Notes: generated by a model from the letters alone, not told the origin. DNA of 64,000 bases from Macrostomum lignano (GCA_002269645.1 NIVC01000103.1:124001-188000), one strand, 5' to 3'; numbered from the stretch's first letter, positions 1-64,000 are shown. Translations and numbers: made by a program.

Positions 1-760
1 ATGATCTAATTGTAGAAATCTAGGTTCTACTGATGATCTTGTAGAATTCCAGTGTCTACTGATGATCTTGTAGAACTCCAGTGTCTACTGATTGATCTGG
101 TAGAACTCCAGTGTCTACTGATTGATCTTGTAGAACTCCAGTGTCTACTGATTGATCTGGTAGAACTGCATTGTCTACTGATTGATCTGGTAGAACTTCA
201 ATGTCTACTGATTGATCTTGTAGAACTCCAGTGTCTACTGAATGATTGGTAGAACTGCAATGTCTACTGAATGATCTGGTAGAACTGCAGTGTCTACTGA
301 ATGATTTGGCAGAACTCCAGGTTCTACTGATTGATCTGGTAGAACTCCAGGTTCTACTGATTGATCTGGTAGAACTCCAGTGTCTACTGATGATCTTGTA
401 GAACTCTAGGCTTTACATACTGATGATCTTGTAGAACTCTAGGCTTTACATACTGATGATCTTGTAGAACTCTAGGCTTTACATACTGATGATCTTGTAG
501 AACTCTAGGCTTTACATACTGATGATCTTGTAGAACTCCAGTGTCTACTGATTGATCTGGTAGAACTGCATTGTCTACTGATTGATCTGGTAGAACTTCA
601 ATGTCTACTGATTGATCTTGTAGAACTCCAGTGTCTACTGATTGATCTGGTAGAACTCCAGTGTCTACTTAATGATCTGGTAGACCTCCTTATATCTACC
701 AAATGATCTGGTAGACCTCTTTATCTCTACCATATGATCTAGTGGACCTACAATATCCGT
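1..760. repeat. Minisatellite, ~30-bp unit (ctactgattgatctggtagaactccagtgt), with 32-bp variants
   Basis: Direct tandem repetition; it explains ORF 52..252 (LIDLVELQCL repeats). It probably continues off the window. Confidence 0.95.
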
Positions 761-1539
761 ACTAGATGATCTGGGGACCCTCCAATATCTAGTAATTGAT
801 TTGGTAGACCTTATATCTACTAAATATTCTGCTATGTCTGCTATCTGTAAAAACTGATGTATCTAATAAACCTCTTATATCTCTACTAAATGCAGTTGAG
901 GCAACAATTACACTGTTGACTGAAGGCAGCAAACAATTTTAACAGCTTCACTACAATGATTTCAGAAGTGCAATTCACAGTTTTTTTGTGCAATTTTATA
1001 GCAGCCACTCTGTCGCACTGGAATGTATTTGAATAACTATAGTTGCAGAAAAATACACAGCGGAATTGAAGTGCATGGCCTTCCCTAAGCTGAGGATCTC
1101 TTGGCGATTCCCCTCTAGGAGCAGAAACTATACGGGACAATGGGTAGGAGCGCTGTGCAAACAAATGCATCCCTCGTCTTTCTCGAGAACTTCTATAATA
1201 AAACATTGTAAGGGCGGCAATTGGTGAGCTAAACAGGTGGCGGGACGGGTACGGATGAATGAACTGCCCCTAACAGTGAAGGGAGAGTGAGTCCTGGTGT
1301 AGTAACTGGAAGCGTGAGCGAGGACTGAGTGGGAATTAAGGGGAGGGGGGCGAAATTTTTTAGATATGCGATAAATATTTTAGTTAAAAATATTTTTCTG
1401 AAGCCAATAATATACTCGTATGCAAAATATGCGATATGACTGTGGACTATTGCAAGTACAGCAGGGAGATCTGGCCAGAGATGAAGACAGAGACTGGTTT
1501 GATTGGTACGTGCAAATTTGAATAAAATAATTGTAAGCC

Positions 1540-1981
1540 AGTCAGGAATGATGGCAGACAGTGAGGGCAGACAGTGAGTCAGGAATGATGACAGACAGTG
1601 AGTCAGGAATGATGACAGACTGTGAGTCAGGAATGATGGCAGACAGTGAGTCAAGAATGATGGCAGACAGTGAGTCAGGAATGATGGCAGGCAGTGAGTC
1701 AGGAATGATGGCAGGCAGTGAGGACAGACATTGAGTCAGGAATGATGGTAGACAGTGAGTCAGGAATGATGGCAGACAGTGAGTCAAGAATGATGGCAGA
1801 CAGTGAGTCAGGAATGATGGCAGGCAGTGAGTCAGGAATGATGGCAGGCAGTGAGTCAGGAATGATGGCAGGCAGTGAGGACAGACATTGAGTCAGGAAT
1901 GATGGTAGACAGTGAGTCAGGAATGATGGCAGACAGTGAGTCAGGAATGATGGTAGACAGTGAGTCAGGAATGATGGTAAA
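1540..1981. repeat. Minisatellite, 24-bp unit (gagtcaggaatgatggcagacagt)
   Basis: Direct tandem repetition; the SLPAIIPD and THCLPSFL ORFs derive from it. Confidence 0.95.
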
Positions 1982-2465
1982 CCGGAGACTCCAGTTGCCA
2001 AGCTACACTCTCATTGGCCAGTTGTCCCGAATCGGCCCCAACGAACCATTATTGGCTGGGAGTGAGAGGAGTGGGCAGTTGGCGTCCCCAAATTTCCCAT
2101 AAATGGCGCAACCAAGCTTTGCATTGCGATATCCCATTGTCAGAAGTTGTTTAATTTGGCAAGAATGCAAATTGCAATTGTATTGGTGCAAACAGCAATC
2201 GATGCCCATCTCAAACAGAGTGCTTGAGGCCGTGGCGTGAACTGCAGGCAAGCCTAATTCAGACAGTTGCTCAAACACTGTCACTGCTCTGTTTTCTGTC
2301 ACTCATTAGTTGTCAGGCGGAACTGGTGGACGTATTTGAGAGTGCTGCTGTATGTTGGTTGGAATTGCTTCGCTATTATTGACTGTCAGCAATTCAGACC
2401 TGCGTGCTTCAGTTACCTGTTAGAAGTGCTTGCGCAAATGGCATTGCTATTTACATGTACTTCAG

Positions 2466-2815
2466 GGCTCTACCTGTTAATCTAATAGACTAACCCAAGC
2501 TCTACCTGTTAATCCGCTAGACTAACCAAGCTCTACCTGTTAATTCGGTAAGACTAACTCAAGCTCTACTTTTTATAATCCAATAGACTAACTCAAAGTC
2601 TACCTTTAATCCAGTAGACTCACTCAAGCTCTATACTTGTTAATCCATTAGACTAAATCAATCTTTACCTGTTAATCCGGTAGACTAACCCAAACTCTAC
2701 CTGTTAAAATCCGCTAAACTAACTCAAAGTCCACCTGTTATAATCCGCTAGACAAACTCAAGCCCTACCTGTTAATCCGGTAGACTAACTCAAGCTCTAC
2801 CTATTTTTAATCCTG
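2466..2815. repeat. Degenerate ~33-35-bp tandem repeat (ctctacctgttaatccggtagactaactcaag)
   Basis: About 10 diverged copies are visible. Confidence 0.85.
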
Positions 2816-3098
2816 TTAATCTCTGTCTGGTAAATTGCCAGCCTTTTGAGCTGGTAGAATTCTCTAAGTTCTACTTTGACAATCTGGTCGATTAGTCGAA
2901 GTATAGTGTTATTTCACCGAAAATTAATATTCAATGTTGTACTTTTAAATCGCAACGAGTTCTACACAGGCGTGTTGGACACAACCAACTGATTATTGAA
3001 ATTGTTCAGCACTAAATCCGAACAAACTTTCTTGTCAGTCAAGCCTGACTGACTGACCGGTGACTGACAAGCAGGTCTGGAATTCTTATCTGTCAACC

Positions 3099-3929
<831 letters not shown>

Positions 3930-5262
3930 CACAACCTGTCTTCTCCGCCTCTTCCCCCTCCCTCAGAAGTGCCCGGGCGGCTCTTGCTGACGACAGGATG
4001 AAGAGGCCAAGAGAGAGTAATAGAGAGAGAGGCTGGGAGGAGAAAGCAAACCGACTGGACCCCTGCCGCGCTGCTAGGGGATTAAGGATCGCTTCTATCG
4101 CTGCGGCTTTTTCTGCTCCCTTTTCCGGAGCTCGCTGAGCTGCCGTTATCTCTGTCTCAGATTTCTTCTAGGGGGGGGGGAGGGCCAGTTTCTGCAACAC
4201 CGGAAGCAGCGGCAGCAGCAGTCTCGCAGGAGGGTGTTGACAGTCTATTTGGACTTTGCTTGCACAGGGCCCATCGGGCTGAGCTGATTCAGGCGGATGC
4301 CCAGAATCCTGCAGACACGCACAGCTGAACTGCCTGGTCCCAGCCTGTGCACTGCACTGCAAGAATGGGAGAATAACTCGATAATTTATTTAACACCGCG
4401 GAACAACCAGCCTCCGTTCCGGACCGACACCTTCCATCTACGCTGAGGTGCAGCGGGGATCAATTGCTGTCACCCCAGTGCTGCTGGTACAGGCATCTCC
4501 ATCAGCCTGAATCTGCTCTCCCTCATCTCTTCACGTTTGCAATTACGAGCGCATGTTTAGGCTAATAGTTTTCAATAAAAATACAATGCACTTTTTGGTT
4601 TGAGCTCCTCCCATTCAAGGCCAGGGGGAGTCCCGGGGGAATTGAAACTTGATGGAGGTGGGGCTCAAAGCGGTGCCTCAGCTCCTCTGTCACTATTGAT
4701 CAGCTGGCCAAGTCAGGGCAGAACTTCAACACGTAGAGACTGCATCGCATCCTCATAGCTTAGATGAAGGATTAGGTTGAAGCTGCGATCTTGGCTTGAT
4801 TTAAGCGCTTAAGCCACATAAGAAATGTTTTTTTAAAAAAATCGATTTTGCACTAAAGGAAGATGAGGGAATCAATGAAATGCCGGAGCGATGGAATCAA
4901 AATTTTGGAGCAAAGTTGCGTTGCTTAGTTGTTAAAGAGGGGCAGATAATGTTGACGGATTGAACAATTGAGGGAGCACCGGAGCCGTAGCCTTGCGGCC
5001 CAGGCTCGATTCCAAGTGCAGTCGCGATTGACGCCCTTGAGGTCCAACCCCCAAGGCACAGTGAAGTGTACAACATGCCTAACGATATTTACAGTTAGGG
5101 CCGCTGTGCACTCCTCTGTGAGTGTGTGCCTGCGTACGTATCCGCGCGCTTGTGTGCCTGCTCAGGGGAGTCGGCGGAATGGGCAGCAATGCCTTTCGCC
5201 GGTTGTGTGACAATGTTGCTTAAAGTGCGCCAAGGTGCACACAGCCCCTGCCTCTAAAAAAA

Positions 5263-6256
5263 TAAAAAATTGCGGGACACTAGACCTCCCTCCACATTCG
5301 GTCTCTGAGTAGGCGGGGGCAGTGGACCTCCCTCCACATTCGGTCTCTGAGTAGGCGGGGGCAGTGGACCTCCCTCCACATTCGGTCTCTGAGTAGGCGG
5401 GGGCAGTGGACCTCCCTCCACATTCGGTCTCTGAGTAGGCGGGGGCAGTGGACCTCCCTCCACATTCGGTCTCTGAGTAGGCGGGGGCAGTGGACCTCCC
5501 TCCACATTCGGTCTCTGAGAAGGGGGGGCAGTGGAGCTCCCTCCACATTCGGTCTCTAAGTAGGCGGGGGCAGTGGACCTCCCTCCACATTCGGTCTCTG
5601 AGTAGGCGGGGGCAGTGGACCTCCCTCCACATCTGGTCTCTGAGTAGGGCGGGGGCAGTGGACCTCCCTCCACATTTGGGCTCTGAGTAAGGCATGGGCA
5701 GTGGACCTCCCTCCACATTCGGTCTCTGAGTAGGCGGGGGCAGTGGACCTCCCTCCACATTCGGTCTCTGAGTAGGCGGGGGCAGTGGACCTCCCTTCAC
5801 AGTCGGGCTCTGAGTAGGGCGGGGGCAGTGGACCTCCTTTCACAGTCGGGCTCTGAGTAGGGCGGGGGCAGTGGACCTCCCTTCACATTCGGTCTCTGAG
5901 TAGGCGGGGGCAGTGGACCTCCCTTCACAGTCGAGCTCTGAGTAGGGCGGGGGCAGTGGACCTCCCTTAACATTTGGGCTCTGAGTAAGGCGGGGGCAGT
6001 GGACCTCCCTTCACATTCGAGCTCTGAGTAGGGCGGGGGCAGTGGACCTCCCTCCACATTCGGTCTCTGAGTAGGCGGGGGCAGTGGACCTCCCTTCACA
6101 GTCGGGCTCTGAGTAGGGCGGGGGCAGTGGACCTCCCTCCACATTCGGTCTCTGAGTAGGGCGGGGGCAGTGGACCTCCCTTCCCATTTGGGCTCTGAGT
6201 AAGGCGGGGGCAGTGGACCTCCCTCCACATTCGTGCTCTGAGTAGGGCGGGGACTT
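5263..6256. repeat. GC-rich minisatellite, 42-bp unit (gacctccctccacattcggtctctgagtaggcgggggcagtg)
   Basis: Tandem copies; the 14-aa periodicity MWREVHCPRLLRDR in the ORF track equals 42 bp. Confidence 0.97.
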
Positions 6257-6331
6257 CCCTGCATAGAAGGTTGTCCAAAATACCTTCGACAAAACCTTCT
6301 CATAGAAAGTTCATTTTGCACTTTCAGCACA

Positions 6332-6376
6332 ATGCAGCATCAGCATCATCACCATCAGTCTGTTTGGCCGCCGCCG

Positions 6377-6410
<34 letters not shown>

Positions 6411-6562
6411 CCACGATGGCTGAACTGCGGCGATGCCAGCAGCGAAGGCAGTCGTGCAGAGACGCCAGTCGCGACCGAGACTTCATGGTGGACCGGGAGC
6501 GCGCGCAGGCGGTCGCCAGTCAGACTTTGCCAGCACCGGCTTCAAGCTCTGGCGGCGCGGTT
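6332..6562 (+). CDS. Candidate first coding exon (His/poly-Pro-rich, 77 aa), possibly the 5' exon of the M13-like gene
   Basis: Acceptor tttgcactttcag lies just before the ATG at 6332; the segment is GC-rich and exon-like; a phase-0 donor GTT|GTAAGC at 6563 is compatible with the phase-0 acceptor at 11797. The linkage is inferred only. Confidence 0.4.
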
Positions 6563-6854
6563 GTAAGCTCCTCATGTGCTCCTCATGTTTCCCTGCCCTC
6601 CCAAACCCAGCCTCGGGCCTCAAACTGGCCGCTCCCCCACCCTATCAACACTTCAGGCAGCCTCAGCTGGGATTTCAGCGGTCGCTTAGTCACGTTTTTC
6701 AGTCCGGTGTCAGTTCGGTTTGGGTAGCGGCCAAGGAGTTTTAAAACTCTGCGTCTGGAGTGGAAATCCAAACAATAAAAAAGTCTACTTAGCTGTTTGG
6801 GCCCTTGAGTCTGGAATCTGGTTGTTCTCGTATTAGGTATTGTAAAATATGGGT

Positions 6855-9120
6855 TCTGTAGTCTGGATTCTATAAATTGATGTAACCACGCTCTGGTCGC
6901 GGGATAGGGCATGGGAACTTTTTCGAAAGTGCCTCCTATCCCGTGCACCCTCTGCACAGAGCTGTCGAGACTCGGCCAGGTCTCCGACCGGGCCTGGAGA
7001 CTCCCGCTCTGCTGCACCCCTCCTGCTGCCTTGGTCCCGTCTCTCCTGCCGCCACACCTGCCTTTCCGGAGCCCCTACCCCTTTCTGTACCTCCCCCTCT
7101 ACCCTATCTCTTCTGTTCCCGCCCTATTCTTCCTGTACTTTCTCTACCTCCTCCCTTTTTTTTGTCTCCCTCTGCACTCTTTTCCTGCGCTGTCCCCTCT
7201 TTCCCTGTGTCTACTTACAGTACTTTGTGTGCTCACCGTCTCCCCATCCCCTCTCAAACTCCCAAACGGTGACGCAAGTCGTGTGACCCCTTCTCCCCCT
7301 CGGTGACTCATCGATGACTCATCCCCCTCTCTTGCGCAACCTTTTCTCACGCTATTGTTCTCCTTCCCAAATTTCTCATGTGACACCCACCCCACCTCCG
7401 CTTCTATTGTTCTCGTTTTTGCTTCTTTTGTTCTCTCGACCCCCACCAATTATCACATTTTCTCCGATTTTCTCTTTCTTTTGTTCTCGTTTTCGCACCT
7501 AATTATCACCTTTTCTCCAATGTTTACTTTTCCATTGTTCTCAGTTTTCCCCAATTATCCCCGATTTCCAATTCCTTTGTTCTCGACCCCAGCCCTATTG
7601 TTCTCAATGTTTGCTTGCGCAACACTTTCGCGACCACCCGCTGCGCCAATTATCCCCCACCCCACCTCCGGATTGCGCAATTTCCCGATTTCTCATGTTG
7701 CTATGCCGGTCTCATGCTTCTCATCATGACTCATTCTGACGTCATTCTGCCGGCAGCCAATCAGAGAGAGGGAGCCATGGTAACGACCTTGAGGAGGCGG
7801 CTGTGAGGTCTATAAAAGGAAGCGATTTCGGCATGAGAATACTCATCTGAGTTTATCTCTGTTCCTCTCCTCGTCCTTCTTTGGACTTGCTGTCAGATTG
7901 AGTTCTGACCCATTCGTCTATAAGACGAATCCCTGCCGGTCCGCGGTCTGTTACCGCCAAGTTATCCTTAGCTCCCCAAGTGAGCTCGCCTATCGGCCAG
8001 CGGTCTGATACCGCCCAGCATCATCAGCATCGCCTGATCTACATCAGCGCCTCGTCGCTCCAGCGCATCGCCGCTTCACCGTCTGCCTGACTGCAGCCTA
8101 CAGCCGCCCTCGGTCACTCCGCCTCTCTCTCTCTCTGTGCAGCTGCCGGTAAGTTCCTGCTAATAATTTGTGCTCTAATTGCCTTTGCTTATCCGGGGTT
8201 TGCCTATTTTCCATTGTCTGATTAGAGAGCTGAGCCAATTGTGATACCGTATCTTTTGCTGTATTTTACTCAATAGTGAAGCCGCCTAATTGCCTGCTTA
8301 TTTGCCTAAGGGCCTAATTATTAACTATTAACTAACTTCATCATTATTCAATCTTTCACCATCATTTCACTCATGGCTTGCTAAGCCTTTCCCCGGGGTG
8401 GCAAAGCATAAGGAAGTTTGGGTAAGCTAATGGCCTCTCCCCGTGCACAGCCCGCCTGTGAGTGCGTGCTGCGGGGCCGCGTGTGCGTGCAGTAGAGGGA
8501 TTAGCGAGTCTTGGCACAGAATGGCAGTAGGAAGGTTGCAACCCCATGCTAACGCGTCCCTTCGCCCTGAGCAATCTAAACTGTAGATAGTACATGTTCG
8601 CCTCATACTACTCTTAGTAATCAAAGTCGCAAGTCAGCCTCGCTCACAGCCACTAAGGATCCCCTGCTGAGAAATCCTCCAGGATTGAGCCCAGAGTTCC
8701 CGATCATGCCCCAAGCAGAGTCCCTGTACTCGGCTGCATGCGTCTCCCCTGTTAGCCTAAATCCCCTGGTAACCAATCCAGGCGGGGCTCTAGCCTCGAG
8801 AGGTCTGGTAGAAAGATCCAGGTGCGCCAGGTCACATAGAGTGGTGGCAGCCACTCGGTCATACCATGACCGAGTGACCAACTATTGCACCTTGGCTACA
8901 GGTGGGGTCCATGTGGGTCCTTGGCCCTCTGGTCACGAAGCGCTACCAAAGCTACTAATCATGTGGGCGGGACAGTCTGGTGCTGGAGGTCCGTCAGGTC
9001 ATTGCCCGGTCCTAGGCAGCCTACGGTCATTGCCCCCTCTAGCCATGCGTTCGTCTCTCTACGGAGCGGACAGGCGACAAGGGCGGTTACATCAAAATTA
9101 TAGTATTCTATAAACTACAG
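6855..9120. mobile_element. 2.2-kb LTR-like or TIR-bounded element (TGTAACC at 6881 ... GGTTACA ending 9091) with an internal Pol II promoter
   Basis: The termini are inverted repeats that extend imperfectly to ~35 bp (ctgtagtctggattctataaattgatgtaacc versus ggttacatcaaaattatagtattctataaactacag). No transposase or pol ORF is recognisable and there is no clean direct TSD. Confidence 0.5.
7304..7850 (+). promoter_or_regulatory. Pol II promoter: AP-1 x3, CRE, CCAAT, TATA
   Basis: TGACTCA at 7304, 7315 and 7727; TGACGTCA at 7737; CCAAT at 7757; TATAAAAG at 7811. Predicted TSS ~7841-7844, followed by an ATG-free exon ending at the strong donor CG|GTAAGT (8149). Confidence 0.65.
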
Positions 9121-10390
9121 GATTATGTAATCTGCAGGATTCTTTAATCTGCAGGATTCCGTAATCAGATAAGATTATGTAATCTGCTGGATTTTGTAAT
9201 CTGCAGGATTCTGTAATCTGCAGGATTCCGTAATCAGATAAGATTATATAATCTGCTGGATTCTGTAATCTGAAGGATTCTGTATTCTCAAAGATTCTGT
9301 AATCTGCAGGATTCTGTAATCTGAAGAATGCTGTAATCTGCAGGATTTTGTAATCTGCAGGATTCTGTAATCTGCAGGATGCTGTAATCTGCAGGATTTT
9401 GTAATTTACGGGATTCTGTAAGCTGAAGGATTCTGTAATCTGAAGGATTCTGTAATCTGAAGGGTTATGTAATCTGCAGGATTCTGTAATCTGAAGGATT
9501 CTGTAATCTGCGGGATTCTGTAATCTGAAGGATTCTGTAATCTGCGGGATTCTGTAATCTGAAGGATTCTGTAATCTGCGGGATTCTGTAATCTGCAGGA
9601 TTCTGTAATCTGAAGGATTCTGTAATCTGCGGGATTCTGTAATCTGCAGGATGCTGTAATCAGATAAGATTATGTAATCTGCAGGATGCTGTAATCTGAA
9701 GGATTCTGTAATCTGCGGGATTCTGTAATCTGAAGGGTTATGTAATCTGCAGGATTCTGTAATCTGCGGGATTCTGTAATCTGCGGGATTCTGTAATCTG
9801 CAGGATGCTGTAATCAGATAAGATTATGTAATCTGCAGGATGCTGTAATCTGAAGGATTCTGTAATCTGCGGGATTCTGTAATCTGAAGGATTCTGTAAT
9901 CTGCGGGATTCTGTAATCTGAAGGGTTATGTAATCTGCAGGATTCTGTAATCTGAAGGATTCTGTAATCTGCGGGATTCTGTAATCTGCAGGATGCTGTA
10001 ATCTGCAGGATTATGTAATCTGCAGGATGCTGTAATCTGAAGGATTCTGTAATCTGCGGGATTCTGTAATCTGAAGGATTCTGTAATCTGCGGGATTCTG
10101 TAATCTGCAGGATGCTGTAATCAGATAAGATTATGTAATCTGCAGGATGCTGTAATCTGAAGGATTCTGTAATCTGCGGGATTCTGTAATCTGAAGGATT
10201 CTGTAATCTGCGGGATTCTGTAATCTGAAGGGTTATGTAATCTGCAGGATTCTGTAATCTGAAGGATTCTGTAATCTGCGGGATTCTGTAATCTGCAGGA
10301 TGCTGTAATCTGCAGGATTATGTAATCTGCAGGATGCTGTAATCTGAAGGATTATGTAATCTGCAGGATTCTGTAATCTGGATTCTGTAA
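9115..10390. repeat. Minisatellite, 17-bp unit (ctgtaatctgcaggatt)
   Basis: Direct tandem repetition of many variant units. Confidence 0.97.
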
Positions 10391-10667
10391 ATACAAATAT
10401 AGACGACGTAATTTGGATCTGTAAAATCAAATAAATAATCTTTAATCCGTAATTTCAATTCTGTAACTCAAGATATTTTTGCTAACCAGAAAGCTAAATC
10501 CGTAAGATGAAATGCAAGACTTTTTACTAACCAAGTTTTTCGTGAAAATTTCCGAACTCCACGATCCCAGAAAGAGTTGGCGATCGGAGACAGACACGTG
10601 GCACGGGTGTCCAGTTTCAGCTTCCAACCGGCCACCGCCGGGCCGCCGGTCTTCTTCCCTTTCTTAG

Positions 10668-10941
10668 AAATGGCAAACACAAATAAGGTTGTCAGAAAAA
10701 GCGAGAGGCACCGAAGGAAAAGCAGACACTGGACTGGGGCACCAGGCGGCTGCGGTGGTGGCAGCTGGGCGATGGCCTGTCAGGGCAACTGTTCTCCACT
10801 CGTCTGCCGCGCCAAGTAGCTCCGCCCGCCTGCCGCCCCGCTGCGGCAGCTGTCACTTCGCGGACACGTCAGTCCTGACCGCCCCGCCCCCACCGCCGTC
10901 GCCACCAGCAGCTTCCAGCCTCCTTTCCCCATCTGCTCTAG
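10668..10941 (+). other. Possible GC-rich exon (function unclear)
   Basis: Good acceptor cttccctttcttag at 10667, open frame KWQTQIRLSEK...SPSAL, donor G|GTGTGA. Its phase does not join cleanly to the 11797 acceptor. Confidence 0.25.
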
Positions 10942-11189
10942 GTGTGAAGGCGGTGGTACCACGATCCTCTGCTTATTGTAAAGCAATTGGAACTAATTTT
11001 TTTGGTAATGGAGAGTTTCTTGTTGCGTAATACCAACTGACAAATGCACGCTCAAAGTGACTGTCAGAATCAAGGATTCTATTCAGATTTTCTGCAATGA
11101 AAATAGCAAGGAGCTGTTGAGGAAGTGACTTTCAGTTATATCTTATTTGATCTCTAGCTTAAATTTGAGTCTCTCAGGTTGTGAATTCA

Positions 11190-11703
11190 ATTGGTTTGGC
11201 TTTCATATTGGTTTGTGTTCTATATTGGTTTGTGTTCCATATTGGTTTGGGTTCCATATTGGTTTGGGTTTCATATTGGCTTGTGTTCCATATTGGTTTG
11301 TGTTCCAGGTAACTTGGGTTCCAGGTAACTTGGGTTCCAGGTAACTTGGGTTCCAGGTAACTTGGGTTCCAGGTAACTTGGGTTCCAGGTAACTTGGGTT
11401 CCAGGTAACTTGGGTTCCAGGTAACTTGGGTTCCAGGTAACTTGGGTTCCAGGTAACTTGGGTTCCAGGTAACTTGGGTTCCAGGTAACTTGGGTTCCAG
11501 GTAACTTGGGTTCCAGGTAACTTGGGTTCCAGGTAACTTGGATTCCAGTAACTTGGGTTCCAGGTAACTTGGGTTCCAGGTAACTTGGGTTCCAGGTAAC
11601 TTGGGTTCCAGGTAACTTGGATTCCAGTAACTTGTGTTCCAGGTAACTTGGGTTCCAGGTAACTTGGGTTCCAGGTAACTTGGGTTCCAGGTAACTTGGG
11701 TTC
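11190..11703. repeat. Short degenerate repeat (atattggtttgtgttcc) grading into a 16-bp minisatellite (ccaggtaacttgggtt)
   Basis: Period 16 counted directly (ccagg at 11305, 11321, 11337, 11353). Confidence 0.95.
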
Positions 11704-11718
11704 AAACTCCTGACTAAG

Positions 11719-13077
11719 GTGCAGATCAGTTCAAATCTCATCAAAACAATCTACAAAAATTCCAAGAATCAGCAACTCCCGGTTCCCCCGCCGCAGGCTC
11801 TGATCATCTGCAACCGCGGCAGCGGCAGCGGCCTGCAATCAGCCGCCAACGCCGACAGTCTCGCTGCCGCTCTGACTGACGGCGACGACGATGGCGCCGA
11901 TGACGACGGCTGCACGACCGAGGACTGCGCCGAGGCAAAGCGGGCAGCCGCGTGTCCGCATCGACTGCAGCCGCCGCCACCGCCACCGCCACCTCAACAG
12001 CAGCAGCATCAGCAGCATCATCATCAGCAGCAGCAGCAGCGACAGCCTCATCCGCAGCGCCGCCGCCGCTGCCGCCTGCTGGTGGTGAGTTTCGGCCTCT
12101 GCAGCCTCTCCTTGACTCTGCTGGCCATTGGCTGCGTGCTGCTTAGCCTGCACTTCTACGGCACCGCCGGCACCTCCAGTTCCGCTGTCGGGCACGTCGA
12201 AGCCGAGGCTCGACTGCCGCTGCCGACGCGACCGACAAGCTCTCTGTCGAGCCCGTCGGCACCTTCACAGTCCTCGAGGTTTTTGAGAGCGACCAGCGCT
12301 CCGGCATCTCTGCCGGACCCCTGTCGCGATTTTCACGACTTCGCCTGTCGGGACGCCGCTTTGGCGCCCGGCGGCTTGGCGCTGGTAGCTGTCGCGCCGT
12401 CGCCGCTGTCCACCTACGACCTGTTCGCCTCCGTCATGGCGGAGCTGCGGGCTGCTGTGCGGCGCTCCAACCAGCTGAGCGGCCACACGCGGGCGGCGAT
12501 GCTCAGCCGGCTGGACTCGATCCGCCTGCGGCTGGTGGCCTCGGCGGCTCCGACAGACATCCGGCTGATGCCGACGCAGAATGGCAGCAGGGGTCTCGAC
12601 GCCGACGGCCGCAGCGTTCTGCTGGCCCCGAGCAGAGTTGTGCCGCTGAGCGAGCACGATTCGAGCGGCCTGGCGACGGCTGGCGCACTGCTGGCCGAGG
12701 CCGCCTTCGCCACGGTGGGCCCGCGGCAGCGGCTCCGCCTGTACTCCACCGAGAGCGAGCAGCGACTCGCCGCCGCCTTCCGCTGCTTCGCCAGCCGCCT
12801 GCCGCCGGGCAGCTCCTCCGGCGAGGTGGCCGCCCTGGTTGCCAAGCGGACCGGCCTGTCGGCGGCGGCGGCGGCCGCGGTTGCTCGACTGCGAAATCCG
12901 CCATTGTGGCCGAGCTTCTTCGTGGACTGGGCGCGGCTTCAGTGCCGCCTGCCCGACGACGGCGCAGCCGGCAGACGGCGGCTGCTGGTGAACGCGGCCG
13001 TTGCTGAGATGCCGCAGTTTGCTGGGGCTTTCGGCTGCGACCAGATCCCGACGACGGAGCTGTGCGAGTTTCCCTAG
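11719..13077 (+). CDS. Shortened neprilysin/ECE (peptidase M13)-like type II membrane protein, apparently non-catalytic; main exon probably starts at the 11797 acceptor
   Basis: Signal-anchor LLVVSFGLCSLSLTLLAIGCVLL; DPCRDFHDFAC matches the M13 DPCxDFyxfAC motif; C-terminal LVNAAVAEMPQFAGAFGC...C matches RVNgplsNmpeFakAFnC. The HExxH position reads GALLAEAAFA. No initiator ATG precedes the TM within this exon, so an upstream exon is needed. Confidence 0.75.
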   Translation: MQISSNLIKTIYKNSKNQQLPVPPPQALIICNRGSGSGLQSAANADSLAAALTDGDDDGADDDGCTTEDCAEAKRAAACPHRLQPPPPPPPPQQQQHQQHHHQQQQQRQPHPQRRRRCRLLVVSFGLCSLSLTLLAIGCVLLSLHFYGTAGTSSSAVGHVEAEARLPLPTRPTSSLSSPSAPSQSSRFLRATSAPASLPDPCRDFHDFACRDAALAPGGLALVAVAPSPLSTYDLFASVMAELRAAVRRSNQLSGHTRAAMLSRLDSIRLRLVASAAPTDIRLMPTQNGSRGLDADGRSVLLAPSRVVPLSEHDSSGLATAGALLAEAAFATVGPRQRLRLYSTESEQRLAAAFRCFASRLPPGSSSGEVAALVAKRTGLSAAAAAAVARLRNPPLWPSFFVDWARLQCRLPDDGAAGRRRLLVNAAVAEMPQFAGAFGCDQIPTTELCEFP

Positions 13078-13413
13078 CAACGAGACTTACTTGGCAGCAA
13101 GATTTCCCTATAAAAATTGTCCCTGGCAATAAGAATTCCCTAGCGACGAGTTTTCAATAATAAGAATGTTTCCCTAGCAACGGGATTTCCCTAGTAAAAA
13201 TAGTTCCCTAACAAAAAGACTTCCCTACTAACAATGCTATCCTAGCAACCAGACTTCCCTAGTAACAATTTTACCCTAGCAACGGGATTTCCCTAGTAAG
13301 AACGTTGCCCTAGCAACGGGATTTCCCTAGTAAGAACGTTACCCTAGCAACGGGATTTCCCTATTAAGAATTTTACCCTAGCAACGAGATTTCCTTAGTA
13401 ACAATGTTTCCCC
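13068..13413. repeat. ~32-bp degenerate tandem repeat containing RFX X-box-like motifs
   Basis: Recurrent ccctagcaac; full GTTGCCCTAGCAAC at 13304 and GTTACCCTAGCAAC at 13338. Confidence 0.85.
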
Positions 13414-13417
13414 AGCT

Positions 13418-13762
13418 ACCAGATAACCAGATTCAGATCCATATCTAATAGATTCAGATCCATATCTAATAGATTCAGATCCATATCTAATAGATTCGGA
13501 TCCATACCTAATAGATTCAGATCCATATCTAATAGATTCAGATCCATACCTAATAGATTTATATCCATATCTAATAGATTCAGATCCATATCTAATAGAT
13601 TCAGATCCATATCTAATAGATTCAGATCCATATCTAATAGATTCAGATCCATATCTAATAGATTCAGATCCATATCTAATAGATTCAGATCCATATCTAA
13701 TAGATTCAGATCCATATCTAATAGATTCAGATCCATATCTAATAGATTAAGATTCATATCTA
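13418..13762. repeat. Minisatellite, 21-bp unit (agattcagatccatatctaat)
   Basis: Direct tandem repetition (LLDMDLN ORF). Confidence 0.97.
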
Positions 13763-14164
13763 AAAGACAAATATTCAAATACAAAAATGGAAGGCATGTT
13801 TTTATCTACCTGTAAGAGTGATAGCAGCCCCTTTTCCAATACCCAATACCTTGGTGCACTTTGACTAAAACTTTTGCTTCATAAATCTAAATAAACAATC
13901 CATATTTTCACCTGCCCAAGCACATGTGTACCGTCACAGGTTGTCTCAGTTCCCAGATCAGCATTCATTCCAGTGCTTGTTACGCTTTTGTGTCGAAATT
14001 TTCAACTACGAACTAGTCATCGATCTGTCTGGTACCACAAGCTAAAGCCAAGCATAAATATCAAGTTCTGTGATTTTACTGTCATTAATCTCAATGAGAT
14101 TCGCATTTTTTCTGTTCATTTTTTGTGTACACATGTATGTAGGATTGGAATTTGGGTTTGGGTA

Positions 14165-14942
14165 TTTTGGGATCAGAGATTTCTAAAGTGTTTTGGGATC
14201 AGGGATTTCTAAAGTGTTTTGGGATCAGGGATTTCTAAAGTGTTTTCGGATCAGGGATTTCTAAAGTGTTTTCGGATCAGGGATTTCTGAAGTCTCTGGG
14301 ATCAGAGAGTTCTGAAGTCTCTGGGATCAGAGAGTTCTGAAGTCTCTGGGATCAGTGATATCTAGGCATATTTGGATCAGGGATATCTAGGCATATTGGG
14401 ATCAGGGATATCTAGGCAATGTTTGGATCAGGGATATCTAGGCATATTGGGATCAGGGATATCTAGGCAATGTTTGGATCAGGGATATCTAGGCATATTG
14501 GAATCGGGGATATCTAGGCATATTGGGATCGGGGATATCGAGGCATATTGGGATCAGGGATATCTAGGCATATTGGGATCAAGGATATCTAGGTATATTG
14601 GGATCAGGGATATCTAGGCATATTGGGATCAGGGATATCTGGGCATATTGGGATCAGGGATATCTAGGCATATTGGGATCAGGGATATCTAGGCATATTG
14701 GGATCAGGGATATCTAGGCATATTGGAATCGGGAATATTTAGGCATATTGGGATCGGGGATATCGAGGCATATTGGGATCGGGGATATCTGGGCATATTG
14801 GGATCAGGGATATCTAGGCATATTGGGATCAGGGATATCTGGGCATATTGGGATCAGGGATATCTAGGCATATTGGGATCAGGGATATCTAGGCATATTG
14901 GGATCAGGGATATCTAGGCATATTGGGATCAGGGACATCTGG
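14165..14942. repeat. Minisatellite, ~25-bp unit (gggatcagggatatctaggcatatt), with variant 5' units
   Basis: Period 25 counted at 14821/14846/14871. Confidence 0.95.
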
Positions 14943-15514
14943 CAATGCCTTGCGATGAACTAAAACAACAAGTCAAATTGCTATGCAGGAAGTTCGCTAA
15001 GTTTCAAAAGCCATAAAACTTAAAACCCAAGCGTCAGACGAAGTCGCAACTTTTGCACGATTTGTAAATTTATTCAACTGAGCCGGCCGCCCGGGAGCCG
15101 AAGGACTTGGATACCCGAAATTGCCAGTCTCCATAAATCCTGCTGCATCTTATGCTGCCGCATAAGTGATAACGAATTCTCCCTTATGGTCCACATTCCT
15201 CCCAAGTCGACATTCCCTCCTAGACGCGAATGTTCAGCTTGAGAAACATTAAGTCACCAATTTTTCCATTGCGATAAATTTTCCAACGTGCAACTTTTTC
15301 GCCTGAAAATTTTTGTGTACTGGATAAAAATTGAAGTTCTTTGCAGATCCTGTCAGCATTGCTACTGCATGTGCTACTGTTAGTAACTTATTAGCAAGCA
15401 GTTCTAAAAGTGTTGCGGGCTGGTATCTAAACATGAGTTGCTTTTCGATTCAACTCGCAGAAAATACCAAGGGGAGGTTTAGAACCCCGGGGATGTGGTC
15501 AGAGATACTAAAAG

Positions 15515-15855
15515 GTCAGGTCAGAAATCCCAAATGGAGGTCGGAACTCCCAAAAAGAGGTCAGAAATCCCAAATGGAGGTCGGAGATCCCAAAGGTAGG
15601 TCAGAAATCCCAAAGGGGGTAAGAGATTCCAGAGGGAAATCAGAAATCCCAAAGGGAGGTAAGAGATCCTAAAGGTAGGTCAGAAATAACAAAGGGAGGT
15701 CGGAAACTCAAAGGGAGGTCAGAGATCCCAAAGGGAGGTCAGAAATCCCAAATGGAGGTCAGAAATCCCAAAGGGAGGTCAGAAATCCCAAATGGAGGTC
15801 ACTCAGGTCAGAGACCCCAAAGTGAGGTCAGAAACCCCAAAGGGAGGTAAGAGAT
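15515..15855. repeat. Degenerate 21-bp tandem repeat (ggtcagaaatcccaaagggag)
   Basis: Direct repetition. Confidence 0.9.
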
Positions 15856-16244
15856 TAAGACAGCGATTTTGCCCCAATTACATTTCAGAAATATTATTTT
15901 GTGCCAATACTACTTCAGCTACTGAGTAGGCATTCCAGTTTTGTGCCAGAATCGACAATGACAAAGATGACAAATGCCCTCAGTATGCATGCTATTACTA
16001 ATAATATGGACCACCACACACAGAGATTTCGGAAAATTAGTACTGTCTTCATGAGCAAATTTGCTGTTTGGCAGCTAAATCTTATGATTAATGTGTACTT
16101 TTAATGCGTGCTTAGAAATTTGACACCGAGTGTGCGAACCGAGCAAGGTTTTATCTTGTCACAGCTGACTTTGACGAGCAAGCATTGAGCTGCAGCTGTG
16201 CACTCTGACACTGGTTGAGAATACATTGTTGAGTCCCTGGCATT

Positions 16245-18922
16245 CCCTTCTACACTGCAGTGAGCCCCGCTACCCTCCTTCACTGTAGCTTCAGAGAGAA
16301 CCGCTGCCCTCCTTCACTGTAGCTTCAGTGAGAATCGCTACCCTCCCTCATTTCAGCTTCAGTGAGCCCCGCTACCCTCCTTCACTGTAGCTTCAGTGAG
16401 AACCGCTACCCTCCTTCACTGTAGCTTCAGAGAGAACCGCTGCCCTCCTTCACTGTAGCTTCAGTGAGCCTCGCTACCCTCCTTCACTGTAGCTTCAGTG
16501 AGAACCACTACCCTCCTTCACTGTAGCTTCAGTGAGAACCGCTACCCTCCTTCACTGTAGCTTCAGTGAGAACCGCTACCCTCCTTCACTGTAGCTTCAG
16601 TGAGAACCGCTACCCTCCTTCACTGTAGCTTCAGTGAGCCTCGCTACCCTCCTTCACTGTAGCTTCAGTGAGAACCACTACCCTCCTTCACTGTAGCTTC
16701 AGTGAGAACCGCTACCCTCCTTCACTGTAGCTTCAGTAAACACTGCTACCCTCCTTCACTGCAGCTTCAGTAATCACTGCTACCCTCCTTCACTGTAGCT
16801 TCAGAGAGAACCACTGCCCTCCTTCACTGTAGCTTCAGTGAGAACCGCTACCCTCCTTCACTGTAGCTTCAGTAATCACTGCTACCCTCCTTCACTGTAG
16901 CTTCAGTGAGAACCGCTACCCTCCTTCACTGTACCTTCAGTGAGAACCGCTACCCTCCTTCACTGTAGCTTCAGTAATCACTGCTACCCTCCTTCGCTGT
17001 AGCTTCGGTGAGAACCGCTACCCTCCTTCACTGTAGCTTCAGAGAGAACCGCTGCCCTCCTTCACTTTAGCTTCAGAGAGAACCGCTGCCCTCCTTCACT
17101 GTAGCTTCAGTGAGAACCGCTACCCTCCTTCACTGTAGCTTCAGTAAGCACTGCTACCCTCCTTCACTGCAGCTTCAGTGAGAACCGCTACCCTCCTTTA
17201 CTGTAGCTTCAGTGAGAACCGCTACCCTCCTTCACTGTAGCTTCAGTGAGAACCGCTACCCTCCTTCACTGTAGTTTCAGAGAGAACCGCTACCCTCCTT
17301 CACTGCAGCTTCAGAGAGAACCGCTGCTCTCCTTCACTGTAGCTTCAGAGAGAACCGCTACCCTCCTTCACTGTAGCTTCAGTGAGAACCGCTACCCTCC
17401 TTCACTGTAGTTTCAGAGAGAACCGCTACCCTCCTTCACTGTAGCTTCAGTAAGCACTGCTACCCTCCTTCACTGCAGCTTCAGAGAGAACCGCTGCTCT
17501 CCTTCACTGTAGCTTCAGAGAGAACCGCTGCCCTCCTTCACTGTAGCTTCAGTGAGAACCGCTGCCCTCCTTCACTGCAGCTTCAGTGAGCCCCGCTACC
17601 CTCCTTCACCGCAGCTTTAGTGAGCCCCGCTACCCTCCTTCACTGCAGCTTTAGTGAGCCCGCTACCCTCCCTCATTGCAGCTTCAGTGAGCCCCGCTAC
17701 CCTCCTTCACTGTAGCTTCAGTAAGCACTGCTACCCTCCTTCACTGCAGCTTCCCATACCCCGCTACCCTCCCTCATTGCAGCTTCCCATACCCCGCTAC
17801 CCTCCTTCACTGTAGTTTCAGAGAGAACCGCTACCCTCCTTCACTGCAGCTTCAGAGAGAACCGCTGCTCTCCTTCACTGTAGCTTCAGAGAGAACCGCT
17901 GCCCTCCTTCACTGTAGCTTCAGTGAGAACCGCTACCCTCCTTCACTGTAGTTTCAGAGAGAACCGCTACCCTCCTTCACTGTAGCTTCAGTAAGCACTG
18001 CTACCCTCCTTCACTGCAGCTTCAGAGAGAACCGCTGCTCTCCTTCACTGTAGCTTCAGAGAGAACCGCTGCCCTCCTTCACTGTAGCTTCAGTGAGAAC
18101 CGCTGCCCTCCTTCACTGTAGTTTCAGAGAGAACCGCTACCCTCCTTCACTGTAGCTTCAGTAAGCACTGCTACCCTCCTTCACTGCAGCTTCAGAGAGA
18201 ACCGCTGCTCTCCTTCACTGTAGCTTCAGAGAGAACCGCTGCCCTCCTTCACTGTAGTTTCAGAGAGAACCGCTGCCCTCCTTCACCGCAGCTTCAGTGA
18301 GCCCCGCTACCCTCCTTCACTGCAGCTTTAGTGAGCCCCGCTACCCTCCCTCATTGCAGCTTCAGTAAGCACTGCTACCCTCCCTCACTGCAGCTTCAGT
18401 AAGCACCGCTACCCTCCTTCACTGCAGCTTCAGTGAGAACCGCTACCCTCCTTCACTGCAGCTTCAGTAAGCACTGCTACCCTCCCTCACTGCAGCTTCA
18501 GTAAGCACTGCTACCCTCCCTCACTGCAGCTTCAGTAAGCACCGCTACCCTCCTTCACTGCAGCTTCAGTGAGAACCGCTACCCTCCTTCACTGCAGCTT
18601 CAGTGAGAACCGCTACCCTCCTTCACTGCAGCTTCAGTAAGCACTGCTACCCTCCCTCACTGCAGCTTCAGTAAGCACTGCTACCCTCCCTCACTGCAGC
18701 TTCAGTAAGCACCGCTACCCTCCTTCACTGCAGCTTCAGTGAGAACCGCTACCCTCCTTCACTGCAGCTTCAGTGAGAACCGCTACCCTCCTTCACTGCA
18801 GCTTCAGTAAGCACTGCTACCCTCCCTCATTGCAGCTTCAGTAAGCACTGCTACCCTCCCTCATTGCAGCTTCAGTAAGCACTGCTACCCTCCCTCACTG
18901 CAGCTTCCCATACCCCGCTACC
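16245..18922. repeat. 2.7-kb minisatellite, 34-bp unit (ccgctaccctccttcactgtagcttcagtgagaa)
   Basis: Period 34; many units carry the hairpin TCACTG-tagctt-CAGTGA; there are no unique spacers. Confidence 0.97.
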
Positions 18923-19509
18923 CATATAACTCAGATTTTTCGCATTGGTAACTCTGACTTATCAGAAGCAATTACTGCAGGCATTGAGTAACTTCTTTGC
19001 ATATTTGTTATTGCATTAGCTTTGGGTGGACAGCTCAGCTGGCCTGTGTGAGTCACGCCTGTCATCTTCTTCCCAAAGTAAAGCCGAGTTATTTTCCCTT
19101 CCTCCCTAGGCTATACTCAGCGCAGTGGGGATATTTCTGGTGGGATTAGCGTACGTCTTCTTTTAGGGAATCGCTCTCTCGCGGGATGGCTTGAGAAAAA
19201 AATTCAACTGGCGAACCGACTTTAAGCAAGGAGAGAGGAGAGACAGGAAGAGACGGAAAATCAATCCGCAGAATGGGCAGAGTGGAGAGACAGACAGGGG
19301 GCAGATAAGGCCACTCTGCCCCCCCCCCTCCCCACTCGGTGTACACCAGGACGGCAAGACGGACGGACGGTTCTCGCTGACTAAGCCATGAACTGCGGTC
19401 GGATGAGGGGAGGAATGAGCACTTTATTTAAATAGCTCACCACTCTCCCGAGTGGACCAGTAAAGCAACACACAGTTGGCAGTCAGGAGGAGCTACAGAC
19501 CGGACAGCA

Positions 19510-20214
19510 ATGGATCCAGATGTGGACGAGCTGACAGCGGAGCTCACGAAGCTGTACGCCGAGCCGCAACCGCAGCTGCTGCTGCCGAACCCGCATCTGA
19601 CCAAGCGACAGTCCAGCACCGACAGCGGCGGCGGCGTCAGCGCCGGTCGCGGCTGCGAAGACGCCTTGGACGAGCTTGTCCGCGAGCTGCACGCCGAGAA
19701 CCAGCGGCTCCGGCAGCGGCTGAGGTCGGCGGAGGCGGAGCATGGGCACCGGGTGCGCTGCCTGGTGGACACGCTGGACAAGATGCAGAAGGAGGTGGCC
19801 GAGATGGCCACCAGAATGTCAGCGGCGGTCAAGCGGCCGAAGAGCGACTGCACCAACCAGTCGACGCCATCGTCGGCCGCCTGTTGTCACGGCCGCGACG
19901 GCGTCGGCCTGCAGACACGGAGACGCAGCCTGAGCATCGGCGAGGACTATCGGGAGCTGGCCTCGGCTCTGGCGCACGCATGCGAGGAACTCCGGGCTGA
20001 GAACGCCTGTCTGATGCAGCAGCTGCGGAGGCTGCGCTCGCACCAGCCGGCTGTGCCAAACAGTCGGGCAAGTCAACGCCGGCGGGAGCTGCGACGCTGC
20101 CAGGCCGAGGAGGAGCTCGCCGAGATGCGCGAAGAGCTGCACCGGCTTCGGGTGGCCGTGCTGGAGGCCAGCGTGCGGTTCCCCGGAGTCGAAGCGCTGC
20201 TGTTGAAGCCCTAG
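19510..20214 (+). CDS. Single-exon coiled-coil protein, 234 aa, family not recognised
   Basis: GC-rich ORF with coding-like codon usage, good ATG context, heptad-rich segments (LDELVRELHAENQRLRQRL; LRAENACLMQQLRRL), and an AT-rich TATA-like tatttaaata ~80 bp upstream. Confidence 0.65.
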   Translation: MDPDVDELTAELTKLYAEPQPQLLLPNPHLTKRQSSTDSGGGVSAGRGCEDALDELVRELHAENQRLRQRLRSAEAEHGHRVRCLVDTLDKMQKEVAEMATRMSAAVKRPKSDCTNQSTPSSAACCHGRDGVGLQTRRRSLSIGEDYRELASALAHACEELRAENACLMQQLRRLRSHQPAVPNSRASQRRRELRRCQAEEELAEMREELHRLRVAVLEASVRFPGVEALLLKP

Positions 20215-20321
20215 CGGCAGTGTTGATACCGTGTGAAAATTGAATCCGAGGTGCAATGGCTCAGTGGTAGGGCGTTTGAAGACCTCCTGGGTTATGCTGA
20301 TGCTCAGAAGGACTGCATGCA

Positions 20322-20890
20322 GCAATCAGAAGGTTGTTACTGTAGCAATCAGGTTGTTACTGTAGAAATCAGAAGGTTGTTACTGTAGCAATCAGGTTGT
20401 TACTGTGGCAATCAGAAGGTTGTTACTGTAGCAATCAGAAGGTTGTTACTGTAGTAATCAGAAGGTTGTTACTGTAGCAATCAGGTTGTTACTGTAGCAA
20501 TCAGGTTGTTACTGTAGCAATCAGAAGGTTGTTACTGTAGCAATCAGAAGGTTGTTACTGTAGCAATCAGGTTGTTACTGTAGTAATCAGGTTGTTACTG
20601 TAGTAATCAGGTTGTTACTGTAGTAATCAGAAGGTTGTTACTGTAGCAATCAGGTTGTTACTGTAGAAATCAGGTTGTTACTGGTTAGCAATCAGAAGGT
20701 TGTTACTGTAGTAATCAGAAAGTTGTTACTGTAGCAATCAGGTTGTTACTGTAGCAATCAGAAGGTTGTTACTGTAGTAATCAGGTTGTTACTGTAGTAA
20801 TCAGAAGGTTGTTACTGTAGCAATCAGGTTGTTACTGTAGCAATCAGGTTGTTACTGTAGAAATCAGGTTGTTACTGGTTAGCAATCAGG
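20322..20890. repeat. Minisatellite with mixed 20/23-bp units (aatcag(aag)gttgttactgtagc)
   Basis: Direct repetition. Confidence 0.95.
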
Positions 20891-22009
20891 TTTTCATTCC
20901 TAGGCTTGCTCAGCAGCTGACATGGAACGCTCACAACCTTATCTGCTATGGTGTGCACTCCGATTCTCAGGCCTCGCGTGATGACTCAGACACAGTTACT
21001 TGCACTGTAAGTCTAGATATGTGTTTGAGCTACTTGTAATAGTTTGTATCAAAGTACACATGGAGTCAGTTGTGCTAGCAAAATAATCTACTGATCCTGT
21101 GTGCGTATTCAAAATCCGCCAGTTTCTATAAAAGCATATAGGTTATCGAATTTTGTCTCTTTCAACCCGTTGAGGTAAAACCATCATTTGTTATAATTTG
21201 ATGCATTCATTTTACTTTGCGATTTCTTCTTAAATTATTAACTATCAAATGAACACTTGTACAAAGCTTTCGTTTTCTTGTTTTGTTATACTCGCTATTA
21301 TAGAGTTCTGTTTCGAATTAACAAAAAATCTGACTGTACACTAAATGCGACTGTTGATCGAATTTCATGCGTATATATCTGAGATTTTCTTACCAATTTA
21401 CTCGTAATAAACTTCGTTGCAATAGAAAGATTACAGAATATCTTTTAAACCTGTTGGCCACTAGATCACGGATCGATGCTTTTGATCGATATTCTCTCGC
21501 CATACCATGAGACAGGACAGTACATGTACTTCGCCTACTTCATGGGTGCTGTTTCTGTTGCTAAAAATAGAGATTGTTAACGTAATAAGACTTCGGGGAG
21601 CATGTGCTGTTTTGTGTTGTTGACCGAAGCCTGAGAAATTCAGAAATTCTACGAAGAGACAATCATGCAGTGTTTGTCTGCAGTAGCTCATAACTTTACC
21701 AATGACTACTCAAGTAGAAGGACAGGACACTATACGTTCCTCTGAAAATTTTCGGAGGCTGGTTCTATAGAAAAATACATTACGGAGATACTCGTAGGTA
21801 ACGGTAGGTTTTCCTTTTTTGAGCACAAAAATGGTTATAGCTTTTGATAGAAGGGAGACCCAAATGTTTATATTTTAGCATGCATTGCCTTTCTCATAGC
21901 TCTATCGATATTCATAGAGCTTTTAGTTTAGAAAATTAAGATTCTATGTTAATCTTATTATCCTATGTACATTTCTTATGCCCAATAATCAGCATACTCG
22001 TAGAATCCT

Positions 22010-22618
22010 AGAGTAGCTTCTGTGAGTAGTTTCTGTGAGTAGCTTCTGTGAGTAGCTTCTGTGAGTAGTTTCTGTGAGTAGTTTCTATGAGTAGCTTCTG
22101 TGAGTAGCTTCTGTGAGTAGTTTCTGTGAGTAGTTTCTATGAGTAGCTTCTGTGAGTAGTTTCTGTGAGTAGTTTCTGTGAGTAGCTTCTGTGAGTAGTT
22201 TCTGTGAGTAGTTTCTGTGAGTAGTTTCTGTGAGTAGTTTCTGTGAGTAGCTTCTGTGAGTAGTTTCTGTGAGTAGTTTCTATGAGTAGCTTCTGTGAGT
22301 AGCTTCTGTGAGTAGTTTCTGTGAGTAGTTTCTATGAGTAGCTTCTGTGAGTAGTTTCTGTGAGTAGTTTCTGTGAGTAGTTTCTGTGAGTAGTTTCTGT
22401 GAGTAGTTTCTGTGAGTAGTTTCTATGAGTAGCTTCTGTGAGTAGTTTCTGTGAGTAGTTTCTATGAGTAGTTTCTGTGAGTAGTTTCTGTGAGTAGTTT
22501 CTATGAGTAGCTTCTGTGAGTAGCTTCTGTGAGTAGTTTCTGTGAGTAGTTTCTGTGAGTAGTTTCTATGAGTAGCTTCTGTGAGTAGTTTCTGTGAGTA
22601 GCTTCTGTGAGTAGTTTT
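22010..22618. repeat. Minisatellite, 13-bp unit (ctgtgagtagttt)
   Basis: Period 13 counted directly. Confidence 0.97.
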
Positions 22619-23059
22619 TGTGCTGAAAAATGAAAACCTACGCGTGTATTTACATATACACATATATTTACATACATTTACATGATATATATATATATAT
22701 CACGAGCCTTTCATCAAAATGAACACAGAACACCTACCCTAGGATGTACAGTACAGCAGGTTGCGTCTGTTTGACACTGCAACTGTACAACACAGATTTG
22801 TTGTTGCACATGTCTGGGTGGTTTGGTTTTTTGTATACCAGCCAGTATATTGTGAGCTTTCTCAAGCACACAATTACTCAAGACTGAGACTGAAGTTTAG
22901 TAATTGCTCGCTTTTCATTTCTATATTTAGACATTCGGTCAGAGTAATTGTATTTGGTGCCGTTTAAATGAATTTATATAGGCGTATACAAGTATATCGA
23001 AACTTGAAATCTAAAGCCCCCAGCTTATAAAACAGAGAACTTCATGTTTCTCCGCAACA

Positions 23060-25333
23060 ATGCACGATTCAGTTCGATATTTGTTCAGTGAGTTCGGCGT
23101 CGACCATTCCAGCCCTTATGCTGGGCAGCGAAGAGGCGGCGACTATTGGAAGATCAGACTGGCTCTGGGAGGAGCCGCCGTCAACTTGATCATCTTGGCG
23201 ATGTTTACCGCGCTCTTCTCCGTCACTTTAAACAGCCTGTACGAGGAGCAACGGCGGGGCCACTTTGTGAGCGCTTGGGTGCTCTGTTCCTTGGGGGGTT
23301 TTGGCCCTCTTTGGGAGTGAATCGCATGACAAGCATCTGGCTTACTAGAGCCATAAATTAATGTGACCCCGCGTAGGTAATCAAGCCATGAGGACGGCTC
23401 AAGCGTTGTCAGGGGGCTCCGGGCGTCCGTATTTAGCGGAGAGGCGTCACCGCCCATTCCGCTAACCTCTGGGGACCACGGGCAGCTCGGGCCGGAAGAG
23501 CCGGTGGTGCCGGTATCCGCAGCGCGGTCCTCCTCCGTAGAATGTTAAACTGGCCGCTCACTCGGTAGCTAGCAGACAAGGGGCTGTCACAGATGAAGTA
23601 CTCCGCATTCTCGACGCCGGAGAGGCAGAATGGGCATTCCTCACTGCTGATTCCCTCTAGAGGTAGCGGTGCCTAGCGAAGCAGTCCTCGTTACCTTAGA
23701 CGGCCATGGTTACCTGCCCTGATGTCCCGGCGGTTGAGTCCATGTATAGGGTCCTGTGGAGGGCGAAGGAAGGCACGGGATTGCCGGCAGTCGGGGGCAT
23801 TAGCCCACCTCTCCCTGTGCTTTGAAGCCACGCAGTTGTGACAACGACGATGGGGTTGGTGGAAAAAGACCCGGTCGAGCTAGCTGTGGCCATGCGATCG
23901 GCCAACCTTAGAGAGGTGGCCCGAGTGCCCATGGGATCCACTATAGGGACATCTTGCTGGGTCTAGATCGGGGAAGTCTGTGAGATTGTGGGTCTGGATG
24001 GCGGAAGTCTTTGTGAACTCGTGGGTCTGGATCAGGGAAGTCTTTGAGAGATCGTAGCTCTGGATTGGGGAAGTCTTTGTGAGATCATCTATGGGTCTGA
24101 GAGTCTTAGTCTGAGTTCCTAAGAAAATATTTTTATGCGCCTAGCAGCCTGACATATTGTAAGTACAGGTGCGAGAGAGACTTACGGAAAAAGCACCTAA
24201 TATTACTTTTGCTTTATTTCCTGGTAAATAACTTGAGTTATCCAATAATTTATCCGCAAGGTATCCCACCTGGCTATCGACACAAAATCACTAAAGCTGC
24301 CGTCCTGTCCAGCTGACAAAACTGCAGTAGGCATCAGCCACTTGCCCTGCCTGATGAAGAATGGCGACTACGTCACTTCATCCGGTATGCAGACACTATA
24401 GCTGATTTATTGCTGTAAAAGTACATCGTGTACATGTATCCAGGGTATAATCATTTAGCATCAATTAAAATGCAGCCATTTTCAGGGCAACATTAGCAAC
24501 CTGAAGAAGTGTCGCACAAGATATAAAACTTTCTACGAATTCCTTAATATTGAAAAATATTGAAAGCTGCACTAATGGCAGCTTTAGCTATTTAGCTCGG
24601 TGATGCACAACTAACTTTTCTTTGAACCCACTGTACGTACAGCATTCCAGTGACAAAATACAACAGTCTATCAGAGTATATGAATTCTGAAATCGCTAAA
24701 CCATGCAAAAAACCGCTCACCACGCACAGGCCCTCTGGGTCCCTGGAACTGCACTGGTGACGCTCATGCTCCTGATCGGCGCTGCCCTGCGCATGGCGAC
24801 GGCAAAGAGATCGTCGTACCTGAGCACGGTGTCTACCTGGTGGTGGCTCAGGTGATAGTTTCTTGATTCTATTAGACTCGTATTTGTTGTTTTTACTATA
24901 CTCGTAGTTGGGGTCTCTCAGATCTGTTAAATAATTCTGAACTTACAATTCAAGTAGCCTTGAAAGCCTTGAGCTCGTAAAAATAATAGTGCAAATATCG
25001 AGAATTCAAAAGCTCAAACATCAAGATTGATATGTCACGGATTTTAATTCCTACAACTCACAGATTGTGCTCGTTGACAGCCTGTCAACGCCAGCCAACC
25101 TGGTGCTGTCTGTCAATAACAAAGTCCGACGCGCCTGCGCTATAAACTCAACAAGCAGCAGCAGGGGCTCCGGCTGCTCAGTCAGCATGCTAGAAGAGCT
25201 TCGGAAGGGCGATCGGCTTACTGTAGGCCTGCCAGACGCCTATAGGCACATTTCTCCGCATAATACTCTCACCTACGTGGATTTGGCTCGATTGGGACGC
25301 TTAGGTGAACGATTGAGCAACAATTACTTGTAA
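23060..25333 (+). CDS. TNF-superfamily ligand, 4 exons: 23060-23266, 24261-24384, 24730-24851, 25064-25333 (240 aa)
   Basis: All junctions are GT-AG with matching phases (0,1,0), total 723 nt. Type [28 protein letters not shown]; THD motifs VSHL (AHL), [21 protein letters not shown] (LvVPxxGlYlIYsQVxF), [12 protein letters not shown] (fqLekGDrLsv), LTYVDLARL (tyFGxfxL). Confidence 0.8.
23340..23950 (-). mobile_element. Degenerate non-LTR retrotransposon (LINE) 3' fragment, antisense in TNF intron 1
   Basis: The minus strand encodes [12 protein letters not shown] followed, after a frameshift, by [25 protein letters not shown]. This resembles the C-terminal CCHC knuckle of LINE ORF2 (CPFCxxxxETxEHFLxxCP) and has stops. 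Confidence 0.6.
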
Positions 25334-26344
25334 AATGAAACGTGAGAGCTCATTGTTCAGATCGGCTTTTTTACAATATGCATGGGTGGAAGGGTGGAAA
25401 CCTTGTTTCGTTGTTTCTTTGTTACACGGAGAACAAGGAAATTTCATATCATTTCAAAATGTTTTTATAACTGTACTTCAACCCATGTGATGTGTTGGCA
25501 TAAAATTTGGAAATTTGATCTACGTCGGTGTACATGCAGGCTATACATGCAACACGTAATATGTTGTTTAAAATCTGTTACGTTAAAGTACATCACATAT
25601 ATTGATATAGAACACTCTTAGAAGCTAAGTATATGGTTCAAATTTGCCTGATGCAGTAAACTCCTGTGCCCATTCATGTACCAGCGCATATAGCATTTTC
25701 CTTACATTTATTAAAATACGACGTGTTTATGTATTTACATGTGGTTTTTCTATTCTAATGAGAAATCATGCATAACTGGAAATCAATTGAGTTCATGATA
25801 TCATGAATTAATCATTTAAATTTTCTTGTCGACATAGCGTAAACAAAATAGCTAATGGGTGTAATTATATTCAAGCATAGCAGTAAAATTGAAATAAAAA
25901 AGTTTTTAAATACGCTTGAGCTACTAAAACTAAAATTTAAACCAAAAGACAATCATTTAAGGCATAAACTTTGTTTTCTTGAACTAACAAAGTCTGACCA
26001 AACTATCGTGACAGTTTTAAAAAGTATCAATTTTAGTATTTTTTACTAGCGCGTTAAATATGGGCACAAACATACAAACAAACATGCAAGCGTTAGAGAT
26101 TTAGTATATTTAGAAGATGGACAAGCATTCAAGCATACAAACCTTAGAGATTTAGTGTATTTAGATTACCAAAGCCAGTGAGCCCGTATAATTTATAGCA
26201 GTATGTATCTCGAGAGGATTAGTTAGTTGGCTCATTTTGTAACTGTCTTCATAGGCGTAGCATATAATACTAGACCTTCGTTGAGATTTAGTTTTGTTCT
26301 ACTATAAGACCTAAAGCCTTAGGCCTAGTAATAGGCTTTAGCAG

Positions 26345-26697
26345 CTAGGTTTTTTGTGTCATAGGCATGTCATAACATGTCGAAATTAAAAATGGCATAA
26401 TGATTTTGATGCCATTAGGCCCCTTATGCCATTGCAGAATTGCCAATGCTGAATCCCCAATTCCAAATTTCAGTTTTGCTTTTAAATTTGCTAAACTGGC
26501 AAGCTATTATCATTCCCATTCCATTAGATGGGCCATCTGAATCTGAAAGGAAACATTAGGGCTTAATATGGGCTTACAATTCACAAAGTGCTATTTTACA
26601 TTTTATGCCAATAGCATGCATGTCAAAATTGAAAATGGCATAACAATTTTAATGCCATTATGCCAAATGGCATAACAATTTTAATGAAAAAACCTAG
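26345..26697. mobile_element. hAT-type MITE, 353 bp
   Basis: TIRs CTAGGTTTTTT / AAAAAACCTAG; perfect 8-bp TSD TTTAGCAG at 26337-26344 and 26698-26705; subterminal aaatggcataa / ttatgccatt repeats. Confidence 0.8.
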
Positions 26698-28141
26698 TTT
26701 AGCAGTATAATTCAAAGCAACAAGCAAGGCTTAGACTCAAGCCTTAAGCTTAGAAGAGATTTATAGATTTTTATAAAAAAAGCCTCTATACTATAGTGCT
26801 AGCTAGCATGAAACTGGCTATTAGCCTAGGCCTACTAGAGTTGCTAACAAAAAAAGTAACTTTTTGACACAACTTAATTAAACACATTTTAATAGTATTA
26901 ATTAAGCCGTTGGGGGTAGGAAAATATGCATACACATTTTTGGAGCCGCATGCATGCCAGCTGTAAAAATAAGTCATGCAGATTGTGGCCCATGTGCTAA
27001 AAAATGAAATTTCTAGTTTTTCAATTCTACGCTGACATAAATAAAAAAGTTGTACTTTAAGTGCACAATAGCTTGAACACTATATTTTTTAGAGAAAATA
27101 GGTTTATTCTTTAAAAAATATTAGAGTTTCACTAAACTTTAAAGTAACTATTTTTGCTAAAAACTAATATACTTTGTTTTACTTTTGTTTTGAAATTTTC
27201 TAGCATAAAAACAACTTTCTAGACTATAAAAAGTAGGAGAACTTGAGTGTGCATATACCACATGACACATAACTATATGTTGAATGCATGTAAAAGTCAA
27301 ATCCTGTCTATGATTCTGCGACAAACAGCTTTTTGCGCAAGTGCATAGGCCTACAATGGAATGTGCACATACCTTCTTAAAGAACGCACAAGTAGGCTTC
27401 TTTTCAGCACATAAGCATGCATAAATTTGACAAGCATACAAATGTATAATAACTTTTGTACAAAAATTCTATCTTGGTCTTGCCCTAACCTTTTGGCCTT
27501 TGGTCAATTATCTTATTCAGCATTCTGCTTCTTGTCTAGTCCAATGTGTAGCCACCCCATTTTTGCTAGTTCCTCTATATACATTCTAACATATTTGCAA
27601 TAGGATCCCATAGCCATAGCTATGGCTACAGCGGAACACTATAAATTTATATGGTATGCCAAAATAAATAAGCCATTTTTTAGAAGTTAACCTTATTAAA
27701 ATTAGCATTAGGCTTAAATCCTTTTAAATCTAATATTAAAGCCCAAGTGTCAAAATAGAGCCCAATATATTAAGTCCTAATTTTTTATACTAATCCTTTT
27801 ATTTAAAATGTCAAATGTTTAAATGACAAGAAAACCATAATGAATCTCCTAATTATAAGCCTATTTATATTATCTCTTTTATCTTAGTTCTCATTGTATT
27901 TAAATAATATCAAGGGAGATTTGCATCACAGATTTTAGATAGATAATTTCTACTCTGATTATGTGGAGATTGACCTAACATTTTAAGATAGTAATTGGTA
28001 AACATCATTTTTGCAAATTTATATTGCAGATTAGTATAAAAAATCTGTATCAATACCAAATGTTTTGGGCTCTGTTTTGAATTTTAAGTTCATATTCTTT
28101 TTGTTTTTGTATTAGATTTGTTCAATCTCATTTTTTTAAGC

Positions 28142-28436
28142 TAGGGGTTGGCAAACTTTTTTATCATATAGGTCAAATAGTGAACCTAGTACATGACTAT
28201 AGGCTAGGGGATAGGGAGAAAAGAGAAGAATAGAGAAAGGTAATAGCTAAGAAAAAGGCAAGGTAAGAAAATAAAGGAAGAAAGGAGAGGAAAGAAAAAG
28301 GATTATATAAAATATTATAAAACAAAAAACCAAGATAAAACAACAACATTTGAGTAGATTAGATTGCTTTTGTGGAGTTTCAAAGGACCCAAGGGCTAGA
28401 TAGAGGCTTTGTAGGCTGCAGAGTTTCTAACCCTTG
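28142..28436. mobile_element. Old hAT (Charlie/MER-like) MITE, decayed
   Basis: Left end TAGGGGTTGGCAAACTTTTT; right end GTTTCTAACCCTTG (decayed GTTTGCCAACCCCTG); 8-bp flanks ttttaagc / ctttaggt differ only by transitions. Confidence 0.55.
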
Positions 28437-29718
28437 CTTTAGGTAATAGATATTAAAGGTAAACATCTATGCAACAATTAAATTTTTGTAGAAATTGTTT
28501 AGTAAATATTTATGCTTGTAGTTGTTTTGTTCTTATAAAAGTTTAGTTTATCTCATTTGTCTATTCAAAAACTACCATTGCAATTTTATTTCTTAGCAAA
28601 TCCTTATTTCTTATTAAATTTAAAAGAGACATTATTGATCTTAAGATAATAGTCTTTAAATTATCTATTATAACAAAGCAATATGATATAACTTAGTATT
28701 TTTATTAAAAAGTTTTAAAATAACCTAAAATAACCAAATGACTAAAAATTATTATCTTATTATCTTGCCATTTGAATAGACATCTGTCACAAGTAGATGT
28801 CTAGGCTGTAGGGACTATAACATACCAAAGTATTATGATAGATAAAAACTAGGCCATAGGCCTAATAATATATCTAGAACTTTCTAAAAGCATTAAAGAA
28901 AGTTCTGGTACCTATTTTGTTAAGTCTTAACTCTAAAATATAATACCTGCATTAATCACCTTAATTCAAGGAGTGCTATTGGAGTTATTTATGAAAAAGT
29001 CAATAAAATTATACTTTCTTACTTGGAAGTCATTATAATTTTTTAGGCTATAGATTCTACTTTTAAATTTGTTATTTTATCTTTGAAAAACTTGGTTTTG
29101 AGTCTTGACTTTTTGGTTATATTCTGTTAAAGGGAGGATTTGACATTACAAATATTTAACAAAACTAATAGTTTGAAATGTTGCTTGTCCTTATCATTTT
29201 CATATTTCCTTCTAACTTAATTCAATCAAATTGCCTTGTGTATTGCATTGATCTCTTCAACTTTGTTTGCAAGGCAAAGTTTTTATCAATAAAACTCATT
29301 GCAATTCGTGTTCTACTGCCTTGGCATCCCTGTGTTCACTACCATTTCAGACTGAACTTTTCATCCTCTCTCACTATTTACTGTGGAGTTTCTCGCCCTT
29401 GACTAACTGAACTTGAAGCTCAAAATCACTCTAGCAAGAGCCTCCGAGAGCTGAACTGTGACATCAAACTCAACCGCTGACCTGGGCTTGAATCTGCAAC
29501 TGATATACACATCACCCTATCCGCACCTTTTTGCGTAAAAAGTCATTTCAAAGTTGAAATTCGCTTCTCTCACTCGCGTCGTTTCCCTTGTCATTCGCAA
29601 TCATTGTTTTCAACACCAACCTGTGACTATTTATCGCAGACTAATTAAGCTTTATTAATAGTTTAATTAGACAATTTTTGTTTTCAAAGCTGTTAGCAAA
29701 AGACCACAAAGCGACACA

Positions 29719-31410
29719 ATGTCCACAGATGTTAAGCGAATTAAGCGCGGCGTCTCGCCAGGAGCTGACCCGTCCCGTGTCATTTTTGTGCGAGAGATTC
29801 AGTCCAACACTAGCGAGTACGAGTTGCAGCGCTCTTTCGAGAACTATGGCCGCGTCACGCAGGTGTTCCTCATGCCGCAGCGTCGACAAGCTCTCGTGGA
29901 GTTTGCCACTTTGCTCGAAGCCGAAGATCTTATCAGGCGTCAGAACGAAGGCGAAACAATCATTGTTCGCGAGATGCCCGTAGGTATTAGCTTTTCTAAG
30001 CAATCCCAGATTACAGAGCCAAAGAAGGAATATCTCGCCCACGAGCCGAGCAAGATCCTACTGTTTACTATCTTCAATGTTCGCGTAGATGTTGACTGTG
30101 AGACATTTAGGAAGATCTGCTCTTCATTCGGTCAATTGGAGCGAGTCACCCTCACTAAGAATGTCATGGATTCGCAGGCTATAGTGGAATTTTCCAGCGT
30201 CGAAGAAGCCGCCAAAGCCAAGCCTCAGCTGAATGGCGCCGATATCTACGCTAATTGCAACACGCTGCGCTGCGAATATGTCACGCCCGACGTCTTCAGA
30301 GTGGTGGTTCGCGATCCCCGCTGCGTTGTAGACGAGTGGCTGTCTGGTCGACAGACTACACCAATGATACCCGGACTGAATTCCATGCAGCCGCAGCAGC
30401 AACAGCAGATGTCAATGGATCCGCGTCGCGTAGCCCTATTCGACGGGCCGCCTCCTGTAGGCGGCGCTGGACTTGTCAACCGACGCGACGCCGCTTCGAT
30501 GCAACCCGCCGCGTCGGCTGGAGCTGCCGCGGCGCCTGGCGCTACAGCGGCCGTTGTCTCCGGCCTGCTTGGCCTGGCGTCGCAGCTCACGGCTCTGAAC
30601 GTGCCAGGTTTGGACGCGCAGGGCATTATTGAACGTTTGGCGCCACTCACTGGCCTGTTGCCGGATCAGCTGCAGCAAGGAGGCGTCGGTACCGGAGCCA
30701 CCGCGAACGTCGCCGCCGCTGCCGCCGCTACAAACCAGCGCAGCAACAATATCTTGTTTCTGTCTGGCCTTAGCGAGCGAATGAACTGCGACCGTCTGTT
30801 CAATGTGCTCTGTCTCTATGGCAATGTGCGCCGAATCAAATTCTTTGCCAGCACTCGTGGCCAAGCTATGGCCGAAATGTTAGATGGTAGGTCCGCCGAC
30901 GCTTGCGTTCACTATCTGCACAACTGCCAGCTGCTTGGTAAGCGTCTTATCGTCGATTATTCGCGTCAACGCCTTCTTAAAGACGTCCGCGACGCAATGC
31001 CGTTGCCAGACGGAACACCGTCTGTTAAAGAATTCGACATCTCCGGTCGGAATTGTCGCAATCGATTTCTAACGCCCGAGATGGTGAAAAAGAACAAGCC
31101 GATCGATCCGTCCTCCGTCGTGTACTTCTGGGGCTCGCAGCCGGAGGCCACGGAGCAGGACATTGCTCGAATGCTTGAAACGGCGGAGGCGCCTCAGCCG
31201 GAGAGGATCCAGTTTCTCAACAGCGAGAACAAAAGCGGCTTTCTATTCTTTACTAATCCGCGCGACGCTCTCGACGCAATTTGCATGGCGAATCATAGCG
31301 AACTGCCGCTGGGCGATCGCAACTGGCTAATCCGCATGTCGTTCTCGCTTAGCAAGGACGGCGGCGCTTCTGCCCAGCGCGGCGCTAAACGAATGCATAT
31401 TGACGAATAA
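29719..31410 (+). CDS. HNRNPL: hnRNP L-family RNA-binding protein (4 RRMs), intronless, 563 aa (copy A)
   Basis: PSRVIFVREI...RQALVEF (RRM1); KILLFTIFN...QAIVEF...LNGADIYANCNTLRCEY (RRM2); MNCDRLFNVLCLYGNVRRIKF (RRM3); PSSVVYFW (RRM4). These are hallmark hnRNP L/LL motifs. Confidence 0.93.
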   Translation: MSTDVKRIKRGVSPGADPSRVIFVREIQSNTSEYELQRSFENYGRVTQVFLMPQRRQALVEFATLLEAEDLIRRQNEGETIIVREMPVGISFSKQSQITEPKKEYLAHEPSKILLFTIFNVRVDVDCETFRKICSSFGQLERVTLTKNVMDSQAIVEFSSVEEAAKAKPQLNGADIYANCNTLRCEYVTPDVFRVVVRDPRCVVDEWLSGRQTTPMIPGLNSMQPQQQQQMSMDPRRVALFDGPPPVGGAGLVNRRDAASMQPAASAGAAAAPGATAAVVSGLLGLASQLTALNVPGLDAQGIIERLAPLTGLLPDQLQQGGVGTGATANVAAAAAATNQRSNNILFLSGLSERMNCDRLFNVLCLYGNVRRIKFFASTRGQAMAEMLDGRSADACVHYLHNCQLLGKRLIVDYSRQRLLKDVRDAMPLPDGTPSVKEFDISGRNCRNRFLTPEMVKKNKPIDPSSVVYFWGSQPEATEQDIARMLETAEAPQPERIQFLNSENKSGFLFFTNPRDALDAICMANHSELPLGDRNWLIRMSFSLSKDGGASAQRGAKRMHIDE

Positions 31411-33093
31411 GCGAGGAAGATTGAGATAAAAAATGTTTTAGTAAGTCTTTTTAACTTACTGTAACTGAGGCTTTATTAATATGCTGCCATTCTTCTTGGG
31501 TTCATACGTTTTTGGGACGTTAAAATTTCTACAAGGCCCTTTAAGCCTAAACTGCTGCATCTCGCTGACTTAATCTATAAAAAGTCTAAATTTAAAGTAT
31601 CTTCATGCGCGTCACCAGTCAACCTGTTGTCTCAATTTTCACTGTTCGCACTTCTACTAACAGTTATTTTTGTTTGTATCAATTTAAAATCTGGTGTTCA
31701 ATCTTATTATCTGCGTCATCTCATTCACTTTATGTTATTCATACTGATCGCACTATTAACCAAACAACTAATTCCTTCGTCTGGTTTTTTTCGTAATTCT
31801 GCTCCGTATCAAACGTCAGTCTTTGTCAGTGTTTTTTAATCCTCACTTCATCCCCGTGCATACATACAATCTGTCTGCATCTGTTTCCATCTTTTGTCTG
31901 AATTAATTATGCTTATAAAAGGCTTCAATAGACAGCATGACTGTTTGTTCGATATCTAATAGCCGTTTGTGTTGTGGGCATTCTTGAAGGCGAAAGGACT
32001 AGCCCAATGCTGCGCGAACTTTATCGCTTAGATATGCCAGTAGTATCAATCGCTTTGATGCTATCCGTTGCAAGAAAATATTAGTACCAGCACACATCCT
32101 TATCTACTCTGACTTTAGTAAGCATGGTTTTTAATGCAGGTCGACAAAACGCGTCAAGTGGAGCATCTAATCTTAATTATATCAAAATAAAATCAAAGCT
32201 TTCGACAAGTAACGTGTCTCTGCCTGTCAAGCTAATCGACTTGAAATTTGTAGATTAATGTGGTTAATTGGGTTCCTGATTTCTGTGTCAGGTATACAGA
32301 TTATACAGGCCGCTTGTTGTTAAATTACTGCAATAGGAATCTAGTTTAATACGTACACTGTTGTCTGTTATACTTAAGGAAGCAAGAGAAAAAGGCTCAT
32401 TTTAATTCACTACTTACAATAGTTTTAGGATCGCTTTCACAAGCTCGAAATTTTAAATGCTTGAAACATTTAAAATTGTTGATTGTCGGTTTTACATGCT
32501 CAAAATTTTACAATGTCAAATCCGTTTATGTTGCGAGCTAACGAAAGTGACTCGAATAGCTTATCGTCAATGTCAAATTTTCGGGCTTGTGAAACTCATA
32601 TTTTAGTATATGAAGATCATTTTAATGGAAATTTTAACCTTTGAGCAAATGTAGGAAAACATCTTTCCGAAGGACTCGTTGAATATCTCTACAATCGTGA
32701 ATGCTAATAACTAGAATATGCTGATTTCAAATGCTTGTAGTTGCGGAGTGTCCCCTCAATAAAAACAGCTTATGACTTCGGGCTATTATGCTCTGCTTGT
32801 GCTATCTGATGCTGTCTATAGCTTGAAAGCAAAATAAGATTGGCATACCCAATCAGCGTTGTCTTTCTGGAAAGTTGTTGGCTATTCGTAGTTGATTAAG
32901 GATTCAGATTTAATATTAAAGTACAAAAAAACAAGTTACGACTTGGTTTAACAATGCTCTGTCAGTGCATTTTACTAATAAAATCGCTTCTATCGTTATT
33001 TGCAGCCGTTTACAAAAAACCAAAGCTATCGAAACTTTTGTAGAGAAGAGCTCAAAGGCTAACGCAATAGTTTTGAAATCGGGCCAAAACGCA

Positions 33094-35690
33094 ATGCATT
33101 CCGGCTACAAGCGACCAAGAATCGGCGAAATGCACGCTATGCCGGCAGCGGCACCGCCCTCTAGCTTAGTGCTAATTAGCGACCTGCTGCCTAATACTAC
33201 TGAGCAGGACGTGCTAGACGAGATGTGCGAGTACGGCTCGGTGCTGTCCATTGTCATGATTGCAGCAGATAGCCAGGCTGTGGTAGAGTTTGACCAGCTG
33301 ATGGACGCAAAGTCCCTAATTGACAACTTTAATTCTGGTTGGCCCGCTCGGCTGCGCGACTCGCCAGTAACGCTAAGTTACGCCAGGCCTGGCGACTTCC
33401 AACGCGTTAGCGGCGATTTTGTCAGCATCTCGCCGAGTAGCATCTTGCTGCTGACTATCTTCAGGCCCAGCGGCGAGTTGACGGGCGATATTTTCAAACG
33501 AGTCGGCTCACAGTTCGGCCGCCTACTGCGGGTGTCCGTTCTGCGCGGCCGCCAACCGCACGCGGTGCTTGAATACGCCAGCGTCGAGGAGGCGTCCCGG
33601 GCTAAGCGAAAGCTAAACGGTGCCGATATATTTCCCGACTGCAACACGCTGCTATGCGAGTTTGCTTCTAGGCGAGTGCAGGATATACTGATTAGGGAGG
33701 GCTGCAGCCTGTTAGATGAATGGCGCCAGGCTGGTCTCGATATGCGCGGCGGTGCCGGTAGTGGCGTTGGCGGCTCCTTGCTCGAAGCTGTGGGAATCGG
33801 GGCAGCCGGGCATCCAGACAGCCTTGAATCCAAGCGACAGCACCCTGGCTACCAGGATCGCGACCAGGCTGCAGCGATCGCAGGGAGACCTTTCCCGAAC
33901 CCGATGCCGCAGTATCATCCGGTGCCGCGGATGCCGTTGCCGCCGCACCCAGCTGCTGCTCACGCGATGATGGCTGGCGGTCCTGGTGCCAATCCGTCAT
34001 CTCACGGCTGTCTGCTGTACCTCTCCAATCTACCGGATGCCCTTAACTGCGATCGGCTGTTTAATATTCTTTGTCTGTATGGCAACGTGAGGTTAATAAA
34101 ATTCTTTGCGATGAAACGGGGCATGGCCATGGCTGAGATGCTCGATCCGCAGTCTGCAGCTCGCTGCGTCAACTTTCTGGATAACGAGTACCTACATGGC
34201 ACCCGATTCTCAGTCCGCCTGTCTCACGAGGACGGCATCAGATCGGTGCGCGAGGGCGGCCAGCTTGCTGATGGCACTCCGGCAATCAAGTACTACGATG
34301 GCTCCTCGTCTAGCTCCGGCGGCTATCGATCGCTAAATCGATTCGTGTCGGAGAGAGCGGCTAGAAAAGCTCCTCCAATTAAGCCTAGCAGAACGGTGTA
34401 CTTTTGGGGACACCCGGCCCAGGGTACGGAGGCTCAGCTGCGCCAACTGCTAACTGAAACTGGGGCGCCCGAGCCGCCGACGACAACAGAAGACGGCAAA
34501 GGCGTCGATTATTTTCCCGGCGATCATCGGAGCGGCTTGCTTAGGTTCGCTGGTTCAAAATTTTGTAACAATATTTAGAAGCGTTGGCAGTCAAGGACTT
34601 CTTAAGTTAGAATGACTGGCAAGATACAATAACATCTCTGATTACTTGCTCGTGACAAGCTTTCAAGGATAACGCTGGTCATAGGGTGATTCCATAATTA
34701 GGAATCGTTTTACGATGCATTGCTATAGCAAGATCGAAACTTTGGAAAATTCGCTATCCATATTCAGAAAATTGGAAACCTGGCAAATATTTTTTACCAC
34801 AGACAAACCTCCGTCGAGAAATATGTTTAACAGACTGGATTACATGTGACACTGCCTTCTAAAGACCCTGACAGCGTATTTTGTTGTTATAAAACAGACA
34901 ACAGCGCAATTAAGAGGACGAAAAAGCAGATTTTGCTTGATTTTTTAATCTGAATTAGGATAGATATTTTTTAAATTCCAGTCAATCAAAATTACATCAC
35001 ACACAGTCACACACCCTAGTAAAACGTACATTCTGGCTTCAAGTGATGGTTAGGAATCGCTATTAAAACTATAGGGACTGTTGCAGCGTAGTGCCATTTG
35101 TCATCCTGGATCTAGAATTCAGGATACCAGCTGGCGTCAGTCAAAAGTTAAATAACTATCTACATCTCTACCCTACCCTTTACACTTCTGAGCCTCTCTT
35201 GCCCACAGAAGTTGCACAAGTCTGCAGACTTTATGTTTACACTGTACTAAAACACTCGTACGCTCGTACTTCAAATGGAGGATGAGCTACAAAAATATGG
35301 ACCTTGAATAAAATAGCATTCAGGTTGGAGAAAACAGGTCTTGATCCAAATTTAGGCTGCATTAAAAATATATAATCACTTATGAAGTCCTTGACCTTAT
35401 TGTGATGCCAATCTGAAGTTTGAAAATGATTACCAGAGTTGCTCCTAACAAAATCAACCAACAGGTACAAAACCTGCAATGACGCACTGACGGCCATCTG
35501 CATGGCCAATCACACGGTGTTCCCTCCGCAATCCGCCGATTCCCGGCCGTGGTTATTAAAACTGTGCTTCAGCCTCACTGGCGGCGTTCGAAGAAACGAT
35601 CGACAGGGCTTTAAAAGACCCGCTAACAATGGGACCGGCGACTCTGGGGAGAGCTCCGTGCTGACTGGGGGTGGTGATAATGGCTCCTAA
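33094..35690 (+). CDS. HNRNPL: hnRNP L-family paralog (copy B), exons 33094-34544 and 35465-35690 (558 aa)
   Basis: Same 4-RRM motifs (LNGADIFPDCNTLLCEF; LNCDRLFNILCLYGNV). The phase-2 splice AG|gttcgc...ctaac...caacag|G restores SGLLRYKTCNDALTAICMANH, which aligns 1:1 with SGFLFFTNPRDALDAICMANH of copy A. First ATG at 33094. Confidence 0.88.
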
Positions 35691-35904
35691 AGCAATAATT
35701 AGCATGCTGCCATGCCATTGCAGAAATAACTTTATTGGGACTGTTTTCCAAACGATAATTTATCGCTGACTATGCAAACTTATCATCACGAAGCTAAATT
35801 CATTTTTTTAAATAGTCGTGTACCCAAGTGTTCTGAGACTAGTAGCCCTGGTATTTAATCTTAATAACAGTCCCAATTGCAAAGCTACCCGTAGTAACCT
35901 AAAG

Positions 35905-36222
35905 TGCGAAGCCTAACAGTCCCGATTGCTAAGCCTAACAGTCCCAATTGTGAAGCCTAATAGTCCCCATTGCGAAGCCTAACAGTCCCCATTGCTAAGC
36001 CTAACAGTCCCAATTGCTAAGCCTAACAGTCCCAATTGCTAAGCCTAACAGTCCCCATTGCGAAGCCTAACAGTCCCGATTGCTAAGCCTAACAGTCCCG
36101 ATTGCTAAGCCTAACAGTCCCAATTGCGAAGCCTAATAGTCCCCATTGCGAAGCCTAACAGTCCCCATTGCGAAGCCTAACAGTCCCCATTGCTAAGCCT
36201 AACAGTCCCGATTGCTAAGCCT
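35905..36222. repeat. Minisatellite, 22-bp unit (gcctaacagtcccaattgctaa)
   Basis: Direct repetition. Confidence 0.93.
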
Positions 36223-36639
36223 AATTAGGCTCTTGGCTATTTTCTGCAATTTATAAATGCTTTGCTGCAAGTGAAATACATGTCAGTTCTTACACAGCTT
36301 TTCATACTACGTGTACAGTGATCATGGCTCACGCTATGAGCGCATATTTATTGTATAATTTGGTGTTACCAAGTAGCGACTTAGTAATTTTATTATAAAA
36401 TAAATAAAAAACTATTCCAAGGTAAATTTTTAGGCTGTAACATAATCTCTATGGAAACCAATCTCATAAAGAAAACAAAGTGACTATAGAAAAAAGTTCA
36501 ATACGATGCTTGAGCGCGATTAACAATTATATAGTTGGTACTGAGTTCTGAGATTGTGGCGCTCAGATAAATGAAATTATTTTGTGTTTGTGTGATTTAA
36601 ATACATCCAGAGTAGGTTTTTAAAGCTTAGTAACAGATT

Positions 36640-37025
36640 GTTAGGTCAAAGGTCAGGTACACAGATTTTTAGGTCATTATTAAGGTCAGGTACACACTTT
36701 TTAGGTCATTAAGTTCAGGTGCGTAAAGTTTTAAGTCTTGAAGTTCAAATACACAATTTTACATCATGAAGGTCAGGTACACAGATTTTTGGGTCATTAA
36801 GGTCATGACGTCAGGTACACTTTTTAGGTCATTAAGGTCAGGTGCATCAAGTTTCAAGTCTTGAAGTTCAGATACACAATTTTACGTCATGAAGGTCAGG
36901 TACACAGATTTTTAGGTCATTAAGGTCAGGTACACAGATTTTTAGGGCATTAAGGTCAGATGCATAAAGCTTCAAGTCTTGAAGTTCAGATACACAATTT
37001 TAGGCAATAAAAGTCAGGTAAGGTA
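36640..37025. repeat. Degenerate ~30-bp tandem repeat (aaggtcaggtacacagattttt...)
   Basis: Diverged repeated units upstream of NIT2. Confidence 0.75.
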
Positions 37026-37175
37026 CATGCAATTCTTAAACTTTAAAGTCTGGCAGCCATACGAAATTACAATACATAAAGCCTCCAAGCTAACTTATCA
37101 TGCAAACAAAAGTACATTCGATTGCTAGATATAAATTCAGCATGATACGAAAAAATCCTCAGCTCTGCCTTCGTC

Positions 37176-38532
37176 ATGGCTTCACCTTCCGGTCGGCAGG
37201 CCTTTAAACTGGCGCTGCTGCAGCTCCGGGTCGGCGCCGACAAGGCCGACAATGTGGCGCGCGCGCTCGACATGATCCGCGCCGCTGCTAGCGCCGGGGC
37301 CGATTTAATCTGCCTGCCGGAGGTGTTCAATTCGCCTTACGGCAATCAGCACTTCCCGGCCTATGCGGAGTCTGTGCCCGACGGTCCGACCTGCGACAGC
37401 TTAGCAACCGTTGCTAAGGAGACTAAAGTGCATCTGATCGGCGGCTCGCTGCCGGAGAGGTCGGCAGACGGCAGCAGGCTGTACAACACCTGCGTGTGCT
37501 ATGAGCCCACCGGTCAGGTGGCCTGTATCTACCGGAAGTGCCACCTGTTTGACATTGACGTGCCCGGCAAGATTCGGTTTAAAGAGTCCGACACAATCTC
37601 TGCTGGCGACCGGCTGCAGGTGAATTAGAATCGCCCTCAGTCATGTTTAGAATCGCCTTCAGTCATGTTTAGAATCGCCCTCAGTCATGTTTAGAATCGC
37701 CCTCAGTCATGTTTAGAATCACCCTCAGTCATGTTTAGAATCGCCTTCAGTATGTTTAGAATCGCCCTCAGTCATGTTTAGAATCGCCCTCAGTCATGTT
37801 TAGAATCGCCCTCAGTCATGTTTAGAATCGCCCTCAGTCATGTTTAGAATCGCCCTCAGTCATGTTTAGAATCGCCCTCAGTCATGTTTAGAATCGCTTT
37901 CAGTCTTGTTTAGAATCGCCCTCAGTCATGTTTAGAATCGCCCTCAGTCATGTTTAGAATCGCCCTCAGTCATGTTTAGAATCGCCCTCAGTCATGTTTA
38001 GAATCGCTTTCAGTCTTGTTTAGAATCGCCCTCAGTCATGTTTAGAATCGCCCTCAGTCATGTTAAGAATCGCCCTAAGTCGTCTTCAGTCAATCAGCCA
38101 CACTGCCGCACCTTCCTCTCGCAGGTGTGGCAGACGCCATTCGCCAAGATCGGACTGGGCATCTGCTACGATATCCGGTTTCCCCGCATGGCTGCCCGGC
38201 TGGCGGAGCTCGGCTGCGACCTTCTCGTGTACCCTGGCGCTTTCAACACCACGACGGGGCCGGCGCACTGGGAGCTGCTGGTCCGGGCCACCGCCCTGCA
38301 GAATCAGCTGTTCACTGCCGTCTGCTCTCCAGCCAGCGACCCCGCATCCGGTGGCTACGTTGCCCACGGCCACAGCATGGCGGCGGATCCCTGGGGCTCC
38401 GTGCTGGCCGACTGCGGACCGGACGAGGGCCGCGTCATTGTGGACATCGATCCGGCCAGGTGCGACTCGGTCAGGCAGCAGATTCCGCTGCTGAAGCAGC
38501 AACGACCGGAACTGTATGGTGGCAGCGTCTGA
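37176..38532 (+). CDS. NIT2: Omega-amidase NIT2 (nitrilase family), exons 37176-37619 and 38125-38532 (283 aa)
   Basis: Catalytic triad motifs LPEVFNSPYG, YRKCHLFDIDVPGKIRFKES and GICYDIRFP; YPGAFNTTTGPAHWELL; AHGHSMAADPWG. Phase-0 GT-AG intron. Confidence 0.95.
37626..38085. repeat. Intronic minisatellite, 22-bp unit (tttagaatcgccctcagtcatg)
   Basis: Fills about 90% of the NIT2 intron and starts ~6 bp after the donor. Confidence 0.97.
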
Positions 38533-38859
38533 ATTGTGCTGCTTTCAGTTGCAGATTTTATAGAACACTTTGATTAAATATACTGCACTGTGGGTTCTAT
38601 TGTTGAAAATTTTGACCAGTCTATTTCGTTAGCGGAACATTTTCAACGCTTTTTTGGATTAACTTTTATTTGTAATTTTTTATTTCAGATTACTGTGATT
38701 AGTTGATATGAACTGTCAATTGTCAAAGCGTGAGTTACGAGAGTTAGAGTTAGAGTTGGAGAGCTGATAGCTCTAGATACGTACGCTCGTATTTATAGCG
38801 AGAGCCTTTGTGAGTAGATTGAGGTAGAGATAGGAGTTGAGGGGGATAGAGAGATGTAG

Positions 38860-40680
38860 GGAAGAGTGGGTAGAGACGGATGGTGGAGTGGGTAGAGAGA
38901 TGGACGCTAGAGTGGATAGAGATGGACGGTAGAGTGGATAGAGATGGACGGTAGAGTGAGTAGAGATGGACGGTAGAGTGAGTAGAGGTGGACGGTAGAG
39001 TGAGTAGAGATGGACGGTAGAGTGAGTAGAGGTGGACGGTAGAGTGAGTAGAGATGGACGGTAGAGTGAGTAGAAATGGACGGTAGAGTGAGTAGAGATG
39101 GACGGTAGAGTGAGTAGAGATGGACGGTAGAGTGAGTAGAGATGGACGCTAGAGTGGGTAGAGAGATGGACGGTAGAGTGAGTAGAGATGGACGGTAGAG
39201 TGAGTAGAAATGGACGGTAGAGTGAGTAGAGATGGACGGTAGAGTGGGCAGAGATGGACGGTAGAGTGAGTAGAAATGGACGGTAGAGTGAGTAGAGATG
39301 GACGGTAGAGTGAGTAGAGAGATGGACGGTAGAGTGGATAGAAATGGACGGTAGAGTGGGTAGAGAGATGGACGGTAGAGTGGATAGAGATGGACGGTAG
39401 AGTGGTTAGAGATGGACGGTAGAGTGGATAGAGATGGACGGTAGAGTGGTTAGAGATGGACGGTAGAGTGGATAGAAATGGACGGTAGAGTGGGTAGAGA
39501 GATGGACGGTAGAGTGGATAGAGATGGACGGTAGAGTGGTTAGAGATGGACGGTAGAGTGGATAGAGATGGACGGTAGAGTGGATAGAAATGGACGGTAG
39601 AGTGGGTAGAGAGATGGACGGTAGAGTGGATAGAAATGGACGGTAGAGTGGGTAGAGAGATGGACGGTAGAGTGGATAGAGATGGACGGTAGAGTGGTTA
39701 GAGATGGACGGTAGAGTGGATAGAGATGGACGGTAGAGTGGTTAGAGATGGACGGTAGAGTGGATAGAAATGGACGGTAGAGTGGGTAGAGAGATGGACG
39801 GTAGAGTGGATAGAGATGGACGGTAGAGTGGATAGAGATGGACGGTAGAGTGGTTAGAGATGGACGGTAGAGTGGATAGAGATGGACGGTAGAGTGGATA
39901 GAAATGGACGGTAGAGTGGGTAGAGAGATGGACGGTAGAGTGGATAGAGATGGACGGTAGAGTGGATAGAAATGGACGGTAGAGTGGATAGAGATGGACG
40001 GTAGAGTGGTTAGAGATGGACGGTAGAGTGGATAGAGATGGACGGTAGATTGGATAGAGATGGACGGTAGAGTGGTTAGAGATGGACGGTAGAGTGGATA
40101 GAGATGGACGGTAGAGTGGATAGAGATGGACGGTAGAGTGGTTAGAGATGGACGGTAGAGTGGATAGAGATGGACGGTAGAGTGGATAGAGATGGACGGT
40201 AGAGTGGTTAGAGATGGACGGTAGAGTGGATAGAGATGGACGGTAGAGTGGATAGAGATGGACGGTAGAGTGGTTAGAGATGGACGGTAGAGTGGATAGA
40301 GATGGACGGTAGAGTGGATAGAGATGGACGGTAGAGTGGTTAGAGATGGACGGTAGAGTGGATAGAAATGGACGGTAGAGTGGATAGAGATGGACGGTAG
40401 AGTGGATAGAGATGGACGGTAGAGTGGTTAGAGATGGACGGTAGAGTGGATAGAGATGGACGGTAGAGTGGATAGAGATGGACGGTAGAGTGGTTAGAGA
40501 TGGACGGTAGAGTGGATAGAGATGGACGGTAGAGTGGATAGAGATGGACGGTAGAGTGGTTAGAGATGGACGGTAGAGTGGTTAGAGATGGACGGTAGAG
40601 TGGATAGAGATGGACGGTAGAGTGGATAGAGATGGACGGTAGAGTGGTTAGAGATGGACGGTAGAGTGGTTAGAGAGATA
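38860..40680. repeat. Purine-rich minisatellite, 22-bp unit (gatagagatggacggtagagtg), 1.8 kb
   Basis: Period 22 counted directly. Confidence 0.97.
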
Positions 40681-41008
40681 GACAATAGAGCGGGGTAGAG
40701 AGATCGAGGATAGTGGGGTATATATAAATGGGTAGAGATTGAGAGTATAGACGGGTGCGGAGATTCCATGAAGCGCCTTAGTAAACTTATTATTACTATA
40801 AGTAGTAAAGCATTTCCTCTTTTGCGTACGAGACCCGAATGGCTCGTGATTGACTAATAAATCTACTGCCACTTTTCTAACTTGTAACTGTTAGCGTAAC
40901 GGGGTATTTGTGAATAGCAACGTTCGAACAAGCAAACACGATGTTCTAGAAAGATCGTAGTTTAATGTACTGACTGACTGGCTTCGTGAGTCAGTAAGCT
41001 CTGCCGCC

Positions 41009-44000
41009 TCACTCGGTTGTGCTCTCAGAGCTCTTTTCGTTGGACCTCAGTCTGATGAGGTACACGATGGTCTGCTGGTATTGCTTCTCCTGCTCGCTCA
41101 GGCTGTTGGTCATCTTCCAGTTCTGGTTTGCTGTGAGCGCATGCAGTGTGTGGAGCTTTTGTTTAGGATAGTGCAGCTGCATTAGCATCTGCAGTTCTGC
41201 TTTATCTGTTCCGCTTACACTGCATCTAATCTCCATCTATTGATCTCACACTCCATCTGATCTCCTCCATCTATTCATCTCACGCTCCATCTGATCTCCT
41301 CCATCTATTCATCTCACACTCCATCTGATCTCCTCCATCTATTCATCTCACACTCCATCTGATCTCCTCCATCTATTCATCTCACGCTCCATCTGATCTC
41401 CTCCATCTATTCATCTCACGCTCCATCTGATCTCCTCCATCTATTCATCTCACACTCCATCTGATCTCCTCCATCTATTCATCTCACACTCCATCTGATC
41501 TCCTCCATCTATTCATCTCACACTCCATCTGATCTCCTCCATCTATTCATCTCACACTCCATCTGATCTCCTCCATCTATTCATCTCACGCTCCATCTGA
41601 TCTCCTCTATCTATTCATCTCACACTCCATCTGATCTCCTCCATCTATTCATCTCACACTCCATCTGATCTCCTCCATCTATTCATCTCACACTCCATCT
41701 GATCTCCTCTATCTATTCATCTCACACTCCATCTGATCTCCTCCATCTATTCATCTTACACTTCATCTGATCTCCTCTATCTATTGATCTCACACTCCAT
41801 CTGATCTCCTCCATCTATTCATCTTACACTCCATCTGATCTCCTCTATCTATTCATCTCACACTCCATCTGATCTCCTCCATCTATTCATCTCACACTCC
41901 ATCTAATCTCCTCCATCTATTTATCACTCCATCTAATCTCAATCGATTCATCTCACAATTCATCTAATCTCCACCATCTATTCATTTCACACTCCATTTA
42001 ATCCCCTCCCATCTATTCATCACTCCATCTAATCTCAATCGATTCATCTCACAATTCATCTAACCTCCTCCATCTGTTCATCTCACACTCAATCTAATCT
42101 CATCCATGTGTTCATCTCACACTCAATCTAATCTCCTCCATGTGTTCATCTCACACTCAATCTAATCTCCTCCATCGATTCATCACTCCATCTAATCTCA
42201 ATCGATTCATCTCATACTGCATCTAATCTCCTCCATCTGTTCATCTCACACTCCATCTAATCTTCTCCATATCTTTATCTCACAATGCATCTACTCTTCC
42301 TTCCTCCATCTCTATCTGAGCTCATTGTCACACTACATCTACTCTCCCCCACGACTCACCCCCGATCTCGTGAGCTCTCCCGGCAGTCAAAGCCACGTTA
42401 TTGTCGGCTACCACGCTGGTGAAATTGTTGCAGTGGTCCAATATGAGCCTAACGCATCCGGTCAGGCAGTACACAATCATGGTCTGTCCAGTGCTGCATG
42501 AGATGAGCACGCTTCGGCCATCTCCGTTAGGATCTCGATGCGACGATATGTCCAGCTGCTTGATAGAGTGCAGCAAGCCATCTAGCAGGTGATAGTTCAC
42601 CCGCCTTGATAGGCCGCCTTTGGCGTTGAGCAGCGATTTTGGCGGCTGCTTGGGCGTTTTGGATTGAACAGCTGGCTTGGGTATTGACTGGTCAGGTATG
42701 TGAATGCCTGGCGTGTGCTGGTCCAGGCTGAGCACCATAACTGTGCCTGCAACAGTACATGTATTTGCAGTCTCCTATTTATTATGCATGCCCATGTCCA
42801 TAGGGTGAGTGTCCATAGGATGAGTGTCCATAGGATGAGTGTCCATAGAAGGAGTATCCATAGGATGAGTGTCCATAGGATGAGTGTCCATAGAAGGAGT
42901 ATCCATAGGATGAGTGTCCATAGGATGAGTGTCCATAGGATGCGTGTTCATAAGATGAGTGTCCATAGGATGATGTCCATAGGATGAGTGTCCATAGGAT
43001 GAGTGTCCATAGGATGAGTGTCCATAGGATGAGTGTCCATAGGATGAGTGTCCATAGGATGAGTGTCCATAGGATGAGTGTCCATAGGAGGAGTATCCAT
43101 AGGATGAGTGTCCATAGGATGATGTCCATAGGATGAGTGTCCATAGGATGCGTGTTCATAAGATGAGTGTCCATAGGATGATGTCCATAGGATGAGTGTC
43201 CATAGGATGCGTGTTCATAAGATGAGTGTCCATAGGATGATGTCCATAGGATGAGTGTCCATAGGATGAGTGTCCATAGGATGAGTGTCCATAGGATGAT
43301 GTCCATAGGATGAGTGTCCATAGGATGCGTGTTCATAAGATGAGTGTCCATAGGATGAGTGTCCATAAGATGAGTGTCCATAGGATGATGTCCATAGGAT
43401 GATGTCCATAGGATGAGTGTCCATAGGATGCGTGTTCATAAGATGAGTGTCCATAGGATGAGTGTCCATAGGATGAGTGTCCATAGGATGAGTGTCCATA
43501 GGATGCGTGTTCATAAGATGAGTGTCCATAGGATGAGTGTCCATAGGATGAGTGTCCATAGGAGGAGTATCCATAGGATGAGTGTCCATAGGATGATGTC
43601 CATAGGATGATGTCCATAGGATGAGTGTCCATAGGATGCGTGTTCATAAGATGAGTGTCCATAGGATGATGTCCATAGGATGAGTGTCCATAGGATGCGT
43701 GTTCATAAGATGAGTGTCCATAGGATGATGTCCATAGGATGAGTGTCCATAGGATGCGTGTTCATAAGATGAGTGTCCATAGGAGGAGTGTCCATTGAAT
43801 GAGTGTCCATAAGATGAGTGTCCATAGGATGAGTGTCCATAGGATGCGTGTTCATAAGATGAGTGTCCATAGGAGGAGTGTCCATAGGATGAGTGTCCAT
43901 ACGATGGGTTTCCATGACTCATCGGGTAATATTTCGCAGTCGTCATGCAATTTACGCAACATGAAACATTCGCACATGAGCTGCGGGCACCCTGACGACG

Positions 44001-45349
44001 TCGTCCCACAACGATTCCGCTGACGCAGGCACACGCTCCTACAGGGTGTCACTCTGTGTGCCCCCGGGGGTTGGCCCTCCTGAGTCAGGGAGGTCCAGAG
44101 CGGTTCCAGTTTGATTTCAATTCCTTCAACGCCAAAGAGACGCCTCACCGCCGCTGCTGGTGTCAGCCTCCGGCTCGGCGAACCCCAGCACCTGCTCAAC
44201 GCTGGGCAGTCGGGCCTGCAGCATGCTGTCCACCACGGCCAGCTGCAGCCGGTGCGTCCTCTCGGCCGCCATCCGGCACAGCCAGAAGAACCTCCTGGAC
44301 GTCAGCACGAACAGTCGACAGGCGGACGTGGCCGTCACGCAGATTCGCTCCTCCCGGCCGGTGCTGATGCACTCGAGGCCCCAGCAGTCCAGCTCGAGAA
44401 GGCGCTGCTCGACCACCCGCCTGTGCTGATCGCCGCTCAGCTGGCGATGCAGCAGCTGCCCGCTGGCGACGAAAAAGAAGCTGCGGTTTCTGTCCTTCTG
44501 ACCGCAGATCTGCTCGTTTGACTCGCCCTGGTGTGGCAAGGAAATTCAAGTTTTATGCTAAATTGTGAGTCCTCTTTTGGGTTCAGAATAGGTTGTTGAG
44601 CTCATTTTTGAGTTCCGTGTCTATTTGAGTTGACCGTGTCTTTTTTGAGTTGACCGTGTCTTTTTGAGTTGACCGTGTCTTTTTGAGTTGACCGTGTCTT
44701 TTTGAGTTGACCGTGTCTATTTGAGTTCCGTGTCTTTTTGAGTTCCGTGTCTTTTTGAGTTCCGTGTCTATTTGAGTTCCGTGTCAAATCAAATCAAAAA
44801 GACACACGGAACTCAAAAAGACACGGAACTCAAAAAGACACGGAACTCAAAGACACGGAACTCAAATAGACACGGAACTCAAAAAGACACGGAACTCAAA
44901 GACACGGAACTCAAAAAGACACGGAACTCAAAGACACGGAACTCAAAAAGACACGGAACTCAAAGACACGGAACTCAAATAGACACGGAACTCAAATAGA
45001 CACGGAACTCAAAAAGACACTGAACTCAAAAAGACACGGAACTCAAAAAGACATGGAACTCAAACAGACACGAAACTCAAAACTTTCCCAGAACTTTGCT
45101 ACTTGAAAGAGTGACCCAATAGAAGTTCAGCTCTAAACCAGCAAATGAACTCACCAGCCTCTCGAACATGTAGCAGACGAACTCCATGATCTCCTCGTTG
45201 CTCCGACCGCAGAACGGGCGCAGTTGCGACAGCGCTTTGTGCACCTTCAACTTGTCCATCTCAGACTTCACAAAGCTGCCAGTCTCGTCCTGTGCTCTCT
45301 CCTCCGTGAGCCCAGCTGTGTCTGGCAGCTTGATTGCTTTGCGCTGCAT
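41009..45349 (-). CDS. Cyclic-nucleotide-binding-domain protein, multi-exon: ~45349-45155, 44527-44149, unresolved exon ~44079/44038-43903, ~42746-42360, ~41205-41009
   Basis: EQICGQKDRNRSFFFVASGQL...WGLECIS...RICVTATSACRLFVLTSRRFFWL fits the cNMP-binding fold pattern (I.qGd..dsfyfi.sG.v ... fGe.al ... r.atv.a.t.c.l..l.r..F). GT-AG sites flank each GC-rich block. The phase of exon 3 cannot be resolved. Confidence 0.6.
41222..42300. repeat. Intronic minisatellite, 34-bp unit (ccatctattcatctcacactccatctgatctcct)
   Basis: Period 34; degenerates toward 42300. Confidence 0.95.
42793..43902. repeat. Intronic minisatellite, 15-bp unit (gagtgtccataggat)
   Basis: MDTHP / GHSSY / WTLIL ORF periodicity. 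Confidence 0.97.
44605..45081. repeat. Foldback satellite: (tttttgagttccgtgtc)n, a 10-bp spacer, then the reverse-complement array (gacacggaactcaaaaa)n
   Basis: Left arm 44605-44785, spacer aaatcaaatc, right arm 44796-45081. Confidence 0.92.
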
Positions 45350-45490
45350 GTCGCCGCTCTCTCCTGTCGTGTTGCACGTTGTATGGAATTGAGGCCACTT
45401 TATTTGAGCAATTTGGGAACGTCTGCTTCTGCATAGGGCAATGAATTGTCTATGGGAAATTCTGGGAAGTGTCTTATGTATCAGATTAAA

Positions 45491-45697
45491 CATGCCTTTT
45501 GAGGGATTTATTTGTATAAATCACGAGGGCCTGAGGTTTTATGAAAATAACTCCCGAAAAAGGCATGTGTAATCTCGTATAAACCATAGACATAAAGACT
45601 TTACGGGATATTTTTGAATATTACCAAATAAAATCCCGGAGAACGCAAATATTGTCACGGAAAGTCTTTATTTCTATGGATTATACACAGTTACTGT
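45491..45697. mobile_element. Double-hairpin (palindromic) non-autonomous element, putative
   Basis: catgccttttgaggg...ctcccgaaaaaggcatg, followed by ~39-bp imperfect arms gtaatctcgtataaaccatagacataaagacttt / aaagtctttatttctatggattatacacagttac. Confidence 0.5.
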
Positions 45698-45711
45698 ATC
45701 TAATCAATACA

Positions 45712-46021
45712 GGGGGCTGTAACCTAGTGTTAGAGCGTCGGACTCACGACTTGAGGGTCTGGGGTTCGATTCTTGACCCATTCGGAACAATTTGTGGCCT
45801 TGAGCAAGACGCGTAACTCTGCATTGCTTCAGTCCACCTAGCTGTAAAATGGGTGCCAGCATTAGCTGGGGTAATTGAGGCTGTGTGTGGCAACCACCCA
45901 GTCCTTGGACTGAACAGCCGTACGCAGCCTTCAGATGCGCCGCCGCGCAATTGCTGCGGCTGAGCTGTCGGTTGTATATCTGGCTCAATTGGGGCAGGTG
46001 TAATCAATTATTATTAATTAT
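45712..46021 (+). mobile_element. tRNA-derived SINE with a CORE-like central domain and an ATT tail
   Basis: A-box-like tagtgttagagcg and B-box ggttcgattc; tgagcaagacgcgtaactct...cttcagtccacctagctgtaaaatggg resembles the MIR/CORE consensus (TGGGCAAGTTACTTAACC...CTCAGTTTCCTCATCTGTAAAATGGG); ends in attattattaattat. Confidence 0.75.
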
Positions 46022-46214
46022 CATACACATTTACTAAAGATCTTGAATTTGACGAACAGCCACTTGGAAAGTTTCAGTCTACGAGTATATGATGCGTCAT
46101 TTTTGACTGAGCAAATGTCTATGGCCAAAAGCCCGTGGCAATCCGAATTTATATGTCTCCGAACTCAAAGCATCAAAGCAAGCAATTATAGTGACAGCAG
46201 CTGTTTACAAAAAA

Positions 46215-48683
46215 ATGTCCAGATTAGCTCACCGTTTTAGCACCGGCCAGAGGCGAGTCAGACGGACCAGCGCTCCAAATATTCTGACGGGCAGCAACGC
46301 TCAGAAAGTTTCTCACAGCGGTGGCGATGGTGGAACCTGCGATCCGCAGCTGATCAAATCGCTCAACAGGATGACATCCGAGCAGCAGGCGAAAGCGGCC
46401 GGCGGCGGCGGCGGCGGCAAAGAGGAAGCTAACGCCCTCAGCGAGGAGGGCTCGCTGCAGCGCGAGATGCTCAAGGATCCGCGATTCGGCAGTCCGCTGC
46501 TCTGCGACGCCCTCGTGATGCTGCTGGCTCTGGTGCCCCTGTTCTGCGGCTTCATCGGCTACTTCTCTGACACCAAGTGAGCTGGGGGCTGGAATAGATT
46601 GACCTGAGTTGACCTGGATTGTCCTCGATTGACCTGAATTGACCTCGATTGTCCTCGACTGACCTGGATTCACCTGAATTGATCTGGATTGACCTGGATT
46701 GATCTGGATTGACCTGAATTGATCTGGATTGACCTGAATTGACCTGGATTGACCTGGATTGACCTGGATTGACCTGAATTGACCTGAATTGACCTGGATT
46801 GACCTGGATTGACCTGGATTGACCTGAATTGACCTGAATTGACCTGGATTGACCTGAATTAATCTGGATTGACCTGAATTGATCTGGATTGACCTGGATT
46901 GACCTGGATTGACCTGGATTGACCTGAATTGATCTGGATTGACCTGAATTGATCTGGATTGACCTCAATTGATCTGGATTGATCTGAATTGATCTGGATT
47001 GACCTGGATTGTCCTCGATTGACCTGAATTGACCTGAATTGACCTGAATTGATCTGGATTGACCTGGATTGACCTGGATTGACCTGAATTGACCTGGATT
47101 GACCTGGATTGACCTGGAAACACCTGGATTGACCTGGATTGACCTGAATTGACCTGAATTGACCTTAATTGATCTGGATTGACCTGGATTGACCTGGATT
47201 GACCTGGATTGACCTGGATTGACCTGGAAACACCTGGATTGACCTGGATTGACCTGAATTGACCTGAATTGACCTGAATTGATCTGGATTGACCTGAATT
47301 GATCTGGATTGACCTGAATTGACCTGGATTGACCTGGATTGACCTGGATTGACCTGAATTGACCTGAATTGACCTGGATTGACCTGGATTGACCTGGATT
47401 GACCTGAATTGACCTGAATTGACCTGGATTGACCTGAATTAATCTGGATTGACCTGAATTGATCTGGATTGACCTGGATTGACCTGGATTGACCTGAATT
47501 GATCTGGATTGACCTGAATTGATCTGGATTGACCTCAATTGATCTGGATTGATCTGAATTGATCTGGATTGACCTGGATTGTCCTCGATTGACCTGGATT
47601 GACCTGAATTGACCTGAATTGATCTGGATTGACCTGGATTGACCTGAATTGACCTGAATTGACCTGGATCGACCTGGATTGACCTGGAAACACCTGGATT
47701 GACCTGGATTGACCTGAATTGACCTGAATTGACCTTAATTGATCTGGATTGACCTGAATTGATCTGGATTGACCTGGATTGACCTGGATTGACCTGGATT
47801 GACCTGGAAACACCTGGATTGACCTGGATTGACCTGAATTGACCTGAATTGACCTGAATTTATCTGGATTGACCTGAATTGATCTGGATTGACCTGGATT
47901 GTCCTTGATTGACCTGGATTGACCTGAATTGACCTGAATTGATCTGGATTGACCTGGATTGGCCTGGATTGACCTGGATTGACCTGAATTGACCTGAATT
48001 GACCTGGATTGACCTGGATTGACCTGGATTGACCTGGATTGACCTGGATTGACCTGAATTGACCTGAATTGACCTGGATTGACCTGAATTGATCTGGATT
48101 GACCTGGATTGTCCTCGATTGACCTGAATTGACCTGGATTGACCCGGATTGACCTGAATTGACTGGAATTGTTCTCGATTGAGCTGAATTGACCTCAGTT
48201 GACCTAGATTGATCCGTGCTGACCTGGGTTGACCTAGATTAACTCACTGAGAGTGGATGAGTTGATGAACTGACACAATGCAACCCTCGGCACCAATGCC
48301 CCAATCTACACGCCACCCACAGAAAGGACCAAAGTGTGGGCTCGGGCTACCACTACGGCCTGGCATTGTGCGGCATTTTCATTTTCCTACTGGGCCTTCG
48401 CTCGGCCAGCCTCCACCTCATCAACGGCACCGACATTACCGAGGATCGGGTGCTGTACATCCTGGACAAGTTTGGCGGCTCGGTGTGGATACCGAAGGTG
48501 CCGGAGGTGCTGCAGGTTGAGGCCGGCGGCAGTCTAGCGCAGCAGCCAACGACTTCAGCTGGCCTTGACGAGACCTGCAAGCTGATGCTCGACCCCATGT
48601 CCTCCAGCGTCTTCCTGCTCGGAAATCCGCGACAGACTGGCCAGAGCGCTGGCGGTCAGACCTCGGACTCGGTCAAAGTCTAA
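46215..48683 (+). CDS. Two-exon predicted two-TM membrane protein (46215-46576, 48323-48683; 240 aa), family not recognised
   Basis: Phase-2 junction AA|gtgagc...cccacag|A joins the two ORF-track fragments. Hydrophobic stretches ALVMLLALVPLFCGFIGYF and YGLALCGIFIFLLGL flank a short loop. Confidence 0.65.
46598..48240. repeat. Intronic 10-bp satellite (gacctggatt/gacctgaatt), 1.65 kb
   Basis: Direct repetition; explains ORF 46552..47538. Confidence 0.98.
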
Positions 48684-49241
48684 TCGATTTGTTAGATTCA
48701 AAATACACCCGTAGTTAGTTCGCTTGAATTCTTTATCGAGAAATTTTCACTTTTTCCAGTAAAATTTTTCTATTTCTACTAACAGTAGACTTGTGGCATA
48801 TAAAGCTTATTTTGGTGCCCAGAAAATTACCCAAAGGTAAAGTTTTCTAGCCCTGACGCTGGGTCTAAAAATAGAATGAGGAATCACCTTGTACGCGTAC
48901 ATTCTCTGCTATTCATACTAGGTACTACCTTACTGAAGTAGTGTCGTACGGGTGCATCTCTGGGCAGCTGACAAATTTAAACATTGCGCGATAGCTATTT
49001 TTTAAACGGTTGTACCTCATTGTCAAGATCAGAAACTGTGGGTGCACTTCTATGCCTTAATATTCAAAGGAAAAGTGTTAGAAAAAAGTGGTATGAGTGT
49101 TTGAAATATATTTATCACAAATTGCAATTGTTATTCTTTCAAAATGGAAAATACTTATATAGTTACTATGTATGCAACTGAAGCAGTTTAAGTTTCTGCA
49201 TATGTTAACTGAGTCAAGATGGAACCAGTGACATCATGATG

Positions 49242-52200
49242 TTAGATGTAGTTGGGAAGTTTTGGGTAATCATGGATGATGAACTCTCGCAGCACCGGCT
49301 TCACATCCGGGTCGCGCACCAGATCAGGGTGCGCCTTCAGATAGGTCTGGAAATTCATCTTGGTGGGCAGGCTGCTCAGGCTCTCTCTGTAGAGCTGCTC
49401 GAACTTCTTTATTCGGCTGTTCAGAAGTCTGTTCTCCTCCTCCAGTCTCTGCACTGCCTGGAATTGGGGAGGCAACTGCTGTCATCTCCCATGCTGTCAT
49501 CTCCCATGCTGTCATCTCCCATGCTGTCATCTCCCATGCTGTCATCTCCCATGCTGTCATCTCCCATGCTGTCATCTCCCATGCTGTCATCTCCCATGCT
49601 GTCATCTCCCATGCTGTCATCTCCCATGCTGTCATCTCCCATGCTGTCATCTCCCATGCTGTCATCTCCCATGCTGTCATCTCCCATGCTGTCATCTCCC
49701 ATGCTGTCATCTCCCATGCTGTCATCTCCCATGCTGTCATCTCCCATGCTGTCATCTCCCATGCTGTCATCTCCCATGCTGTCATCTCCCATGCTGTCAT
49801 CTCCCATGCTGTCATCTCCCATGCTGTCATCTCCCATGCTGTCATCTCCCATGCTGTCATCTCCCATGCTGTCATCTCCCATGCTGTCATCTCCCATGCT
49901 GTCATCTCCCATGCTGTCATCTCCCATGCTGTCATCTCCCATGCTGTCATCTCCCATGCTGTCATCTCCCATGCTGTCATCTCCCATGCTGTCATCTCCC
50001 ATGCTGTCATCTCCCATGCTGTCATCTCCCATGCTGTCATCTCCCATGCTGTCATCTCCCATGCTGTCATCTCCCATGCTGTCATCTCCCATGCTGTCAT
50101 CTCCCATGCTGTCATCTCCCATGCTGTCATCTCCCATGCTGTCATCTCCCATGCTGTCATCTCCCATGCTGTCATCTCCCATGCTGTCATCTCCCATGCT
50201 GTCATCTCCCATGCTGTCATCTCCCATGCTGTCATCTCCCATGCTGTCATCTCCCATGCTGTCATCTCCCATGCTGTCATCTCCCATGCTGTCATCTCCC
50301 ATGCTGTCATCTCCCATGCTGTCATCTCCCATGCTGTCATCTCCCATGCTGTCATCTCCCATGCTGTCATCTCCCATGCTGTCATCTCCCATGCTGTCAT
50401 CTCCCATGCTGTCATCTCCCATGCTGTCATCTCCCATGCTGTCATCTCCCATGCTGTCATCTCCCATGCTGTCATCTCCCATGCTGTCATCTCCCATGCT
50501 GTCATCTCCCATGCTGTCATCTCCCATGCTGTCATCTCCCATGCTGTCATCTCCCATGCTGTCATCTCCCATGCTGTCATCTCCCATGCTGTCATCTCCC
50601 ATGCTGTCATCTCCCATGCTGTCATCTCCCATGCTGTCATCTCCCATGCTGTCATCTCCCATGCTGTCATCTCCCATGCTGTCATCTCCCATGCTGTCAT
50701 CTCCCATGCTGTCCCCGAGCTACTCTCAGCACCCGATCGCAGTTTTGAGCGTCCTCAGCCTCACCTTCTTCAGTTTATTTTCTCTCTCCCGGCGGTTCTT
50801 CCTGCAGGCGATGGCTGACTGCCGGTTCTTCTCCCGCCTCTTCAACTGCATCTGCCGGGTCTCTTCGCTCACCTGCAGAGGCGTTTGACATATTATAAAG
50901 GAGACGCAACTAAGAAATTAGATGCAACTCAGAAAGTAGATTGATACGACTGAGAGAGTAGATGTAAATGCAGCTGAGAGATTAGATGCACCTATGAGAG
51001 TAGATGCAACTGAGAGAATAGATAGCTCGTAATTTAGATATTGGATGGAAATGAGAGAGTCTGGATACAACTGAGTGAGTAGGATGAACCTGAGAGAGTA
51101 GAGAGATTAGATATTCAGTAATTGGATGCAAATTTGAAAGTAGATGCAAATTTGAGAGTATATGCAACTGAGTGAGTGGGATAAAACTAAGAAATTAAAT
51201 ACAACTGAGAGAGTAGAAAACACTGAGAGAATAGATGCAACTTATAGAGTAGATGCAACTGAGAGAGTAGAAAACACTGAGAGAATAGATGCAACTTATA
51301 GAGTAGATGCAACTGAGAGAGTAGAAAACACTGAGAGAATAGATGCAACTTATAGAGTAGATGCAACTGAGAGAGTTGATGTAACTGAGAAAACAGATAC
51401 ATGCAATTTAGATATTGAATGCAAATGAGAAAGTAGATGCAACTGAGAGAGTAGATGCAATTGAGAGAGTAGATGTAAATGAGAGAGTAGATGCAACTGA
51501 GAGAGTAAATGCAACTGAGAGAGTAAATGCAACTGAGAGAGTAAATGCAACTGAGAGAGTAGATGCAACTGAGAGAGTAGATGCAACTGAGAGAGTAGAT
51601 GCAAATGAGAGAGTAAATGCAACTGAGAGAGAGATGAGATGCAACTGAGAGAGTAGATGCAATTGAGAGAGTAGATGCAACTGAGAGAGTAGATGCAACT
51701 TAGAGAGTAGATGCAACTGAGAGAGTAAATGCAACTGAGAGAGTAAATGCAACTGAGAGAGTAGATGCAACTGAGAGAGTAGATGCAACTGAGAGAGTAG
51801 ATGCAACTGAGAGAGTAGATGCAACTTAGAGAGTAAATGCAACTGAGAGATTAGGATAAAACTGAGAGAGTAGATGCAACTGAGAGAGTAGATGCAACTG
51901 AGAGAGTAGATGCAACTTAGAGAGTAGATGCAACTTAGAGAGTAGATGCAACTGAGGGATTAGGATAAAACTGAGAGAGTAGATGCAATTGAGAGAGTAG
52001 ATGCAACTTAGAGAGTAGATGCAACTGAGAGAGTAAATGCAACTGAGAGAGAGATGAGATGCAACTGAGAGAGTAGATGCAACTGAGAGAGTAGATGCAA
52101 CTGAGAAATTAGATGCAAATGAGAGACTAGATGCAACTGAGAGAGTAGATGCAACTGAGAGAGTAGATGCAACTGAGAGAGTAGATGCAACTTAGAGAGT

Positions 52201-54621
52201 AAATGCAACTGAGAGATTAGGATAAAACTGAGAGAGTAGATGCAACTGAGAGAGTAGATGCAACTGAGAGAGTAGATGCAACTGAGAAATTAGATGCAAC
52301 TGAGAGAGTAGATGCAACTGAGAGAGTAGATGCAACTGAGAGAGTAGATGCAACTGAGAGAGTAGATGCAACTTAGAGAGTAAATGCAACTGAGAGATTA
52401 GGATAAAACTGAGAGAGTAGATGCAACTGAGAGAGTAGATGCAACTGAGAGAGTAGATGCAACTTAGAGAGTAGATGCAACTGAGGGATTAGGATAAAAC
52501 TGAGAGAGTAGATGCAACTGAGAGAGTAGATGCAACTGAGAGAGTAGATGCAACTGAGAGAGTAGATGCAAATGAGAGACTAGATGCAACTGAGAGAGTA
52601 GATGCAACTGAGAGAGTAGATGCAACTGAGAGAGTAGATGCAACTTAGAGAGTAAATGCAACTGAGAGATTAGGATAAAACTGAGAGAGTAGATGCAACT
52701 GAGAGAGTAGATGCAACTGAGAGAGTAGATGCAACTGAGAGAGTAGATGCAACTGAGAGAGTAGATGCAACTGAGAAATTAGATGCAACTGAGAGAGTAG
52801 ATGCAACTGAGAGAGTAGATGCAACTGAGAGAGTAGATGCAACTTAGAGAGTAGATGCAACTGAGGGATTAGGATAAAACTGAGAGAGTAGATGCAACTG
52901 AGAGAGTAGATGCAACTGAGAGAGTAGATGCAACTGAGAGAGTAGATGCAACTGAGAGAGTAGATGCAACTGAGAGACTAGATGCAACTGAGAGAGTAGA
53001 TGCAACTGAGAGAGTAGATGCAACTGAGAGAGTAGATGCAACTTAGAGAGTAAATGCAACTGAGAGATTAGGATAAAACTGAGAGAGTAGATGCAACTGA
53101 GAGAGTAGATGCAACTGAGAGAGTAGATGCAACTGAGAGAGTAGATGCAACTGAGAGAGTAGATGCAACTGAGAAATTAGATGCAACTGAGAGAGTAGAT
53201 GCAACTGAGAGAGTAGATGCAACTGAGAGAGTAGATGCAACTTAGAGAGTAAATGCAACTGAGAGATTAGGATAAAACTGAGAGAGTAGATGCAACTGAG
53301 AGAGTAGATGCAACTGAGAGAGTAGATGCAACTGAGAGAGTAGATGCAACTGAGAGAGTAGATGCAACTTAGAGAGTAAATGCAACTGAGAGATTAGGAT
53401 AAAACTGAGAGAGTAGATGCAACTGAGAGAGTAGATGCAACTGAGAGAGTAGATGCAACTGAGAGAGTAGATGCAACTGAGAGACTAGATGCAACTGAGA
53501 GAGTAGATGCAACTGAGAGAGTAGATGCAACTGAGAGAGTAGATGCAACTTAGAGAGTAAATGCAACTGAGAGATTAGGATAAAACTGAGAGAGTAGATG
53601 CAACTGAGAGAGTAGATGCAACTGAGAGAGTAGATGCAACTGAGAGAGTAGATGCAACTGAGAGAGTAGATGCAACTGAGAAATTAGATGCAACTGAGAG
53701 AGTAGATGCAACTGAGAGAGTAGATGCAACTGAGAGAGTAGATGCAACTTAGAGAGTAAATGCAACTGAGAGATTAGGATAAAACTGAGAGAGTAGATGC
53801 AACTGAGAGAGTAGATGCAACTGAGAGAGTAGATGCAACTGAGAGAGTAGATGCAACTGAGAGAGTAGATGCAACTGAGAGAGTAGATGCAACTGAGAAA
53901 TTAGATGCAACTGAGAGAGTAGATGCAACTGAGAGAGTAGATGCAACTGAGAGAGTAGATGCAACTTAGAGAGTAAATGCAACTGAGAGATTAGGATAAA
54001 ACTGAGAGAGTAGATGCAACTGAGAGAGTAGATGCAACTGAGAGAGTAGATGCAACTGAGAGAGTAAATGCAACTGAGAGAGTAGATGCAACTGAGAGAG
54101 TAGATGCAACTTAGAGAGTAGATGCAACTCAGGGATTAGGATAAAACTGAGAGAGTAGATGCAACTGAGAGAGTAAATGCAACTAAGTGAGTAGATGCAA
54201 CTGAGAGAGTAGATGCAACTGAGAGAGTAGATCCAACTGGCAGAATAGATAATTTAGATATTGGATGAGTCACCTGAGCCTCAGTTCGGCCACTGTCCGA
54301 AGCCTGTGCTGTGCTCGGCTGTTCGTCAGACTCTCCCCGCTGTAACCTGCGCAATCGAATTGTGAGCTGCAGCTCCCGTCTGACGAGTTCGCTGTACTTG
54401 GATGTGCTCAACTGCGCTCCGAGCTGACTGGACTCGCTATCGATGTCGATGTCAGCTGCCTCGCCAGCGCTGCCTCTGGAGCTGGATCCCATGAGTTCGA
54501 TCATCAGCTGCTGTGCTTCATCGGCCTTCGCCATAGCCAGCATGTCGCACAGGTGTTCTGTCACCTTGTTGAAGTCCTTGGATGAGTCAGCTGTACTGGG
54601 CAGCTCGTGCTTGTCTTGCAT
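49242..54621 (-). CDS. bZIP transcription factor, exons 54621-54274, 50872-50765, 49457-49242 (223 aa)
   Basis: All junctions are phase-0 GT-AG. Basic region KRREKNRQSAIACRKNRRERE, zipper LKKAVQRLEEENRLLNSRIKKF. Confidence 0.82.
49478..50712. repeat. Near-perfect 15-bp satellite (atgctgtcatctccc) x ~82, in bZIP intron 2
   Basis: No variant units seen by eye; it generates the MLSSP / MGDDS / WEMTA pseudo-ORFs. Confidence 0.99.
50900..54260. repeat. 18-bp satellite (gagagtagatgcaactga) with higher-order structure, in bZIP intron 1
   Basis: The marker unit ttaggataaaa recurs at irregular intervals, often ~180-215 bp. Confidence 0.96.
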
Positions 54622-55169
54622 TTTTATAGTTCTATGGCTGAATAGATGAGTGCAGCTAAAGTGAGGCCAGTGCCTTGTAGAAAGTTTTGTCCTGACGCAA
54701 CACTTATATATACAGGCTAGAGCGATTTGGCTAAATGGTCCCAGCGATCAGGGTACTGCCGCGTTGGATCTCGGGACTTCGGGGTTTTTTCTGGTGATCT
54801 GTATTTTCGGAGCTGACGATATTGATGATCGTTTTTGTTCATGATAGCGGCAGTAGTTTAACAGTAGTACCTAAAGCTGTAATTGCTAAATAGAAATTAT
54901 TCACTCTACTTTACTAAGTATTGTTCAACTATTTTCTTTTTGTTTTAATTATAAGTATTTTTCGTGTCATTTTGAATCGGAACATTTTTGATAATAATGG
55001 AATTTTTTTATGCTAAAAGCGCGGCTTCTACTACTGCCAAGTAGTGCGATGCTAATTACATTGTAAAAGCTCGTTAAATTGTGACTTTGAACTATCAACT
55101 TTAGATGAGAGAATTCAAACTCCAGTACATGTAATAGAATCCTCTTCTCAGTCATTATATGTACAATTA

Positions 55170-55990
55170 ATCACCTGTCAACTATGAGAATCGCCTGTCA
55201 GCTGTGAGAATCACCTGTCAACTATGAGAATCGCCTGTCAGTTATGAGAATCACCTGTCAACTATGAGAATCGCCTGTCAGTTATGAGAATCGCCTGTCA
55301 ACTATGAGAATCGCCTGTCAGGCTATAAGAATCGCCTGTCAGCTTTGAGAATCACCAGTCAAACTATGAGAATCGCTTGTCAAGCTATGAGAATCGCCTG
55401 CCATTGTACATTGCATTGTGACTGGTGACTGTATTTCCTTCATTCTACTGACTGCGTAATATTTGATTTTTTAACACATCTTATATATATGTCGCCGTTT
55501 AAACTCCGTTTCGTTTTCAAATATAACTAAGATTTGCTTGAGAATGATCAATGGTGATCGCGAAACGCGTCGCAATGTTACAAATTACAAAATGTTGATA
55601 ATTAGTTTTTTAATCGCCTGTCAAGCTATGAGAATCGCCTGTCAAACTATGAGAATTGCCGATCAAACTATGAGAATCGAATGTCAAACTATGAGAATCG
55701 AATGTCAAACTATGAGAATCGCCTGTCAAGCTATGAGAATCGCCTGTCAAACTATGAGAATCGCCTGTCAGGCTATGAGAATCGCCTGTCAAGCTATGAG
55801 AATCGCCTGTCAAGCTATGAGAATCGCCTGTCAAACTATGAGAATCGCCTGTCAGGCTATGAGAATCGCCTGTCAAGCTATGAGAATTGAATGTCAAACT
55901 ATGAGAATTGCCGATCAAACTATGAGAATCACCAGTCAAACTATGAGAATCGCCTGTCAAGCTATGAGAATCGCCTGTCAAGCTATGAGA
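55170..55990. repeat. Two blocks (55170-55410, 55610-55990) of a 20-21-bp repeat (atgagaatcgcctgtcaaact)
   Basis: Direct repetition; the same unit occurs in both blocks. Confidence 0.93.
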
Positions 55991-56732
55991 AACATGTCAA
56001 AAAAGTATACACACGAAGTCATTGAGACGGTTACCAATTATACACAAATGTTTCCTAGCATTCAATGTAACCCGTTAAACTTCATACCGTATAGTTTAGC
56101 ATAGATTCAAAAGCTCAAGAAAGGCTCACAAATTGTTGGAAAACAAAAACAATTAAAAAGCAGATACAGATAGAAGAAAAAAATTGATACTATCAATAAA
56201 GGAAATTACAAGACGATGTGAGCAGTTGAGAAAAGAAATTTGTTTTCAAAAAAGGAAAATTCAAACTTCGCGCAATAGGCAACATCGATCTGGGATAACA
56301 AAACTCCCGGAAGTTAGAGGGGCTTCAGTAAAATAAGCCAAGGTAGAAGTTTAACATGCAGAATGCAGAATAAAACTGAAATTAAAGAAATTGAGACTAA
56401 GATGTCGGCAGCAATAAAATTGAACTGCAAACAATGCCTTACAAAAAGCACTCTTTATCGCGCACTTGTAAAATTACATCGCATGCTTAATTGATTAACA
56501 AAATCACGCTACTTGAAGTAGTTCAGCTGCCAAGCTGAGCACACAAAAGAGGAAGCCAAAAAATGCGAACGGAACAGGCGATGCAAAGGACTTCTCCCGC
56601 CAAATTCATTTCCATTGATTGCTACAAAAAACAGTTTAAAAAAGCGTTACAGGACTACAGCTGCATAAAAAACAATAGCAAAATGTGCTGCTGGCCTACT
56701 ATCAGTAGCTGAGTCAGACTGGATTGTTTCAT

Positions 56733-57072
56733 TCAAAGCGGCTCCAGCTTGAACGGATCATCTTCCATAGCTGGCGGCAGCAGCAAGCTTGGCGTCAGAA
56801 GGATCTCCTCCTGTTGGGGTGCGTTGCTAACGGTAGACACCGTTGTCAAGGACGCCAAATCGGGCGCTGCCATGGAAACTGAAGCAGAGGCTTCCGGGCA
56901 CGAAAACCGATGCTCGTTGAGACGGCGAAGTAAATCCGATCTGAATAGAGTTGGAATATATCAATCAAAATATCAATCAATCAATTAATCAGTCAATCAG
57001 TCAATCAATCGATATATCAATATATCAAACAATTTATCTATCAATCAATATGTCAATCAATCAATCAATATG

Positions 57073-57122
<50 letters not shown>

Positions 57123-57242
57123 CATCAATCCATCAATCCATCAATCCATCAATCCATCAATCCATCTATCCATCTATCCATCTATCCATCATCTATCCAT
57201 CTATCCATATATCCATCTATCTATCCATCTATCCATCTATCC

Positions 57243-57305
<63 letters not shown>

Positions 57306-57611
57306 CATCTATCCATCTATCCATCTATCCATCTATCCATCTATCCATCTATCCATCTATCCATCTATCCATCTATCCATCTATCCATCTATCCATCTAT
57401 CCATCTATCCATCTATCCATCTATCCATCATCTATCCATCTATCCATCTATCCATCATCTATCCATCTATCCATCTATCCATCATCTATCCATCTATCCA
57501 TCTATCCATCTATCCATCTATCCATCTATCCATCTATCCATCTATCCATCTATCCATCTATCCATCTATCCATCTATCCATCTATCCATCTATCCATCTA
57601 TCCATCTATCC

Positions 57612-57658
<47 letters not shown>

Positions 57659-60598
57659 CATCCCACTGACCTGGCCACAGTCAGCGCCGCCACCCGGGTT
57701 TCCAGCTCAGCCCGCTCCGTCTCCAGCTCGCGCACCTCGGCCGCCAGCCCGTCCAGCTGGTCCTGCCGCTTCTTCCGGCACCGCGCCGCGGCCGCCCGAT
57801 TTCGTTCGCGCCGACGATTCGCCCGCCGCTGCCAGGCGTCGTCCGGCGCTGGCGCCGATTTTGTCGTCGACGCAGCAGCGGCCGACTGTCTTGCCTGACG
57901 CACCTGCGGCGGTCGCTGCTTTGAGTCTCCGCGATTAGGATTGAGCCTCATCTGTTGCGAAAGCATGTTTGTAATAAAAGTCTCCGACTGTTTTGTCTAT
58001 TGTTAAGAACTGCACATGATTTACGAGCATACATTAAACGGTTGGTGGCGGTGAGGGACCAGTTTTTTAGCGCCACATAAACTCATTTTAGCGCCACCAC
58101 AGATATCAAGTTTGGTGCTATATCAGATATCAAGTTTGTTAGTTTGGCGCCACCACAGATATCAAGTTTGGCGCCATATCAGATATCAAGTTTGTTAGTT
58201 TGGCGCCACATCAGATATCAAGTTTGTTAGTTTGGCGCCACCACAGATATCAACTTTGGCGCCACCAAAAAAATTAAGTTTGGAGCCACCACAGATATCA
58301 AGTTTGGAGCCACCACAGATATCAAGTTTGGCGCCATATCAGATATCAAGTTTGTTATTTTGGCGCCACATCAGATATCAAGTTTGTTAGTTTGGCGCCA
58401 CCACAGATATCAACTTTGGCGCCACCAAAAATATTAAGTTTGGCGTCACCACAGATATCAAGTTTGGCGTCACCACAGATATCAAGTTTGCAGCCACCAC
58501 AGATATCAAGTTTGGAGCCACCACAGATATCAAGTTTGGCGCCACATCAGATATCAAGTTTGGCGCCATATCAGATATCAAGTTTGGCGTCACCACAGAT
58601 ATCAAGCTTACCGCCACCACAGATATCAAGTTTGGCGCCACATCAGATATCAAGTTTGGCGCCATATCAGATATCAAGTTTGTTAGTTTGGCGCCACATC
58701 AGATATCAAGTTTGTTAGTTTGGCGCCACCACAGATATCAACTTTGGCGCCACCAAAAATATGAAGTTTGGCGCCACCACAGATATCAAGTTTGGCGCCA
58801 CCACATATATCAATTTTGGCGCCATATCAGATATCATGTTTGGCGCCACATCAGATATCAAGTTTGGCGCCACATCAGATATTAAGTTTGGCGCCATATC
58901 AGATATCAAGTTTGGCGCCATGTCAGATATCAAGTTTGGCGCCATATCAGATATCAAGTTTGGCGTCACCACAGATATCAAATTTGGCGCCACATCAGAT
59001 ATCAAGTTTGGCGTCACCACAGATATCAAGTTTGGCGCCACATCAGATATCAAGTTTGGCGTCACCACAGATATCAAATTTGGCGCCACATAAGATATCA
59101 AGTTTGGCGTCACCACAGATATCAAGTTTTGCGCGGCTGACCACGCGTCATCTGTCTAACGAATCTAACCACTTCTCAAGAAATGCTCAAATTTTACAGT
59201 CGCGAACCTTTCCCAGTCCAGCGGACATGCTGACGGGTCCAGTCACCGAAGACAGCGATGTCGATGACGTCACCACCACCTCCTGATGAGCGATGTCGCT
59301 GGAATCAGATGAGGGAAAGTCCTGCATGCGGTGCAGTACCGGCTGCTGCTGGTGCTGCACATGATGGAACTGCCACTGAGTGCCGGCTGAACCGTTGAAG
59401 ATAAAGTCGACTGTAGGACTGTACGCTGTTGTCTGTGGAGTTGGGATTTTGATTTATGACAATCTTCTTTGTGATTTATTGGGGTTCTTGTTGATCATTT
59501 CTTGGAATCGGGTTCTGCTACGAAGTTGTAGACTTTCTATGAAATCTTAACATGAGGAAGTTAACAAGGGATTTTCAGGGACCTTAGGTGGAGTGTGAGA
59601 TTTCAGGTGGAGTGTGAGATTTCAGGTGGAGTGTGGGTGGGATCTCAGGTGGAGTGTGAGATCTCAGGTGGAGTGTGGGATCTCAGGTGGAGTGTGAGAT
59701 TTCAGGTGGAGTGTGAGTGGGATCTCAGGTGGAGTGTAAGATCTTAGGTGGAGTGTGGGATCTCAAATGAAGTGTGGGATCTTCAGATGGAGTGCGGGAT
59801 CTCAAATGAAGTGTGGGATCTCAAATGAAGTGTGGGATCTCAAATGAAGTGTGGGATCTCAGATGAAGTGTGGGATCTCAGGTGAAGTGTGGGATCTCAA
59901 ATGAAGTATGGGACATCAGGTGAAGTGTGGGATCTCAAATGAAGTGTGGGATCTCAGATGAAGTGTGGGATCTCAGGTGAAGTGTGGGATCTCAGGTGAA
60001 GTGTGGGATCTCAAATGAAGTATGGGACATCAGGTGAAGTGTGGGATCTCAAATGAAGTATGGGACATCAGGTGAAGTGTGGGATCTCAAATGAAGTGTG
60101 GGATCTCAGATGAAGTGTGGGATCTCAGGTGAAGTGTGGGATCTCAGATGAAGTGTGGGATCTCAGGTGAAGTGTGGGATCTCAGGTGAAGTGTGGGATC
60201 TCAGGTGAAGTGTGGGATCTCAAATGGAGTATGGGACATCAGGTAACCGTGTAAGGACCCTAGGTAAACTTAGGATCTCAGAAAACATGTACATGTAGAA
60301 TCTCGGGTAAACTGTTTGATCTCATATTAGGTGAACTTGACCGTCATAACGTCAGGTGAAAATGCATACCGGTATTGAATTTCAATTAAAAGAGCGAGCA
60401 CACCTGTGGATAAGCCTGCGAGGCTGCAGCCCCGTGGCCAGTGGCATACGCAGTCGCCGACGGTGCCACGGTGGCAGCGACGGTCGCGGCGGGAAACGGG
60501 CAATTCTCCACGTCGTCGGGCGTTTTAGCAATGAGAAACTCGTTAAAACAGCCACCTTCGATTCGTTTGTGCCGCAACACTTTCAGGCCTTTCACCAT
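56733..60598 (-). CDS. Fos/ATF3-like bZIP transcription factor, exons 60598-60404, 59432-59208, 57951-57671, 56940-56733 (302 aa)
   Basis: Phases 0,0,2 are consistent. Basic region [19 protein letters not shown], zipper [25 protein letters not shown], and post-zipper [11 protein letters not shown] (the HxxxC motif of Fos/ATF3). Confidence 0.82.
56955..57662. repeat. Compound microsatellite (ATCA)n/(ATCC)n/(ATCT)n in bZIP intron 3
   Basis: Tetranucleotide variants fill the intron. Confidence 0.97.
58091..59128. repeat. Intronic ~24-bp minisatellite (agatatcaagtttggcgccaccac)
   Basis: Direct repetition; many units contain TTTGGCGC. Confidence 0.96.
59590..60245. repeat. Intronic 19-bp minisatellite (gggatctcaggtgaagtgt)
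   Basis: Period 19 counted directly. Confidence 0.95.
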
Positions 60599-62089
60599 GG
60601 TGTCGATAACTTTATGCCGATGATGCTGAGCTGGCTGGTTAGAGATTTAGTCAGCGATTCTTTTCTGTGCAGTTTTCTCTGCTGAGTCAAACTGGATTTC
60701 ACCTTCTCTCTGCAGCATTTGGCATTAAATTTAGTCAGACCGAGGGGTTGGTGTCCCCCCTCCGCTGGGAGGGGTTAGTCAGTCCAAGATTAGAACGCCA
60801 ACACTCCTGCCGAAACTGCCAAATTTGGAAAATAGCTAGCCCTCAAATAGGAGTGTACAGGAGTGTACACTGGGGCTGAGAGGTAGCAGGCGGGATTCCC
60901 CAGCCAAATGAAGGGCGCGAGTTGGGGTGAATCACGCATCGACAACCCCTGCGCTGAGCTAAAAATAGACTCTAAATCACTCCGGGGCTCGTGAGGGCAA
61001 GTTGGTGCATTTTTTGCGTAGCGATTCTAGGCGGGGGAAACCTCATTTTGTCTCTATTCTCCGTCCTTTTTATGTTAAATATGCAAATGTTAGAAGATAG
61101 GTAAGAACATGCTGAGGCAAGCAGTTTTTTTATTTACTTACGATCTCAACAGATGACTTACTGCTGTACATGTATAAGTTAAATATGCTGTTCAATGCTG
61201 TTGATTTTGTAAGTTGCTGTTGATGTTGATGTCAATGATGCTGTATGCTGTAGCGATTACATTAAATACCATTAGCGTAATAAAGCCCGCAGCAGCTAGG
61301 GGCTGATGCGCTAAAACATTGAAATAGAAAGTTAAACTGAAATAGTAAGATTGGTGATGCTGCATGCGCTTTTGAGTCTTATTCAAAGTTATAGTGAAGA
61401 GTCAAAGGGAATATAATATGCATTGATTTTCTAGTGCACGTAAAATCTAACGCTTTATAAATTTTTGCAATTTCAAAGAAATTATACATGTCGATACCAT
61501 AATGACACGTCATGTGAATTTTAATCGTAGACCAATCGGAGGACTTATTTGTAGACCAATTTTCGATGAACTACACTTACGAGAAAATACATGTACACTG
61601 TACATTAACATGTACTAATTAAGTACGAACCAAAATAATTAGTTTGATTTGGGAATCTCTAGCATTAAAAAGGCTCGCTTCTAGGGAATGATTAGTTAAA
61701 AGATACTTACTTTGAGACAAAGCAGTAAAAAAATAAGACGGAAAAATCATCTGAAGGGCTACTTTGAGTATTATCATTCGAGCTACCTGACCTACTTCAT
61801 TCGAAGCCTACTCCACTCTTCACTTTGTCATCTTTCCGGGTTTTCATTTTTTAATGATTAGTTATGATAAACAAAACATCTAAAAGTTTTTGAAAAGAAA
61901 ACAAATTTTTAAAGAAAAAACAATATTAGTGTATATGTTTTAAAAGAAATATGCACATAAATTATACTGAATTTTCTAGCTTTAACTAAAACCAGTCCTG
62001 TATTAATATTTTGAAAAATACAGTTAGCAAAGCAAAGGTTTACATCAAATGCCTAGTGTTGGTTTAACAACAAAGTAAGGAATTTTATC

Positions 62090-64000
62090 ATGACGGATAA
62101 GGAAACAACTCAGGAACCAAAGTCTGGTGGTGAGGAGGTTAAGAAAGAGAAGAAGGTGGTTGGTAAGTTTGGGTTTCGTTTTATAAGAATGTGTGATAAT
62201 TTTTGTAAGAAATTTTTGTAAAAAAATATAAAATTTTTAGGGTTTTGACTTTTGAGTGCAGTGTAATTGCTGTCGAATTGCTTTTTTACCTATTATTTTT
62301 TACAGCATAAAAACGCAATTTAAGGCTTATCCTTAGACCTAACAAAAGGTCACATTTAGGACTATAAATTGAACTTGAAGATAACCTGCTATGAACATTG
62401 CAGGGTTTTCTTTTTTGCCAGAGAAAAGGTGCAAAATCGCACCTTATGCTCACTTTCATGGTGTAATTTTATGGCTCAATGTGCAATTTCTCTTATTTCT
62501 TTTTTTAAGGCAGTGCAAAGGAAGCTTCACTGGAAAAATAGATTATGAGACTGCATCTACTTTTCAATTTCAGGGTGCAATTTTAAAATTTAGGGTGCAT
62601 ATACACATTAAAATGCATCATTTAATTTAATTGCCATTGCTTTTAAGAAACAGTTATAAAAAGATTAAATTAAAAAAAAGTAATATTAAGTTAGATTAGT
62701 TTTGTTCTGGTCTTTTGAAAAGAAAAAACATGGATCTTTTCCTACAAATATTAGGCCTAGTTAAATTTCAAATTTATTGATCTAATTCAAAGCCTATAAT
62801 ATAATGTCAATAATATAATAATTTATTATTTTGTTTGTTATATATAGTAGTTAATTAACATTTCTAATCATTTTTTTTTCAATATGATTATTTTTTTCAA
62901 AAAAAAGTCATTGCATTAGGCTGATTAGTTAAAAAATTCATTTTACATAAAAAATTTATAGATTTTATAAATTATAAATTATATATATATATATTATTCA
63001 ATTGTCTAACCAAGGGAAAAGGGTGGTTGCCCCTTCCAAGTAAAGACTAAAAAAAACAAAGGGCAACTAAGCAATTTGCCAAAATATAAAGCTATCTCTT
63101 CTGTCTTTATCTTCTTTTTATAATCAAAATCATGCTAAGTGCATACCTGAAAAAAAATAAATACAAATGAATGCCAAAAAAATTTAGTGCACACCTATAA
63201 TCTCAAATCTATGTTGACAATAAATAAATGACTTTTTGCATTGCAACAATAAATGACCTTTTTGTGTTAGATAAAGAATCCTTTTTGGTAGATAATTTGG
63301 TTGCATCTTTTTTGCCTATACTATTTATAGTAGAAAATCAATGATCACAAACATTTGTTTAAATGCCTTATTATGAATTTTAAAACCAAAAAGTTTCAAT
63401 TTTTTTCAAAATGAACTTTTCAATCTTTTCCCCTTAATATAATCTAATGATAATGTTTGTATATATAATTATATATTCTTCTACATGATTCTATGAAGTC
63501 CATGCCAGGTGTGCATGCACACTATTTTCTTAGGAGTCATGCACACCAACTATGCACGCCTAACTTTTGGTATACAAGGCCAATGCATGCCTGAATTTTT
63601 GGGCATATACTACTTGATCTGGAGTGTGGCCCCTTTTGGGTCTTTATCTTCCAGAATTTGCCTGAATGACTAAAATTTTTCATTTTTATATAAGCAAAGC
63701 ATATGCAAGAATATAATGGATTGCTAACCTAGCCAATCTTGGATTCACTTCAATGCAGAAATAGAATAGATTGCTAATCTAGCCAATCATGGGTGCAGCA
63801 ACAGAATGGATTGCTAATGCAGCCTGTATGGATAGTGAAATGCCTGCCATTAAAAAACCTTTCAACCATCCCCTCCCCAGCCACCAAGGTGACAGGCACT
63901 GTCAAATGGTTCAATGTCAAGAACGGCTACGGTTTCATCAATCGAGATGACAACAAAGACGACATATTCGTGCACCAGACTGCCATTATTAAGAACAATC
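62090..64000 (+). CDS. YBX1: Y-box binding (cold-shock domain) protein, partial: exon 62090-62162, exon 63881 to the window end
   Basis: Phase-1 splice G|gtaagt...ccccag|CC gives [45 protein letters not shown], which is the YBX cold-shock domain. Confidence 0.95.

Follow-up and report, generated by a model that had tools for sequence, protein, structure and literature searches.

Can a short stretch of flatworm DNA in which a plain scan finds only two separate open reading frames hold a complete gene, and if so, to which family does its product belong? This question is raised by positions 23,060 to 25,333 of a 64,000-nucleotide stretch of the Macrostomum lignano genome (GCA_002269645.1, NIVC01000103.1:124001-188000), which is referred to here, at its full length, as the window. 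The original prediction, which was made without knowledge of the source, held that four exons are joined at this place into a cryptic and divergent ligand of the TNF superfamily and that the organism was probably a regenerating flatworm. The guess about the organism was right: the source is M. lignano. The evidence described below makes it very probable that the locus, known publicly as BOX15_Mlig023812g1, consists of four exons and encodes a type II TNF-family ligand that has six conserved cysteines and belongs to a separate, older lineage. The family has already been published for M. lignano; the new elements are a TNF function for a public hypothetical protein and an extra lineage of paralogues.

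Gene Structure and Public Record

Splicing of 23060-23266, 24261-24384, 24730-24851, and 25064-25333 on the plus strand gives 723 nt in one open frame, which runs from the ATG at 23060 to the TAA at 25331-25333 and encodes 240 amino acids. All of the introns (3/3) have GT..AG borders. The statement that ORF scanning reveals only two fragments was accurate, and the list of unspliced ORFs contains just the two ends of the gene, at 23060-23320 (86 aa) and 25067-25333 (88 aa). The GC content of the exons is 50-58%, versus 35-40% for the bulk of the intron sequence. The features of the locus are the following:

23060..23266, plus strand: exon 1; codons 1-69, ending in phase 0, with the ATG start and a GT donor; short cytoplasmic tail, single predicted TM helix (about aa 34-57), and start of the stalk
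23267..24260, plus strand: intron 1; 994 nt, GT..AG
24261..24384, plus strand: exon 2; 124 nt, codons 70-110 plus 1 nt, ending in phase 1; strand A motif SHLAID and first conserved cysteine pair (C85, C99)
24385..24729, plus strand: intron 2; 345 nt, GT..AG
24730..24851, plus strand: exon 3; 122 nt, to codon 151, ending in phase 0; LGPWNC...RRC (C118, C129), N117 sequon, and predicted strands B and C (a stretch of 16 residues)
24852..25063, plus strand: intron 3; 212 nt, GT..AG
25064..25333, plus strand: exon 4; codons 152-240 plus TAA; TNF homology domain from predicted strand D to strand H (AF2 strands at aa 144-229, pLDDT 65-83), with the E-F pair C176/C189, the N179 sequon, a stretch of 15 residues, and the C-terminal tail

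The joined reading is found unchanged in the public record. In a protein search, the 240-aa product matched GenBank PAA90785.1 with 100% identity over 100% of its length. This entry is the product of BOX15_Mlig023812g1 of Macrostomum lignano (UniProt A0A1I8G1C2); it is labelled "hypothetical protein" and is annotated at NIVC01000103.1:147060-149333 of GCA_002269645.1, which is the exact span of the proposed exons. The Mlig_3_7 annotation was built from RNA-seq by means of StringTie, TACO, and a de novo transcriptome (PMC5730564). Since the identical CDS occurs in an annotation derived from RNA-seq, it is implied that transcripts use the three junctions, which are the same in the prediction and in the public model. 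The words "cryptic" and "unannotated" can be kept for the function of the gene and for ORF scanning but not for the gene model, because the identical CDS was already in GenBank.

Intron 1 has a composition of its own. A block of approximately 800 nt (about 23280-24100) shows 58-63% GC, and a 33-bp tandem repeat is present in four copies at 23958-24086. An Rfam scan of the intron returned no match, and the GC-rich block contains no ORF longer than 92 aa and has no second copy within the 64-kb window. Intron 1 is also present in the second copy of the gene, which is described below, with 94% identity and gaps in 21% of the aligned columns.

Membrane Topology and Motifs

A type II membrane topology is predicted for the protein, in agreement with what had been proposed. 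The Kyte-Doolittle 19-residue maximum of 2.19 falls at aa 34-57, which is the only hydrophobic helix, and the N-terminus is free of any signal-like segment. In the AlphaFold (AF2) model, a helix at aa 29-66 overlaps this hydrophobic segment. The flanks of the predicted TM helix carry charges of +3 on the N side and 0 on the C side, and the positive N flank indicates that the orientation is type II. The six cysteines all lie C-terminal to the helix, as do both N-X-S/T sequons (N117, N179). The TNF homology domain is placed by prediction in the extracellular C-terminal part, at about aa 70-228, and is followed by a tail of 12 residues.

The motifs that had been quoted are all present except for one, "AHL", which actually reads SHL (aa 71-73). 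The 12-residue motif quoted as VPxxGvYlv.aQ is located at aa 140, LRKGDRL at 197, and TYVDLARL at 221. The cysteine-containing motifs CPADK, HLPC, WNC, and RRC are located at aa 85, 96, 116, and 127, respectively. Strand A (SHLAID, aa 71-76) is separated from the membrane by a stalk of only approximately 14 residues. The whole 240-aa protein contains no furin site of the form R-X-[KR]-R, and the sole dibasic pair of the stalk is that of E-Q-R-R at 63-66.

Assignment to the TNF Ligands

When taken alone, the single protein appears as a borderline TNF match. It was matched by Pfam TNF (PF00229) over aa 133-208 with E=0.0012 and 19.2 bits, which is below the cutoff of 23. A PDB sequence search with the single protein gave an APRIL/BAFF fusion as its sole match (E=0.0025), and a word-indexed homologue search returned nothing beyond the query, whether it was started from the single sequence or from the family alignment.

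An exhaustive phmmer search was performed against 1.84 billion representative sequences. The protein P0003 was matched at E=2.1e-11 over aa 72-228, and P0005, P0006, and P0009 were also matched; the E values to the M. lignano TNF paralogues range from 2e-11 to 1e-5. By cluster lookup, P0003 and P0005 are M. lignano proteins, and P0006, which is encoded on a scaffold of M. lignano, is identical in sequence to Mlig009154g1 of an earlier catalogue of flatworm TNF ligands from 2020. These three proteins exceed the Pfam TNF gathering cutoff, with 24.7, 28.5, and 31.2 bits, respectively. As for the other matches, P0009 stems from a Logan assembly, and P0007, from an ENA assembly, is a multi-THD/C1q protein; P0004 is a bacterial repeat protein that carries a Por secretion tail and was discarded as spurious. 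In UniProt, P0003 is named "TNF_2 domain-containing protein", and A0A1I8G1C2 bears no TNF name. The UniRef name "Hemagglutinin glycoprotein" for A0A1I8G1C2 was backed by no search and was not adopted.

A profile of the family, made from 10 sequences, recovered TNF ligands from the PDB: APRIL/BAFF at 1e-27, EDA at 1.4e-9, APRIL at 2.4e-8, and BAFF at 5e-7, followed more weakly by TWEAK at 6e-4, lymphotoxin-alpha at 7e-4, and TNF at 4e-3. A control profile was built from the protein's own subclade alone, with the Pfam-positive paralogues left out, and its matches in the PDB were exclusively TNF ligands (APRIL/BAFF at 2e-6, 6i50 at 8e-4, and APRIL at 0.04). The entry 6i50 is a Spodoptera frugiperda protein whose PDB title is Eiger TNF.

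The architecture of the gene provides a further line of evidence. BOX15_Mlig023812g1 and Mlig009154g1, the one paralogue compared, each have three introns in phases 0, 1, and 0. Intron 3 is exactly homologous in both genes, interrupting GIYRIYGQ/VSFKD in Mlig009154g1 and GVYLVVAQ/IVLVD in BOX15_Mlig023812g1. Introns 1 and 2 lie within one codon of the Mlig009154g1 positions, in stalk and loop regions that are rich in indels. With transitive homology, profiles, gene architecture, and the fold discussed below as four independent lines of evidence, the assignment to the TNF ligands is firm. The divergent TNF homology domain that had been claimed is upheld by the profiles, the paralogues, and the gene architecture, with Pfam alone remaining below its threshold.

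Cysteine Framework and Lineage

The loops CPADK...HLPC and WNC...RRC had been regarded as insertions specific to this gene, and this view has to be given up. In alignments of flatworm TNF ligands (A1 and A3), C118, C129, C176, and C189 show no variation, and conservation is 90% or more at C85, C99, L113, and G114. Because these cysteines recur, with little or no exception, in the aligned flatworm ligands, the six-cysteine framework is a signature of the family. The features of the Rhabditophora TNF-ligand family, namely six cysteines, "HLxID", and "LGPxxC", are all present in the protein. Additionally, C176 and C189, which form a putative disulfide, align column for column with the E-F cysteine pair of APRIL, BAFF, EDA, and 6i50. 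This pair defines an "EF-disulfide" subgroup, the members of which bind small atypical receptors (10.1101/444554).

Two features are specific to the lineage. A deletion of approximately 7-9 residues is found at the site where the paralogues have "xFHLxG", and strand H contains Asp224 (TYVDL) in place of the Gly of canonical ligands. The replacement of the conserved C-terminal Gly by Asp had been noticed in the original prediction, and it turned out to be shared with Microdalyellia ruebushi seq1, which has both the deletion and the Asp. BOX15_Mlig023812g1 and this sequence are 48% identical (blastp 1e-33), and they are grouped with Mlig030723g1 in 198 of 200 NJ bootstraps. Provided that the Microdalyellia fragment is genuine, this lineage is older than the split between Macrostomida and Rhabdocoela. 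The loss of "xFHLxG" or the presence of Asp224 could alter or abolish the canonical geometry of the trimer or of receptor binding.

Mlig030723g1 is the second copy of the gene. The 90% cluster of the protein has as its second member PAA69215.1 (Mlig030723g1), which is encoded on NIVC01001340.1. It is a syntenic duplicate, since the same PTB/hnRNP-L-like RRM gene lies downstream, and its existence is consistent with the known redundancy of the M. lignano assembly (PMC5730564). The exons of the two copies are 96.6-98.5% identical (exon 1, 96.6% and free of indels; exon 2, 96.8%; exon 4, 98.5%) and are distinguished by just two 3-bp indels, both in frame. The introns are 89.5-94% identical, with 20-23% gap columns in introns 1 and 2; the figures for intron 2 are 89.5% identity and 23% gapped columns.

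Such duplication makes it reasonable to ask whether the gene is still a functional ligand or a decaying duplicate, transcribed but no longer active. The dN/dS ratio between the copies is 0.56, calculated from 12 nonsynonymous and 7 synonymous changes, and these 19 substitutions are too few to decide the matter. The ratio is compatible with mild constraint, and purifying selection is not strongly demonstrated by it. The loss of a segment that the paralogues have kept, the change from Gly to Asp in strand H, and the sub-cutoff Pfam score can likewise be read as marks of decay. However, both copies have retained an intact ORF, every splice site, and all six cysteines. Moreover, the deletion and the Asp are common to the Microdalyellia sequence at 48% identity, and they are therefore old features, kept in a lineage whose reading frame has remained open over a deep divergence of flatworms, and not signs of recent decay. 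A decaying duplicate is considered very unlikely.

Predicted Fold

An AlphaFold model obtained from an alignment of six sequences reached a mean pLDDT of 57.5, which is moderate; a single-sequence model (pLDDT 39.5) was set aside. The C-terminal strands (aa 137-229) have pLDDT values of 65-83, and values below 50 prevail at aa 60-135, in the N-terminal half of the ectodomain. The C-terminal sheet is supported by this model, and the full ten-strand jelly roll is beyond its reach. In a Foldseek comparison with the PDB, 289 matches were obtained at E<=1e-3, and the best 50 of the 289 are all jelly rolls of the C1q/TNF type. These 50 include Cbln1/4, GITRL, TL1A, Eiger, EDA, CD40L, TRAIL, APRIL, and TWEAK, with TMt values of 0.46-0.71 save for one multi-domain entry; the long alignments have an rmsd of 8-10 A. 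A TNF/C1q jelly-roll match was found both by the sequence profiles and by structural comparison. Of the two outcomes that had been named as refuting the prediction, a missing jelly-roll match and transcripts with other junctions, neither arose.

The structural matches are led by the C1q domains of Cbln1 and Cbln4 (E about 4e-6, TMt 0.63-0.70), marginally above the TNF ligands. This order would fit a C1q-domain protein of the cerebellin or C1q-like kind, as the two families share the jelly-roll fold. C1q and TNF are not distinguishable by fold alone; the distinction comes from comparisons at the sequence level, which point to TNF. Pfam C1q (PF00386) was unmatched even at E<=10, TNF being the only family listed, and the PDB sequence and profile matches are all TNF ligands, with 0 C1q proteins among them. 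The predicted type II anchor and the lack of a signal peptide and of a collagen-like Gly-X-Y stalk also speak against a C1q protein, as do the alignment of the E-F cysteine pair with APRIL, BAFF, and EDA and the fact that the nearest paralogues pass the Pfam TNF cutoff. A C1q identity is accordingly judged to be highly improbable. A merely accidental series of ORF fragments in place of a gene, which might be suspected from the two short ORFs seen without splicing and from the shortness of exons 2 and 3 (124 and 122 nt), is refuted by the identity of the whole protein to a public model derived from transcripts, the structure conserved in the second copy, and the intron positions common to a paralogue, and the difference in GC content between exons and introns also stands against it, so that its probability is negligible.

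Comparison with Known Ligands

The reading as a TNF ligand can be placed among the known systems. The closest relatives are the flatworm TNF ligands of the 2020 catalogue (for example, the M. lignano protein Mlig009154g1 and those of the 48272/5508 and 6798/13079 types), which share with BOX15_Mlig023812g1 the species, the family, and the type II anchor (PMC7519573). They have in common the "HLxID" of strand A, the six cysteines, the G-x-Y of strand C, R-x-GD, and the T of strand H. Nevertheless, the identity to these ligands is only 24-31%. Unlike them, the protein lacks "xFHLxG", has TYVDL where they have TFWG, ends in the 12-residue C-terminal tail, falls below the Pfam TNF cutoff, and belongs to a separate clade.

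Outside the flatworms, the nearest relatives of known structure are the protein of 6i50 and the ligands APRIL (TNFSF13), BAFF (TNFSF13B), EDA, and TWEAK. These four ligands are the best PDB matches by sequence and profile, and the E-F cysteine pair and the predicted type II topology are shared with them. The identity to the EF-disulfide subgroup in Foldseek structural alignments is about 16-20%. Vertebrate EF-disulfide ligands are typically processed by furin in the stalk, which gives a soluble ligand. The stalk of BOX15_Mlig023812g1 differs from theirs in having no furin site. A further difference from the vertebrate ligands is an extra four-cysteine region of approximately 45 residues, which lies between strands A and B. 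EDA has a collagen domain, whereas BOX15_Mlig023812g1 does not.

Insect Eiger, known from Drosophila and represented in the PDB by the Spodoptera frugiperda structure 6i50, is likewise an invertebrate type II TNF ligand. The E-F cysteines are aligned in 6i50, which is the second-best PDB match of the subclade profile and is also found among the Foldseek matches. The similarity is distant, however; the stalk of Eiger is long, and its N-terminal part is without the framework of four cysteines. The C1q proteins (cerebellins, C1QL, and adiponectin) belong to the same fold class of 10-strand jelly rolls and provide the top Foldseek matches. They possess a signal peptide and a collagen or cysteine N-terminal region, in contrast to the predicted membrane anchor of BOX15_Mlig023812g1.

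Proposed Mode of Action and Candidate Receptors

By homology with other TNF ligands, the ectodomain would assemble at the cell surface into a homotrimer of jelly rolls. Because the stalk is short and contains no furin site, membrane-bound action or shedding by another protease is suggested, and the ligand probably either stays membrane-bound, with a juxtacrine mode of action, or is shed by a non-furin protease. On the analogy of the family, it would engage and cluster the cysteine-rich TNFR-family receptors that have been reported in M. lignano. Receptor engagement may then lead to TRAF/JNK/NF-kB or death-domain signalling.

The possible partners in the animal are of several kinds. One M. lignano TNFR with a death domain has been reported (PMC7519573). 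A more recent count for M. lignano, published as a preprint, comprises 6 Eiger-like, 16 Wengen-like (Wgn), and 1 Grindelwald-like (Grnd) proteins and may include BOX15_Mlig023812g1 (10.1101/2024.07.27.603686). A more far-reaching reading is that the loss of "xFHLxG" and the change from Gly to Asp mark a distinct, ancient lineage of TNF ligands, absent from the published catalogue, that could pair with another class of receptor than the other flatworm ligands do and have a separate role, for example in wounding or regeneration. Given the affinity to the EF-disulfide ligands, which bind small atypical receptors, the small Grindelwald-like receptor, as opposed to NGFR/Wengen-like receptors, would then be a candidate partner. 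In this full form, the reading is speculative and rather doubtful, and the immune or wound signal suggested in the original prediction is likewise speculative.

The earlier literature explains the context in which the gene is to be seen. Bertevello et al. (2020) described TNF ligands from free-living flatworms; ten of the sequences, which fall into three paralogue groups, are from M. lignano (PMC7519573). In parasitic flatworms, the TNF receptor has been kept and the ligand has been lost, and free-living flatworms are suited to the study of ancestral ligands (PMC7519573). The 2020 screen required PF00229 at E<1e-10 and was followed by tBLASTn (PMC7519573). The BOX15_Mlig023812g1 protein is absent from the FASTA file and the table of that catalogue (PMC7519573). 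The two Microdalyellia fragments that are listed there do belong to its lineage. The names Mlig023812, Mlig030723, A0A1I8G1C2, and PAA90785 occur in no indexed paper and in none of the supplements of the 2020 paper that were searched.

Significance

The outcome is an incremental gain in annotation and not a new kind of system. BOX15_Mlig023812g1 adds a lineage to the TNF-ligand repertoire of M. lignano, which now comprises at least five lineages, including Mlig007928g2, which was noticed in the course of this work. Screens that depend on a Pfam threshold under-count the TNF-ligand family of flatworms. Since M. lignano is a transgenic regeneration model that is amenable to RNAi, the pairing of the ligand with its receptor and a candidate role in wounding or regeneration are directly testable.

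Genomic Surroundings of the TNF Gene

The TNF gene lies among the following features of the window, with positions marked by a tilde being approximate:

~16255-18900: long tandem array with ~34-bp periodicity
19432-20214, + strand: upstream neighbour of the TNF gene, a gene call for a 260-aa protein
22011-22622: 13-bp tandem repeat, unit GAGTAGTTTCTGT, 47 copies, 93% match
23280-24100: GC-rich block within intron 1 of the TNF gene, 800 nt, 58-63% GC
23958-24086: 33-bp tandem repeat in four copies, at the end of the GC-rich block
29719-31410, + strand: single-exon gene for a 563-aa RRM protein, downstream of the TNF gene
44756-44832, + strand: Rfam match to the mir-3492 microRNA precursor (E = 9e-7; score 46.6 bits, gathering cutoff 44)

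The RRM protein carries four RRM-type domains and is PTB/hnRNP-L-like (RRM_5, RRM_1, RRM_occluded, RRM_8). Its gene lies downstream of the TNF gene not only here but also at the duplicate locus (L002, on NIVC01001340.1), where it occupies 18555-20246 of L002 and is followed in tandem by a second RRM gene, which encodes 584 aa and runs from 21854 onward. For the 260-aa protein of the upstream neighbour, no Pfam family exceeded the cutoff, and only weak coiled-coil or leucine-zipper-like matches were obtained. The match to mir-3492 was the sole Rfam hit above the gathering score when the entire window was scanned.

The array of 13-bp repeats, which lies upstream of the TNF gene, has a strong GC skew and ends ~440 bp before the start codon. 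A repetitive ORF of 127 aa on its minus strand is spurious. The counterpart of the longer array at the duplicate locus spans only ~340 bp (6154-6495 of L002), and the array length is therefore very unequal between the two copies.

The GC-rich block differs from the remainder of intron 1, which is AT-rich, and it is kept at the duplicate locus with 94% identity. It contains no ORF longer than 92 aa, it matched nothing in Rfam, and no other copy of it was found within the window. Candidates for the nature of the block are the relic of a transposon, a regulatory element and a non-coding transcript.

Names and Related Sequences in Databases

The TNF ligand itself (UniRef100_A0A1I8G1C2) is named "Hemagglutinin glycoprotein" in UniRef, and an 88-aa frame-shifted M. 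lignano fragment of the same gene family (UniRef100_A0A1I8FJ61; UniProt A0A1I8FJ61) is labelled "DUF1612 domain-containing protein". Both names look wrong: no search in this analysis supported either of them, and zero Pfam families matched the fragment.

A 33-aa Microdalyellia fusca sequence ("M_fusca"), a read of SRR1797774 (PMC7519573, Data S3), shares 74-76% identity with the M. lignano TNF gene, whereas the sequence of the congeneric M. ruebushi reaches only 48%. The high identity may be due either to strong conservation of this stretch or to cross-contamination between run SRR1797774 and a Macrostomum.

A Further Probable TNF Ligand in M. lignano

Outside the window, M. lignano encodes another probable TNF ligand (PAA91604.1/PAA91666.1, BOX15_Mlig007928g2; cluster-mate PAA82150.1, Mlig013244g2), which is annotated as "hypothetical protein" and exceeds the Pfam TNF cutoff with 28.5 bits. 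The M. lignano TNF ligands listed in 2020 (PMC7519573) do not include it either, and the NJ tree places it separately from all three published groups. Because it is unlisted and branches outside these groups, M. lignano seems to possess at least five TNF-ligand lineages.
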